From NCBI RefSeq assembly GCF_030684315.1, contig NC_081384.1:26760818-26824817 (forward strand): a stretch of 64,000 nt of DNA, in the 5' to 3' direction. This document shows, piece after piece, positions 1 to 64,000 of this stretch. Numbering within the stretch: position 1 is the first letter of the stretch; each line of letters opens with the position of its first letter. Position numbers and translations under genes: made by a program. The notes below the pieces were generated by a model. That model had not been told where the DNA came from. It did no database searches and worked only from the letters and a program-made list of their open reading frames with translations. The DNA comes from Stegostoma tigrinum (taxonomy: Eukaryota).

Positions 1-698
1 ATTCCACCTTGTCTGAACAGTTTCTGGCATTGTCTTAGCAAGGCCAAAAGAAAATAAAACATGTTTTTTAAAAGTGGTAGACATCAGCCAATGAAAAGGA
101 ACATCTCTCAGCAAATTCTGAAGTTTAATTTAAGGAAAATAAGAAAGGAATGACAGCTGATCGGAAAATGCTGATTCAGGTTCCATCATTTGTTAAAATG
201 AACTTTTGTGATTCCGTATGTTTACAGAATGACAAACAAATCTGAAAATTTAGAGGTGACTGCAAAGAGAGTACTGTTATTTCAAACTGTTGTTTATAAA
301 CAGGGATTATATTTGTGGGGTACGGTTAAATTTTGGGAGAGGGCACAGAAGTGGCAGGTGTTGCCCAGTAGATGTTTGGTGACCCATCATACATTGTGCC
401 CACTCCTCCAATCTATCGACTTCAGTGGAAATGAAAGCAGCAAAGGAAGGCTTATTCGATAGTCGGGCCCCTGATGCCAGCTAAAGAGTGATATTATGCC
501 TTACAATATGGTAGTACCTGGGTGGCAGAGGGAAGATTTACAAGGGTTTTCACTCCTGCTGCAAGCATGTATTTAGATATTCTGTGACAACCTGATGATT
601 GACGTGCGATGCATATTGCAGCTGAAGAGCCTACCAGGCACTCGTTGCCAGAGCTGGGCAATTCATAACAGACCAAATTAAAAGAGGAATATTTTAAT

Positions 699-1508
699 TG
701 TTACAAAATATTTTGGGAGTCTGTAAATTTTTTTTTAATATTTGGAAAGGCTATAAAGAATCATTTATAAGGAATCATTCAATAATATTTAGATTTTAAG
801 AAATACTGATCCACAAGACCTCATAGCTCTTAGCCTGGATGCAGCACCGACAGCAAGTTAAAATACAGAATGGAAGAAAATAGTAGCTAGAGACAGTCAA
901 CAAGCCAAGTAGAAGAGCTGGATTTCTAAGCAGTGAAAAGCTTATTTAAGATAGCTGCCACTCTGTATTCATGTCTGAATGACTGACAGCACAGAATTGC
1001 CTATATCATATGAAGTTAAAGCAATGCAGAGATTTGCAATACAGCAACTGGCAGGAAGTGAAAGTTGAAAATTTTCCAGAAGGAATTGCACCCATATATG
1101 GAAGAATTCACAGGTGGAAGCCCTTCTACGTGGAAGCTGTCAGTCACAAAGAATTAACTAAGGAAATAGAAAGTTGTTTGGAAGAACTGTATGACTGAAA
1201 CTGGAATAGTCCAGGCGGAGTGGTTTCCCTGTTAAACTGCAAGTGGTGGACTTTGTTGTATCTACAATTCTATGCGCTATTTATAATTCTGCTGAATATG
1301 ATTTGCTTTTTAACTTATGTTTGATTTTAAATGATTTTGATTGTTGTTAAGAATGTTACAAAATGTGAAATATTGTCAATTTATTTCTTCCTTGGAGTGT
1401 GGATCTCTTTAGGAAATTTGGCTAATTTGCAAGGCAGATTCCCATTTGGATTGCAATCTGATGATTAGGCCTTGTAAACTAAAATTTATGATTGGTTTTA
1501 TCTTAACA
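699..1508. mobile_element. Candidate old solo LTR
   Basis: Begins TGTTAC and ends TTAACA (5-bp terminal inverted match); ~810 bp. No TSD seen. Confidence 0.3.
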
Positions 1509-2800
1509 CCTGCAATAAAGCAAACTAATGTCAAAACTGTAAGCATTTTTAAAGAAAATGATAAAAGCACTTAATTCAATCCCCAGAATATTAACACTAA
1601 TCTTGGAATACAATGTAATAAAGATATGAAGATCCATGGTTCTGGCAATTAATCAGCATTTAGCAAAATATAACATATGATGTAAAACTGGTGGCTATGG
1701 TTATCTGCATAATCCATTGACAATCCTTCACTTACCCCTTGGGCTGAAGCTGTGATCATTGTAACATTAGTTACTTTTAACTGGGATAAACTGGTGTTGA
1801 GAAAGGAGTATCAGAATAAAACATGAAAAATATAATCATCTCATTGATAAGAATGAGCTCAATAGTTTGCAGCAAGAATGCAGGAATCCGGGCTTTTTAA
1901 GATGGTCTTTAACTCAATGGCAGTCTATGAGTCTGCTAACATTGTCATTAAAGAATTTGATTGACTGGACAAACATTTGTTAAATGCAGACAGCTGCAAC
2001 CTCACTCCTTGAACAGTACTGAGGATTGAAATACTGTACATAAAAATTCAATTTGCAAATCCTTCAGATAACTAGGAAGGAGCCAGGAAGTACTTTGCTT
2101 CATAAATCACACTGACATGTTTCTCCCTCTTTAAAAGATCTTGCAATAATCAAGAAAACAGCACATTCCCTGTTTGAGAGAGAATTTAATTGACAGTTTG
2201 TTTGGTTTAGCATGAAGTTTGAAGTTTTAGGGCTTAAAATGAACAATAATAATAATAAAAAGTGCAGGTCGGGGCCTGGGAGCTAAAATAGGTTAGATTA
2301 GAGCTCTTTCAGTTCTGAGACCTTGATCTGAACCTCTCTTCTGTCTGATGATTCCAAAATCTCAAAGTGAAAAGGAGTTAGTGCTTTACTTCCTGGTGGT
2401 CCCAGTTTTAATGGAATATCCTGAAGTTGGCTTGCTACGTGGCTCGATATTTGATGCTAGCTCATGTCTGCCTGGAAGATTGAATCATTCTTAAACAGAT
2501 GCAATATGACTGGAGTTACTACATGTCACAATGATCTCGAAGAAAAATGTACATGAGGCAGGCTACTCGAACAAACATTTCTTCCTCGTTTAGAAACTAA
2601 GTTTACTATCATTACAGATTGCTCTCTCTAATGATTTCAGACTTTTGCCTCCACCACCCTCAGAATATTATTGCTAGATTTTCTATGGGAAGAAATCAGC
2701 CTTGAGCTCACCTTTTCTAGTTTGTACCTTGACCTTCATATCTCACATTTATAACGTAATTGAAAATGATGATCAGCTCTTTTCAAGCAAGTATTTTCCT

Positions 2801-3140
2801 GGCAGTAGTCGGGTGGCTCAGTGGTTAACAACATTGCCTCGTAGCACCAGGGGCCTGGGTCAAATTCTAGCTTCAGGTGACTATCTATGTGGAGTTTGAA
2901 CATTCTCCCTGTGTCTGTGTGAGTTTCCTCCAGGTGCTCCAGTTTCCTCCCACAATCCAAGGAAGTGCAGGTTGGGTGGATTGGCCATAGTGTGCAGGGA
3001 TGCTGGGTTAGCTATGGAAAATGCAGAGATACAGCAATACGGGCAGGATTGTGTCTGGATGGGATGCTGTTTGGAGGATCAGTGTGGACTCAATTGGACA
3101 AATGGCCTGCCCTGCACACTGTGGGGATTCTATGATCTAT
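2801..3140 (+). mobile_element. HE1/V-SINE-like tRNA-derived SINE
   Basis: A box GGTGGCTCAGTGG, B-box-like GGGTCAAATTC, central TGTGGAGTTTG...GTTTCCTCCCACA core and a CR1-like tail ending TTCTATGA. Confidence 0.85.
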
Positions 3141-4879
3141 AAGTTTCCCTCCTTTTAAAACCGAGGAGTTTGAATTTTTCTAGTTTTCTACAAATCTCTC
3201 TTGAGACTAATTCAGTCCCATCATTCTTTTCTACATCATGTCCAGAGAATAGTTAAAAATAAATTAAATTATGTATGGTTACCTTTTGATTAGACAGTGT
3301 ATGAATCTGCTGTGTTGCTTCTGACTGCTTAATCAGAATTGGATTCACAGATTATGCAAAGAGAATGATTTTTAATTCCTAACTTGCCCCTCGATGTTGG
3401 AAATCTTGTATTTGTCACTTGAATGTCACCGATGTATGTTTCAAAACCTTAGTCAGGCTGACCTCCCAAAGACAATAGACCTGCAACGACAAGCAAAAAT
3501 TAAGAACACAACAACAATGGCTAGTTTTGACATTAATTCTGAAGATAGGTCACTGGACCCGAAATATTTACTGTTTCTCTCCCCACAGATGCTTCCAGTG
3601 TCGCCAAGTTTCTCCGGCACTTTCTGTTTTTGTTTCACAACAAGCAGTAGATTTACTGTTTCTACAAAAAAAAAGCACTTCCAACACAAGTGCTGACCTA
3701 AGCTTGACCTTTCCGTCAATTTTTGTGGATTGAGAAATGTCAGCCCAGTGAAATTCTTTTTGTGTTGAGCCTGAGAACATGACCAGCTGGTAATTCTGTC
3801 CCAGTCAGAGAGGCTTTGTGGGTCAATTCAAGAAAAAAAATGAAAAATTTCCTGGAAACAGTGTTGGTGAGCATTATTAGAATTTGATGGGTTGGAGGGA
3901 GTTTTTTTTGATATTTTCATTTCTAGTTATCTCATAGTATTCACATTAAAAACCTCCCTTAAACATTGTTTATATTTTGTTTCTAGTGTATTGGAGGAAA
4001 TTGTAATTTTAATTTATCTTGTAGAACCACATTTGTGACCTGATTTCCCATCATAAGCAGAGGCATTCTTATCTCCTATTCTCTCAGCGCTTCCAAACCT
4101 GCTGCAATGAACAAAAGAAACCTTTCCCAACTTCCATCAGAATTAATGCATCTTTTTCTCTTGTGATACCATAATCCCAGGGCCAGAGGGATATTTATAC
4201 TGAAACTCTTGGTAATTCTGCATCCAAATGTTTGAATCTTTGTAATATTGAAGCTTGTTTACTTATCTGTTACATCCAGACAGTTTGCATTGTCATTTCT
4301 GTGAGTGAAATGCAGCGACAATGTGCATTGATTGAACTTAAAATTATAGGAAATGTGCTCCAGTCACTATCTCGAAATTGCTCTGAGTGTGTTTAAATTT
4401 GCTTTTCAAAGAATTTAAACTTGTGAGCAATCCAATTAAAATACATGGACTGGTACTTCCTACTGAGCAGATAGGAGGGCTTATTGAAGGTGTTCTTAAT
4501 TATTACTTGTTCTTGGGATGTGGGTGATACTGCTCAGCCTGCATTTATTGTCTCTCACTATATTGTGAAAGTCCTGGCAGGGTTTCAACTGAAATAAAAT
4601 TGTCTTGTAGATGAGTGGCTGCTTGTATTGAGGGCATTGAGAGTTGAGGTTGGGACGACTAGGGCTATCTGTCAGCCACACTAGCTATAATAACAGATCA
4701 TCCTTTTCTGAACAGTACCAGCATGTCAATGGTTTTCCTTTTGACAATCTAAGAACTTACACGGTGATTCTCTCACCTCTTACGCCCCTTTCATCAATAC
4801 CACCAACGCCAAGCCACAAATAGACTATTGGAATTCTAAATCACAATTTGTTCTGGATGGTAATGTTGTTAGTTTCGGT

Positions 4880-5280
4880 GAATAAAAGGGCAGCACACTC
4901 TCCTCACAAGCTTATGAGTTTGACTTCCTCTCCAGTCTTGAACATGAACTAGCCCGATACTGATGCAATCCTGAGGGAATGCCGTTTTGTCAAAGGTGCT
5001 ATCCTTTTGAAAAGATGCTAATTGGAGTACTCCCTCCCATCTTGAGTAGATATGATAAATCTCATAAGGTTACTTGAGGAAAAGCAATGGAGTTTCCCCA
5101 TGATCGCCCTAATCGCTTAGCCAGTATCGCAAATTTGGAAAGCTCAGTCATCATCTCAAACTGACTGACTTATTTTTCTATATTACAACAGCGACTATAT
5201 TTTAAAGATATTTCATTGGCCGTAAAGAGCTTTGCGGTGTCCTGAATTCAATGATCATATATAAATGCCTTGTTTCATTT
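4880..5280 (+). mobile_element. Old Deu-domain SINE (SacSINE1-like)
   Basis: Decayed Deu core (TGAGGGAATGCCGTTTTGTCAAAGGTGC...) and tail ATTACAACAGCGACTA...TTCATTGGCCGTAAAGAGCTTTG...TATATAAATGC. Confidence 0.6.
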
Positions 5281-5289
5281 ATTTTCTAA

Positions 5290-6588
5290 TACCATTACCA
5301 AGATGGTGCAGCCTCTGCTTGGTTTCCCCGATGTACAGGAAGCCACAACGAGTACAGCGGACACAGTGTACCACATTGGCAGAAGTGCAGGTGAACATCT
5401 GCTTGATGTGGGAAATCTTCTTGGGGCCAGGGATGCGGTGAGGGAGGAGGTGTGGGGGCAGGTGTTGCACTTCCTCTGATTGCAGGGAAAAGTGCTGCGT
5501 GCGGTAGCACTGGAGGGGAATGTGGAGCAGACAAGGGAGTCATGGAGGGAGTGGTCCCTTCAGAAAGCAGACAAGGGTGGGGAGGGAAAAATGTCTTTGG
5601 TGGTGGGTCAGATTGCAGATGGCGGAGGTGTCGGAGGATGATGCATTGGGACGGCATGCAGATGGCCTAAAGGCCCTCCACTTCATCCTGTCCTGCAGGC
5701 CTGACCAGTCCCTCTTCAATGACACCCTCATCTGCTTAGCAGAACTCATCCACACCCTCAACAACTTCTCTTTCAATTCCTCCCACTTCCTACAGACAAA
5801 GAGGGTTGCCATGGGTACCCGCATGGACTATCTGCTAATGTGGTATACTGCACCCTCTGTTCCCGTTGTGGCCTCCTCTAATTTGGGGAAACCAAGCGGA
5901 GGCTTGGGGACTGCTTTGCAGAGCACCTACGCTCAGTTCGCAATAAACAACTGCATCTCCCAGTCGCAAACCATTTCAACTCCCTCTCCCATTCGTCAGA
6001 TGACACATCCACCCTGGGCCTCCTGCAGTGCCACAATGATGCCACCCGAAGGTTGCAGGAACAGCAACTCATTTAGCTTGGGAATCCTGAAGTCCAATGG
6101 CATCAATGTGGATTTCTCAAGCTTCAAAATCTCGCCCCCGCATCCAAAAACCAGCCCAGCTCATCCCCACCTCCCGAACCTGTTCCTCCCCTCACTTATC
6201 CCCTCCTCCCACCTCAAGGTGCACCCCCATTTCCTACCTACTAACCTCATCCCGTGCCTGCCCACCCCTTGACCTGCCCATCTTCCCTGGGCTGACTTAT
6301 CTCCTCCCTACCTCCCCGTCGACACTCACTTTTACTGGCTCCATCCCCACCTGTTTGATCTGTCTGTCCCCTCTCCACCTATTTTCTCGTCTATCCATCT
6401 TTGATCCGCCTGCCCCTCTCTCCCTATTTATTTCAGAACCCCCTTCTCTTCCCCCATTTCTGAAGAAGGGTCTGGGCCCAAAACATCAGCTTTCCTGCTC
6501 CTAAGACACTGCTTGGCCTGCTGTTTTCATCCAGCTCTACACCTTGTTATCTCAGATTCTCCAACATCTGCAGTTCCTATTGTCTCTG
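5290..6588 (+). mobile_element. Rearranged Penelope-like element (inverted 5' piece, RT fragment, GIY-YIG C-terminus, pLTR)
   Basis: 5290-5650 reads FTCTSANVVHCVRCTRCGFLYIGETK on the minus strand. 5650-5825 gives RT motif FLQTKRVAMGTRM on plus. 5830-6588 is homologous to the endonuclease end and pLTR of the 25-26 kb element. Confidence 0.85.
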
Positions 6589-6869
6589 AACCAATTGGAG
6601 GAAATGTCCAAGCACATCCAGACTGTGAGAGATTCCTGTGCAGCAATAATAAACACACTGTTGCTGAATTATGTTATTTTCTTGTTAATATGAAATATGT
6701 TCAAACTTTTCTAAGGAAAACTTTGAGTGTTTGTGGATATTCATGAACTGTTTAAGCTTGGTTGTGGCATCGTATGGATTAACAACATTTAATGCCTCTG
6801 GAAGGATTTCTTTTTCAAATTTAGTAAACATGTTTTCACTTTCCACATCAAAGCCATTGTTATGAATTC

Positions 6870-7350
6870 TAAAAAGCTGAGATGCCCAGCACAGACCTCT
6901 GTGGGATTCCACTCATCACATCCTCCCAGTCAGCAAGGGACCCACTTATACACATACTCTGTTTATTGCCAGCCAACTAATCTCCTGTTCGTGCTAAGAT
7001 ATTGCCCTCTACATCGTGAACTCTTACTGTGTACAATAATCGTTTGTGCAGCATCCTCTCAAGTGCCTTATGAAAGTCAACTTTATCCAATCTTGCAAGT
7101 CGCTCCAAAAAAGTTGTTAAGTGTGATTTTCCTTGCGTAAAACAAGGCTGACTTTTCCCAATTACCTGTTTTTCTTTTTAACTTCACAGCTATAACCTCT
7201 TTGATAACGGATTCAAACACTTACCCTCATTAGAGACATTAAGTTAATTGGCCTACAATTTTCTGTTGTTATTTTCTTGAATAAAGTGCTACATTTGCTA
7301 GTTTCCAGATTGATGGAACTTTTCCAGAATCCAAAGAGTGTTGGAAATTT
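6870..7350 (-). mobile_element. Old CR1 ORF2 fragment
   Basis: Decayed similarity to the RT N-terminal region (NYRPISL-like AAGTTAATTGGCCTACAATT). Confidence 0.5.
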
Positions 7351-7360
7351 TAATTAATTT

Positions 7361-7715
7361 ATAGAACCCCTACAGTGTGGAAACAGGCCATTTGGCCCAA
7401 TGTGTCCATAGTGGCCCCCTGAACAGCATCCTACCCATACCCATTCCCCTACCCTATCCCTGTAACCCTGCATTTCCCCATGGCTAACACACCTGGCCTA
7501 CATACCCCAAACACTATGGGCCATTTAGCATGGCCAGTCCACCCTACCTGTACATCTTTGGACTGAGGGAAGAAACTAGAGCACCTGGCAGAAACCCACA
7601 CAGACACAGGGAGAACATGCAAACCTCACACAGACAGTCGTCCAAGGATGGAATCGAACTTGGGTGCCTGGTGGTGTGAGGCATCAGTGCTAACCACTGA
7701 GCCACTGTGCTGCCC
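7361..7715 (-). mobile_element. HE1/V-SINE-like SINE, full length
   Basis: Reverse complement starts GGGCAGCACAGTGGCTCAGTGGTTAGCAC, has B box GTTCGATTCC, and ends in the CR1-like tail. Confidence 0.9.
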
Positions 7716-8399
7716 AAAATGGGAAAGTTTTAAAGAAATGTAAAAAACACCAACATATCCACATCAGCCCCCTCTTTGAAGGATCTTGGGCTTGTTATCT
7801 ATAGTTCCATCTGTTTTCACAGCTTTGGAAAGACATTTTTTCTTTGGAGTGCTGAGCTTGGATTTTTGCTTCATTCATGTCTGTTGCTGACTCTCTCTCT
7901 AGTAATGAACATGTTTCAGTTGCTGGCTGAATTTGTGTCTTCTTAAAGCACCAATGCTCTGAAATGAAAAGCTCACATGCTTAAAATGCTTTATTTTCTT
8001 CTGTATTTCTCCCCCTCATGATTAGATCTGCACTACAGCAAACATGTAGCATTTTCCCAGATGACCATTCACAGTACCTTGTCATTTTTTTGCCACCTCT
8101 AGCAGTATGTAGAACTGGGCTAAAGGTCACTTGAGGTTGTTTACTGCCATTAATTCTCTTCTACTTTGTATCAGGCCTGTCTCGTGGTTAGAAGCAGATG
8201 ATGCACCAGCATAGGATATCTATACAAGAAGCATTGTGCTTGGTTTATTACATGAAAAAGTATAACTACATTTGATCAGGCAAATTACTAGGGTCTCAGA
8301 AAACTGGTTTAGATATATCTGGTCCCTCTGTAAGCTAGAATAGAATTCTTTGTCTCCACCCAAACTACTGAGGCCACACAGTTTGTGGCTGCAAGCACA

Positions 8400-8880
8400 A
8401 AGTCATATAGCATGGAAACAGCCCCTTCAGTCCAGCCACTCCATGCTGATCATAATCCCAAACTAAACTTTTCCTGCCTGCCTGCACTTGGCGCATATCC
8501 CTCCAAAAATTTCTTATTAGTGTACTTATCCAAATGTCTTTTAAAGATTGTAACTGCCTATGCATCCACTACTTCCTCTGGAAGTTCATTCCACTCACAA
8601 ATCATGCTATGTCTAAAAAAATTGCACATTGTCTATTTACATCTTTTTCCTCTTACCTTAGAAATATGCCCCCTATTTTTGAAATCCCCCACTCTAGGGA
8701 AAAAACACCTGCCATTCACCTTATCTTTACCCCCTCACGTTTTTGTAAACCTCTAACAGGCATTTCTGTTCTAGAACACAAGCTAAGGCCCTATTTTTAA
8801 TCATACAAGTCCTGTCTTTTTTTATTTCACCAAAATGCAATTCCTTGCATTTATTCAAATGGAACTCCATCTGCAATGTG
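8400..8880 (-). mobile_element. CR1 3' fragment
   Basis: 3' UTR (CATAGCATGGAAACAGCCCCTTCAG) and the RT C-terminal region match other CR1 copies in the window. Confidence 0.75.
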
Positions 8881-8949
8881 GTATGAACATTAATGTTCCC
8901 CCACGATAATCAGTATCCTTCCATTTACTGTGCAATCCCTTGGTCACAT

Positions 8950-9545
8950 GAAGCTAAAATAACTCCTTTGTATTTTATCCAGAGATATGGGAAGCTAGTT
9001 CAATAGAGAGTGATAGTGTCAAGATAGGTATAAAAGTAATGGGAAAAAATGCCATGTCGGTTCACTAAGTAGTTGTCAAAAGTCAACAGCTTTGATTATA
9101 ATGAAAGACGAGAAAAATTGGGACTTTTGTTTCATTAAAGCAGAGAGTTTTAAGGAGTAAACATGGAGAGGCCTTCAAGATTATGAAGAATTCTGATAAG
9201 GTAAATACCTTGGAGTGTTTCCATTGGATGAGGAAACTGGTAATGATAGAGCACAAATTTAAGATAATTATACAAAGAAAATTGCAGGGGAGGTTTGAAA
9301 AACATTTCTTTTTTACAAAGACTGCAACTTAAGTATGGGATTTTGTTTTAGCACAAGCTGACATTGAAATAGAGATCATGAATTCCTTTCAAAGGAAATT
9401 AGGGAGGTTGTTTGAAAAGGAAGAATATTAAAGAATTTGGAAAGTAACCACACAAATGGAATTAGACTATATAGTTCATGTTGAGATATGTGCTACCACA
9501 GAATTAATGAATTGAATTACTTCCTTCTGTGCTGTACAATTCTGG
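8950..9545 (+). mobile_element. Old CR1 3' fragment
   Basis: Decayed LGLFSL/FKIMK-like region and a tail ending CTTCCTTCTGTGCTGTACAATTCT. Confidence 0.55.
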
Positions 9546-10619
9546 TACCTAAAATACTGCAGCTACATTAAATATAGGAAATTAAACATTGACCACCACA
9601 GATGCTAGATCCAGAAATTTGTAGGATGCAGAAATGCCTTTAATTTTGAAGCTCAGATAGTTGACATAATGAGAATTGCTGCAAACAAATAGCACACTCC
9701 CACAACCTTCCAACATTATGGTCAGTACTTTGCTGTTAATAAAGATCAGTAAAATTTCTAAAGCTTAAGAATGGCAATAATTTATTATTGAAGGCCCAAT
9801 GAAAAATAGAATTCAATGAAGATAAAACTTATTGAAAGATGTTAGATATTAGCACGGCAAAAGTGAATTACCTCACAAATGATTAGAGTAATTCTGTGTA
9901 ATAAGAACCTTATCAATTATTTGACCTCACAAATTATGGGTTATTATTCAACAGTTAAAGAAAGTGCATTTAGCATTTTATACGTGCATCTGAACAACAT
10001 TATGAACCAACATGACCTGCATTTTGAAACATTTCACTTACCTACCTCTGTGGGTGAAGTCCATATGGTCTTCAGGATACAATGTAGCAACAATCCCAAT
10101 ACGTTGTGACAGCGTCTCCTAAACCTATAAGCTCCACTACCCAGAATGATAAAGTTGGCAGGCACATGTCAAAAACCATCTCCACATCTCGCACCCAGTC
10201 AGACACTGTTCTTACTTGAACATATGGAGTTCTGCTGTAGATTCATCATGTACATCTCAGTTATCTGTGATTTTTGGAACTCAACGAGTTACTTGAACAG
10301 TAGCAAATGACGAGCTTCAGAATTCTTGTACAAATCAACAAATGGTATCTTTAACTCCAGAAATGTCACCAAGGTATTGTTTTCCTCCTTAGCAATTAGT
10401 TACAAATGGAAACATTTGCAATCTGCCTGTGGTGTACCACACATGCCAATAATTTAATTATTAGCTTTCGGTCCTCCACAGCAGATCTTTGTCCTATGGC
10501 GTGCGCTATAGATTTTCTCCTGTTCCTTTGTGAAATCTGTCTGTTCTTACAGAAAACATTAAACAGTGTTTCAGTAAACAGATTGTGATAAGCCTATGGG
10601 AAACAGATAGGAAGATTAA

Positions 10620-10832
10620 ATAGAAACAGAAATTGCTGGAGAAACTCAGCAGGTCTGCCAGCATCTATGGAGGCAAACAAAGTTAATGTTCCAGGTCCAC
10701 TGACCCTCCTTCAGAATTAACTCAAAATATTAACTCTGTTTTCACTGAACAGCTGCTGCCAGGCCTGCTGAGTTTTTCCAACAATTTCTATTTTTGGTTC
10801 TGATTTTCACTCATCTGCAATTTTTCTGGTTT
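10620..10832. mobile_element. Short fold-back element, family C (old, PLE-like)
   Basis: AGAAATTGCTGGAGAAACTCAGCAGGTCTG...AGTTAAT mirrors ATTAACT...CAGGCCTGCTGAGTTTTTCCAACAATTTCT. A degenerate hammerhead-like core lies at the centre on the minus strand. Confidence 0.7.
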
Positions 10833-10870
10833 TTGGTCTAGGAAGTTGAGATTCTTGCTTATCAAATCAT

Positions 10871-11213
10871 TATAAAATCCTGACAGTGTGGAAACAGGCC
10901 ATTTGGCCCAACAAGTCCACACTGTCCATCTAAAGAGCATCCCACTGAGTCCCATCCCCTGTACCCTTTCCCTGTAAACCCTACGTTTCCCATGGCTAAT
11001 TCTCCTTACACACCCCTGGACTCTATGGGCAATTTAGCATGGCCAATCTACCTAACCTGCACATCTTTGGCTGTGAGAGCACCTGGAGGAAGCCCGCACA
11101 GACACAGGGAGAATGTGCAAACTCCACACAGACAGTGGCACGAGGGTGGAATTGAACCCAGGCCCCTGGTTCTGTGAGCTAGCAGTGCTAGTCACAGAGC
11201 CACCCTGTTGCCC
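10871..11213 (-). mobile_element. HE1/V-SINE-like SINE
   Basis: Colinear with the 7361-7715 copy. Confidence 0.85.
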
Positions 11214-11469
11214 CATGGTGGCATATCACTGGGGATTTCAAGGCTGGATTTTTAGGAGGAGGGGGCTGCATGTTGCCTGGTTCGCTTGACAAAGAGATGA
11301 TTCTAAAATCACCTGACTTTAAACAGTGCTGGTTAAGCCCTGCAGGGATAACACGCTAAGGACACTGTAAACAAGATGACTGGCCAGCAATTCTAACTTG
11401 CCAGAAATCAGAACTCTACAGAGATTGTCAATGATGTTCAAACCCAGGAATTCCCATGCTTTTAGTGTC

Positions 11470-13145
11470 AGAGACTCATAGGGTTGTACAGCATGGAAAC
11501 AGGCCCTTTGGTCCAACTGGTCGTTGCCAACCAGATATCCTAAATAAATATAGTCCCATCTACCAGCACTTAGTCCATATCCCTCAAGCAGCATCTTAAG
11601 AGCACAAAAGCTGATGTTTTGAGCCTAGACCCTTCATCAGAAAAGAGGGATGGGGAGAGGATTCTGAAGTAAATAGGGAGATGACAAGAGATTTGCAGTG
11701 GGAGAGAGATCCCCTGAGGTTGGTCCGGAGGGAGGAGGGTAACTTCTTCAGGTTAGGCATCCTGGAAGAGGCTTTGCAGTGAGGTTAAAATTGTGATCAG
11801 AGATAATGGGAACTGCAGATGCTGAAGAATCCAAGATAACAAAGTGAAGTCTCTTTGTTCATCAACACTCCCCAAGATCATTCCATTAAGAGTATAAGCC
11901 CTACTCTGATTTGCATTTCCAAAATTTCGCACCTCACATTTATCTAAATTAAACTCCATCAGCCACTCCATGGCCAATTGGCTCATCTGATTAAGATCCC
12001 ATTGTACTCTGAGGTAACCTTCTTCATTGTCCACTACAGCACTAATTTTGGTGTCATCTGCAAAATTACGAACCATACATCCTACGTTCACATCCAAATC
12101 ATTTATATAAATGACAAAAAGCAGTGGACTCAGCACCAATTCTAGTGACGTGCTGCTGGTCACAGGCCTCCAGTCAGAAAAGCAAACTTCTACTAGGATA
12201 CACCTAATCGGGTCCCAGAAATTTATCCACTTTTATGTGTTTTCAGATGTCCAGCACCTTCTCTGTAATGTGGACATTTTTCTAGATGTTTCTATTTATT
12301 TCTCCATGTTCTCTATCTTCCGTAACCTCTTCTACAGTGAACAGTCGTATAGTACCTACTCCACCTGCTACACTTCCACACGTAGATGACCTTGTTGATC
12401 TCTAAGGGGCCTTATTCTGTCCCCTTGTTACTCTTTTGCCCTTAATATAATTGTAGAATCCCTTTGGATTCTCTTTAACGTATTTGCCAAAGCTATTTCA
12501 TGTCCCCTTTTTGCCTTCCTGATTTCCCTCTTAAGTATACTCCTACTGCCTTTAAACATTTCTAGGGATTCACTAAATCCCTGCTGTTTATACCTGACAT
12601 ACTCTTCCTTCTTATTCTTGATCAAAACCTCAATTTCTCTAGTTATCCAGCATTCCCTACACTTACCAGCCTTGCCTTTCACCCTAACAGGAACATACTG
12701 TCTCCGAACTCTCGTTATCTCATTTTTGAATGCTTTCCATTCTCCATTATCCCTTTACCTGTGAACATCTTCCCCCAATCAACTTCTGAAAGTTCTTGCT
12801 TAATACCATCAAAATTGGCTATCTTCTAATTTACAACTTTAACTTTTAGATCCAATCTATCTTTTAAAATTAATAGAGTAATTGTCACTAGTCTCAACGT
12901 GCTCCCCCACTGTCACCTCTGTCACCTGCCTTGCCTTAGTCCCCAAGAGTAGGTCAAGTTTATCACTTTCTCTGGTAGGTACATCCACACACTGATTCAG
13001 AAAATTTTCTTGTACGCACTTAAGTGGGTCCTCTCTATTCAAGCCCTTAACACTAAGGCAACCCTAATCTATATCTGGAAAGTTAAAACCCCTACCATAA
13101 CTATCCTGTCATTCCTACAGATAACTGAGGTCTCCGTACAAATTT
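11470..13145 (-). mobile_element. Fragmented CR1 ORF2 interrupted by PLE pieces
   Basis: RT motif SPLLFVIYINDLD...FADDTKI, endonuclease LDLLLG motif, 3' UTR at 11470-11586; internal deletions. Confidence 0.85.
11587..11845 (-). mobile_element. PLE pLTR fragments plus putative ORF 5' end
   Basis: 11587-11680 and 11800-11845 match the pLTR at 25126-25290. Confidence 0.75.
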
Positions 13146-14269
13146 GTTCTGTTACATTCCGTCTGTTTAATATGTTTTGATGTGAACATCCAAATTAGGA
13201 GCAGAAGTAGGCCATTCAGGCCTTCAAAGTTGCTCCATCATTCAATAAGATCATGCCTAATCTGACTGCAGCCTCACCTCCACTTTTCTATACTATTCCT
13301 AATATCTTATGACTCCCTTGTTCATCCCTGCGATCTCCCATATGTTGATACTTTTTGTTAGTTTTATTTCTGATGGATTCTTTCTGGAAATAATCTTTAA
13401 ATTTATTTAGGGGTTATCTCGTTTTCTGTTCCATACCTTTTCCCTGATTTTAGCTTTTACTTGAAATTTGGTCTTCGGCTCAGTCTGGTTCTTAACCCCG
13501 TTCAGCTTCCAGAAAAGAAGAAAGCAGGGTTAGAGTAATTACTTGTTTCAGGTTTTTTCTAAGCTTGCTTTTAAAGGCATCAATTGTTTGAAGGCACATT
13601 TCCACTAGGACCATTCTTTTTATACAGCGACTGCTCGGATAGCTGGAAACCAAAACAGGAATTTGCTGGAATAGCTCAGCAGGTGTGTGGAGAGAAGTCA
13701 GAGTTAATGTTTTGAGCTCCAGTGACCCTTCCTCAGAAAGTTATTTAGTCAACATATCCCTCCCATTGTTTGATGTCTGTATGTAACCACTTTTGTAGAA
13801 TTACGAGAGAAAAATGACATTGAAAAATTCATGAACCGAGAGGGACAATCAAATTGTAACATTCCATTTGTCATCTCAGCTTTGAGTGTGCTGAAATCAA
13901 CATATATTAAAGACTGAACCTCATGCATTCCAACTGACTTTGGCAACATAGCAGCCTGTTTGAGCAGCTGAACTTATATATCCAGGTAGTGAATGCATTA
14001 ACCAATCGCACTAAATGCAGACAAAACTAACAAAATGGTTTCCAGTCTCCTGATGTTCTTTCATTGACCACGGTCCTTTGAAAATTAAGACAGCAAAAAT
14101 GGCCATTAAGCAATTTCTTCTGAATGGATCCATTTTGCATCTGCTCAATTTATTTTAAAAATGTGATTGTGGTTATTACTGCTGTTTCACAATGCCAGGG
14201 ACTCGGGTTTGATTCCAGCCTTAGGTCTGGGCAATCCAAGATGGAAGAAGGGAAAAATTTGAGGCTAAA

Positions 14270-15450
14270 AGAGCTGCTTCTTTTTTGAGTTTTTTTCAGT
14301 GTTGGAGCTGATTTCCTTGAATTCTAGCAGCAGTAATCATTGTTTTGTAAGCTGTCGCATTGTTTTGGAGCTCTGGAGAAAGTAAAGATCAAAATGATAG
14401 CTCTTTAAAAAGGAGGAAGACAGACAAAGGTAGTGACCACATGAGAAGAGATTCAAATGGAGAAAGAAACCTACACTGCTGTCTGACATAGCAGTAACCT
14501 GCACAGCTGCAGCCTTTGCTGTTTGGTTTCAAGTTTCTTTGGACATCAGAGTTTGTCCTAAAAAAAATAAACAAACAGTGAAAATCACATCTGATCTTGG
14601 ACAAACCTATGTGGGGCAGCTCACCGCAGGGGAGCAACTAAGTGTCTAGTTTTAAAGTGTAACACTAAAGTTTTTCTTTTGTAAATCTACAATATTGTCA
14701 TCTCAGCTTTGAGTGTGCTGAAATTCTTTTTTGATCATATACATTTTATTGAGAAATGTCTCTTGATTAAATTTTAAAAATATAAAAACATGGCCACTAA
14801 GTTAGCCTGGGCCTGTGTTTTTAGAGCAGTAAGACTGTGCTATTTTCTGGGTCTGTACACTGTTAAGGTGGAAAGATAGTCTTTAGTGGAGTGATGTACT
14901 CTTCCTGTCGGATTTGAGGATTAAGGAGGGTTTCTGTGTGACTGATGATTATGTCTGCAGGAAATGTGCTTGGTTGTGAATCCTATCAGATCACATGGAT
15001 CAGTTGGAGTGGCAGTTAGAGGCAATGAGGAATTTACAGGAGCTAGTGGGTGTGATGGATGGCAGTTGCAGAAAGGGAGATAAATTGAAGATACATTCAG
15101 GTAAATGGGTGACCAACAGGAAAGGGGGGAGAGGGAGGCAGTTCATGCAGGAGTCTTCTGTGTTTACTGCCAAATCAAACAAGTATGTTGATTTGGAAAA
15201 TGTAGGGGGTGATGGACTCTCAGCAAAATGTAGCACTGCATACAATGACCTCCTGCTGGTCCCTCTCCCTTGTGAGAATATTCTGCACCTTCTCTGAGGT
15301 ATCCTTGATCCTGGCACCAGGGAGGCAACACACTATCCTGATGTCTTGCTGCCAGCCACAGAAATGTCTATCTGTGCCTCTGACTAGAGACTCCCCTATC
15401 ACAATTGATTGCTTGGAACCTGGTATACCCCTCATTACATTAGAGCCAGT
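14270..15450 (+). mobile_element. CR1 5' region/ORF1 relic with internal inversion
   Basis: Plus strand: zinc-finger/coiled-coil part (CRKC..., MDQLEWQLEAMRNLQE). 15240-15450, minus strand: SGNH-esterase part IVIGESLVRGTDRHFCG...VCCLPGARIKD. Confidence 0.75.
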
Positions 15451-15669
15451 GGGGTGCCTGGGTGAGATGCTCTTTGAAGGGCCAGTGCAGACCTAGGGGG
15501 CTGAATAGCCTCTTACAGTATTGTAGGGGTTCAATGAGGGCATCAATTGCACATACTAACCATCGTTCAGTACCTTTAATTCAAAAAATTAGCCATGGAG
15601 CTTCCAGTAGGTAATAAAGCCTCAGAGATTTCATGTGGAAAAATATTGAGGAATGTGGGGAGTACAGAA

Positions 15670-16090
15670 AGGAAGCGTTCCATTTGTATAATGACTTTCA
15701 TGATGTTAGGCTATCTCAAAGTGCAATACTTTTGAAATACACTTGTTTAGAATCATGCAGAATTGAAATAGGATTCACTGCTGAACTGTGCAAAAAGCAA
15801 ACAAATGCAATAGATAGTAATGTGATGTCAGTTGAGGGACAAATATTAGTGAGGACATTAGGAGAACTCCCCTGGTCTCCTTCAAAATAACACTCTGGAG
15901 CTTTTTTTAAAGAAAAAAGCGCTTTGGGACAGCAGCCAAGACATTGATGTTTCCTCCAAGCCAGCACTTCTGACACACACTCTCCTTCGTACTGCAGTGA
16001 ATTGCAAGTTTAGATGCACTTAACTCTCTGAGCCTATAGCCAATAGATTTTGAGGTAGGAGTACTGTCAATGGAGCTAAGGCTGACATCA
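15670..16090 (-). mobile_element. Old Deu-domain SINE (SacSINE1-like)
   Basis: GTTGAGGGACAAATATTAGTGAGGACATTAGGAGAACTCCC is the reverse complement of the Deu core. Confidence 0.6.
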
Positions 16091-17950
16091 GCACTTTAAA
16101 AGCCAAATGCTGCTATGTTATGCATCCGACGATGTTAAACTCAAAATGGGACCTCCTGTTGAAAAATACTACAATGGAAACAACGTTCTACAGAGATCAT
16201 GAGACAGAATGACAATGGATCAGACAAGATAATTCTCAGCTTCATTAGCTAGCCTTGTCCACATTTTATTTAGTTTGCGTTGTAATGTCAAGGACTATGT
16301 TGAATTACAACAAACAGATGTGATTTGTACTTGCAATGCAGGACATAACACTAAGAAACAAATCTCGTAGCCACCCTCTGGATTGGGGCATACAAAACAG
16401 GACAGTCCACATAATAGATGCCACACCCTGCTACTGACAGACCAATCACTGACTAAAGAGTAAAGTGAGTTCTCCAACACTGGAAAAATTTGCTCCAAAT
16501 GTATTCCAAGACAGTTCACTGATTCAGCTGTTAGGGGAACTGGCTCACTGTATGTATAAAGTAGTGTTGCTGCAGAGAGAGACAGCTTCATTTCCATATT
16601 AAAGTCCATACTAATTAGAGGTGTAATTTGATGCATTTTCCACTTGATTTTTCTGTCTGAGAGAATCATGACCCTCTTTAGCCTCTGACTGTCTTTTTAG
16701 GTTGGAAAATACATCTATTCTTCTCTTCGTGACAGCTGACTGAAAAATCAGTGGTAACGCGCACTCCGAAAATAGAAAATATTGAAATTAAACCACAGGT
16801 CAGTCAACATCTATTGGTACACAATATTTTGAATGGTATCTTCACCAGAAAGGTAGCCTTTCTGTTTGTGCAAGAGTTTTATGATTCCAGAAACAACGCT
16901 AATGAAACACGTTCGAAGTATAATGATTTCAGTGGAGAAACATGAATCGGGTGTGTCACAAAGTATAGTATTTTGGTGGAACAGTTCCTCGCCAGAAGCA
17001 GAGAACTTCGAGGCAAAAAAAAATTGAGAACATGCAGTACGCATGAGCACCAATAAAGGCTCATACTTCAGGATAACTGAAGATAGTTTTGTTTCAAAGC
17101 TATTATGTAGAGTTCACTTATTTCACTGGAGGCTTTTATCAGTACTCTTTGGCATTCTTCCAGAAATGCTTAACTCTGAATCAGGCTGAGCCTAGAGTCC
17201 CTAGAGAGGGAGGCTTATCTCCAGGTCAGCCTGCCATTCTTTCCACAGTTGTCTAATCAGAAGGGAGGGACAGTTTAGTCTAAGACAGCTAAGCAGATTA
17301 GAATGTGACTGGACGGAGATAAATAATTCAAAGAACAAGTAGTCAAAATACCATTAACATTTGCTGTACATCAATGCAACATATGAGCCAACTGCGAAGA
17401 TAACGGCAAGATTAACTTCAAAGGTAAATGTACTTCAGAATGAGTGTTGTGACCCATTAGCTACTCAGTGTATGCCACTTAGAAACACACACATTCTCTA
17501 TCTGACCTTGGTATTTTTATACCTAAATTATACACAATATATGAAAAGCATTTTATTCAAATTTTTTTTCTAATTTCATATTCTGCTGTTTGCCCTGCAC
17601 TAATGTGCTCTCAGCATTCTTCAACCATATTGTTGTTATTGTTGGGGAAGCCAAAGTATCGGTGTCCTATAGGCGCAATCATTAGCATCTCACATATCAG
17701 TGATGAGTAAAGATTTGTCCACATCCTATTAAGGCTGCATTGATTATCATTTCATTTTCTTCACCGAAGCCCTCGTGGTTAGCCCTTGTTCAACTGGGAG
17801 TCACTACGATGGCAACAGAGTAGAACACTTCAGTTGGAGTTCATCGGCTCTGTCCGTTTCTTTTTCTATTTCTGTTTCCTTTGTGTTTCTTTTTCTAACT
17901 CTTCTTTCTTCTTGGTGATATCCTGAACTCCAGGCCTTGGCGCAGAGTCA

Positions 17951-18100
17951 GCATGGCGGTCTCCCAGCTTGGCATGGTGATCTCCTAGCCCCATGTGCTG
18001 ATCTCCCAGCCCAGCCTGGTGATCTCCTAGCTTCATGTGGTGATCTCCGGGCCTGGTGTGGTGATCTCCTGGCCTGGCGCGGTGATCTCCGGCCCCATGG
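17951..18100. repeat. 21-bp minisatellite, about 7 units
   Basis: Units of the form RYRTGGTGATCTCCYRGCCYS seen directly. Confidence 0.9.
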
Positions 18101-19126
18101 CCTGTGATGGAAGGACTGTTGGTCTCTCTCCAGAGGTGTTGCTTGAGCCGCTGAAAATTTCTGGCATTTTCTGTTTTGGTCCAGCATTACAGCTTTCTAC
18201 AGTAATTTGGTTCATTGAATTGAACTAAATTAGCTTTATAGTCACAGGTACTAAAAATGAAAAGTTCACAAGTCACCACTTACGGTGATATCTTAGCTAC
18301 AAAGTACCTAGCTAAAAATTCTTAAGTAAAAGTTCTTAGGGAAACAAAAATTGCTGCCTTGCTATCTAGCGCGGTCAGTTTTATCAGACGATGAGTAGCA
18401 TCAGCAGAGCTGAAAGGAGTCAGGCAGAAAGGCTGAAGGACTGGTGTTCACACCATCATGGGTGAGTCCCAGAGAGGATAAAAAAACAAACAAGGCACAG
18501 AGACAAACAAAATGCAGTTTGACGCTCTGATGAAAGTGATTGTGCACTAACGTGCTTCAGACTAGTTTTGGTGTAATAGAGTTAAAAGAATTTCAGCTCT
18601 GGACGAGCCTTTAACAGGGTTCGCTACCATCCCACCTTTTCAAAATTGCACACCATCCCAAAGTTGTCTGGATTCTGAGGCAAATTCTGAGAGAGAGGTT
18701 TTCAAATCCCGGTTGTATCAGCACCTGACACCACAGCCCATTGGAATCCCAACCCAACACTTCAGCTTTTTATCGAAATACTCTTTCCATATTGTGAAAC
18801 AGGGCAGTACTGAGAAAATGGACAGAAATTGCTAGAAGAAACTCAGCAAGTCTGTCAGAATCTGTGGGGAGAAAGCTGTGTCAATGTTTTAGGTTCAGTG
18901 ATCCTTCCAAGAACTGTACTTCAATTGGAGATGACTTGCTGGATCAGGGGAAGGGAAGTTTGGAGTGACCTCTTTTCCTAGAAGTTGTTTAAAATTTGGA
19001 ACTGACTACCATAAGAACATAACATAAGAACTAGGAGCAGGATTAGGCCATCTGACCCCTCGAGCCTGCCCCGACATTTAATAAGATCGTGGCTGATCTT
19101 TTTGACACTCAGCTCCACTTACGTGC

Positions 19127-21670
19127 TCACTCACCATAACCCTTAATTCCTTTACTGTTCAAAAATGCATCTAGCCTTGCCTTAAAAACATTCAGTGAGG
19201 TGGCTTCAACCACTTCACTGGGCAGGGAATTCCACAGATTCACAATCCTTTGGGTGAGGAAGTTCTTCCTGACCTCAGTCCTACATCCGCTTCTCCTTAT
19301 TTTGAGGCAAATCACTCCAGTCCTAGTTTCACCTGCTAGTGGAAATGACCTCCCTGCTTCCACTTTATCTATTCCCTTCATAATCTTATATGTTTCTATA
19401 AGATATCTCCTCATTCTTCTGAATTCCAAAGAGTAAAAGCCCAGTCTACTCAGTCTCTCCTCATAATCCAACACTCTCAACTCTGGAATCAACCGAGTGA
19501 ATCTCCTCTGCACCCCCTCCAGTGCTAGTACATCTCGTCTCAAGTAAGGAGACCAAAACTGCACACAATACTCCAGGTGTGGCCTCAGCAGGACCCTATA
19601 CAGCTGCAGCATAGCCTCCCTGTTTTTAAACTCCATCCCTCGAGCAATGGCAGACAAGATTCCATTTGCCTTTTTAATCACCTGCTGCACCTGCAGACCT
19701 ACTTTTAGCGATTCATGCACAAGGACACGCAAGTCCCTCTGCACAGCAGCATGCTGCAGTTTTTTTATCATTCAAAACATAGTCCATTTTGCTGTTATTC
19801 CTACTAAAATGGATAACCTCACACTTATCAACATTGTACTCCATCTGCCAGACCTTTGCCCACTCACTTAGACTATCTATATCCCTCTGCAGACTTTTAG
19901 TGTCTTGTGCACACTTTGCTCTACCACTCACGTGAGTGTCATCTGCAAATTTTGACACACCACATTCAGAACCCAACTCCAAATCATCTGTGTAAATTGT
20001 GAACAATTGAGGTCCCAACACTGATCCCTGAGGCACAACGCTAGCCACTGACCACCAAGCAGAAAAACACCCATTTACCCCTACTCTTTGCTTTCTACTG
20101 GTCAACCAATCCTCTATCCATACTAATACATTACCTGTAATACTGTGCAACTTTATCTTATGTAGCAGCCTTTGGTGTGGCACCTTGTCAAATGCTTTCT
20201 GGAAATCCAGATACACCACATCCATAGGTTCCCCATTGTCCACCATGCAAGTTATGTCCTCAAAGAATTCCACCAAGTTAATTAATGACCTACCCTCATA
20301 AACCCATGCTGGGTGTTCCCAATGGGACAATTTATATCCAGATGTCTTGCTATTTCTTCCTTTCCCATCACCTCTTTTAGTACCTTGGGATACATTTTAT
20401 CAGGGCAAGGAGACTTGCCTACCTTTAGCCCCATTAGCTTGCCCAGCACTGTCTCCCTAGTAATAATGATAGTTTCTCGGTCCTCACCTGCTATAACCTT
20501 CTTGCCATCAGTTTTCATCATGTTATTTGTGTCTCCACTGTGAAGGCTGACATGAAGCAACTGTTTACTGTCTCAGCTATTTCCTCATTCCCAGTTAATA
20601 AATTGGTCTTCTCAACCTCTAAAGGACCAATGTTTACTTTCGCCACTCTTTTATAATTTACATATTTATAGAAACTTTTGCTGCCTGTTTTTATATTCTG
20701 AGCTAGTTTACTCTGATAATCTGTCTTACTTCTCTTTATCACTTTTTTGTGGCTTTCTGTTGGCCTTTAAAGATTTCCCAGGCTACTAGTTTCCCACTAT
20801 TCTTTGCTTTTTTGTCTGATGCTTTCCTTTATTTCCTTAGACATCCATGGCTGGCTCTCTCTTTTCCTACAGTTCTTCCTTATCACTGGAATATACTTCT
20901 GCTGAGCACTGTGAAAAAGTGTTTTGAAAGTCCTCCACTGTTCCTCAATTGACTCACCATAAAGTTTTTGCTCCCATTCTACCTTAGCTAACTCCTTCCT
21001 CATTCCTTCATAGTCTCCATTGTTTAAGCACAGGACAGAGGTACTGGATTTAACCTTCTCACGCTCTGTCTGTATTTTAAATTCGACCATACTGAGATCG
21101 CTCCTTCCGAGAGGATCCCTAACTCTGAGATCATTAATTAATCCTGTCTCCTTACACAGGACTAGGTTCCATTACATATTGTTCAAGGAAATTATTATGG
21201 ATGCATTCTATGAACTCCTCCTCAAAGCTGCCATGACTGACCTGGTTTGACCAATCGATATGTTGATTAAAATCCCCCATGATAAATGCTGTACCATTTT
21301 TACAGGTATTTGCTATTTCTGTGTTTATTGCCTGCCTCACCACAATGTCGTTATTTGGTGGCCTATAGACCACACTTATCAGAGACTTCTTCTCCCTGCT
21401 TTTCCTAATTTCCAACCAAATGGATTCAATGAACCTACATCATCTCTCACTATCATCCTTAAAAATCAGAGCAACACCACCTCCCTTACCTTCCTGTCTG
21501 TCCTTCCGAACAGTTTGTTACCCCTGGATGCTTAATTCCCAGCATGACCATCCTGTAAACATGTCTCTGTAATAGCCACTAAATCTTTCCCATTTGCTAT
21601 GATTTGCACCATCAACTCCCCCACCTTGTTTCGAATGCTCCGAGCATTCAGATAAAGTGCCCTTATGCCA
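19127..21670 (-). pseudogene. CR1 ORF2 (APE endonuclease + reverse transcriptase), frameshifted and partly deleted
   Basis: ORF pieces 19127-19771, 19713-20330, 20282-20560, 20518-20742, 20797-21090 and 21152-21415. Confidence 0.9.
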
Positions 21671-22041
21671 GTTTTTGCTCCTTCTTTTTGGGTCCCATTA
21701 CCTCCCTTACTAACAACTCTTGAGCTCTCCTTCCCTTTAACTTTTTTCTTAATTTTTAATGGAGTTGAAGCTTCCTCGTCACCTGCTAACCTGCTGCTTT
21801 GCCTTACATTAATTGTTATTCTCCCTCTACGTTCACTTCTTCCTTCCCCCCTACTTACTAGTTAAAAGTCCTATTAACCACCCTATTTACCCTTTTCGCC
21901 AGAACACTGAACCTGGCCCTGTTCAGGTGGAGTCCATCGCAGAGGTATAGGTCCCTGCCAGAACTGGTGCCAGTGCCCCATGAAAAGGAAACCCTCTTTC
22001 CCACACCACTCTTTTAGCCACATGTTTACTTCCCTGATTCT

Positions 22042-22277
22042 GGATGTGCTCGCTGAGCTGGAAGGTTAGTTTTCAGATGTTTCGTCACCATTCTAGGTAA
22101 CATCATCAGTGAGCCTCCGACGAAGCACTGGTGTTATGTCCTGCTTTCTATTTCGTTGGAGGCTCACTGATGATGTTACCTAGAATGGTGACGAAACGTC
22201 TGAAAACTAACCTTCCAGCTCAGCGAGCAAACTCACATCCAGAACCTCAACCTGAGCTACAAACCTTCTCAAAACTC
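22042..22277 (+). mobile_element. Short fold-back PLE-like insertion, family B, with 14-bp TSD
   Basis: Arms ~22038-22124 and 22152-22244. TSD ACTTCCCTGATTCT at 22028-22041 and 22278-22291. Confidence 0.9.
22158..22216 (+). ncRNA. Type I hammerhead ribozyme motif (minimal stem III)
   Basis: CTGATGA (22167-73), extra T, stem II GTTACC/GGTGAC, then GAAAC-GTC (predicted cleavage after C22200). Stem I is TCA/TGA plus a distal GGAGG/CCTTCC pairing. Confidence 0.75.
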
Positions 22278-23984
22278 ACTTCCCTGATTCTCGCCTCCTA
22301 ATGCCAATTTGCACATGGCTCAGGCAGCAATCCTGAGATTATGACCCTTGAAGACCTGTTTTTTAATTTTGTTCCTAGCTTTTCATAATCCTGAAAGAGG
22401 TCTTTTTTCCTAGTCCTGCCTATGTCGTTGGTCTCTATGTGGACCACAACAACTGGATCCTCCCCCCTCCCCCAGTCTAGTATCCTCTCAAGCTGGTCCG
22501 AGATATCTCGCACCCTGGCACCGGGCAGGCAACACACCATGAGGGACTCTGTATCCTGCTCACAAAGGATACTGTCTATGCCCTGATGATGGAATCCCCT
22601 ACAACTGCAATCTGTCTTTTTGCTCCCCCCTCTTGAATGGCCACCTAGATCATGGTGCCATGGTCATTTGACTCATCCTTCCTGGAGCCCTGTTCCTCAT
22701 CCATGCAGGGAGCAAGTTCCTCATACCTGTGGGACAATGTCAAGGGCTGCAGCGCCTGTGTTTCTGTCTGCAGCGCCTGTCTACCTGCCTCACTCACAGT
22801 CACACACTGCTATTCCTGGCCACTCATCGAAATAACATTAGTTAATCTACCAGTTGTGACTGATTCCTGAAACATTGTATCCAGGTATTTCTCCCCCTCC
22901 CGGATGTGACAAAGTTTTTGGAGTTCGGATTCCAGCTCATTAATTCTGAGCCGGACCTCCTCAAGCAGCCGACACTTGCTGCAGATGTGGTCATTACCGT
23001 TCTCAATGGGTTCAGCGAGCTCCCACGTCATACAGCTACAACACATCACCTGGCCTGCCATCTCTACTTAGTTATTTGAAATGAATTAGTTTTTTTTAGT
23101 TTCTCAGTGTTCGCTGCACCAGTAAGTTTGCTCCGTTATATACTCTAACAGACTCTGGCTTTGCCTTCCATCCCCCTCCCAGAGGATTTGGCGTCTGTGT
23201 GACCACACTGAAAGATAAAGAGATAAGGAAAAAAAATGCAAATAGCTTACCTGCTCACCACACTTAGTCGTTATTATTAGGTTAGAGGAGGTGGAAGGGT
23301 GGGAGACCCACTGTGTACTGTCTCGGGTATTACTTTACTCCCAAATTTATTGGTGGAAGCTTACGTTGCCAGGCTGCCCTCACACTTCCTCCCGGCCTCC
23401 CGCCACCGAAACAACTAAAAGCCGTTGAGGTGAATAACAGATAGAATGGAGGATACGATGGATACGTGAGGGAGCAAAGCATTGTGAGAAGCTGTTATGG
23501 GGCATAAATACTGATATGGCCCGATTGGCTTTAAATTGGTGGGTTTTGGATCTAGCCATTCTAAGTTCACAATTCTTTATTGGCATGTTTCTGTAAGCTC
23601 AGCAGAAATGCTCTGATCAACTGCTGAACCATGCTGCAGCCCCTTCTGGGATCACAGTCTCCCTCTTCGCTGCCCCAACATTTCACTGTCTCTCTGTAGT
23701 TACTGGCCAATTCCTCCATGCTATCAGCTCAAGGATTTATTCACTTCACTCCAGTTCTCCTACACTAGCTTCAGCAGGGCAAGTGCAGTTACTGTTTTGA
23801 AGTCAAGAGATAAAAAAAGACAATTCAGTCTCCATTCTGTTCCATGCTTCCTGAGAGAATGGTCCCATGAAATATCCCATCTCCTTGCCTTACAGTCACC
23901 CACTGCTTGCAAAGTGGCCTTTCTGTGCATCAGATCTTTTCTTTCTCACCTACAGCTGTACTATATCACACTAGTGTACTAGAA

Positions 23985-24400
23985 AGCAAAGACTTACATT
24001 TATGTAGCAGTTTTCATAGCCTCATGGTCTTCCAAAATGGTTTACAAGTAGTGATTTTTTTTTAGCTTAAATTACTCTTTGCTATAATGTGTATACCATG
24101 CAAGCATTTTGCTCGCTCTGATAGCAACATGTTAATCAGATAATTTATATTTTTTTGTCATGGTTAAATTTAGCAAGGACATTTTATAGCACTCTCACAT
24201 TTATCTTCAAGAAAGGCAAGGATAAGTTGGACCAAAGGGTCTGTTTCCATGCTGTACATTTCTAAAGTGCTAGTGAATCTTCCCGTCCACCTGAGAGGGT
24301 AGAAGGAGACTTACTTAAATACCTTGCCTGAAAGATATCACTGGCTTTGTATCAGCCTCAGTTAGGTAGTGAGATCTCTAGATTCTGATTGTCCACATCT
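23985..24400 (-). mobile_element. Old Deu-domain SINE, decayed
   Basis: Tail AAAGACTTACATTTATGTAGCAGTTTTCA and core GAATCTTCCCGTCCACCTGAGAGGGTAGA. Confidence 0.55.
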
Positions 24401-24559
24401 TCCTAATTCATAGGACCAAAGGAGAGAGGTGACAATTTCAGAGGAGGAGTTGACAGGACTCTGAGCGCAGGATCAACAAGAAATGCATAAAATACCTGCA
24501 AATGACAGAGGATCAGTGGCAAAGAGGACTGGAACTTTTAGATACTTAGACACCATTGT

Positions 24560-24930
24560 GCCCCTATCTGTGCAGAGTTCTGTGACGTACCCCAATCAGC
24601 TGCACATTGGTGTGGTTACCCAGGTGACAGATGAAATCTCTCCTGATGTTGGACACCACATTCAGATCTCATCTGGCAAATATCTGGCAATCAAATTCTG
24701 AATCCAATAGAGCTCCAAAATCCTCTAACACAAAGTGGTCTCACAAACACTAAAGCAGCCTTGTCACAGACACCATTGCTGCAACTTCAGCATCTGTTTT
24801 ACTGTTCACTACAAGTGAGAACGTTGCATTGATGGAAGTAGTAGAAAATGAATATATCAGGAAGACCCATCTCTGACCACAAATCTTGGACCATCTTTTC
24901 TTCAAGAGCTCCTAGTTGGTGCCATCCCTA
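24560..24930 (+). pseudogene. PIF/Harbinger transposase relic
   Basis: AEFCDVPQSAAHWC/VTQVTDEI resembles the HARBI1-type HTH region (GISQSxxxRxxxxVTxAL). SDHK...RAPSWCH resembles CDH...ARxPGSxHD. Heavily decayed. Confidence 0.5.
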
Positions 24931-25221
24931 TGGTTTCAGCAGAGTTTCAAGGCAGGCTGCTCATCCTCCACTGGATGTTGAGATACTTCTGGATATGTCC
25001 TCTTGATTAAGAGCCTGTGAGTATCTGCCAAAGCCCCAAACCCCACCCAGTGCCAGAACATACTAAATCATCAGGATAGGTGGCAGTACTTGTGGCACGT
25101 CAACAGCAAAGTCCCCCATATTCATAGATAATGGGAACTGCAGATGCTGGAGATTCCAAGATAATAAAATGTGAGGCTGGATGAACACAGCAGGCCAAGC
25201 AGCATCTCAGGAGCACAAAAG

Positions 25222-25253
25222 CTGACGTTTCGGGCCTAGACCCTTCATCAGAG
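25222..25253 (-). ncRNA. Minimal hammerhead ribozyme motif in pLTR
   Basis: Reverse complement reads CT-CTGATGA-A-GGGTCTAGGCCC-GAAAC-GTC-AG. Confidence 0.7.
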
Positions 25254-25475
25254 AGGGGGATGGGGGGAGGGAACTGGAATAAATAGGGAGAGAGGGGGAG
25301 GCGGACCGAAGATGGAGAGTAAAGAAGATAGGTGGAGAAGGTGTGGGTGGGGAGGTAGGGAGGGGATAGGTCAGTCCAGGGAAGACGGACAGGTCAAGGA
25401 GGTGGGATGAGGTTAGTAGGTAGCTGGGGGTGCGGCTTGGGGTGGGAGGAAGGGATGGGTGAGAGGAAGAACCGG

Positions 25476-26425
25476 TTAGGGAGGCAGAGACAGGTTGGAC
25501 TGGTTTTGGGATGCAGTGGGTGGGGGGGAAGAGCTGGGCTGGTTGTGTGGTGCAGTGGGGGGAGGGGATGAACTGGGCTGGTTTAGGGATGCAGTGGGGG
25601 AAGGGGAGATTTTGAAACTGGTGAAGTCCACATTGATACCATATGGCTGCAGGGTTCCCAGGCGGAATATGAGTTGCTGTTCCTGCAACCTTCGGGTGGC
25701 ATCATTGTGGCAGTGCAGGAGGCCCATGATGGACATGTCATCAAGAGAATGGGAGGGGGAGTGGAAATGGTTTGCGACTGGGAGGTGCAGTTGTTTGTTG
25801 CGAACTGAGCGGAGGTGTTCTGCAAAGCGGTCCCCAAGCCTCCGCTTGGTTTCCCCAATGTAGAGAAAGCCGCACCGGGTACAGTGGATGCAGTATACCA
25901 CATTGGCAGATGTGCAGGTGAACCTCTGCTTAATGTGGAATGTCATCTTGGGGCCTGGGATGGGGGTGAGGGAGGAGGTGTGGGGACAAGTGTAGCATTT
26001 CCTGCGGTTGCAGGGGAAGGTGCCGGGTGTGGTGGGGTTGGAGGGCAGTGTGGAGCGAACAAGGGAGTCACGGAGAGAGTGGTCTCTCCGGAAAGCGGAC
26101 AGGGGTGGGGATGGAAAAATGTCTTGGGTGGTGGGGTCGGATTGTAAATGGCGGAAGTGTCGGAGGATAATGCGTTGTATCCGGAGGTTGGTAGGGTGGT
26201 GTGTGAGAACGAGGGGGATCCTCTTGGGGCGGTTGTGGCGGGGGCGGGGTGTGAGGGATGTGTCGCGGGAAATGCGGGAGACGCGGTCAAGGGCGTTCTC
26301 AATCACCGTGGGGGGGAAGTTGCGGTCCTTAAAGAACTTGGACATCTGGGATGTGCGGGAGTGGAATGTCTTATCGTGGGAGCAGATGCGGCGGAGGCGG
26401 AGGAATTGGGAATAGGGGATGGAAT
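25476..26425 (-). CDS. PLE polyprotein C-terminus: RT thumb + GIY-YIG endonuclease (5'-truncated, no native start)
   Basis: SIPYSQFLRLRRICS, CNRRKCYTC, NVVYCIHCTRCGFLYIGETKRRLGDRFAEH, EQQLIFRLGTLQPYGIN; no internal stop. Confidence 0.9.
25500..25612. repeat. 39-bp tandem repeat x3 at the end of the PLE ORF
   Basis: CTGGTT...TGCAGTGGG...GCTGGG units encoding PSSSPPPTAxxNQ. Confidence 0.85.
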
Positions 26426-26729
26426 CACTGCACCACACAACCAGCCCAGCTCTTCCCCCCCACCCACTGCATCCCAAAACCAGTCCAACCTGTCTCTGCC
26501 TCCCTAACCGGTTCTTCCTCTCACCCATCCCTTCCTCCCACCCCAAGCCGCACCCCCAGCTACCTACTAACCTCATCCCACCTCCTTGACCTGTCCGTCT
26601 TCCCTGGACTGACCTATCCCCTCCCTACCTCCCCACCCACACCTTCTCCACCTATCTTCTTTACTCTCCATCTTCGGTCCGCCTCCCCCTCTCTCCCTAT
26701 TTATTCCAGTTCCCTCCCCCCATCCCCCT

Positions 26730-26761
26730 CTCTGATGAAGGGTCTAGGCCCGAAACGTCAG
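26730..26761 (+). ncRNA. Minimal hammerhead ribozyme motif in inverted pLTR
   Basis: CTGATGA (26732-38), A, GGGTCTAGGCCC, GAAACGTC (predicted cleavage after C26759); stem I is only 2 bp. Confidence 0.7.
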
Positions 26762-27314
26762 CTTTTGTGCTCCTGAGATGCTGCTTGGCCTGCTGTGTTC
26801 ATCCAGCCTCACATTTTATTATCTTGGAATCCCCCATATTCATGTTCACTTCATCCACCCTTTCCTCTCAAGGTCCACTTGTAGTTCCCTTATTAGAAAT
26901 AAGACCATAAGAACATAAGACATTGGAACAGAAGTTGGCTATTCAGCCCATCTAGTCTGAACCACTATTTGACAAGATTATGGATGATCTGGTAATTCTC
27001 AGCCCCGGATTCTTTCCAATGAGCAGCAGATGCTATATTTGCTGCACAGTATTGAGATGTTGAAGCGGCAAGGCCAAGTTTTCATCACTCCTGCTTATGG
27101 TGGCATTCTGAGTGAACCCGTTATTGGTGAGGGCTAGCCTGCACTTGCTTAGCTTCCCAATGCCTACTCTTTGTTGAATGTTGGAACAGACTCTATAAGC
27201 TGAATGGCCAATCTTGCTCTGATTTCCTGTGTTCCCAAACTCCTTGTGGGCTTTTGCAGGTTGTAGCTTCAACTGCAGGAGGCAAAAGTGAAGAACAATG
27301 ATCCCTTTCAAAAT

Positions 27315-27528
27315 AAAACCAAAAGAACTGTGGATGCAGTAAATCCGGAACAAAAACAGAAGTTGCTGGAAGAGCTCAGCAGGTCTGGAGCATCTGCAGA
27401 GAGAAATCAGACTTAACTCTTCAAGTTGAGTGACCCATCCTCACTTGACTTGAAACATTAACTTTGATTTATCTCCATAAATGCTGCCAGACTTGCTGAG
27501 CTTTACCATCAATGCCTGTTTTTGTTTA
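27315..27528. mobile_element. Short fold-back element, family C
   Basis: AACAAAAACAGAAGTTGCTGGAAGAGCTCAGCAGGTCTGG mirrored by CCAGACTTGCTGAGCTTTACC...CTGTTTTTGTT. Confidence 0.7.
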
Positions 27529-27659
27529 AAAAGACACTGATGGATATGGCATGTAGTCAAACATCCAGTTGCCTATCTGCTCTTAAGCTCACTGTAAGCT
27601 TCGAATCCAACCCTATTTTTTCTAATTCAGAATGTTAAATTAGTATGTAGACCACTTAA

Positions 27660-28560
27660 ATTTAAGTTGTGAAGATAAAACTCATTCCCCGTTTCGATCA
27701 TTTTAATTGCCACATAAACAAGATTAATTTGGCGTGAAAGTTTTTTTTAGCAGGATTTCTGCCTCAGAGGGGATTATAGGTAATGGCAGCTACCATTCTT
27801 AACAATGTGTTCATATCACTTGTGTACAATTTTGGGAGGGGGTTTGATGTCACATTGAAACAAACTCTCTTCAACATAAATCAATGATTGTATGACGGAG
27901 TTGTCAAAATTAGATACATTGCTATCTAATGATGGCCTGCAAATCACTTTAATAACAGGAAGAATGAACGGAAATTAGTCTGGGTCCGTTGTTATTATGC
28001 AAACAGTCTGATCTACTGCGCAATATATTTATTCGATACTACAGCTGTGGGTAATAAATAATATGGCAGTTGGTGTGTATAAATCGCATTACCAATGAAT
28101 AGTTTGCAGTCCTTTATTGATTTAACAACAGCAGCCATTCAGCATTTTACTGAGACACTTAAGAGATCCAGCATTCAATCAAATAATATTGTACTTTGAT
28201 TTTAGACCTGTGCAGTCTGTAGATTAGTATGTTGCAATGTCATTCAAAGAGTTATTTGAATGAATATTCTGCATGGAAAATGAATAAAAATGGGATGATG
28301 GGTTAACCGCAATAAGTTAAAAGGCAGTAATTCTGCTACATGGTTTTGCTGATCCCATAAATTATGAGGAAAGCAGATTTTAAAATATATAATATTGTCC
28401 CCTCTTTGACCTTTGTAAGGAGATATTCTTGAGCCTGACAATTCCCAGTTACCTTATCAATATGAACATATATCATCTCGCCATTGAGTGTTAATAGATT
28501 GCTTATCAGTGCAAACACTCCAATTCTGCCCCCATCAAGAGTGGCATTTTGGATTGTCTG
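27660..28560. promoter_or_regulatory. Candidate conserved non-coding element/enhancer
   Basis: Repeat-free, CpGs retained, dense TAAT cores, Pbx-Hox-like TGATTTATG on minus (27875-83), ATTATGCAAA. Conservation not tested. Confidence 0.45.
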
Positions 28561-28849
28561 GCGGTGGTGGGGGTGGGGGGGGTGTGGTGGTGGTGTGCTG
28601 TCACTTGAAGCCACCCCAGTATAGTGTGCCAGTTTCCCAATGTGAGACTGACATCCTCAGACTTTGAAAGGCACAACAGGAACTGGAAGAAGTAGCTGAG
28701 ATATTGATGGTGATTGATGAGCTTGTTTTCAGCTTATTTAAGGGTCATGTAATGTTCAACTCTTCTGTATTTAGTTATGTGAGTCGGTTTACTATTGATG
28801 CTCACTGTGCTTCATTGGTCAAGGCTGTGCCTGGACTCAGAGAAAAGGG

Positions 28850-29017
28850 ACATTTAGAGAAATCAAGACACTTAAGTGACTCTTGGATAGGCACATGGAT
28901 GACAGTATAATGTAGGGTATGCAGGTAGTTTGATCTTACTAGGATATTGGGTCAGCATAACATCATGGGCCGAAGGCCCTGTACTGTGCTATACTGTTCT
29001 ATGTTCTATGTTCTTAT
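28850..29017 (+). mobile_element. CR1 3' tail
   Basis: GGGCCGAAGGCCCTGTACTGTGCTATACTG followed by a TTCTATG repeat. Confidence 0.8.
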
Positions 29018-29164
29018 GAGTTGAAAACTGGTGCTGAATAACAGAATAGGCATCGTAAAGCACTATGAATAGAACCTGTTAAACGAATAGTGCTATCCCT
29101 GAATTGCTCAGAAACATGTAAGAGGCTTTGTGCAGGGGAAATATAGTCACATAGATTTGTGTAT

Positions 29165-30265
29165 TAGAAATTGTGTCCCACTAATTTGATTGAGCTTTTC
29201 TGAGGAAGTGATTAAGAGGAATGATTAAGATAAAATGGTGGCTCAAAAGTAGGAGACAGAGAGTATTTGTGGAGGGTTGCTTTTGGATTGAAGGCCTGTG
29301 ACCACAAGGATCTGTACTGGGCCCATTGCTTTTTGTCATTTATATAAACGACTTAGATATAAACGTAGGAGATATGGTTAGTAAGTTTGCAGATGACAAC
29401 AAAATTGATGTTGCGGTGGACAGCCAAGAAGGTTACCTGAGAGTACAACGGGACTTTGATCAGACGGAATGATGGGCTGAGGAATGGCAGATGGAGTATA
29501 ATTTATTTAAATGTGAGGTGCTGCATTTTGGTAAAGCAAATCAGGCCAGGACTTATACACATCAAGGTAGGATCTTGGGGAGTGTTGCCAAACAAATAAA
29601 CCTTGGTTCATAGTTTCTTGAAAGTGGAATCACAGATAGACATGGTGATGAAGCAGGCATTGGTATGTTTGCTTGGTCAGTGTATTGAGTATAGGAGGTC
29701 ATGTTATGGCTGTGCAGAACATTGGTTAGGCCACTTTTGGAATATTGTGTTCAATTCTGGTCTCCCTGCTATAGGGAGTATGTTGTTAACTTTGAAAGGG
29801 TGCAGAACAGGATGCTGGAGGTTTTGAGCTACAGTCAAAGGTTGAATAGGCTGGGGCTTTTCTCCCTAGTGTGTCGGAGGCTGAGGAATGACCTCATAAA
29901 ATGTTTATAAAATCATGAGGGACATGAAAAGGGTGAATAGCCAAGGTCCTTTCTTCAGGGTAGGAGAGTCCAAAATTAGAGGGCATAAGTTTAAAGTGAG
30001 AGGGGGTAAGATCTAAAAGGGACCTGAAGGGCAAATTTTCCATGCAGAGGAGAGTGTGCATGTGGAGCAAGCTGCCAGAGGAAGTGGTGGAGGTTGACAT
30101 AATGACAACATTTAAAAGGCATCTAGATGGGTACATGAATAGGAAGGGTTTAGAGGGATACAGCCCAAATGCTGGCAAATGGGACCAAATTAATTTGAGA
30201 TATCTGGTCAGCATTGATGAGTTGGACTGAAGGGTCTGCTTCCATGTTATATATCTCTATGACCC
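29165..30265 (+). mobile_element. 5'-truncated CR1 (RT to 3' UTR), decayed
   Basis: QGSVLGP, FADD, LVRPLLEYCVQFWSP and W.KLPEEVVE motifs; tail at ~30260. Confidence 0.9.
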
Positions 30266-31557
30266 TACACACTAAATGCAAGATTTTGATTCTAAGAGAT
30301 GAGTTTACAATGACAGGGAGGAGGAGGTGTGATAAAATGAGGGAAAGATCTACAACAGCTGGGAGAGATAAAAACTGGATTGCGAAGGTTGAGAGATGAT
30401 TGAGAGAAACGCAAGCAAGGAGTTGTGCTCAATGACAAGAGATCGTCTTCATAACTTTTAGTTTCAATGAATAGTCATAGTACTCAAAACATTCAATTAT
30501 TTAGCTCTCAATAGCTACCAGACCTACTGATTTTCTCCAGTACTTTCTGTTTCTATTCCTTACTCAATACACATAGTCCATTTTGGTGGGCGCTTTAGTT
30601 TGTCATGCAATCAAGTAAGCTGTACAATATAGGAGAGGAGTAAATCACTCACTCCACCATTGAACACAAATATCCCACTGCATATCCAGCCAGAACTCAT
30701 GCTGGACTCTAGGTTTCACAAATGTCTGCACTTTCTGACTCAAAAGTATGGAAAACCAAAGGCTCATTCCACTACCATTACCAGATATTTACAAAACATT
30801 TCTACAGGTACAGAGCTGAGACTAGGATTTGGTCTGCATTGGGGCTTTATGAACTCATAGCATGTCTAAATAGTATAAGACATCAAATTGTCTTTGGTCT
30901 GGGGTTGTTCAGTACCATTGAGTAATTTTTGCATGATATTATCTACTTTTTTGTCTAAATGAGAATATCAAACAATGCATTGTAAGTTGATTGCCAGTGA
31001 TGCAGGCAATTCATGGTTCACAGAAACTGCTAGGAAAGGAGGGAATGATAGAGAAAGAGATGACAAGAATTTATTTTTCTAAAAATATACTTTGTTCATA
31101 AAATTTGTAAATGGATTTTACATGACCGTTCCACATTTAATTTACATTAGGTGCAAAGCAAATCTGTTTCTTTCAATACCATATATCACAATGCTTACAA
31201 ATGTAATAATTTTACGCCATTCAGTGCACAATGAAAATGCAACTCAAAGGATTTTACCCAGTTTCTGCCCCTTTGTGCATTATGGCTGAAAGACCATAGA
31301 TGATGACCATTCTCTGTTGTACACTGTGTTCTTCAGGACATGGTTCTGAAAATTGGGATGCTCTAATCTGAAACTCTGGCACAACACAATTCTGTACACT
31401 GGAAGACCAGCATGGTTCAGGCAGTCCAAAGAGCATGATTCACTGAGTTGCTGGTCCTCCAGCTGTAGCTGATGTTTATTTCAGTACACATCCTCAAGAA
31501 CAGCCCATAGAGCACAAAGTGCTATGTCAAGAAACAGCTCATAATAAGAATTAATAA

Positions 31558-32187
31558 TGATACGGTGGCTTTAAGGGGTGTGTTTTGTCCTGCTTCCTTT
31601 TAGGGAGAGATTAGGTTCCTAGCAGTCTATGAGTAGATGAACAATTTGTGAAGTCTTCAGTGTTTTTTTGTAAAAAGGCAGAATCGTAAAAGCAGCCTGA
31701 ATGGGTGTTGTCAAGTTCCCACCCACAGGACCTGGATTTTTAGTTTCTTAGGTTTTTAATAGTAGTTGCTGTTGGGGTCTGGGAGAAGTGAAAGCTATTT
31801 ATCTCCTATCTCTGTTACAGCCAAAAGTTGGGGATTCTCTATCTGCAATGGGAGTTATATGTGAGGCAATCTATTTTCTGAATTTGCCCTCTGCCAAGGG
31901 TGTATTTATAGGATGTTACTATAGTGGAACAGCTAAATAGTAATAATTACTGTATCTATTATTCTGTTAAGTTTTCCAAAAGATTTACATTATTCTAATT
32001 CCTTCTTTCTTTTGTTGTATTTTAACAAAGGTGAAGACATGAAGTGCGTTTTGCTTTAAACCCAGCAGTTTAACCAATTAAATTGCATCTGGAATGCAAC
32101 ATCTTATATTTACTTTTAAAATAAAAAAACATTAGGGTCTTCACTGTCTTCCGAATATTTTAAGGGGGCTTGGTCTGATCCATAACA
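31558..32187 (+). mobile_element. Candidate solo LTR
   Basis: TGATACGG...CCATAACA (6/8 terminal inverted match), AATAAA near the 3' end, ~630 bp. No TSD. Confidence 0.45.
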
Positions 32188-32995
32188 CTGTGACAAAATT
32201 GAAACCAAAAATAAAACTTGACAAAAGGAAAATGCACCTTTTTCCAGACTTCCTTCACAAAGGCACATTCCAGAAAAAAAGAAGTGGATAGCAAACTGTT
32301 CCCCTCACACATCGCTTGTGCCAGTCAATGGGTGAGAATTTGGGAGTGCAGAAAATCTTAATGTCACCACCCGTGAACTTTGTAGCAAAAAGGAAGATGA
32401 CAATGAATTCTTATATTGATTCAACAATATCCTCAGTCGAGCACCCAATTGTTGCTCACCCCTTATCCTCAACTTGACCAATCCAACAGTTCATTTCCTC
32501 TGGTCTTTCAGAATTATTGTTTAAATATTCTGTTCTCAGTGCTGAATGGTTTGGTGCAAAATGGAATTGAACATCATCAACAAGAGTTTGCATTTATACA
32601 GTATCTTTAATGCAGCAAAATGACTGAAGGGAATTCATAGGAGAATTTTGCAGCAAAATTTGACACTATAAAGAAATATTTTGGAAGCTGAATGAAAGCT
32701 TGGTCAAGTTATCAGGTTTTAAGGAGAAGGGAGAAGAAAGAATATCTAAAAAGGGAGTTGCAGAGTTCAGGCCCTAGACAGTCAATGCCATGGCTGCTAA
32801 TGACAGAGCAATGAAAAATCAGAGGTCTCACAGGCATCCCTCGCTATCCGTAATGGATAAATTTTAATGTCTGTTGATGTTTCTATAATATATGTATTCT
32901 GATATAAGGGCTGTAAGCCCAATGCTAATGTTTAGGTCACAAATCATACTGAAAATAACTCTAATACAAGCTGGATGATATACTTTTACTATTTC

Positions 32996-33250
32996 TCATA
33001 GAATTCCAACAGTGAAAATTTGGCCCAACATGTCCACACTGACCCTTTGAAGAGCATCCCACCCAGACTCACCCCACTACCCCTGTAACCGTGCATGTCC
33101 CATCTAGCCCACACATCCCCGGACACTATGGACAATTTAGTATGGTCAATTCAACTAACTCGCACATCTTTGGAGTGGGGGAGGAATCTCACGCAGACGC
33201 GGGGAGGATGTGTAAACTCCGCACAGTCACTTGAAGGTGAAATTGAACCC
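32996..33250 (-). mobile_element. HE1/V-SINE-like SINE, 5'-truncated
   Basis: Matches the other copies from the tail to the B box. Confidence 0.8.
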
Positions 33251-33449
33251 CAATTCCTTATCTCAAGTTCACGCAGCTCCACTTTAATAATCACGTGACC
33301 TAATTTTCAATAAAAAAGGACTTCAAGACATTTTCTACAGAGCCTCGTTAATATAGGGAAATCTCTCATGACATATCACAGAGACAAGCTCTTTTTTGAA
33401 AACAAGATATACAGAGCCCAAGACATGAGAAGGAGTTGTTTTATAAGGA

Positions 33450-33590
33450 AGGGTCTGAGGAAGGATCGCCGGACCTGAAACATTAACTCAGTTTATTTCC
33501 TTCACCGATGCTGCCAGACCTGCTGAGCTTTTTCAGCAACTTTGTCTCTTTTTTCTGATTTAGAGCATCTGCAGTTCTTTTGGCTTTTGA
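33450..33590 (+). mobile_element. Family C single arm with hammerhead-like core
   Basis: CTGAGGA-AGGATCGCCGGACCT-GAAACATTAAC followed by GATGCTGCCAGACCTGCTGAGC. Confidence 0.65.
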
Positions 33591-33767
33591 TTTATAAAGT
33601 AGTAGCTTTGAAGGAGTTAAGGCTCATGTTACATGAACTCCATCCTTTCCAATTTTACACAGTCAGTGGGTTGAGACAAAGATTTCTACTGTAGCTTTTG
33701 GAGGCACTAGATATAAATCCTAAAGTCTGAGTAATTTGCCTGACCAAATGTAGCCGTACCAATTGAA

Positions 33768-34865
33768 TCATAGATCTTTACATTGCAGAGAGAGATGATT
33801 TGGCCCATGAGGTTCATTCAGGTCAAGAAAGGTCTGACTAAACTAAGACAATAAGGTGTGGAGCTGGATGAACACAGCAGGCCAAGCAGCATTGGAGGAG
33901 CAGGAAAGCTGATGTTTCAGGCCGAGACCCTTCTTTTAAGAACGGTCTAGGCCTGAAATGTCAGCTTTCCTGCTCCTCTGATGCTGCTTGGCCTGCTGGT
34001 TTCATCCAGCACTACACCTTGCTTTCTCAGATTCTCCAGCATCTGCAGTTCCTACTATCTCTGACTAAACTAATCCTATTTTCCAGCTTCTGGCTCATAG
34101 CTATGGATGTTATGTTAATGCGTTGAATATCTGAATACTGCTTAAATGTTATAAAAGTTTCTGACTCAACCGCCCTTTTGGGAAGTGAGTTCCGGACTCC
34201 CACCATCCTCTAAGTGAAAGAATTTCCCTCTTAGCCTGCTAAATTTCAAATCTATGTCCCCAACTTATTGTCCCCTCTACTATTAGAAAAGGTGCCTTCC
34301 TATCTATCTTAACTATGCTTTTCATAATCTTCTACATCTCTATCAGGTCCCCTCTGAACTTTCTTGCTCCAAGAAAAACATTAGCCTATTCAGTCTCTCC
34401 TCTTAGTTTAGATCCTCCAGCCCAGGCAACACTGTTCACTGTATGCTCTCTAGTCCAAACACATCCTTCCTATAATTTGGTGACCCCAACTATATGAAGT
34501 GTTCTAATCGTGGCTTCACCAGCATTTAAACAATTCCAGTGTAACCTCTCAAATTTCATGTCTCGGCTAGTAAAGGAAAGTATTCCATTAGCCTTCTTCA
34601 CTACCTCATCAACCTGCCCTGCTACCTTCAGGCATCAGTGGATGTGCATACCACTCTTGGATTCTATTTGACGCTGTTCTGCCTACCTGACCAATTCTCC
34701 TTGCATTGATAGCTATCCTGCTCACTATGCATCACCCAACCAATTTTTGTGTCATCCACAAACCTTGTGATCATACTCCCTACATTTAAGCCCAAATCAT
34801 TAATGTACACCACAAACAGCAAGGGCCAGAGCATAGAACTCTGTAGAACCCCATTGAAAATAGTT
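33768..34865 (-). mobile_element. CR1 RT/3' fragment
   Basis: GVLQSSMLWPLLFVVYINDL...FVDDTKI; 3' tail at ~33770. Confidence 0.8.
33847..34059 (+). mobile_element. Fold-back pLTR-only element, family A, with 14-bp TSD
   Basis: TSD TCTGACTAAACTAA at 33833-33846 and 34060-34073; two inverted pLTR ends joined near 33935. Confidence 0.9.
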
Positions 34866-35162
34866 ATTACACTTCTGCTACTCATTAACAAGAATCCCGT
34901 CTCAACATACAGGAATTAGTTGGAAAATGTGACCTGTTGGTCTTGATATTGACGTAGGCCTCACCAATTCTCCACAAATTTCACACCATAGTCCATGTTG
35001 TTCAGGGTCTGGGAAGGTTCAGCCCAAAATTTTTCAGAAGTGTATGAAAATCAGATATAATTTCTCCTTGTCACTGCTGCAGTGGCTAAGTTTAAACTAA
35101 CTTACTGCAGGAAAAACCAAATGGATAAGGTAGAATGCTAGGTCTACCTCCTAACCTCCTGT

Positions 35163-36190
35163 GGAGAACCACAACTGGCTCAGGGCATTTTTCTTCATGG
35201 AAGTGTGCTCAACTGTTACGTTCTTCATTATTTCAATGTTCAGCAGTCTTGCCTAACAACTTAAACCCTTAGACGACTTACACAACTTAGACAGCACATT
35301 ATGACATTAGCTCCTACTCGATTCGATGAAATGTAAAATAGTTTGTGTATAAGTCTAATGTTTCACTCAATTCTTCAGTTTATTGACAGCTGGACTAAAT
35401 TAAAAGTGTCCCTCCAAACCTGGAAAAGTGAAAAGGGTGAACTGAATGAATGCATGAGCTTAGCTATGGATTTGATATTTAGCCTGTGCACACATAGATG
35501 TATTTGATGAATTAATCAAAGTGCAGTTGCCGAGCATTTCCCAGTCTTCACTGAATAGCATACAATAATTAGACTCTTCCACTTGGGGACAATACTCCAC
35601 TCTTACTGTGGAGCACTTCCAATGGCAAAATTAAGCCACATTTCATTATGCATCTTAATTAAATTAGAAAGATTTCATTCCTACCCATCCTCGGGGTTAT
35701 ATTGTTCTTGTGCTTTTGGCTGTCACAGGGCAATGAGGAACAAACTCAGATAAAAGTTCCCATAAAAATCATCCAATAAACTTTAACTTCATCCATTAAT
35801 CATGGAGTTTCTTTGGTGGGAATACGCCAGCATGTCTGCTAAATATTTGATGACTTTTGTCAGCTTCTAGCTCTGCCTAGCAGAATTAAGAAAATATCAT
35901 ATTAATCTGTCTGCTTCCTATCTATATTCAGGCTGTTGTTGGTCTCCCACATTTCCCAGATAAATTTGATAGGAATGGAGACTGATGGGGTGGGGTGATG
36001 TCTGTAGTTTACCCCCTTCTCAGCTTTCACTCAACATTAATCTGAGGAGAATGACAACTGACTCAGGGCATTTTTTTTCACGGTAGTATGCCCTACTGTT
36101 GCTTCCTTCATTATTTCAATGTTCAGCAGTCTGCCCTAACAACTTAAACAGTTAGACAACCTACACAGCTTAGACAGCACATTATGACAA
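35163..36190 (+). repeat. ~145-bp dispersed direct repeat (35163-35307 and 36045-36190)
   Basis: Shared blocks such as TTCATTATTTCAATGTTCAGCAGTCT and CTTAGACAGCACATTATGACA. Confidence 0.9.
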
Positions 36191-36610
36191 ATTAATCTGT
36201 CTTTGTTTTTGTACCTTCTTCAAGGTCCAGCTCGGCACTACTTGAAAGTGTTGGCTGAACGCCAACTTCGTCCACTGTGCTAAATATCCCAAGAAAATTA
36301 CCTAATTCTCAAGGCAGCCCTGGAAGCTTATTCTTGGTGCCGGATTTCCAATGGATGATCCAGATACAAGGACAGGCAGATTTTCATCAAATGATAAATA
36401 TCGTAGCACAGCAGGAAGATTTCTGCAGCTATTTTACAGAGAACTTTTGGGAGAAAAGTTGTGTAAAAGAATATAATTATAATTGGAATAACATAATACA
36501 CTGCACTAGAATTAATGCTTCTATTAAGTTGTATACCCATTCTTTCACAGGGTGCTAGTGTCGTTAGCTAGACCAACAGTCGTCACTATTCTTTATGTGC
36601 CATTGAAAAG

Positions 36611-36963
36611 GGAGTAGTATGCTGGCACAGTGGCTCCTCACAACACCAGGGACCTGGGTTCGACTCCAGCCTTGAGTGACTATCTGTGTGGAGTTTGCGT
36701 GTACTTCCTATGTCTGCGTGACTTCCATCTGGGTGGTCTGGTTTCCTCCCACAGTCCAAAGTTGTGCTGGTTAGGTGGATTAGCCATGCTAAATTGCCTG
36801 TCGTGTTCAGGCATGTACAGTCTAGATGGGTTAGCCATGGGGAATGCAGGGTTACAGGGATGGTGGTGAGGGGGTATCGGTCTGGCGGGATGTTCTTCAG
36901 AGGGTCAGTGCGGACTCATGGGCTGAATGGCCTGCTTCCACACTGTATGGATTCTATGATTCT
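36611..36963 (+). mobile_element. HE1/V-SINE-like SINE
   Basis: B box GGTTCGACTCC, V-core and CR1-like tail. Confidence 0.85.
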
Positions 36964-37255
36964 AAGTTTGTGGTGAGCTGTTCTCTCAAATGGCTGCAGT
37001 CCATGTGCCCTAGGTATACCCGCAGTGTTGTCAGGGAGTGTCTAGATTTCAACCCAGTAACAGTGAGAGGAACAATGATAGAGACACAGATCTTTAATCA
37101 GCATCAGAGCCATCAGCCCTAAAACTGACCAGGCAGAGGAACGACACTTCCCCTTGTAAATTGCTTCAGGTTATGCTTCTGATTGTGGTATCCAACGAGG
37201 GCCCTCCAGTGCAACAAACCAGGATCCCCTTAAGCACAGCACAGCATAACAACAG

Positions 37256-37493
37256 AGATAGTAGGAACTGCCGATGCTGGGGAATCTGAGATAACAAGGT
37301 GTAGAGCTGGATGAACACAGCAGGCCAAGCAGCATCAGAGGAGCAGGAAGGCTGACGTTTTGGGCCTAGGCCCTTCCCCTTCCCCTACCCCTCCCCCATT
37401 TCTGAAGAAGGGTCTAGACCCAAAACGTCAGCATTCCTGCTCCTCTGATGCTGCTTGGCCTGCTGTGTTCATCCAGCTCTATACCTTGTTATG
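37256..37493 (-). mobile_element. Fold-back pLTR-only element, family A, with 15-bp TSD
   Basis: ACAGCATAACAACAG (37241-55) and ACAACATAACAACAG (37494-508). Inverted arms; core CTGAAGA...AAAACGTC at ~37402-37429. Confidence 0.9.
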
Positions 37494-37740
37494 ACAACAT
37501 AACAACAGGCCAGGCTTACCTGTAGTGCGTGCAAAGCTGAGAGTGCGAACTAAGATCAGGTAATAGCTTATTTTCAAGTTCTATGAGGTGAGTCATCTGA
37601 AGTCCCCTGACATCTTTTCATCTATTACAATTTGTTTTAATTTTGTTTAAAAAGCATTTGGTGCCATTAAGCAATTTTAAGTGGACCCCACTGAACTGCA
37701 ATTATTTATTTGCACGCAGAAGACGACAGTGCAGAGAGTC

Positions 37741-38600
37741 ATTGTCCAGAAGGTAAACTATCAGCATTTCACAGATGAAGAGCTGAATATTCTTCTAAGT
37801 GGGGTCCAAAAGAAAACAACAGAAAATGCAGGAAAGTGACACCCTTGGCCCAGAGGGTGGGGAGTGCAAATAGTGTGCCACTTACCAAAGCTGCAAAAAG
37901 CTTAACAGTTTGGTGCATTCTGTCAGAGTTATATGGAATTATTTTGGTAAATTTTAAATCCTTGGTTGTCAAATTGAAAATACAGAAAGGCCATGACTTT
38001 TTTTTTGCTCTTTTTCTTGGGTCTTTTAAAACGCATTTACCTCAGAGATGGTTCTGACATTGCCTTTGAGTATTAAGTTTGATCACAAACCCTGCTCCCC
38101 ATCTCCTCAGCAAGTGCAGGGGGCAAGTTGTCGCCAGTCCTTGAAAACTGTGCAAGAAGGCATTAAAGCAATCTTTTCACATGAGGTCTTCTTTAAATTT
38201 TTTTTTGCTTTTGGGGAAAGATGACTCATAACGTGTAGCTATGCTCATTGACCAGCTGGCAGTTTTGGGCAGGAGCTGATGGAACATTAGGAGTTGGATA
38301 GTCTATGTCCATCCCCATGACAACCAGTGCTGGATCAAATCTGTGGATAAGCAAAAGTGCTATTTTCCATTGAATCTTAAATCATGCTATTAGGTGGAGA
38401 GTTAGGTTACTTGATTAAATATAATTGTCCTTTCTTCTTCTTTTGGCAGATATCACAGATCTCCATGGACATACCTGACAGTGAAGGAGGTGTGTTGCTG
38501 CTAGCAAGCGAGGCATCTGAAATGGGCGATGTGGAAGGGATAGGGGCGTTGCAGTGGAAGGCAGGGAGGAATGTCAAACAACCGAGGAGGGTGTGACTTT
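37741..38600 (+). pseudogene. Myb/SANT-like gene relic (PIF/Harbinger accessory ORF)
   Basis: QHFTDEELNILLSGVQKK / LAQRVGSANSV / SCKKLNSLVHSVR with frameshifts; later KMTHN and a splice-acceptor-like TTCTTCTTTTGGCAG. Confidence 0.55.
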
Positions 38601-39619
38601 GGAGTTTGAAGGTAGTCATGAGTGGAGTTAGGATGTTGAATTTTTCTGGTTGTTGTGGAAGAGGAGGCCACTTTGTTAATGGCTGCTGGCAATTGATTTC
38701 AATCAGAAATGATGGCAGGTGAGGAACCTATGCTTTAGAAGCAGAAGATCTGCTATCTTCAAACGTACATGGACAACATTGTGGTGACAGTATTGAAAAT
38801 TTCTAACAAACAAAGTAGCATGACGGATGCAAGATTCCCAAAAGAGCAAGCAATAAACATGACTCCACCTCACTGATTGAATCTACAAGAGATGCTGCAA
38901 TGCCTGTCAAGGTGATGACTTACATTATTTTTAAATTAGCTTATAAAGGTGTTATCATAATGTGGTGCACTTCTATTAAACATTTTTTACAATAACATTA
39001 CAGAAAGAATTAACAGTGAATTCTACTATGCTGCAGATTTATACCATAAATATGGAGTACTTAAAAAGTTAAAAATCCTCGTTGAATTAAACGGACTTAT
39101 AAAAATCAAATCTACTACCTTATATTACATAGCACATTTACAAAACATGCTGAACTGCTAAATTGCATGAAAATGTTTTGAAAGAAATTATAGATTTACC
39201 TTTTATAAATGTCCTGGAGACCATAAGACATAGGAGGAGAATTAGGCCATTTGGCCCATCGAATCTGCTCCACCATTTGATAATGGATTTTTTTTCAACC
39301 CCATTCTCCTGCCTTCTCCCCATAACCCTTGATCCCTCACTAAACAAGCACCCATGATTTGTACCTTTCATTCATCGTTAATATTGTTTTAATGAACTTT
39401 CAGGAGGTCTGTGATTCAGCTGCTGCACACACTATTTCAGTTTCAAATTTTGTAATGCTGATGTGACACGACCCCCTGGTATTATCTAGGTGAATCAATA
39501 CAATAATCTGAATTATTACTGGGTAGTTACCCCGAGTCTCTGTGCTCATGCACATTCAAGTTTGAAGCCTGGAGCTTGCAGAAGAATGATTGTAACACTC
39601 TGGGGAAGGTAAAATCACA

Positions 39620-40390
39620 GCTGCCAGTGCAGCATTTACTCCTGGGTATTGCACCTCAAGAAGGACATAAAGGACTTAAAGGGATGCAACACAGATTCAC
39701 TAGGATGACACGAGCAGTGTTAAATTAAATTGAAAGGCAACTCAAGCTAGCTTTGTATCCCTTTGAGTATAGGTAATTCAATGGTGACCTATTTGACTTT
39801 ATTAAAAAGCTTAATAGGGTAGGCAGAACAAAAAACATATTCTCCTGCAGTATGTCCAAAACAGGGGATTTTAGCCTTAGTTCAGAGGTAGTTCATTCAG
39901 GGGCTTGTGTCAAATAGCGTTTTTTAATACTTGAAAATCTGGGACTCAAATGCCTGGATCTATTTTCTGAACATCCAGAGGCAGGAAAAGACCAGCAGTC
40001 CCAACAAACCCTACACCAACATATGCAACAATGCACAACACTGATATACCTTGTCATCACACAGAATTACTGACAGAGCTAAGGAGTGTTTGTTCTACCC
40101 TGGCTGGGAAATCAAAAACAGAGGCATGACCTCAAGATAAAGGGACAATATTTTCGGGCAGACATGCGACAAAATTCCTTCATTTAGAGGTTCATGAATT
40201 TTTGGAATTGTTAACTCCAGGACAGGACTGTGCCCCATTTTTGAGCATATTTAAGGCCAAACAATACATTGTTGCTTCTACGTGAAATCAAGGGATATGT
40301 GGAATGCAAATTGAGTTGAGGTGGAAAGTTATCCATGAGATATTGAATGGGTGATGACTCACAGTGTCAATAGATCTTTTCTTGCTTGTA
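39620..40390 (+). mobile_element. Two old CR1 3' fragments
   Basis: Decayed QxRFTRM, GHxLKI and W.xL motifs; tail CTTTTCATGCTCTTATG. Confidence 0.5.
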
Positions 40391-40815
40391 CTTTTCATGC
40401 TCTTATGTAAGGAGAGTGATCCAATTCTTATCTCCAATCACCGGATTTGTTGATTTGAGATTAGTTCAAACTTAAAAATATTCTGGATCTGACCACCTCA
40501 ACCCCCAGATAGACATTATCACCAATTTGCATTTAGGAAACTGATAAGCATGGATTTGGGGTCTTATACCAGATTGACAATAAATACTAGGAACTGATCC
40601 TGAGAAATATATTGTAAGTAAACATTGCCACCACTATGCCAGTAACATAGGAACTCAGTAAAGTTCAGTGAACAGTAAGTCCAATGCTTTAGGTGTTAAG
40701 ATTTAATTGCAATTATTTGTCTCTCTTGAAACTAATCACTGTAAGCATTAAATCATTAGGCATTGTTTTCTTGTAGCTACTAATGAAAAGGACAAGAGCA
40801 ACACTAACAATTCCA

Positions 40816-40949
40816 GAGATAGTAGGAACTGCCGATGCTGGAGAATCTGAGACAACATGGTGTAGAGCTGGATGAACACAACAGGCCAAGCAGCATCAGA
40901 GGAGCAGGGAAACTGACGTTTCAGGTCTAGGCCCTTCTTCAGAAAAAGA
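40816..40949 (-). mobile_element. Single pLTR end, family A
   Basis: Matches 37256-37375. Imperfect flanking repeat AACAATTCCA / AACAATTTCCA. Confidence 0.85.
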
Positions 40950-42089
40950 AACAATTTCCAAATTCTTTTCTAACGTGGATAATTCACTCTTGTCTACTCA
41001 GAAGAAAAACAGCAAAGCACAAAGTGTGAAACAATACTCCCCTCATTCTGGACAAGTGTGGCTCCAACAATACTCGAGAAGATTGACACTATGCTGTACA
41101 AAACAGCCTGCTTGATTAATACCACATCCTCCACTTTAAAGATTCACTTCCTCTACCACTGACAATGTGACAGTAGTGTGTACCATGCTTAAGATGCACT
41201 GCAGCAATTTATCAAGGTTCCTTTGGTGGCAGCTTCCAATGACCTCTACCACATCAAAAGGGCAAGGGAGCCAGATGCAGTGGAAATGTAGATTTTGTGG
41301 TATTTGCACTAACAGTTACCTAACATAGGGGGTCAAATATTTGTAGCAATGTTTTGATAGTTTAATTAGAAGCTGTAGTTTAGATTTGGAAACAAGGGTA
41401 ACTTGATGAAGAAAGGAAATATAAGATCCATGACAAATGACATTGCTTCACTGATCCTAAATTTGTTCTATAAAGTGGTAGAGTTTGCGAACTCTATCCC
41501 AGGTGTCTTGCAGTTTTTCAGCAGTCTTTAGAAGCGGCTGTCTTTGTTCTTCACTTGGCCCTGTGTAAGGTAATGCCTGGCCTTCCCTCAAGATGAAGGT
41601 GTCTCATCAGCTCATACCCATCTCTCCCCACTTTGCTTTGTTCACTGGGGCTGTGTCAATCTCTTGCCTTAACACTCCTGGCCATTTTTCATTGGCAGTT
41701 ACACATGGTGCCTGGATGACCATTGTTCCCCTCCCCACCTACATCTGAAGATTCATTTTCATTCCTTCTCAGAACAAAGCCTTTATAGTTTGAAAACAGC
41801 ACGCTAATAATAAGGTACATTTGGCACCAGATAAACTGTTGACACTAGTTCACGACTCCCATGTTTCTTACAATTCTTTCCTTTTGGTTGCTCATGCCAG
41901 AATTTTGGAAGGTCAATTACTGCTATATTATCTGTTGAATAAAATTTCATGCTACACAATAAATACCAGGAAAATTCTGTTTTTAAGTGACCGCAATTTC
42001 CAGCAAGCATCGCCACCTGCAAGTTCTCCTCCAAGCCATTCACTTTCCTGAGTTGAAACTGTGTAATTACGTCTTGACGGTTTTGGTTT

Positions 42090-42258
42090 ACTTTCCTGTA
42101 ACTCCCTCCATGCCTGTGGGTTTTACCTACATCCCAAGGACTGCAGAGATTCAAGAGGGCAGCTCGCCACTGCCTTCTCAAGGTCAGCTGGGGATGGACA
42201 ATAAATGCAGGGCTAGCCAGTCATGCCCACATCCCATTGAAAAGAATTGAAAAAAAAT
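42090..42258 (+). mobile_element. Old LINE 3' tail (shared with the SINE at 53220)
   Basis: GGACTGCAG..TTCAAG..GGCAGCTC...GGGATGGACAATAAATGC...CCCACATCCC plus A-rich end. Related pieces at ~4500, 36970, 41040 and 63700. Confidence 0.65.
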
Positions 42259-42479
42259 GTGATACGCAAGATATGCAAATATACTATTGTTCCGCCATCA
42301 TTCCTATGCCAACCACCTGGAATTCCCTACATTGCACAATAGTAGGAATACCATCACCATATTTAGCAGTTCAAGGAGAGGCTCTCACACCCAGCATATC
42401 AGTGTACCCAGAGATGAACATTATTTTCAGCTTTACTAAGAGCACAGTAAGAAAGAAACCTATTAAGTTTCAGAGTTTC

Positions 42480-43450
42480 CACATGACTGATATGATGAAG
42501 CATTTAAAACCTGACAATTGTGTTTTTGTCTCAAATATTGATCTATGTCTGCTCTTTCTCGATCCTGCCGGAGAACTGCTGTCAGCCTTGAAGGACTCAT
42601 TGAGGTTGATTTCAGTTTAATCTTTCTCGAGGCATTTCATCAGCTGCATTAATATTACTCGTACATAGCAATGATTCAGATTTTCAGACTATTGAATTTC
42701 CTTTTCATAGTTGTTTGCCCGTACAGTTGCAGATTAACAATTTGTTTTAATCTTTCATCAGCCATTGCAAAAGTTACATTTATTATAAATCACTCATGAG
42801 AATGTGTTTTTGTTTCGGTGGGGGGGGGGGCGGGAGGTGCTGGTGTTGTGGTGGGAGTGCAAAACAAATCTGTTATAGGTTGTTTTTTTGTTTGCTTGAT
42901 GCTATCAATAAAATTGAAGTAAAATATGAAAAAAAACATGCCCACACAGCACAAACATATGGCTGAATCAAGGAACTGAAAAATTCCATGGAGCTATGGA
43001 ACTGATAGAAGCATTTGCACTCCCAGGCCAGCTCCGACATGGCTCCGTCATGCAGGCTGAAGAAAGAACTCTTTGTTGAAGTTTTTTTTGACATCAGTGC
43101 ACTTCAGGGACATCGCATTCCGCTCCTGAAGTTAAGTGTAAAACTCTGGAAGCAGATAACTCGAGGTTTAATCTTTTTGTAGGAACAGGCTCCTAATCAT
43201 TCATTAAAGCCTGCTAGGTTAAAAGAGGTTCAACAATTTGTGCCTCACTTAAATCAGTTTCGTTATTTCATGAATTCTTCACTTCCGGCTGTCTGCAACA
43301 ATCCAGGTTCAAACACCATTCTCCATTTTGATGGCTAACAGCAAATTTTAACAATTTGGATAAATTCATCTTTAAGTTTGTATTTTTCCCTGCTGTCTTA
43401 TCGCATTCATTGTTTATACTTAACCTTGTCTTATTAATATGCGCACTCCC
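42480..43450. promoter_or_regulatory. Candidate conserved non-coding element(s)
   Basis: Repeat-free, CpG-retaining, with TGACA/CTGTCA, TAAT and ACAAT motifs. Conservation not tested. Confidence 0.4.
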
Positions 43451-43549
43451 GTTCTACCAGCTGCTGGATAGAAACCAGATGCCAGGAGTTCCCAACATGA
43501 ATTTGCAAGCAGCTTGTAGGAGACTCCAGCTCCCCACTTGCTTCTCTGG

Positions 43550-44800
43550 ATGTTGATCTTGGAAACCCAGTGCCAGCATCTCAGCTCCTCTGTGGGCAGC
43601 AGTTGCGTGCACACTGTGTCCATGGATATTGGCATCCAACACTTGCCATCCTCTCTGCATCATCGTGCTACATTTCTAACCCACTTACTGTATGCTTCTG
43701 CAATGCGATACTGTTCTTTGCTATGCACCAACATCTGTTCTTAAAATGCTTTTGGAAGGACTCATGTAGTGAGAGGCACCCAGCTCCTGATGGCACCAGG
43801 CTGCCTCTCAGGGATGTTTTCTTCGTGATCACTCACTTTGTGTTTAGCTGGATGCCTTGTGAAGTGCTTTTACTTTGCTTTGGGTTTAGTGAAGACACAA
43901 AGTAAAGCAGCATGACGTGCTTGTCAGCCATGTTAGTCATGTTACTGCACAGTGTGATATCAATCTCATACATGCACTGTGTGGCAGACCAATTGCATGT
44001 GCTGCAACCATATCTCAATCTATAAGGGGAGTTGGCCTCGCTTACACTCAGGCAGACAGCATTCAGTCAGGATGTATTGGCACAGCAAGTCAAGAGAAGC
44101 CTTCACTATCAGCCCAGGGACTTGGACATGGCCATTCAGCCCTTTGGAGTGGTCAGGGTTAGGATTCTCTCCTCATTGCAAGTTGAGGAGCTGAATATTG
44201 GCATCCCACATCCAGTTTTGGTTTGTTCTGCCCTTTTGGGTGTTGTTTTCTCCTACAATGAGAAGAGAGAGAAGAAAGTGGGTGGCGCAGCTGTTAACAT
44301 TGATGCTGGTGTGGGCAGGTGGTGAGGTGGCAGGGCTGAGTGAGTAGACACTCACCACGAGGTGATGGGGGTGAGGGGGTGGGTGGTGGGCATGTGAGAC
44401 TAATGATGTGCGGAGTTGGGGCGGGGAATGAGAGTGACTGATGGGATGCAACAGTGAGGGTGGTAGATTATGAGCCTTAGTGGATGGTGGATGCAGTAAC
44501 AGCAAAAATGGGAACACTTATCAGGTAATAGACCTCCTTCTTGCATTACTGGGTAATCATCCAGACTGCTGAGACCACACTGGCCTGGGTAGCAACACTA
44601 GACCAGCTGACAATTCTGTGGGAAGACGGCATTCTTCCTTTGGACATGGAGCACTAATTTCCCCACTAATTAACCATGCTCAGGGAAAATGTCTTCAACC
44701 ATGAAGGGCTTCTCCAGACTGCCAGTGCTGAAAAGGGTATATAATACCTTTTAAATATGGATGTGACACTAACGACCTTTTTAAACGTGCGTCCAATGAC
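43550..44800 (-). pseudogene. Intron-containing Myb/SANT-like gene relic (PIF/Harbinger accessory ORF)
   Basis: WSSVATQASVVSAV...Q*CKKEVYYL at ~44500-44610. Acceptor TTCTCTCTCTTCTCATTGTAG is followed by EKTTPKRAEQTKTGCG (K..N..E...TGGG-like). Confidence 0.55.
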
Positions 44801-45539
44801 AGCGATGATGATATATTCCTGCATGTCCCTACAGCGAAGAGTAATCATGTCCACAGCAAGTGGGATAATTGGCTAACACCAGTGAGAGGGACCCCATGAC
44901 AAACCCTCCATGTAACTCACTGAAAATGACACTTAGCCAAAATATGGGAAGATTCAAGCTAAGGAGTTCTGCAGTGGCCTTTATAGGAAGTAGATGTATT
45001 CTGCACAGCTCCTGAGAGTCCTTAGTAATCATGCTTGATTAGTACTAATTGCTATCATGTAATAAACCATCATGTTAACTAGTACAGTTGCCTCTGCTAT
45101 TTTGACTCCCCAGTGGTCTATCAGCTACCATTGATAATTCTCTCAGAGAGTTGTGTGGCATTAGAACGCTCTGCTCGAGAAAGCAGGAGAGGCTGGGTCC
45201 CTGAATATGTTTAAGATAGAGTTAGAGGAGTCTCGTTAGACAGGGAATCTAAGGTTGCTGGGGATAGATTGGGAATTTGGAACCTGAAACATGAATAGAT
45301 AGGCCATGAGGTTATTAAATGATGGAGTAGTCTGAAGCAAGCTAATTGCCTACTCCTGCTCATATCTTGATGTTCCTATATTTGTAGACAGGCTCGAAAT
45401 GCGTGTTGGAAAAAGAAGGATTGGTGGTGAACCACTTCGACCACATCTGATCCTGTGCTTCACACTGACCCTGATGGCAAATACACATAACACTCTTTAT
45501 GGGATACAGAGCAGTCAGAATTTTTTAAAAAATTGCCAG

Positions 45540-45900
45540 CTCATCAGTGCTGTTGAGAAAATTATGTCATTTTTTCAGCAAGAAATACTTTGAATAGTCA
45601 TCAACCTGGCTTGATTTGCATTTTATTTTGCAAGTGACTAAATCGTGTTTTAAGCAAAATAATTAATAGCAACTTCTATATAATGGGAATTGTAATAAGC
45701 ACAGAGGGTACTTGGCAGCATGACAGAGTGATGGAAGCGATAAAATGTGAATGTTTCGATAAATTTACTTTTGGCCACTCCATGTAAAGTAAAATTCTAT
45801 CGTTACATTAGTTCAAATGAACCGGCAACAAAACCATCTAGATTTGGTGCATAATGAAACCTTTCGAACCAGAGATGTAAGGGAGCTTCCAAGTTCACTC
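45540..45900. promoter_or_regulatory. Candidate conserved non-coding element
   Basis: Repeat-free; octamer ATTTGCAT, TAATTAAT, TGACAG and GATAA motifs. Confidence 0.35.
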
Positions 45901-46324
45901 CCAGTTTATTTTGGCAAAGGCTTCAATGAATGTGCTTCATGTTAGTAATGGCACATGGTCATGTTGCAGGGTTTCACTGACAGATGACATCTGACCTTGT
46001 TGGCAGGGCATTTAAGCACTCTACATGCTGGTTGGAGTCTTATGGCTCCTCCCTGACTGAGCAGCTTGTGAAATGCTGTGCATATCGCTGCCTGCCTTTG
46101 ACTTATCTCCCTTTATAAGAGATTAATGGAGGTATTATGCAGCCTGCCCTTCTTTTGTTCTATAGGGGCCAATAATTACTACTCAAGTATCTCATCCTGC
46201 CCCTGCTGCTATCGTAACAACAGAAAGGGAGGGCCCATACTAAGCAGGTATCCCTGCAGCTTTACCTGCATAGACCAGTATCAGGCAAACTGGGAACTAA
46301 CACTTTCTGGGGACATGGAAGCAA

Positions 46325-47435
46325 AATAGTTGGCAGCAGAAAGTAGGCCATTTGGTCCTTTAAGCCCATTCCACTATTCATGGAAGATCATGGCTGATCA
46401 TCCAACTCAATACCCTGCTTTCTTTCCACACCCTTAGCCTTAAGAATTATTTCTAATGCCTTGAAAGCATTCAAAGTTTGCTTGTGGTGGTAGATGATTC
46501 CATTGGCTCATCAATCTCTGGGTGAAAAAAATTATCAGCTCAGTTTTAAATGGCCTGCCCTGCATCCTTAAGCTGTGACCCCTAGTTCTGCACTCCCCAG
46601 TCAGAGGGAGCATTTTTTCGACATTTACCCTGCTTAATCTTGTAGAATGTTATAGGTTTATGTGAGATCCCACTCATTCTTCTAAGGAAGGAGACAAAAA
46701 ACGCACACAATCTTCCAAGTGTGGTCTCACCAAGGCACTGCGCAATTGCAGCAAGAAATCTCTGCTCCAGTAAGTGAATCCTATTGCTATGAGGGCCAAT
46801 GTACTGTTCGCCATAGTGTCAGCAACTGGTGCAGAAGGACACCCCAATCTCACTGCACATTCTCCAATCAATTACCATTCAGATAGTAATCTGGCTTCAA
46901 TCATTTGCTACTAAAGTGGATAACTTCACATTTATCCACATTGTACTTCATCTGCCATGCATTGGCCAACTCACTCATCTTGCCCAAATCACATTGAAGC
47001 ATCCCTGCATCTTCTCCCAGTTTACCTTCTCACCCAGCTTTGTATCATCTGCAAACTTTGAGATATTACATTTAGCTCCCTCAACTACAACATTGATGTG
47101 TATATATATTATGAAGAGCTGGGGTCCAAGCACTGATCCCTGTGGCACTCCAACATTCACCGCCTGCCACTCAAAAAAACCCCATTTATTTACACCGTTT
47201 TTTTCCTTGTCTGGGGACTATTTCTGTGACCATGTCAGTGCACAATTCCCATTCCCATGCAGTATAATTTTACATACCAGTCTCTTGATTTTGATTTGAT
47301 GTATTTATTGACACGTATACCTAAGGACAGTGAAAAGCTTTGTTTGCAACTATGGGATCTTACCAAAAGCTTCTAAATGTCCAAATAAACCACATCCACT
47401 GGCTCCCCCTTATCAATTTTACTAGTTACAGCTTC
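46325..47435 (-). mobile_element. CR1 RT/3' fragment
   Basis: GVPQGSVLGPQLF, FADDTKL, LVRPHLEDCV. Confidence 0.85.
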
Positions 47436-49214
47436 AAAGGTGAGGCAGCTTGTCATACTTGTCAGCAGTCATCTGTCAAGGGGGTGGATATTTTATTGGA
47501 CATGGCTATATCAAATCTCACACCTGCACCATGTGTCAACTGTATGCACAGAAAACACACTGCATATGATACAAGCTAATGGCCTCGTCTTACATAGGAG
47601 AAGTAGCCCTCAGTTAAATCAAGGGAGACAACATTTATTCCTTTGTCCAATATAGACTTTCTTCAATTCCACACTCAACATATCACCATTAAATCTCTGC
47701 ACATTCACCTCTCCAGTTTCTTAAATTCAGCTTCCCAACATCTTCTCATCCATCATTTCCATTGCTGGAGCATGCCTACAAGGCCATGCAGATATCCTGA
47801 ACACACCCTTCAGTCTGGCCTCAACCTATTCCTCTTCTTCAGGGACTGCCTGTAGTCCCAGACACGGCCACTGCTTAAACCCGCAACCTCAGCTTGGCCA
47901 TCTGATTGGCCAACAGCTCTTTAAGCAAGTGTCATACTCCCTACTGAAGGATGGAAGTCCCACACTTCACCAATTAGTGCCCTGTTGAACATTAAATGGC
48001 TACATGGCATTGATGATCAGTGAAGATACTTACCTCCCTGACTTGTGTATTAATATTCACATGTAGGATGTCACTGGTTGGGCCAACATTTATTGTTCAA
48101 ATCCTGCCTGGATTGAGCCATGACAGGGGTTGTTTGAAAGGGAAGGTGAACTCAAATAAAATGTTTCTTTTACTTTTCATGAGTCCACTAAGAGCCCCAG
48201 CCTGGATCCCAGGTACATCTCAGAACTGCCATGCCAGTGTCACACCTGAGGAATCATAGACTAAAACTAAGGAAGCACTCAAACTGGTTCTGTAGCAAGA
48301 CCCCACTGATCTCTGATTCAGTCCTCAGATTAAACTAGCCCCATTAATTAGTTCTCAATGTGCGCTTATAAAGAAGATCCTACTGGCTTTGGATAGCTAC
48401 TATTGACACTTCAAAATTGCATTTAGTTATATCAACATGAAAGCTAGTTTATAAGTCCACCCCTTCCCTAATGGGTTTCTATTGGTGCTAAATTCCCAAA
48501 GAGCCCTATAAGCTAAAATAAGCAAATTTACCAAATGACCCCACCCCAAGAAGTCATTACCAACTGATTTACTCTTCTGTAACTTTTACTTAGCTGTGAA
48601 TTAGAAACAATACAAGTTAATAGGTAAATCATAGTCAATATGAATTATAAAGCACACACGAAAAAGCAGATACAACAATGACTACCTAGCTGATTTAATG
48701 AGTAATCCACATTGCTAAGGTCACTTTTTGAGCTCTGCTAGAATTCCAAGCTCAAGTCCAGTCTCCTTCCTGCCAGGATTCTTCAAAATTCTTCAAAAAC
48801 TGCAAACTCTTGGTAATCAAGGTTTGACCATACAATCCTCTGCCTATAGTATAATTCCTTTCTGAACTTTTGCAACTCCTCACCAGCTTGCTGCTTCATA
48901 CTCCACCTGTCTCCACCTGTATTCTGATTGCCTGTCATGTTCAGCTCACCTTGTGCTTAGCCACATGTCCATTTTTTTCTCTATTAGCACTGCTTCTGGG
49001 TTAAGGTTTTTCAGGCCACATGGACCAGTATAACACACTAGCCAAGATAATTACAACTGATCCCTTCACAATTGATGCAACCTCTTGAAAGTCCTTTTCA
49101 AACATTCTTAAAGAGAAACTATTACAGATTCCCCAATCATGTTAAAACAATATGGTCGCTGTTTTTGTTTCCAGGTTTAAAGGCCATCACAACTGAAAGA
49201 GGAATTTAAATTGA

Positions 49215-49640
49215 CAGTGGGTAGCCAGCTTGGTTCATTGAGAGTGCTTCTGCCTCTGAGCCAGGAGATTGTGAGCTCAAGTCACAATTCAAGAGCTGAA
49301 CACGTTACCTAGGTATTTTATGAAAGCAGCAAAAGAGTAAACCATGTCAAAGTTACTACCCTTTATCGAGGACGTTATACTGACTTGACTGTTCAACTGG
49401 ACATAGAGTATCCTGCGGCATTACTGGACAAAACAGCAGTACAATTGTCTTAGAATTTTGGCCAATGTAATCCCTTAACTAGATTGACTGGTCATCAACT
49501 TGCTTGTGTTTGTGAGACCTTGCCCTTGTTGTGAACACAGGAAAAAAGAAAACAAAGTGGACCATCCAGCAGTTTGATCCTGTTCCACCATTTGACGTTG
49601 ACAGAAATTGCACACATGATTACATTTCAAAAGTTATAAC
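49215..49640 (+). mobile_element. Old Deu-domain SINE
   Basis: tRNA-like head (TGCCTCTGAGCCAGGAGATTGTGAGCTCAAGTC), TTGGCCAATGTAATCCCTTAAC and TTTGTGAGACCTTGC. Confidence 0.5.
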
Positions 49641-49745
49641 CTTTTTTTCTCCTTCACTTACCATTCTAAAAGCCAAAGGCATCATGGCAGTGCCTTTCCT
49701 AATTGGACTTTTTCAATAAAATATTTCCTTTATCTTCTATGGTCA

Positions 49746-50062
49746 TAGACCATGTAATCCCTCAAGTGTGAAAGCAAGCCCTTTGGCCCAACCGACCCTG
49801 ACAGCATCCCATCCAAGTCCATCCCTCTATAACCCACCTAATATACACACTCCTGAAAACTACAGACAATTTAGCATGGCCAATCCAACGAGCATGCACA
49901 TCTCTGGACTGTTGGAGGAAACCGGAGCACCTGGACAAAACCCGCACAGATGCAGGGTGAACACGCAAACTCCGCACAGACAGTTGCCTGAGGGTGGATT
50001 TGAACCTGGGTTTGTGGTGCTGTGAGGCAGCAGTGCTAACCACTGAGCCACTGTGCCAGCCC
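49746..50062 (-). mobile_element. HE1/V-SINE-like SINE, full length
   Basis: Reverse complement GGGCTGGCACAGTGGCTCAGTGGTTAGCACTGCTGCCTCACAGC...GGTTCAAATCC. Confidence 0.9.
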
Positions 50063-50082
50063 ATAACAAAGGCAAGGAATCA

Positions 50083-50156
50083 GGACTTGTGCGGGATTTG
50101 AACCCTGGACCTGTCGCCTCCCCAAAGGGAGAATCATACCCCTAGACAAATGGAAT
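50083..50156 (-). pseudogene. tRNA-Pro pseudogene (probably TGG anticodon)
   Basis: Reverse complement ATTCCATTTGTCTAGGGGTATGATTCTCCCTTTGGGGAGGCGACAGGTCCAGGGTTCAAATCCCGCACAAGTCC aligns to vertebrate tRNA-Pro. Acceptor and anticodon stems are broken. Confidence 0.85.
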
Positions 50157-50289
50157 GAGTCATTTCCACAAAGTATCCAGTGAAGACTGAAGTAAAATAT
50201 TAGTTTCCTCACCATTCCTTAATTTATGAATCCTATTATCTCTTTCTTTCTTACATTCTTCCTTTAAAACCTGATTTTACATGAAGTAA

Positions 50290-50960
50290 GATTGTATAGG
50301 CTCAAATTATTTCTTTAGAAAAGAGATAGGTGAGGGAGATGTAATTGAAGTGTATAAAATTATGATGGGTCTACATAGAGATAATAGGCAGCCTTATTGA
50401 TTGAGGGGTGATAGCCAGGGGCCAAAGGCTTAGGCTAAGAGGCAGGAACATTACAAGAGATTTGACGGGAATTCTTTTCATCCAGAGATAATGGGCTCTG
50501 GAACCCAATGCCTGAAAAGGTAGCGAGAGGCTGAAAAACATCATAACATCACAATTTCAAGATTGTCAGCATGGGAGCTAGAAGTGAGGTGAGGAGAAAC
50601 TTCTTTACTCAGGGAGTTATAAGGATTTGGAATGCGCTGCCAGGGAGAGTGGTGGAGGCAGTTTGCATAGGCGATTTCACATGAAAGCTAGATATCTATT
50701 TGAAAGTGATAAATTTAGAAGGCTACAAAGATAGGGCTGGAGCTGGTACAGACATAATGACTCAAGTGGACTCCTTCTATACTATAAAATTTGCTGACTC
50801 TATTTTAAAATTACTTGGACATGTTATTGAAGTGCTTTTCTCTACAGGAAAATAGCTAGAAAGTGGGAATAGGGAGGATGGCCATCTGTCGGTTAGTCTC
50901 TCATGACTTGATGGACCGATTGGCCTCTTTTGTGCTGCAAACCTCAATGCTCCAATGATT
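50290..50960 (+). mobile_element. Nested old CR1 3' fragments
   Basis: RGDVIEVYKIM and NFFTQGVIRIWNALP motifs; two different 3' tails. Confidence 0.65.
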
Positions 50961-51487
50961 TCTCATTATTTTGCTTCTTCCATATTTTCAATTCTTCACT
51001 TGATTTCCTTTGGAATCACCAGTCATGGCATAAAAGGGGTAAATTGAGGCTACTTACCCCTGATCTTGTGTTGATTTTTCATGACCATATAAGCAGCAAT
51101 TGAAAACTGTTCATTCAGAGTCTATTTTTCTAAATTGTACTTGTCTGCAATGCCCTCAAACCCCAACCTCTCAGTCTTACTGTTTAGATCCCCACTATAA
51201 ACTATAAAGTGTTGAGAGACAGTTTGTTGTCTCCTCCCTGATTCAGATCTGTTCATTAGTACAACATGCTCTGCCTGGTGCTCAGTCCGAGGGCTCGTAA
51301 AAGTGAGGGGAAGTTGAGTTCAAACATGTATCATATTTTTAGTTCAAGTTTGTCCTGCCCACTAGGGAACAGGCCACTTTACATTAAAGTATACAATCAC
51401 TCCATATGGTATCTCAACCATCCATTCTTTGTGAAATCATTCTAAAGCACTACAGATCATCTCTCTCACTCTTCCTCTCCCAAACCC

Positions 51488-51492
<5 letters not shown>

Positions 51493-51554
<62 letters not shown>
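51493..51554. repeat. (CA)31 microsatellite
   Basis: Perfect run seen directly. Confidence 0.98.
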
Positions 51555-51557
<3 letters not shown>

Positions 51558-52977
51558 CGGAGGAAGGGAGTTCACCGTCAAAGTTCAAATCCAGTCACTT
51601 CAAGCAAGTCAAATATTCAGGAAAACTCTGTCAACATTTTGGTCTCTGCAAACAAGAAATCATCTTGATTTAAACTGTGTGCAATATAGACAGTATATTA
51701 TTCTATCTCAGGGAGTTAAGGGATTATCATTAAAAGTCTCACAATCATCAATACTGAGTGTTTATAGACAAGGGTAATGTAGCTGTAAGTACTTACATCT
51801 GTATTTGTCTCAACATTGTACTTATTAAATCAACCTAACCATTTTATAGGCATCCCTTGACAGAAAGCTCTTCAATATTGTCCAGGCTTTAATCCTGAAG
51901 ATCCAACACAGATACATCTAAGTATATCAGGCAGGGGCACCCTGCAGAGTGCATTTGCAAACCTATAATAAGTCTTTCTTTGCTTTTATGTTTCATGTGT
52001 CAAAGGGGAGCTATGGCCTTTGCAACTTTATTGTAGAATTGAGCAATGGCCTTGCTGGAAAAATTTACTATTACTACGGATGGTGCAGTTTCACCTGTTT
52101 TTAGCAACAGTTATGTGGTTTGGCCACAATTTGTCAACTTTCTTTCAAGTCTGTCTCCAACTCTGCTAAATTAAAGTATTCTAATATCACTGGAATCTTG
52201 AGATTGGATACTGAGATGTCTTATCACAAAACTTACGCAAATCTAACATCAATGAAAAATGTGCAAGAGTCAAACTGACCCACAATGTTAGTTACATATT
52301 AAGCGTGGAAAGAAAACTGGACACAGTGATTGCATTTGGCTTTATTTTACACATTTTGCTCTGGGCTATTGATTAAAATCTGTCGAAACAGTCCTTGAAG
52401 ATGATCCCCTTCCTCTCATAAGGTGACTAAGTCCCAGATGTTTGACGGAGAACATATTAATGCTGGCCCTGTGGAAATTCTGGAGTTGTGCTGTTGTCTG
52501 TATGGAATGACTTCTATAAAATTCAAGAAGAGTCACATTATATCGAGCATTATCATATCCATGATCATATGTCATTTAGGTTTTGCAATTTTGTGAACTC
52601 TCATGATCTGAATGCTGAGATTGAGTTCTTACTGAGAACAATATCAGAAAATTACTTAGCAATTATAGGCTGAATCCTTTTTGGCTAAGTCCAAACTTTT
52701 TGTGGGGGGATTCTTGATGCGAGGCCCCATGGGTTTTTTTTTGCCATGTCTACTCAAAGTTAGAGCAGAGACTACCTACTCGGACTCTATCGCATCTGTC
52801 ACATTTGATTCTGAACCAATCTTACCATGCGCTGTTCCAATAACAACTCGACACTCAGCAGAAATCCACTGAAAGACCTGCATCTGTAGCTGCCATGCCA
52901 TCTTTAAAAGCCCGTTGTACAACCAGCTGGGCACTAGCATTCTGAAGCTGCCCTTCGCAGTCAAAGACATTTGGCAT

Positions 52978-54350
52978 ATGATATCAGAGAAGAGAATGAT
53001 GGCACCACAATTCCCCGACAGGAACCTGGAGTTCCTAGTCAAGGGGATGGCGTAAAGCGGAAGAGTTCTCTTCCTGACCATTGGCAGAGAAGGCCACACA
53101 CCTAGACTGGTCTGAGAGCACTACCCAGGTCAGTAACACCTTCCTGCTCAGCAGAAAAGCGTTGCTATAAGAAGGTCAATGCTTTTCTTCACTCTGCCAG
53201 CATAAATTCTACACTGAAAGGGGAGGTGATGGTCTAGTGTGGTACCATCACTGGGCTGTTAATCCAGAGACCCAGGAATGTTTTGGGGACTTGGGTTCGA
53301 ATCCCACCACAGCAATTAGTAGAATTTGAATTCAGTAAAAAACACTCTGGAATCAAGAGTTGACTGATGACCATGAATCCATTGTTGTTTGTCAGGAAAA
53401 CCCATTTGATTCATTAATGTTCTCAGTGAAGGAAGCTTAAGTGGCCTACATGTGGCTCTAGACAAACAGCAATATAATAGACTGTTTACTGCCTTCTGGA
53501 CAATAAGGGATGGGAAGTAAATACTGGCCTGGTCAACAATGCCCTTATCCTGTGAATGTACAAAAAAACCCTGCTCTCTCTGCTACTTCACACTCACTCT
53601 ATTGCTGCTACTGTACCCACCTTATCATTGGTTTATTCTTTGCCACTCTTGCTTTTGCTATCACTATCTTGATCTCTGAGGGTGCGGGTAGCAAGACATC
53701 AGAGGGACATTGGTAAGGCAGCCTCCTGAACCTTCCCGCCAGCTCAGAAAACCCACTAATGTTAAGTTTAGAAAGTGTGGAAACCCAATCTAGTGAACAC
53801 CTCAGGACACTGCTCCATGGTTGGCCATTGGCACTTGGAGGATTGCCAGAGACTGGGCACCAGCTCAGCCCCAGGCAGGAGCGGAGCCCATAGTGCCAAC
53901 AGTCAGGGAATTTGCTTACATATGCAGGGAGCAACAGCAGCAGCAGTCAGGGATATGAGATGCAAAGGCTTTTCTTGCCCAGGAGCTGCAACAGTTCAGT
54001 GAATCCTGTAGCCATCTGGCTGCTTCCATAGACATGTCGTTGGCTACCCTGGAAATCCAGGTCTTGTACCCTCAGGGTCTGCTGAACAGCTGCACTTTCC
54101 TGCAACCCATTGGCTCAGCCATTGGTCCTCGGACCAGAAGATATAGCACCGGGGATGAGAAACCTGGTATAAAATCCAAGTGGCCCTTGTTCACGAGGAA
54201 ACAGGCTGCTATCAGAAGATATACAGCAGGAGGATGAACCTCACAAAAGTCCCTCAGAAGTCTCCACTCAGGACATCCCAGAAGTGGCCTGACCCTTCAC
54301 CTCTACCCTGCCAACATTCCTCTATCTCTTGGAAGTTCATGCTCCAATGT
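52978..54350 (+). pseudogene. Myb/SANT-like gene relic (PIF/Harbinger accessory ORF), interrupted by a SINE
   Basis: MAPQFPDRNLEFLVKGM* / RVLF / PDHWQRRP / WSESTTQVS...SRK / CYKKVNAFLHSA at 52978-53201. The downstream extent is approximate. Confidence 0.6.
53220..53568 (+). mobile_element. tRNA-derived SINE with LINE-type tail (distinct from HE1 and Deu types)
   Basis: A-box-like GATGGTCTAGTG, B box GGTTCGAATCC, tail GGGATGGGAAGTAAATACTGGCC...TGAATG plus A run. Confidence 0.75.
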
Positions 54351-55676
54351 GTCTGCCCGACCAAGCATCCAGGACAACAGGCTTCACTGCGGAGCTGGCA
54401 TCATGCCGGCTGTGGAACCAGGGACTACACTACGAAAACATAACAGGGAGAGGAAGAAGAAAGCCTGTTCAAAACACTTTGGTAATATGAGTCACAATGT
54501 ACACTACATGAGTACACTATTTTGCACTTTTTTGATAAATGCCGACCCTTTCATGTTACATCTGATTGCTTCCCTCTCTGTGATAATGTGTTCATACACG
54601 AGGCTTCACATGATGGCCCATTGCTTCATTGGAAAGCAAAAGAAACAAGGCATCTGGAGGGCAATGGATACTGCTGACAACATTGACTCAGTCCTTGGGC
54701 ATCTCTATTCCTTCTTGGCCCCTGTGTCTAAAACTATTAGTACAAATAAGTTAGTCAGTGACATCTGAGGCAGGCAGGTGCAGAACAAGCAGGGGACCTA
54801 CATTTTACGCCACAACATTATCGATGTACTTTCCAGAATTTCTAATAGTTATAGGAATACTGACTAGAATACATTTCTGGCCAAACTTTATAGATGTCAT
54901 TTAATTAACTGTACGAGCAATGAAATTCTGTTCAAAAAGCTTGTATAATATGATACAAATGTAATATTTTGCAACAGCATTTGTATTTACTCATCACTGA
55001 AAAGCATTGGTATCATTTTCCAGGGATGCTCTCAATGCAATTTGCTGATGTCATTTACAGTTACAGCAGTAAATGTCTCTAACATCATCACTCACTATTT
55101 TTAAGGAGGCCTGGTTCCATAATATACCTCTATATAACTATCTTCATTCTCCAAGACTCTGTCTCAGTATACAATAAGGGTCATTTTAATCTCTGCTGCC
55201 TGTTGAAAGATACCATGAGATTGGGTGAAATGCTGATGTTATGAATCACTCAATATTATTCCCAGTGACTTTATTGGAGCATCACATGATGGAGGAGGCT
55301 GTGAAATCAGTGTTGCGTCTAATAGCATTATTTCAATTGGTGAACTAAGTTATGTATTGCACCTCTTGATAAAGCTGTTTCCAAATATCCTTTCAAATAT
55401 TTAGCCCTCAGTTGCCACTGCAAATGGGAACAGATGATCCGATCTTGACCTTTGGTGGGAGATTTCTGTGCATAATTTTGCTGCCAGATTTCTCACAACA
55501 CCATCAGATATTTATAGAAAATTGAGATAACTTTTTGACAGAGGACATTTTTGTTTTTATTTTAATCCCTAGAACCTTCAAATTTATGCTTCAATTTAAC
55601 TCTAAAAGATATAAAAATGGGGAGAGGTGCAAAATGGGTTTCCAAATCGCAAATCCACATTCTACACCATTGTTCC

Positions 55677-56090
55677 ATTGATTTGATTTGATTTGATTTG
55701 CCTTCATTCGAATATATTTATTATTGTCGCATGCACCTCAGTACAGTGAAAAGTTTTGTTTTGCATGCTGTATAGGCAGATCATACCATACAAAGACATT
55801 CAGATGATAGCATGATTGAATAGATTAAGGAAGATCAACATTAGGTTTGAAATTTGAAAGGTCCATTTAGCAGTCAAAGAACAGCGGGGAAGAAGTTGCT
55901 CTTGTACCTGTTGGTACATATGCTTAAGCTTTTGTATCTTCTGCCTGACAGAAGAGGTTGGAAGAGATTATAACCGGGGTGGGAGGGGTCTTTCATGATG
56001 TTGGCTGCCTCTCCATGGCAACGAAAAGTGTAGCTGGACCGCAACAAGAAGTGTAGATGGACAAAGTCGAGATTTATCCCAGATTGCATG
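55677..56090 (-). mobile_element. Rex1/Babar-like LINE 3' end
   Basis: IMKDPSHPGYNLFQPLLSGRRYKSL...TNRYKSNFFPAV; (ATTTG)n tail. Confidence 0.75.
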
Positions 56091-56539
56091 AAACACTTTG
56101 TTGACTATAATTATGATATCAGGTTACCATAACTGGAGAAGTTGTACTCAGAATTTCAGCTGTCAGGTTATGTCTAACCAACATTTGAACAGAGCTGCCA
56201 ATTAACCAAGAGGATATGTCTTCATACTTTTTGTCTGATCCATTTCATAATGTTTTGTAATGAATTTTAGGGGTGTATGCTTCATTCTTTGCCCAGAGCA
56301 GCAAAGGAAAATAAGGATCAGTTCAGAGAAAATAATTACAAGAAATATGACAAAGAGTCTAAGGAGCAGGGTTTAACAGGTTAAATAATTTGGGTACTGT
56401 CAAAATGATATGATGACATGTCTAATTGCTGCTTTAAGATAACACCTGCTGACTGACAAAGAAAGAAAGACTCTTTCATAATGGAATATGATTGATATAA
56501 TAGTTTGCTAGGATCACAACAAACTATTTGGAAGCCAGA

Positions 56540-57010
56540 TGTAAAACTTGCAGCTTCATAAACTCATTTAAATTTATTGTTTCCCAGGGGTCATGTTGCA
56601 GGTTCTGTTGGCAGGCAATTTGAAACTGCCAGGCCAGGCTGGATGCTGAAATAATGACCGCCTTATGAAGTTATTGATGAAATGTTATGAGCTGAATGTT
56701 TGGGGTTTGACTAAAGGAGTGTTTCACAGGAGTTCAGTGCGACTGCCTCTCAGGATTTGCAGCAAAGATCAGTGATACTCATTACTTCCATTTAAAAGTA
56801 CTGCTGCTCAGTCAGAGGAAAAGGAGATAATTGGAGTGAAAGTTCCAGTCAAGTCTGGAGAAGGTCTGTCGCACAAACAATCGTGTGATTGTTTGACTGT
56901 GCTAATGAGACAGCCCTCAACACTGTAATTCGCAGCAGTAATTAGCATGGAATTTTGAACTCATGCATCCAGTGTTGTGGTAAGGTAACTGTTCAAAGCA
57001 ATCAGTTACC
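56540..57010. promoter_or_regulatory. Candidate conserved non-coding element
   Basis: Repeat-free with TAAT/TAATTA and TGAT clusters. Conservation not tested. Confidence 0.3.
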
Positions 57011-57375
57011 AGATCTGAATGGTCTGATTCAGTAGCAGGTCAGAACCTCAGCCAGGATTTCAAGGTGCAACTGGAGGACATAACTGAGGGCATATTTAAA
57101 CCCTCGCAAAAGTAAACCAAACCAGAAGATAAAATAAGGAACAAAATGTCCTCTAGCTGGGAAGATATAAGGAAAAAGAATCAGCACATTGTATTATGGA
57201 ACAATTATCATTGTTCATTGTGACATCTTGAACCAAGATTAATGCAGTTAAAAGGAACAGGTAAAATAGTTTGTAAGAATATAGGGAGATTATGGTTATG
57301 CAGGTGTTGGCGCCCATCCAATATTGGGAATCAAGTCAGACATAAACAAAATACTTGGATCATACTGAACCATTA

Positions 57376-59873
57376 AATTTGATTTTAACCTCAACTCTAC
57401 ATTCCTGCGTACCCCGATTATCTTTCATCCCCTGGGTATTTGAGAATCTATCCATCTCTATCTTAAACATTTGCGCCCACTGTCTTTTGAGGAGGAGAAT
57501 TCCAAAAATTTGCAAGCGTTCCTCATCTCTGTTTATATGAGCACCCCCTTATTTTTAAACTGTAACTCCTAGTTCTAGATTCTTCCACAGGAGGAAGCAC
57601 CCTTTTGACATCCACGCAGTCAAGTCCCTCAGGCAAACATTGGCACATGTGTTTGTAGAATCAAGTCCTATTCTCTGTGCACAAGAAATGCCATAGCAAT
57701 GTGTCAATGTGGGGCATGAATTCCTTCCCTGATATCCCAACCAATATTTTCCTGGCTGAAATATCAGGAGGTAAAACCGTCTCCACTTGGCTAAGCTGAT
57801 ATACAAGCTGCTGGATGGTTATTGGCTCAGGGTGAGAGTCCCACCTCCATCTGGGAGGAAGCAAGCCACCAAAAGCTGCTGGCTCTCAGTAATCCGAGCA
57901 GCACCACTGGCAGCAGTGGCCAGTTATAAAATTATAGGTAGACCCCAGTGAAAATGAGTGAGGGGTCTCAAGACTTAGTTCAGTTGTAGGGTTTCACTAG
58001 ACTCAGCAGCCCTATGTGATGTGTGGATGACCAGTTTCAGGAAGATAGGAAGGGAAACATTGAGGGAGGGGATTCCTGTGGAGCGGGCATCCATTGGACA
58101 AAAGCTGCTTGAATGTATTCAACACTGAGCTAGACTTTTGATTCACAAGAGAGTCAAGAGCAGTCAGGAAAGTCCAAAAGTGAAGGTGAGGCCACTATCA
58201 TATCATCTGTAATCTTACTGAATCATACAGTGTGGAAGCAGGCCACTTGGCCCATCAAGTCCACATAAACCTTTTGAAAAGCATCCCACCCAGACCCACT
58301 CACCTCCCCCATCCCTGTAACTTTGCATTTCCCATGGCTAACCCACCTGGCCTGCACATCCCTGGACATTATGGGTAATTTAGCAGTCAATCCACCTAAG
58401 CAGCACATCTTTGGACAGTAGGAGGAAACCAGAGCACCAGGAGGAAATTGACATAGACTCTGGGGCAAATGTGCAAACTCCACACCCACAGTCAAACTCA
58501 GGTCCCTCGTGCTACGTGACAATTGTGCAAACCACTGAGCCACCGTGCTGCCCCCGAATGCTCGAGCAAGCTCAAAGGGACAAAGTGACAGCTCCTGTTT
58601 CCATTTCTTACATTCTATCTCACCTTCCTGAGCACAATCCTCCTCTCATCCCTGACTGCCTGCTAGCCTGATACTGGAGGGGCTGTAAGATTAAACCTAA
58701 TATGCGATAGACCAGTGTTTCTCAAGGATATCTGCAGCATTTGTGTAGCTAAAAAGAAGTCGTCCTCAGCAGTAAAGTAGAAAAGGCAATAACAAGTCAA
58801 ATAGGCACCAAATAATGCATATGCTACCAATTAAACACTGTGACAAGCATTCAGTCAATGACTGCTAAATTACCCATAATGTCCAGCGATGTGCAGGCCA
58901 GGTGGGTTAGCCATGGGAAATGCAAAGTTACAGGGATGGGGGAGGTGAGTGGGTCTGTGTGGGATGCTTTTCAAAAGGTTTATGTGGACTTGATGGGCCA
59001 AGTGGCCTGCTTCCACACTGTATGATTCAATAAGATTACAGATGATATGATAGTGGCCTCGCCTTCACTTTTGGACTTTCCTGACTGCTCTTGACTCTCT
59101 TGTGAATCAAAAGTCTAGCTCAGTGTTGAATACATTCAAGCAGCTTTTGTCCAATGGATGCCCGCTCCACAGGAATCCCCTCCCTCAATGTTTCCCTTCC
59201 TATCTTCCTGAAACTGGTCATCCACACATCACATAGGGCTGCTGAGTCTAGTGAAACCCTACAACTGAACTAAGTCTTGAGACCCCTCACTCATTTTCAC
59301 TGGGGTCTACCTATAATTTTATAACTGGCCACTGTTTGCCAGTGGTGCTGCTCGGATTACTGAGAGCCAGCAGCTTTTGGTGGCTTGCTTCCTCCCAGAT
59401 GGAGGTGGGACTCTCACCCTGAGCCAATAACCATCCAGCAGCTTGTATATCAGCTTAGCCAAGTGGAGACGGTTTTACCTCCTGATATTTCAGCCAGGAA
59501 AATATTGGTTGGGACATCAGGGAAGGAATTCATGCCCCACATTGACACATTGCTATGGCATTTCTTGTGCACAGAGAATAGGACTTGATTCTACAAACAC
59601 ATGTGCCAATGTTTGCCTGAGGGACTTGACTGCGTGGATGTCAAAAGGGTGCTTCCTCCTGTGGAAGAATCTAGAACTAGGAATTACAGTTTAAAAATAA
59701 GGGGGTGCTCATATAAACAGAGATGAGGAACGCTTGCAAATTTTTGGAATTCTCCTCCTCAAAAGACAGTGGGTGCAAATGTTTAAGATAGAGATGGATA
59801 GATTCTCAAATACCAAGGGGATGAAAGATAATCGGGGTATGCAGGAATGTAGAGTTGAGGTTAAAATCAGATT
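57376..59873. repeat. ~1-kb inverted duplication (57376-58389 / 58859-59873) with 469-bp spacer
   Basis: Arms are reverse complements with about a dozen differences found by eye. Mirrored ORFs 57555-57806 (-) and 59443-59694 (+). Confidence 0.97.
58222..58554 (-). mobile_element. HE1/V-SINE-like SINE (3' half duplicated at 58859-59028, plus strand)
   Basis: Head GGGGCAGCACGGTGGCTCAGTGG at 58554 on the minus strand. Confidence 0.85.
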
Positions 59874-59948
59874 GGCCATGGTCCTATCGGATGGCAGAGC
59901 AGGCTCAAAGGGCTGAATGGCCCATTCTGTTCAGTGCTTGCATGTTCA
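59620..59948 (+). mobile_element. Old CR1 3' end
   Basis: FKIEMDRF...KGMK and tail AGCAGGCTCAAAGGGCTGAATGGCC. Confidence 0.7.
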
Positions 59949-60418
59949 GATGGATCATGTGTGAAAATGCCACAGGCTGAGCCATGGTTGCCATCAAAGG
60001 GCAAGTTTAACCTTAACCTCCAGGAGAAGCTGGATGGGCCAATCAGATCACGTACCTTCCACCTCTGCACCTAGCTACGACCCTACATGCTGCCCCCACA
60101 AACTCATTGTCCAATTCCACTGCTCAAGGCAGTCAAAGTGGACTTGACATTAAATTAAACAACTTTCCTGAACAATAAATCCTATTCAATTCTGTTTTTT
60201 TAAAATGTATATGGCAAACTGTGTCACTTTCAACCCTCCTTTTGTAAAGTCTCTACTCCTATCTCTCAATGACTGCACCTCCACTGATTTAATGACCAAG
60301 ATTCTGAAAATGTAGCATTTCCTCCTTTTTCAGTGTTCCCTCCATCTGTAACTAACAGGGGATTTCATAGTGTCCATTGTACTGCATTTTTACTCCATCA
60401 TCCTAAAAAGAAAAGGGG

Positions 60419-60521
60419 CATTTCTGAAGAAGGGTCTAGGCCCAAAACATCAGCCTTCCTGCTTCTCTGATGCTGCTTGGCCTGCTGAGTTCATCCAGCT
60501 CTACACCTTGTTATCTCAGAT
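60419..60521 (+). mobile_element. Single pLTR end, family A
   Basis: CTGAAGAAGGGTCTAGGCCCAAAACATCAGC...TTGTTATCTCAGAT. Confidence 0.85.
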
Positions 60522-60925
60522 CCCTTCACCTTTATTGCTTACACCTCAATATTCAACGGTTTTGCCATTTGTGCCATTGACATCAACAAAAATGTCCTCT
60601 TCCTTCTTTACCAGTACTATTGCAGAGAGACCATTCCTTCAATGAAATCCTCGTTCACTTTTTGATCACTCTTGAACAGAGCTGTTTCTTTCCCGACAGT
60701 CTTAACTAAGCAACAGCTACCAGTTCACTTCTTCCTATGCAACACTCTGCAACTCCAGTAGCAATTCCCATGTGGGCTAGAATCAGTTGTACAAGCAGTC
60801 TTTGCCAGGATGTTTACTCAACCATTTAGCATCGCAGAGGACATAAGTCAAACTAACAATCCTGGGCGACCTGCAACCCTCGCCCCATACACATACATAC
60901 ACATATACATCCTCTAAAACATTCT

Positions 60926-61024
60926 AAGATAATAAAATGTAAGGCTGGATGAACACAGCAGGCCAAGCAGCATCTCAGGAGCACAAAAACTGTCGTTTCG
61001 GGCCTAGACCCTTCATCAGAGAGG
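60926..61024 (-). mobile_element. Single pLTR fragment, young family A subtype
   Basis: Nearly identical to 25158-25256. Confidence 0.85.
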
Positions 61025-61199
61025 CTGTCAGCTTTGAAAATCTTTACACATTCTGGCTGAAATTACTAGTTGTATGTTGATCATTCACCAATTTGATATC
61101 ACTAATTAACAGTTTAGTGGCAGATTATCTGTAATCTGTTAATTGATATATTTTGCCTTTATTTGTTGTTCACACCTTGCCTCTTTGTTTTGGCTGAAG

Positions 61200-61610
61200 G
61201 TAAAGAGTTTGCATAGCACATTTCATGACCTGAAAATGTTACAAACTGCTTCTGAATAAGCAAAGCCCTTTTGAAATGTAGTCCCTGTTATGGCAATGGA
61301 AATACAGTAGCCCATTTTCACACAACGAGCTCTCATCCACAACATTGGATTAATGACCAGGTAATCTGTTTTAGTGATGGCACTTGCTTGAGGGATGAAT
61401 ATTCGTTCTTCTTCAAACTAATTGATGGATTGGATACATCTACCAGCAAGGTAATTTGAGCTTTGTATTAATCCTGCCTCTGAAAGACAGTGTTTCTAGC
61501 AATGCGGTACCATCAGGGTACAGCATGGGGTTATGTACTCATAGCTTTGGAGTGGACTTGACTGCATGATCTTATAGCTCCGAGATAAGAATGCTACTAA
61601 CTGAGTCACA
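61200..61610 (-). mobile_element. Old Deu-domain SINE
   Basis: TTTGAAATGTAGTCCCTGTTATG tail, TTGAGGGATGAATATT core, head AGAATGCTACTAACTGAGTCAC. Confidence 0.6.
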
Positions 61611-61781
61611 GCTCCCATTGATCAGTTCTATTGACTCTGCTGAATGGCATCTTCCCAAAGGTGCAATCTTCCCACTTTTCAGGCATTGACAGTGCTGCAA
61701 ACATTCAGCAGTGTATTTCAGTGTGGCTGGGTCAAAATTCTCAAACCCCCTTTCTAATCGCATGGTGGGCCTACCTACTGC

Positions 61782-63697
61782 AGATACCGCTGGTTCGGAT
61801 GAGGCGATGGAGAGTTACAGATTAGCTAGGAAGGATTTAAAGAGAGAGTTAAGAAGAGCAGGGAGGGGACATGAGCAGACATTGGCAGGTAGAATACAGG
61901 GGAATCCTATGTGATGAATAAGAGGATGACTAGGGTAGGAATAGGGCCAGTCAAAGAGAGAAGTGGAAAGTTGTGTGTGGACCCTGTGGAGATTGGAGAG
62001 GTGCTAAATGATTATTTCTCGTCTGTTTTTACTGAGGAACAGGAGAATATTGTAGAGAAGATGACTGAGTTACGGGCTACTAGAATTAAAAGGATTAAGA
62101 TTGGTAAGGAAGAGGTGTTATTAATTCTAGAAGGTGTGAAGGTAGATAAATCCCCTGGGCCAGATGGGATTTTTCCAAGGATGGTCTGGGAAGCTAGGGA
62201 GGAGGTGGCGGAGCCTTTGGCCTTGATCTTTGAGTCCTCGTTGTCTACAGGTTTAGTAACAGAGGACTGAAGGATTGCAAATGTTGTGCCCTTGTTCAAG
62301 AAGGGCAATTGAGATGACCCAGGTAATTATAGACCTGTGAGCCTTACGTCTGTTGTAGGAAAAGTTTTGGAAAGCATTATAAGAGATAGGATTTATAATC
62401 ATCTTGCAAGCAACAATTTGATTGGAGATAGTCAGCATGGATTTGTCAAGGGCAGGTCGTGTCTCACAAACCTCATTGAGTTTTTCGAGAAGGTGACCAA
62501 GCAGGTGGATGAGGGAAGGGCAGTTGATGTGGTGTACATGGACTTCAGTAAAGCGTTTGATAAGGTTCCACATGGTAGGCTATTGGGGAAAATACAGAAG
62601 CACAGGATTGAGGGAGATTTAGCAGTTTGGATTAGAAACTGGCTTTCTGTAAGAAGGCAACGAGTGGTGGTTGATGGAAAATATTCAGCCTGGAGTCCAG
62701 TTACTAGTGGTATGCCTCAAGGATCTGTTTTGGGACCACTGTCGTTTGTCATTTTTATAAATGACTTGGACGCAGGCATAGTTGGATGGGTTAGTAAGTT
62801 TGTAGATGACACTAAAGTCAGTGGAGTGGTGGACATTGTGGGAGAATGTTGCAGGTTGCAGGGACACTTGGATAAACTGCAGAATTGGGCCAAAAGTTGG
62901 CAACTGGAGTTTAATACGGATAAATGTGAGGTGATTCACTTTGGGAAGAATAATAGGAAGGCAGAATACTGGGTGAATGGAAAGATTCTTGGTAGTGTAG
63001 ATGTGCAGAGGCATCTTGGTGTCCATTTACGTAGATCCCTGAAAGATGCCACCCAGGTTGATAGTGCTGTTAAGAAGGCTTATGGTGTGTTAGGGTTTAT
63101 TGGTAGAGGATTGAGTTCCCGAGCCGTGATGTCATGCTGCAACTGTACAAAATGCTAGTGCGGCCTCATTTGGAATATTGCATGCAGTTCTGGTTGCCCC
63201 ATTACAGGAAGGGTGTGAAAGCATTGGAAGAGGTGCAGAGGAGATTTACCAGGATGTTGCCTGGTCTGGAGTGCAGGCCCTATGAAGAAAGGCTGAGGGA
63301 CTTGGGTCTGTTCTCATTGGAGAGAAGGAGGCTAAGAGGGGATTCAATAGAGACATACAAGATGATCAGAGGATTAGATAGGGTGGACAGTGAGAGTAGT
63401 TTTCCGAGGGTGATGACTTCAGCTTGTACAAGGGGGCATAGCTACAAATTGAGGGATGATAGATTTAAGACAGATGTCAGAGGCAGGTTCTTTACTCAGT
63501 CAGTGGTAAGGGTGTGGAATGCCCTACCTGCCAATGTAGTTAACTCAACCACATTAGGGGTATTTAAATAGTCCTTGGATAAGCATATGGATAATGATGG
63601 GATAGTGTTGGGGGAGGGACTTAGATTAGTTCACAGGTCGGTGCAACATCGAGGGCCGAAGGGCCTGTTCTGCACTGTATTGTTCGATGTTCTATGT
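61782..63697 (+). mobile_element. 5'-truncated, fairly young CR1 LINE (ORF2 RT with stops and frameshifts)
   Basis: KSPGPDG, QHGFVKGRSCLTNL, YMDFSKAFDKVPH, PQGSVLGP, FVDDTK, RPHLEYC; tail TGTTCGATGTTCTATGT. Splits an older LINE tail. Confidence 0.95.
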
Positions 63698-64000
63698 AAA
63701 TGGACTGCAGTGGTTTAAGTAGGCAACTCACCATATTTTCATCAGCAACTAAAGATAGGCAATAAATGCTGACCCAGCCATGTCCCATGTCCCAGCAATG
63801 AACTTAAATAAAAACCTTTACCTGATGTACAATTGTAGGGTGCAGTTGAGCCCCATCTTGTCATTGTCCACCTTGGCAGATGATTAAAATGAAGAAGCTT
63901 AGTAGAGGAGTAAATTGGGAAAACACGCTGCTTTACTAGAAGCAGATTATTTCCATTTGCAAGTTCAGGCTAGGGTTATAGCTACATTAATGTGATGGGG

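Follow-up and report, generated by a model that had tools for sequence, protein, structure and literature searches.

A one-off insertion probably formed from two 5'-truncated pLTR copies of a Penelope-like element in Stegostoma tigrinum

The 236-bp insertion studied here occupies positions 22042–22277 of the window, which is the whole 64,000-nucleotide stretch of Stegostoma tigrinum contig NC_081384.1 (positions 26,760,818–26,824,817) that was analysed. It is almost certainly a stub of a Penelope-like element (PLE). Its two arms were probably derived from two 5'-truncated copies of the element's pLTR, separately reverse-transcribed from the two nicked strands of the target and placed head to head. 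It is a single, one-off truncated and dead-end copy, and not the replicating MITE-like unit of the original prediction. The locus belongs to an already known class whose layout is in print and, being ordinary, matters little alone; its value lies in the end statistics of its family.

Layout of the insertion and its hammerhead motifs

Positions in the family are counted from the predicted hammerhead cut, with nucleotide C17 (window 22200) as 0 and 22201 as +1. The insert lies, as originally predicted, between two exact 14-bp direct repeats on the plus strand (22028–22041 and 22278–22291), and the last four bases of the left copy also match the end of the adjoining arm (microhomology). This repeat is a true target duplication, since another copy of the host repeat (L077) represents the empty target and has the 14-bp sequence once, and since contigs from two DNA-type runs omit exactly 250 bases here, with 14 letters that fit either side. 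Within the insert, loose ends of the run contigs fall at 22241 and at 22277. The insertion lies in a degenerate LINE (19130–22663, minus strand), which we take to be of the CR1 type, with pieces of a reverse transcriptase (RT)/endonuclease-like ORF2 (RVT_1, E = 1.2e-20 at 19716–20396) and an esterase-like ORF1. The insertion interrupts this ORF1, and an ORF1-like frame resumes across it.

The two arms meet head to head at 22152–22153 with a microhomology of 2 nt, a junction that was found once in the genome searches. The left, tail-less short arm (22042–22153, minus strand) is an inverted 5'-truncated pLTR copy running from -77 to +40, and the right arm (22152–22277, plus strand) is a 5'-truncated copy running from -48 to +77, which starts 2 nt from a pile-up of 5' ends at -50 (see below). 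Only the latter carries the tail of ~37 nt (22241–22277, plus strand), which lies between the two fixed 3' ends of the family. The inverted arms, predicted to be ~87 bp long, are 91% complementary over 91 nt in an ungapped comparison; a gapped alignment reveals a 6-nt deletion and three CpG transitions in the short arm. Relative to the family majority, every substitution in both arms is a CpG transition, save a lineage allele at +64, and the arm substitutions are thus neutral decay. ADAR-type A>G scars are absent from the 236-bp insertion. Because the arms differ from each other only at CpG sites and by the 6-nt deletion, this locus by itself cannot reveal two templates. The insertion had been described as non-coding; its tail arm, however, holds the first 35 codons (22173–22277, plus strand) of the parent RT/GIY-YIG ORF, with an ATG that adjoins helix II of the hammerhead.

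On the plus strand, 22167–22200 form the undamaged core (C3 to C17) of a minimal type I hammerhead, with a GUC triplet and a predicted cut between 22200 and 22201. It possesses every feature listed for minimal hammerheads (min-HHRs) in PMC4209133. The conserved core is accompanied by a 6-bp helix II with an extra U after A9 and a G10.1–C11.1 pair, by a palindromic 15.2–16.2 and by a helix I in which about 22155–22166 is paired with 22201–22219 (three proximal and at most eight distal pairs on the two sides of an internal loop). The folding z-score of this 76-nt unit is -2.10, and seven of 200 shuffles fold equally well. A well-formed hammerhead had been claimed for both strands, which holds for the plus strand and fails for the minus strand. 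The mirror core (22076–22109, minus strand) does have the AUC triplet that was noticed at its cleavage site, which derives from a G>A change at a CpG, but this change also breaks the 15.2–16.2 palindrome of stem III, and the mirror therefore lacks the self-complementary stem needed for a dimer (computed self-duplex energy of +2.8 kcal/mol, versus -3.1 kcal/mol for the plus strand). A scan of the whole window against Rfam, the check suggested together with the original prediction, returned no hammerhead family at E <= 1 and only sub-threshold matches to miRNA hairpins, as would be expected for a hammerhead motif without helix III. The match to mir-627 (43.7 bits; gathering threshold 86) was discarded because it reflects the hairpin only.

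A transcript of the whole insertion is predicted to form one long hairpin of ~85 bp, relative to which the hammerhead fold would cost 68.5 kcal/mol (plus strand) or 65.1 kcal/mol (minus strand); in the isolated unit or in the parent context the predicted cost is ~5 kcal/mol. In either direction of transcription the sequence places the complementary arm first, so kinetics should not rescue the hammerhead fold. According to these models, the fold-back unit probably does not self-cleave, both of its ribozymes being locked in the hairpin, and the ribozyme of the parent element probably does. Long perfect hairpins of this kind could feed small-RNA silencing of the family.

The parent family and the census of its copies

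The 36-nt core has 6,765 exact copies in the 3.2-Gb genome (control, 0), and upstream of it copies lead into a GIY-YIG-like and RT-coding frame. The domain tests were made on such relatives, the insertion itself holding the first 35 codons only. In L119 an RT ORF (a 551-residue open stretch; RVT_1, E = 7e-11, above the cut-off) leads into the same hammerhead. GIY-YIG matches in L119 (weak, E = 0.04) and in L034 and L090 (E = 0.001–0.002) fall below the curated cut-off. The hammerhead motif is located 3' of the ORF at most RT-bearing loci, and 5' of it in L195 and L199, where the pLTR, with the frame of the 35 codons, continues into the ORF; across loci, a pLTR with the hammerhead and the ORF start is present at both ends of the ORF. 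The arms are thus composed of the pLTR and ORF start of an RT/GIY-YIG element, in agreement with the Penelope derivation originally proposed. The P0001 linker has, by eye, no Cys motif (a feature taken from the available part of PMC8557442), and a PDB search with the parent protein gave 0 matches. Classified by domain order and linker alone, the parent is a putative EN+ Penelope/Poseidon-type element. The family may already be listed in the supplements of PMC4209133, PMC11167929 and bioRxiv 10.64898/2026.07.22.740005. At window position 22204, contigs from several runs that match the hammerhead core diverge downstream, which suggests that a sister family has this core as well.

A second Penelope family is present in the window at 25228–26755, where a GIY-YIG-like frame (25476–26621, minus strand) is flanked by minimal hammerheads on opposite strands (25251–25228, minus; 26732–26755, plus). 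A core related to these hammerheads occurs at 61019–60996 (minus strand). The original prediction kept this family apart from the insertion, and rightly so: DNA similarity between the two is not significant (best match 19 nt, E = 0.57), and the endonucleases of the two families are 39% identical over 69 residues. Two further long hairpins, at 33882–33991 and 37330–37453, have sub-threshold miRNA matches in Rfam and are probably fold-backs of this other family.

The census was based on the first 100 exact-core matches on contig C1, taken in position order and merged to 83 loci; each locus was required to have one intact core, and 26 of the 83 had flanks of only 1.5 kb. Six duplicate loci (L023, L029, L044, L047, L049 and L055) were left out, L035 was omitted from the pair statistics, and the 28 top matches of a similarity search, which are skewed to the shape of the query, were excluded from population counts. 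The 83 loci contain 54 inverted pairs that span 192–2,492 bp and form a size continuum up to RT-bearing copies. Eleven of them, about 13% of the sampled loci, are fold-backs of no more than 300 bp, and by rough extrapolation from 11/83 loci and 6,765 cores the genome probably contains several hundred of these.

The junctions are largely copy-specific, the pattern that the original prediction had itself set against its reading of this locus. Among the 54 pairs on C1, 51 distinct junctions were counted. A gapped pattern of the insertion's junction had 53 matches, of which one was the junction itself, and a DNA search spanning the junction (40 of 997 candidates scored) likewise returned it a single time. 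The 30 best tail matches comprise the locus itself and 29 others, 25 being identical over 77 nt, and share an allele found in five of 123 panel tail arms; none of the 29 relatives (0/29) has the junction. We therefore regard the insertion as a one-off truncated copy. No set with many copies, one length and one internal junction, by which a replicating unit would be recognized, was found. Where junctions do recur (groups A, B and C), the long and short arms are swapped in polarity (A and C) or two lineages are involved (B), and such junctions seem to have arisen independently at microhomologies. A different case is the pair L085 and L089 (G000:C1:19.85 Mb and 20.50 Mb), fold-backs of 444–446 bp with the same junction and polarity that are 98% alike and have different target-site duplications (TSDs) and flanks 650 kb apart. 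Here an entire fold-back unit may have been copied again, or conversion may have occurred; as the founder of a family this junction was rejected, with no third copy among 40 of 128 candidates scored. A perfect-palindrome junction was likewise dismissed as a separate mini-family, with only two loci matched.

Formation of the paired arms

The 3' ends of the arms are confined to two sites. Of 139 ends, 71 lie at +33 to +53, 66 at +73 to +82 and two elsewhere, giving two fixed ends at about +42 and +80, ~37 nt apart and one per arm; run contigs diverge from the reference at the same two arm-end positions. The 54 pairs comprise 47 with a long and a short end, five with two short ends, two with a long and a shorter end and none with two long ends. 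Their junctions show an overlap of at least 1 nt in 30 cases, are blunt in five and contain short inserts in 11 and gaps of more than 30 in eight. TSD lengths peak at 12–14 bp (27 of 54 pairs; mode 12–13 bp); the automatic search scored a TSD of at least 10 bp in only 31 of the 54 and one under 10 bp in 23. A single tail arm is present in 49 pairs; in 20 of these the short arm extends further in the 5' direction, in 16 the tail arm does so and in 13 the two are equal. Neither arm contains the other in the first 20, a configuration also seen in the insertion studied here (-77 to +40 versus -48 to +77), and hairpin copying of one arm from the other is impossible in such pairs.

This absence of nesting favours priming from both sides over a simple fold-back, and two-sided priming is the explanation that we hold to be likely, although less firmly than the identity of the insertion as a PLE stub. 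In such a mechanism the endonuclease would cut both target strands about 14 nt apart, and of the two 3' ends, one would prime at about +80 (the distal RT start) and the other at about +42 (the proximal one). At the present locus synthesis of the first cDNA would have ended by run-off close to the 5' end of the RNA, at about -50, that of the second would have stopped at -77, and the two products would have been joined via the 2-nt microhomology. As a rule the templates would be a single RNA or a single source lineage, with two different RNAs used in the minority of cases. The hammerheads would simply have been carried along by virtue of their location in the pLTR.

The strongest competitor, which we nevertheless consider unlikely, is a single cDNA that folded back and primed itself, or self-priming of the RNA as proposed for the Penelopes of Adineta, to yield the inverted arm. 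Besides requiring the nested arms that are missing at this locus and in 20 of 49 pairs, it has to contend with outer ends that both fall at two fixed sites adjoining the TSD. In its favour, some junctions are perfect palindromes (L043, L103, L144 and L145), and palindromic junctions have been read as self-priming in the available text of PMC3846280. The arms of a pair also share lineage alleles beyond chance: 506 differences separate them where 692 would be expected of random copies, and they have 125 shared derived letters versus 31. This likeness fits one RNA or one active source and also fits fold-back or conversion between arms. However, in 71 TSD-flanked long/short pairs from all collected loci, the paired arms are discordant at nine of 90 lineage-diagnostic non-CpG sites, versus no more than 2.1 expected from one template (P = 2e-4), a number that is in turn far below the 29.9 expected for independent templates. 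The test was made without 28 CpG-prone sites, one of which is +8. Lying between the two expectations, the discordance indicates that a single RNA or source probably gave rise to both arms in most pairs and two RNAs did so in a minority, and ectopic gene conversion could explain the discordant sites. A 9-nt block at -153 to -145, at first taken as eight linked lineage markers, was dropped from the test because it is one hairpin micro-inversion. This micro-inversion, located between 4-nt inverted repeats (e.g. in L069, L084, L087 and L096), is present in about one-sixth of the covering arms, sometimes in only one arm of a pair.

The 5' ends are likewise not uniformly distributed. The interval from -107 to -5 contains 45 arm starts, and nine of them are at -51 to -49 (P = 5e-6 versus uniform), immediately before helix I; solo copies, which lack an inverted partner (L067, L104 and L147), also start at -50. 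This pile-up may represent the RNA 5' end. A second pile-up at -117 was not used, as the reference lacks a 21-nt repeat and this may have produced part of the signal. The distribution bears on the possibility that the insertion was once a longer inverted PLE copy whose central part was subsequently removed by a microhomology-mediated deletion. Instability is a property of long inverted repeats, and the 2-nt microhomology and the overlap at 30 of 54 C1 junctions would suit such a deletion. Microhomology-mediated deletions have also disabled Penelope copies in Adineta (PMC3846280, in the part available). Against a deleted centre stand the solo copies that begin at the same -50 site, the nine of 45 arms that start at -51 to -49 and the tail arm of the present insertion, which starts at -48, and we judge it improbable. 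Lowest of all stands the non-autonomous self-cleaving MITE-like unit of the original prediction, transcribed, cut by its hammerhead and re-inserted whole by a PLE in trans, which the share of short fold-backs (11/83), the few recurrent junctions with the unexplained L085/L089 pair and the trans mobilization of other sequences by PLE proteins (PMC3846280, in the part available) would allow, but which the solitary junction, its absence from the nearest tail relatives, the continuous sizes, a hairpin predicted to bury both ribozymes and the damaged mirror core render very improbable.

Some copies may also carry traces of the predicted cut. Of 30 copies in the ORF-start sample, 11 with a foreign leader at -28 were set aside and L208 was the query, leaving 18, of which three start at the cut (P of about 0.001 versus uniform over 173 nt, for a small sample and a crude null). 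Both arms of L233 start at +1, and L215 starts at 0 or +1; both arms of L237 start at +1 by eye, BLAST having given +3 owing to a mismatch at +2. These starts suggest that the ribozyme of the parent cleaves in vivo. In L237 both +1 starts are preceded by the same foreign sequence, with a palindrome of about 135 nt, and this foreign sequence was apparently already part of the template RNA, attached precisely at the position of the cut. The foreign-leader group (L199, L209–L213, L218, L219, L224–L226, L232, L146 and L161) has its junction at -28. The leader takes the place of the hammerhead's 5' half and abuts the ATG of the ORF directly; its end, a pyrimidine run followed by AG, resembles a splice acceptor. 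About 3.4 kb of these copies is common, at 94%, to the C13 and C58 loci, with unrelated flanks, and the group may represent either a mobile unit of composite origin or a chimera that was amplified after losing the ribozyme.

Taken as a fossil record, the copies of this family would preserve priming on two strands at two RT starts, sometimes from two RNAs, with cDNA run-off at genuine RNA 5' ends, at about -50 and at the hammerhead cut (+1), a broader reading for and against which we see about equal chances. If it is true, minimal hammerheads cleave in the germ line, the structure of inverted pLTR and tail is accounted for and the present insertion becomes a clean example that simple fold-back cannot make.

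Comparison with known systems

The original prediction regarded the insertion as an undescribed system, yet its architecture is in print (PMC8557442, PMC3846280 and PMC4209133; this and the following comparisons refer to the available parts of the sources). An inverted 5'-truncated copy with a one-sided tail of 30–40 bp is the typical PLE layout (Craig et al., 2021, Fig. 2 legend; PMC8557442), and the same inverted-pLTR layout has been described for Pen2a_Av of Adineta (PMC3846280) and Penelope of D. virilis (PMC2377424). The present family resembles these EN+ PLEs in the inverted truncated copy, the tail at one end, the TSD and a pLTR that includes the ORF start. It differs in that both halves are trimmed to the pLTR only here and that TSDs peak at 12–14 bp, compared with 8–10 bp for the PLE insertions of Adineta (PMC3846280), and its thousands of copies permit end statistics.

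In 2014, Cervera and De la Pena (PMC4209133) already described dual min-HHRs that lie on opposite strands with 100–700 bp between them. The motif described here shares with the metazoan PLE min-HHRs of that report the core, the long helix II, the extra nucleotide after position 9, the G10.1–C11.1 pair and the palindromic 15.2–16.2. It differs in belonging to another sequence family, in a mirror copy without the palindrome and in a helix I of three proximal pairs, an internal loop and at most eight distal pairs. Non-LTR retrozymes (bioRxiv 10.64898/2026.07.22.740005) are similarly non-coding and PLE-related and have a type I hammerhead, but consist of head-to-tail tandem units with a hammerhead in each; with its head-to-head pair, copy-specific junction and no tandem unit, the insertion was rejected as a retrozyme.

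No title or abstract among those searched, with subscription literature mostly outside the scope, describes two-sided priming or cut-site footprints for PLEs. The closest biochemical counterpart is PAc, the Poseidon protein of the anole Anolis carolinensis, which cuts and extends both strands in vitro and begins reverse transcription at two sites bounding the tail (Frangieh et al., 2024; PMC11167929). The available text of that article does not tie the two-strand extension to an inverted arm. The ORF of PAc likewise starts at helix II, with the cut 26 nt past the start codon (28 nt here), and its distal end lies 111–118 nt into the ORF (104–109 nt here). For PAc, RNA-seq ends at the cut were not found and cleavage was dispensable in vitro (PMC11167929), whereas some genomic copies of the present family start at the cut. 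The family thus offers test material for two questions, namely how PLEs form their inverted-repeat and tail ends (raised in PMC8557442) and whether minimal hammerheads cut in vivo (raised in PMC4209133 and PMC11167929).
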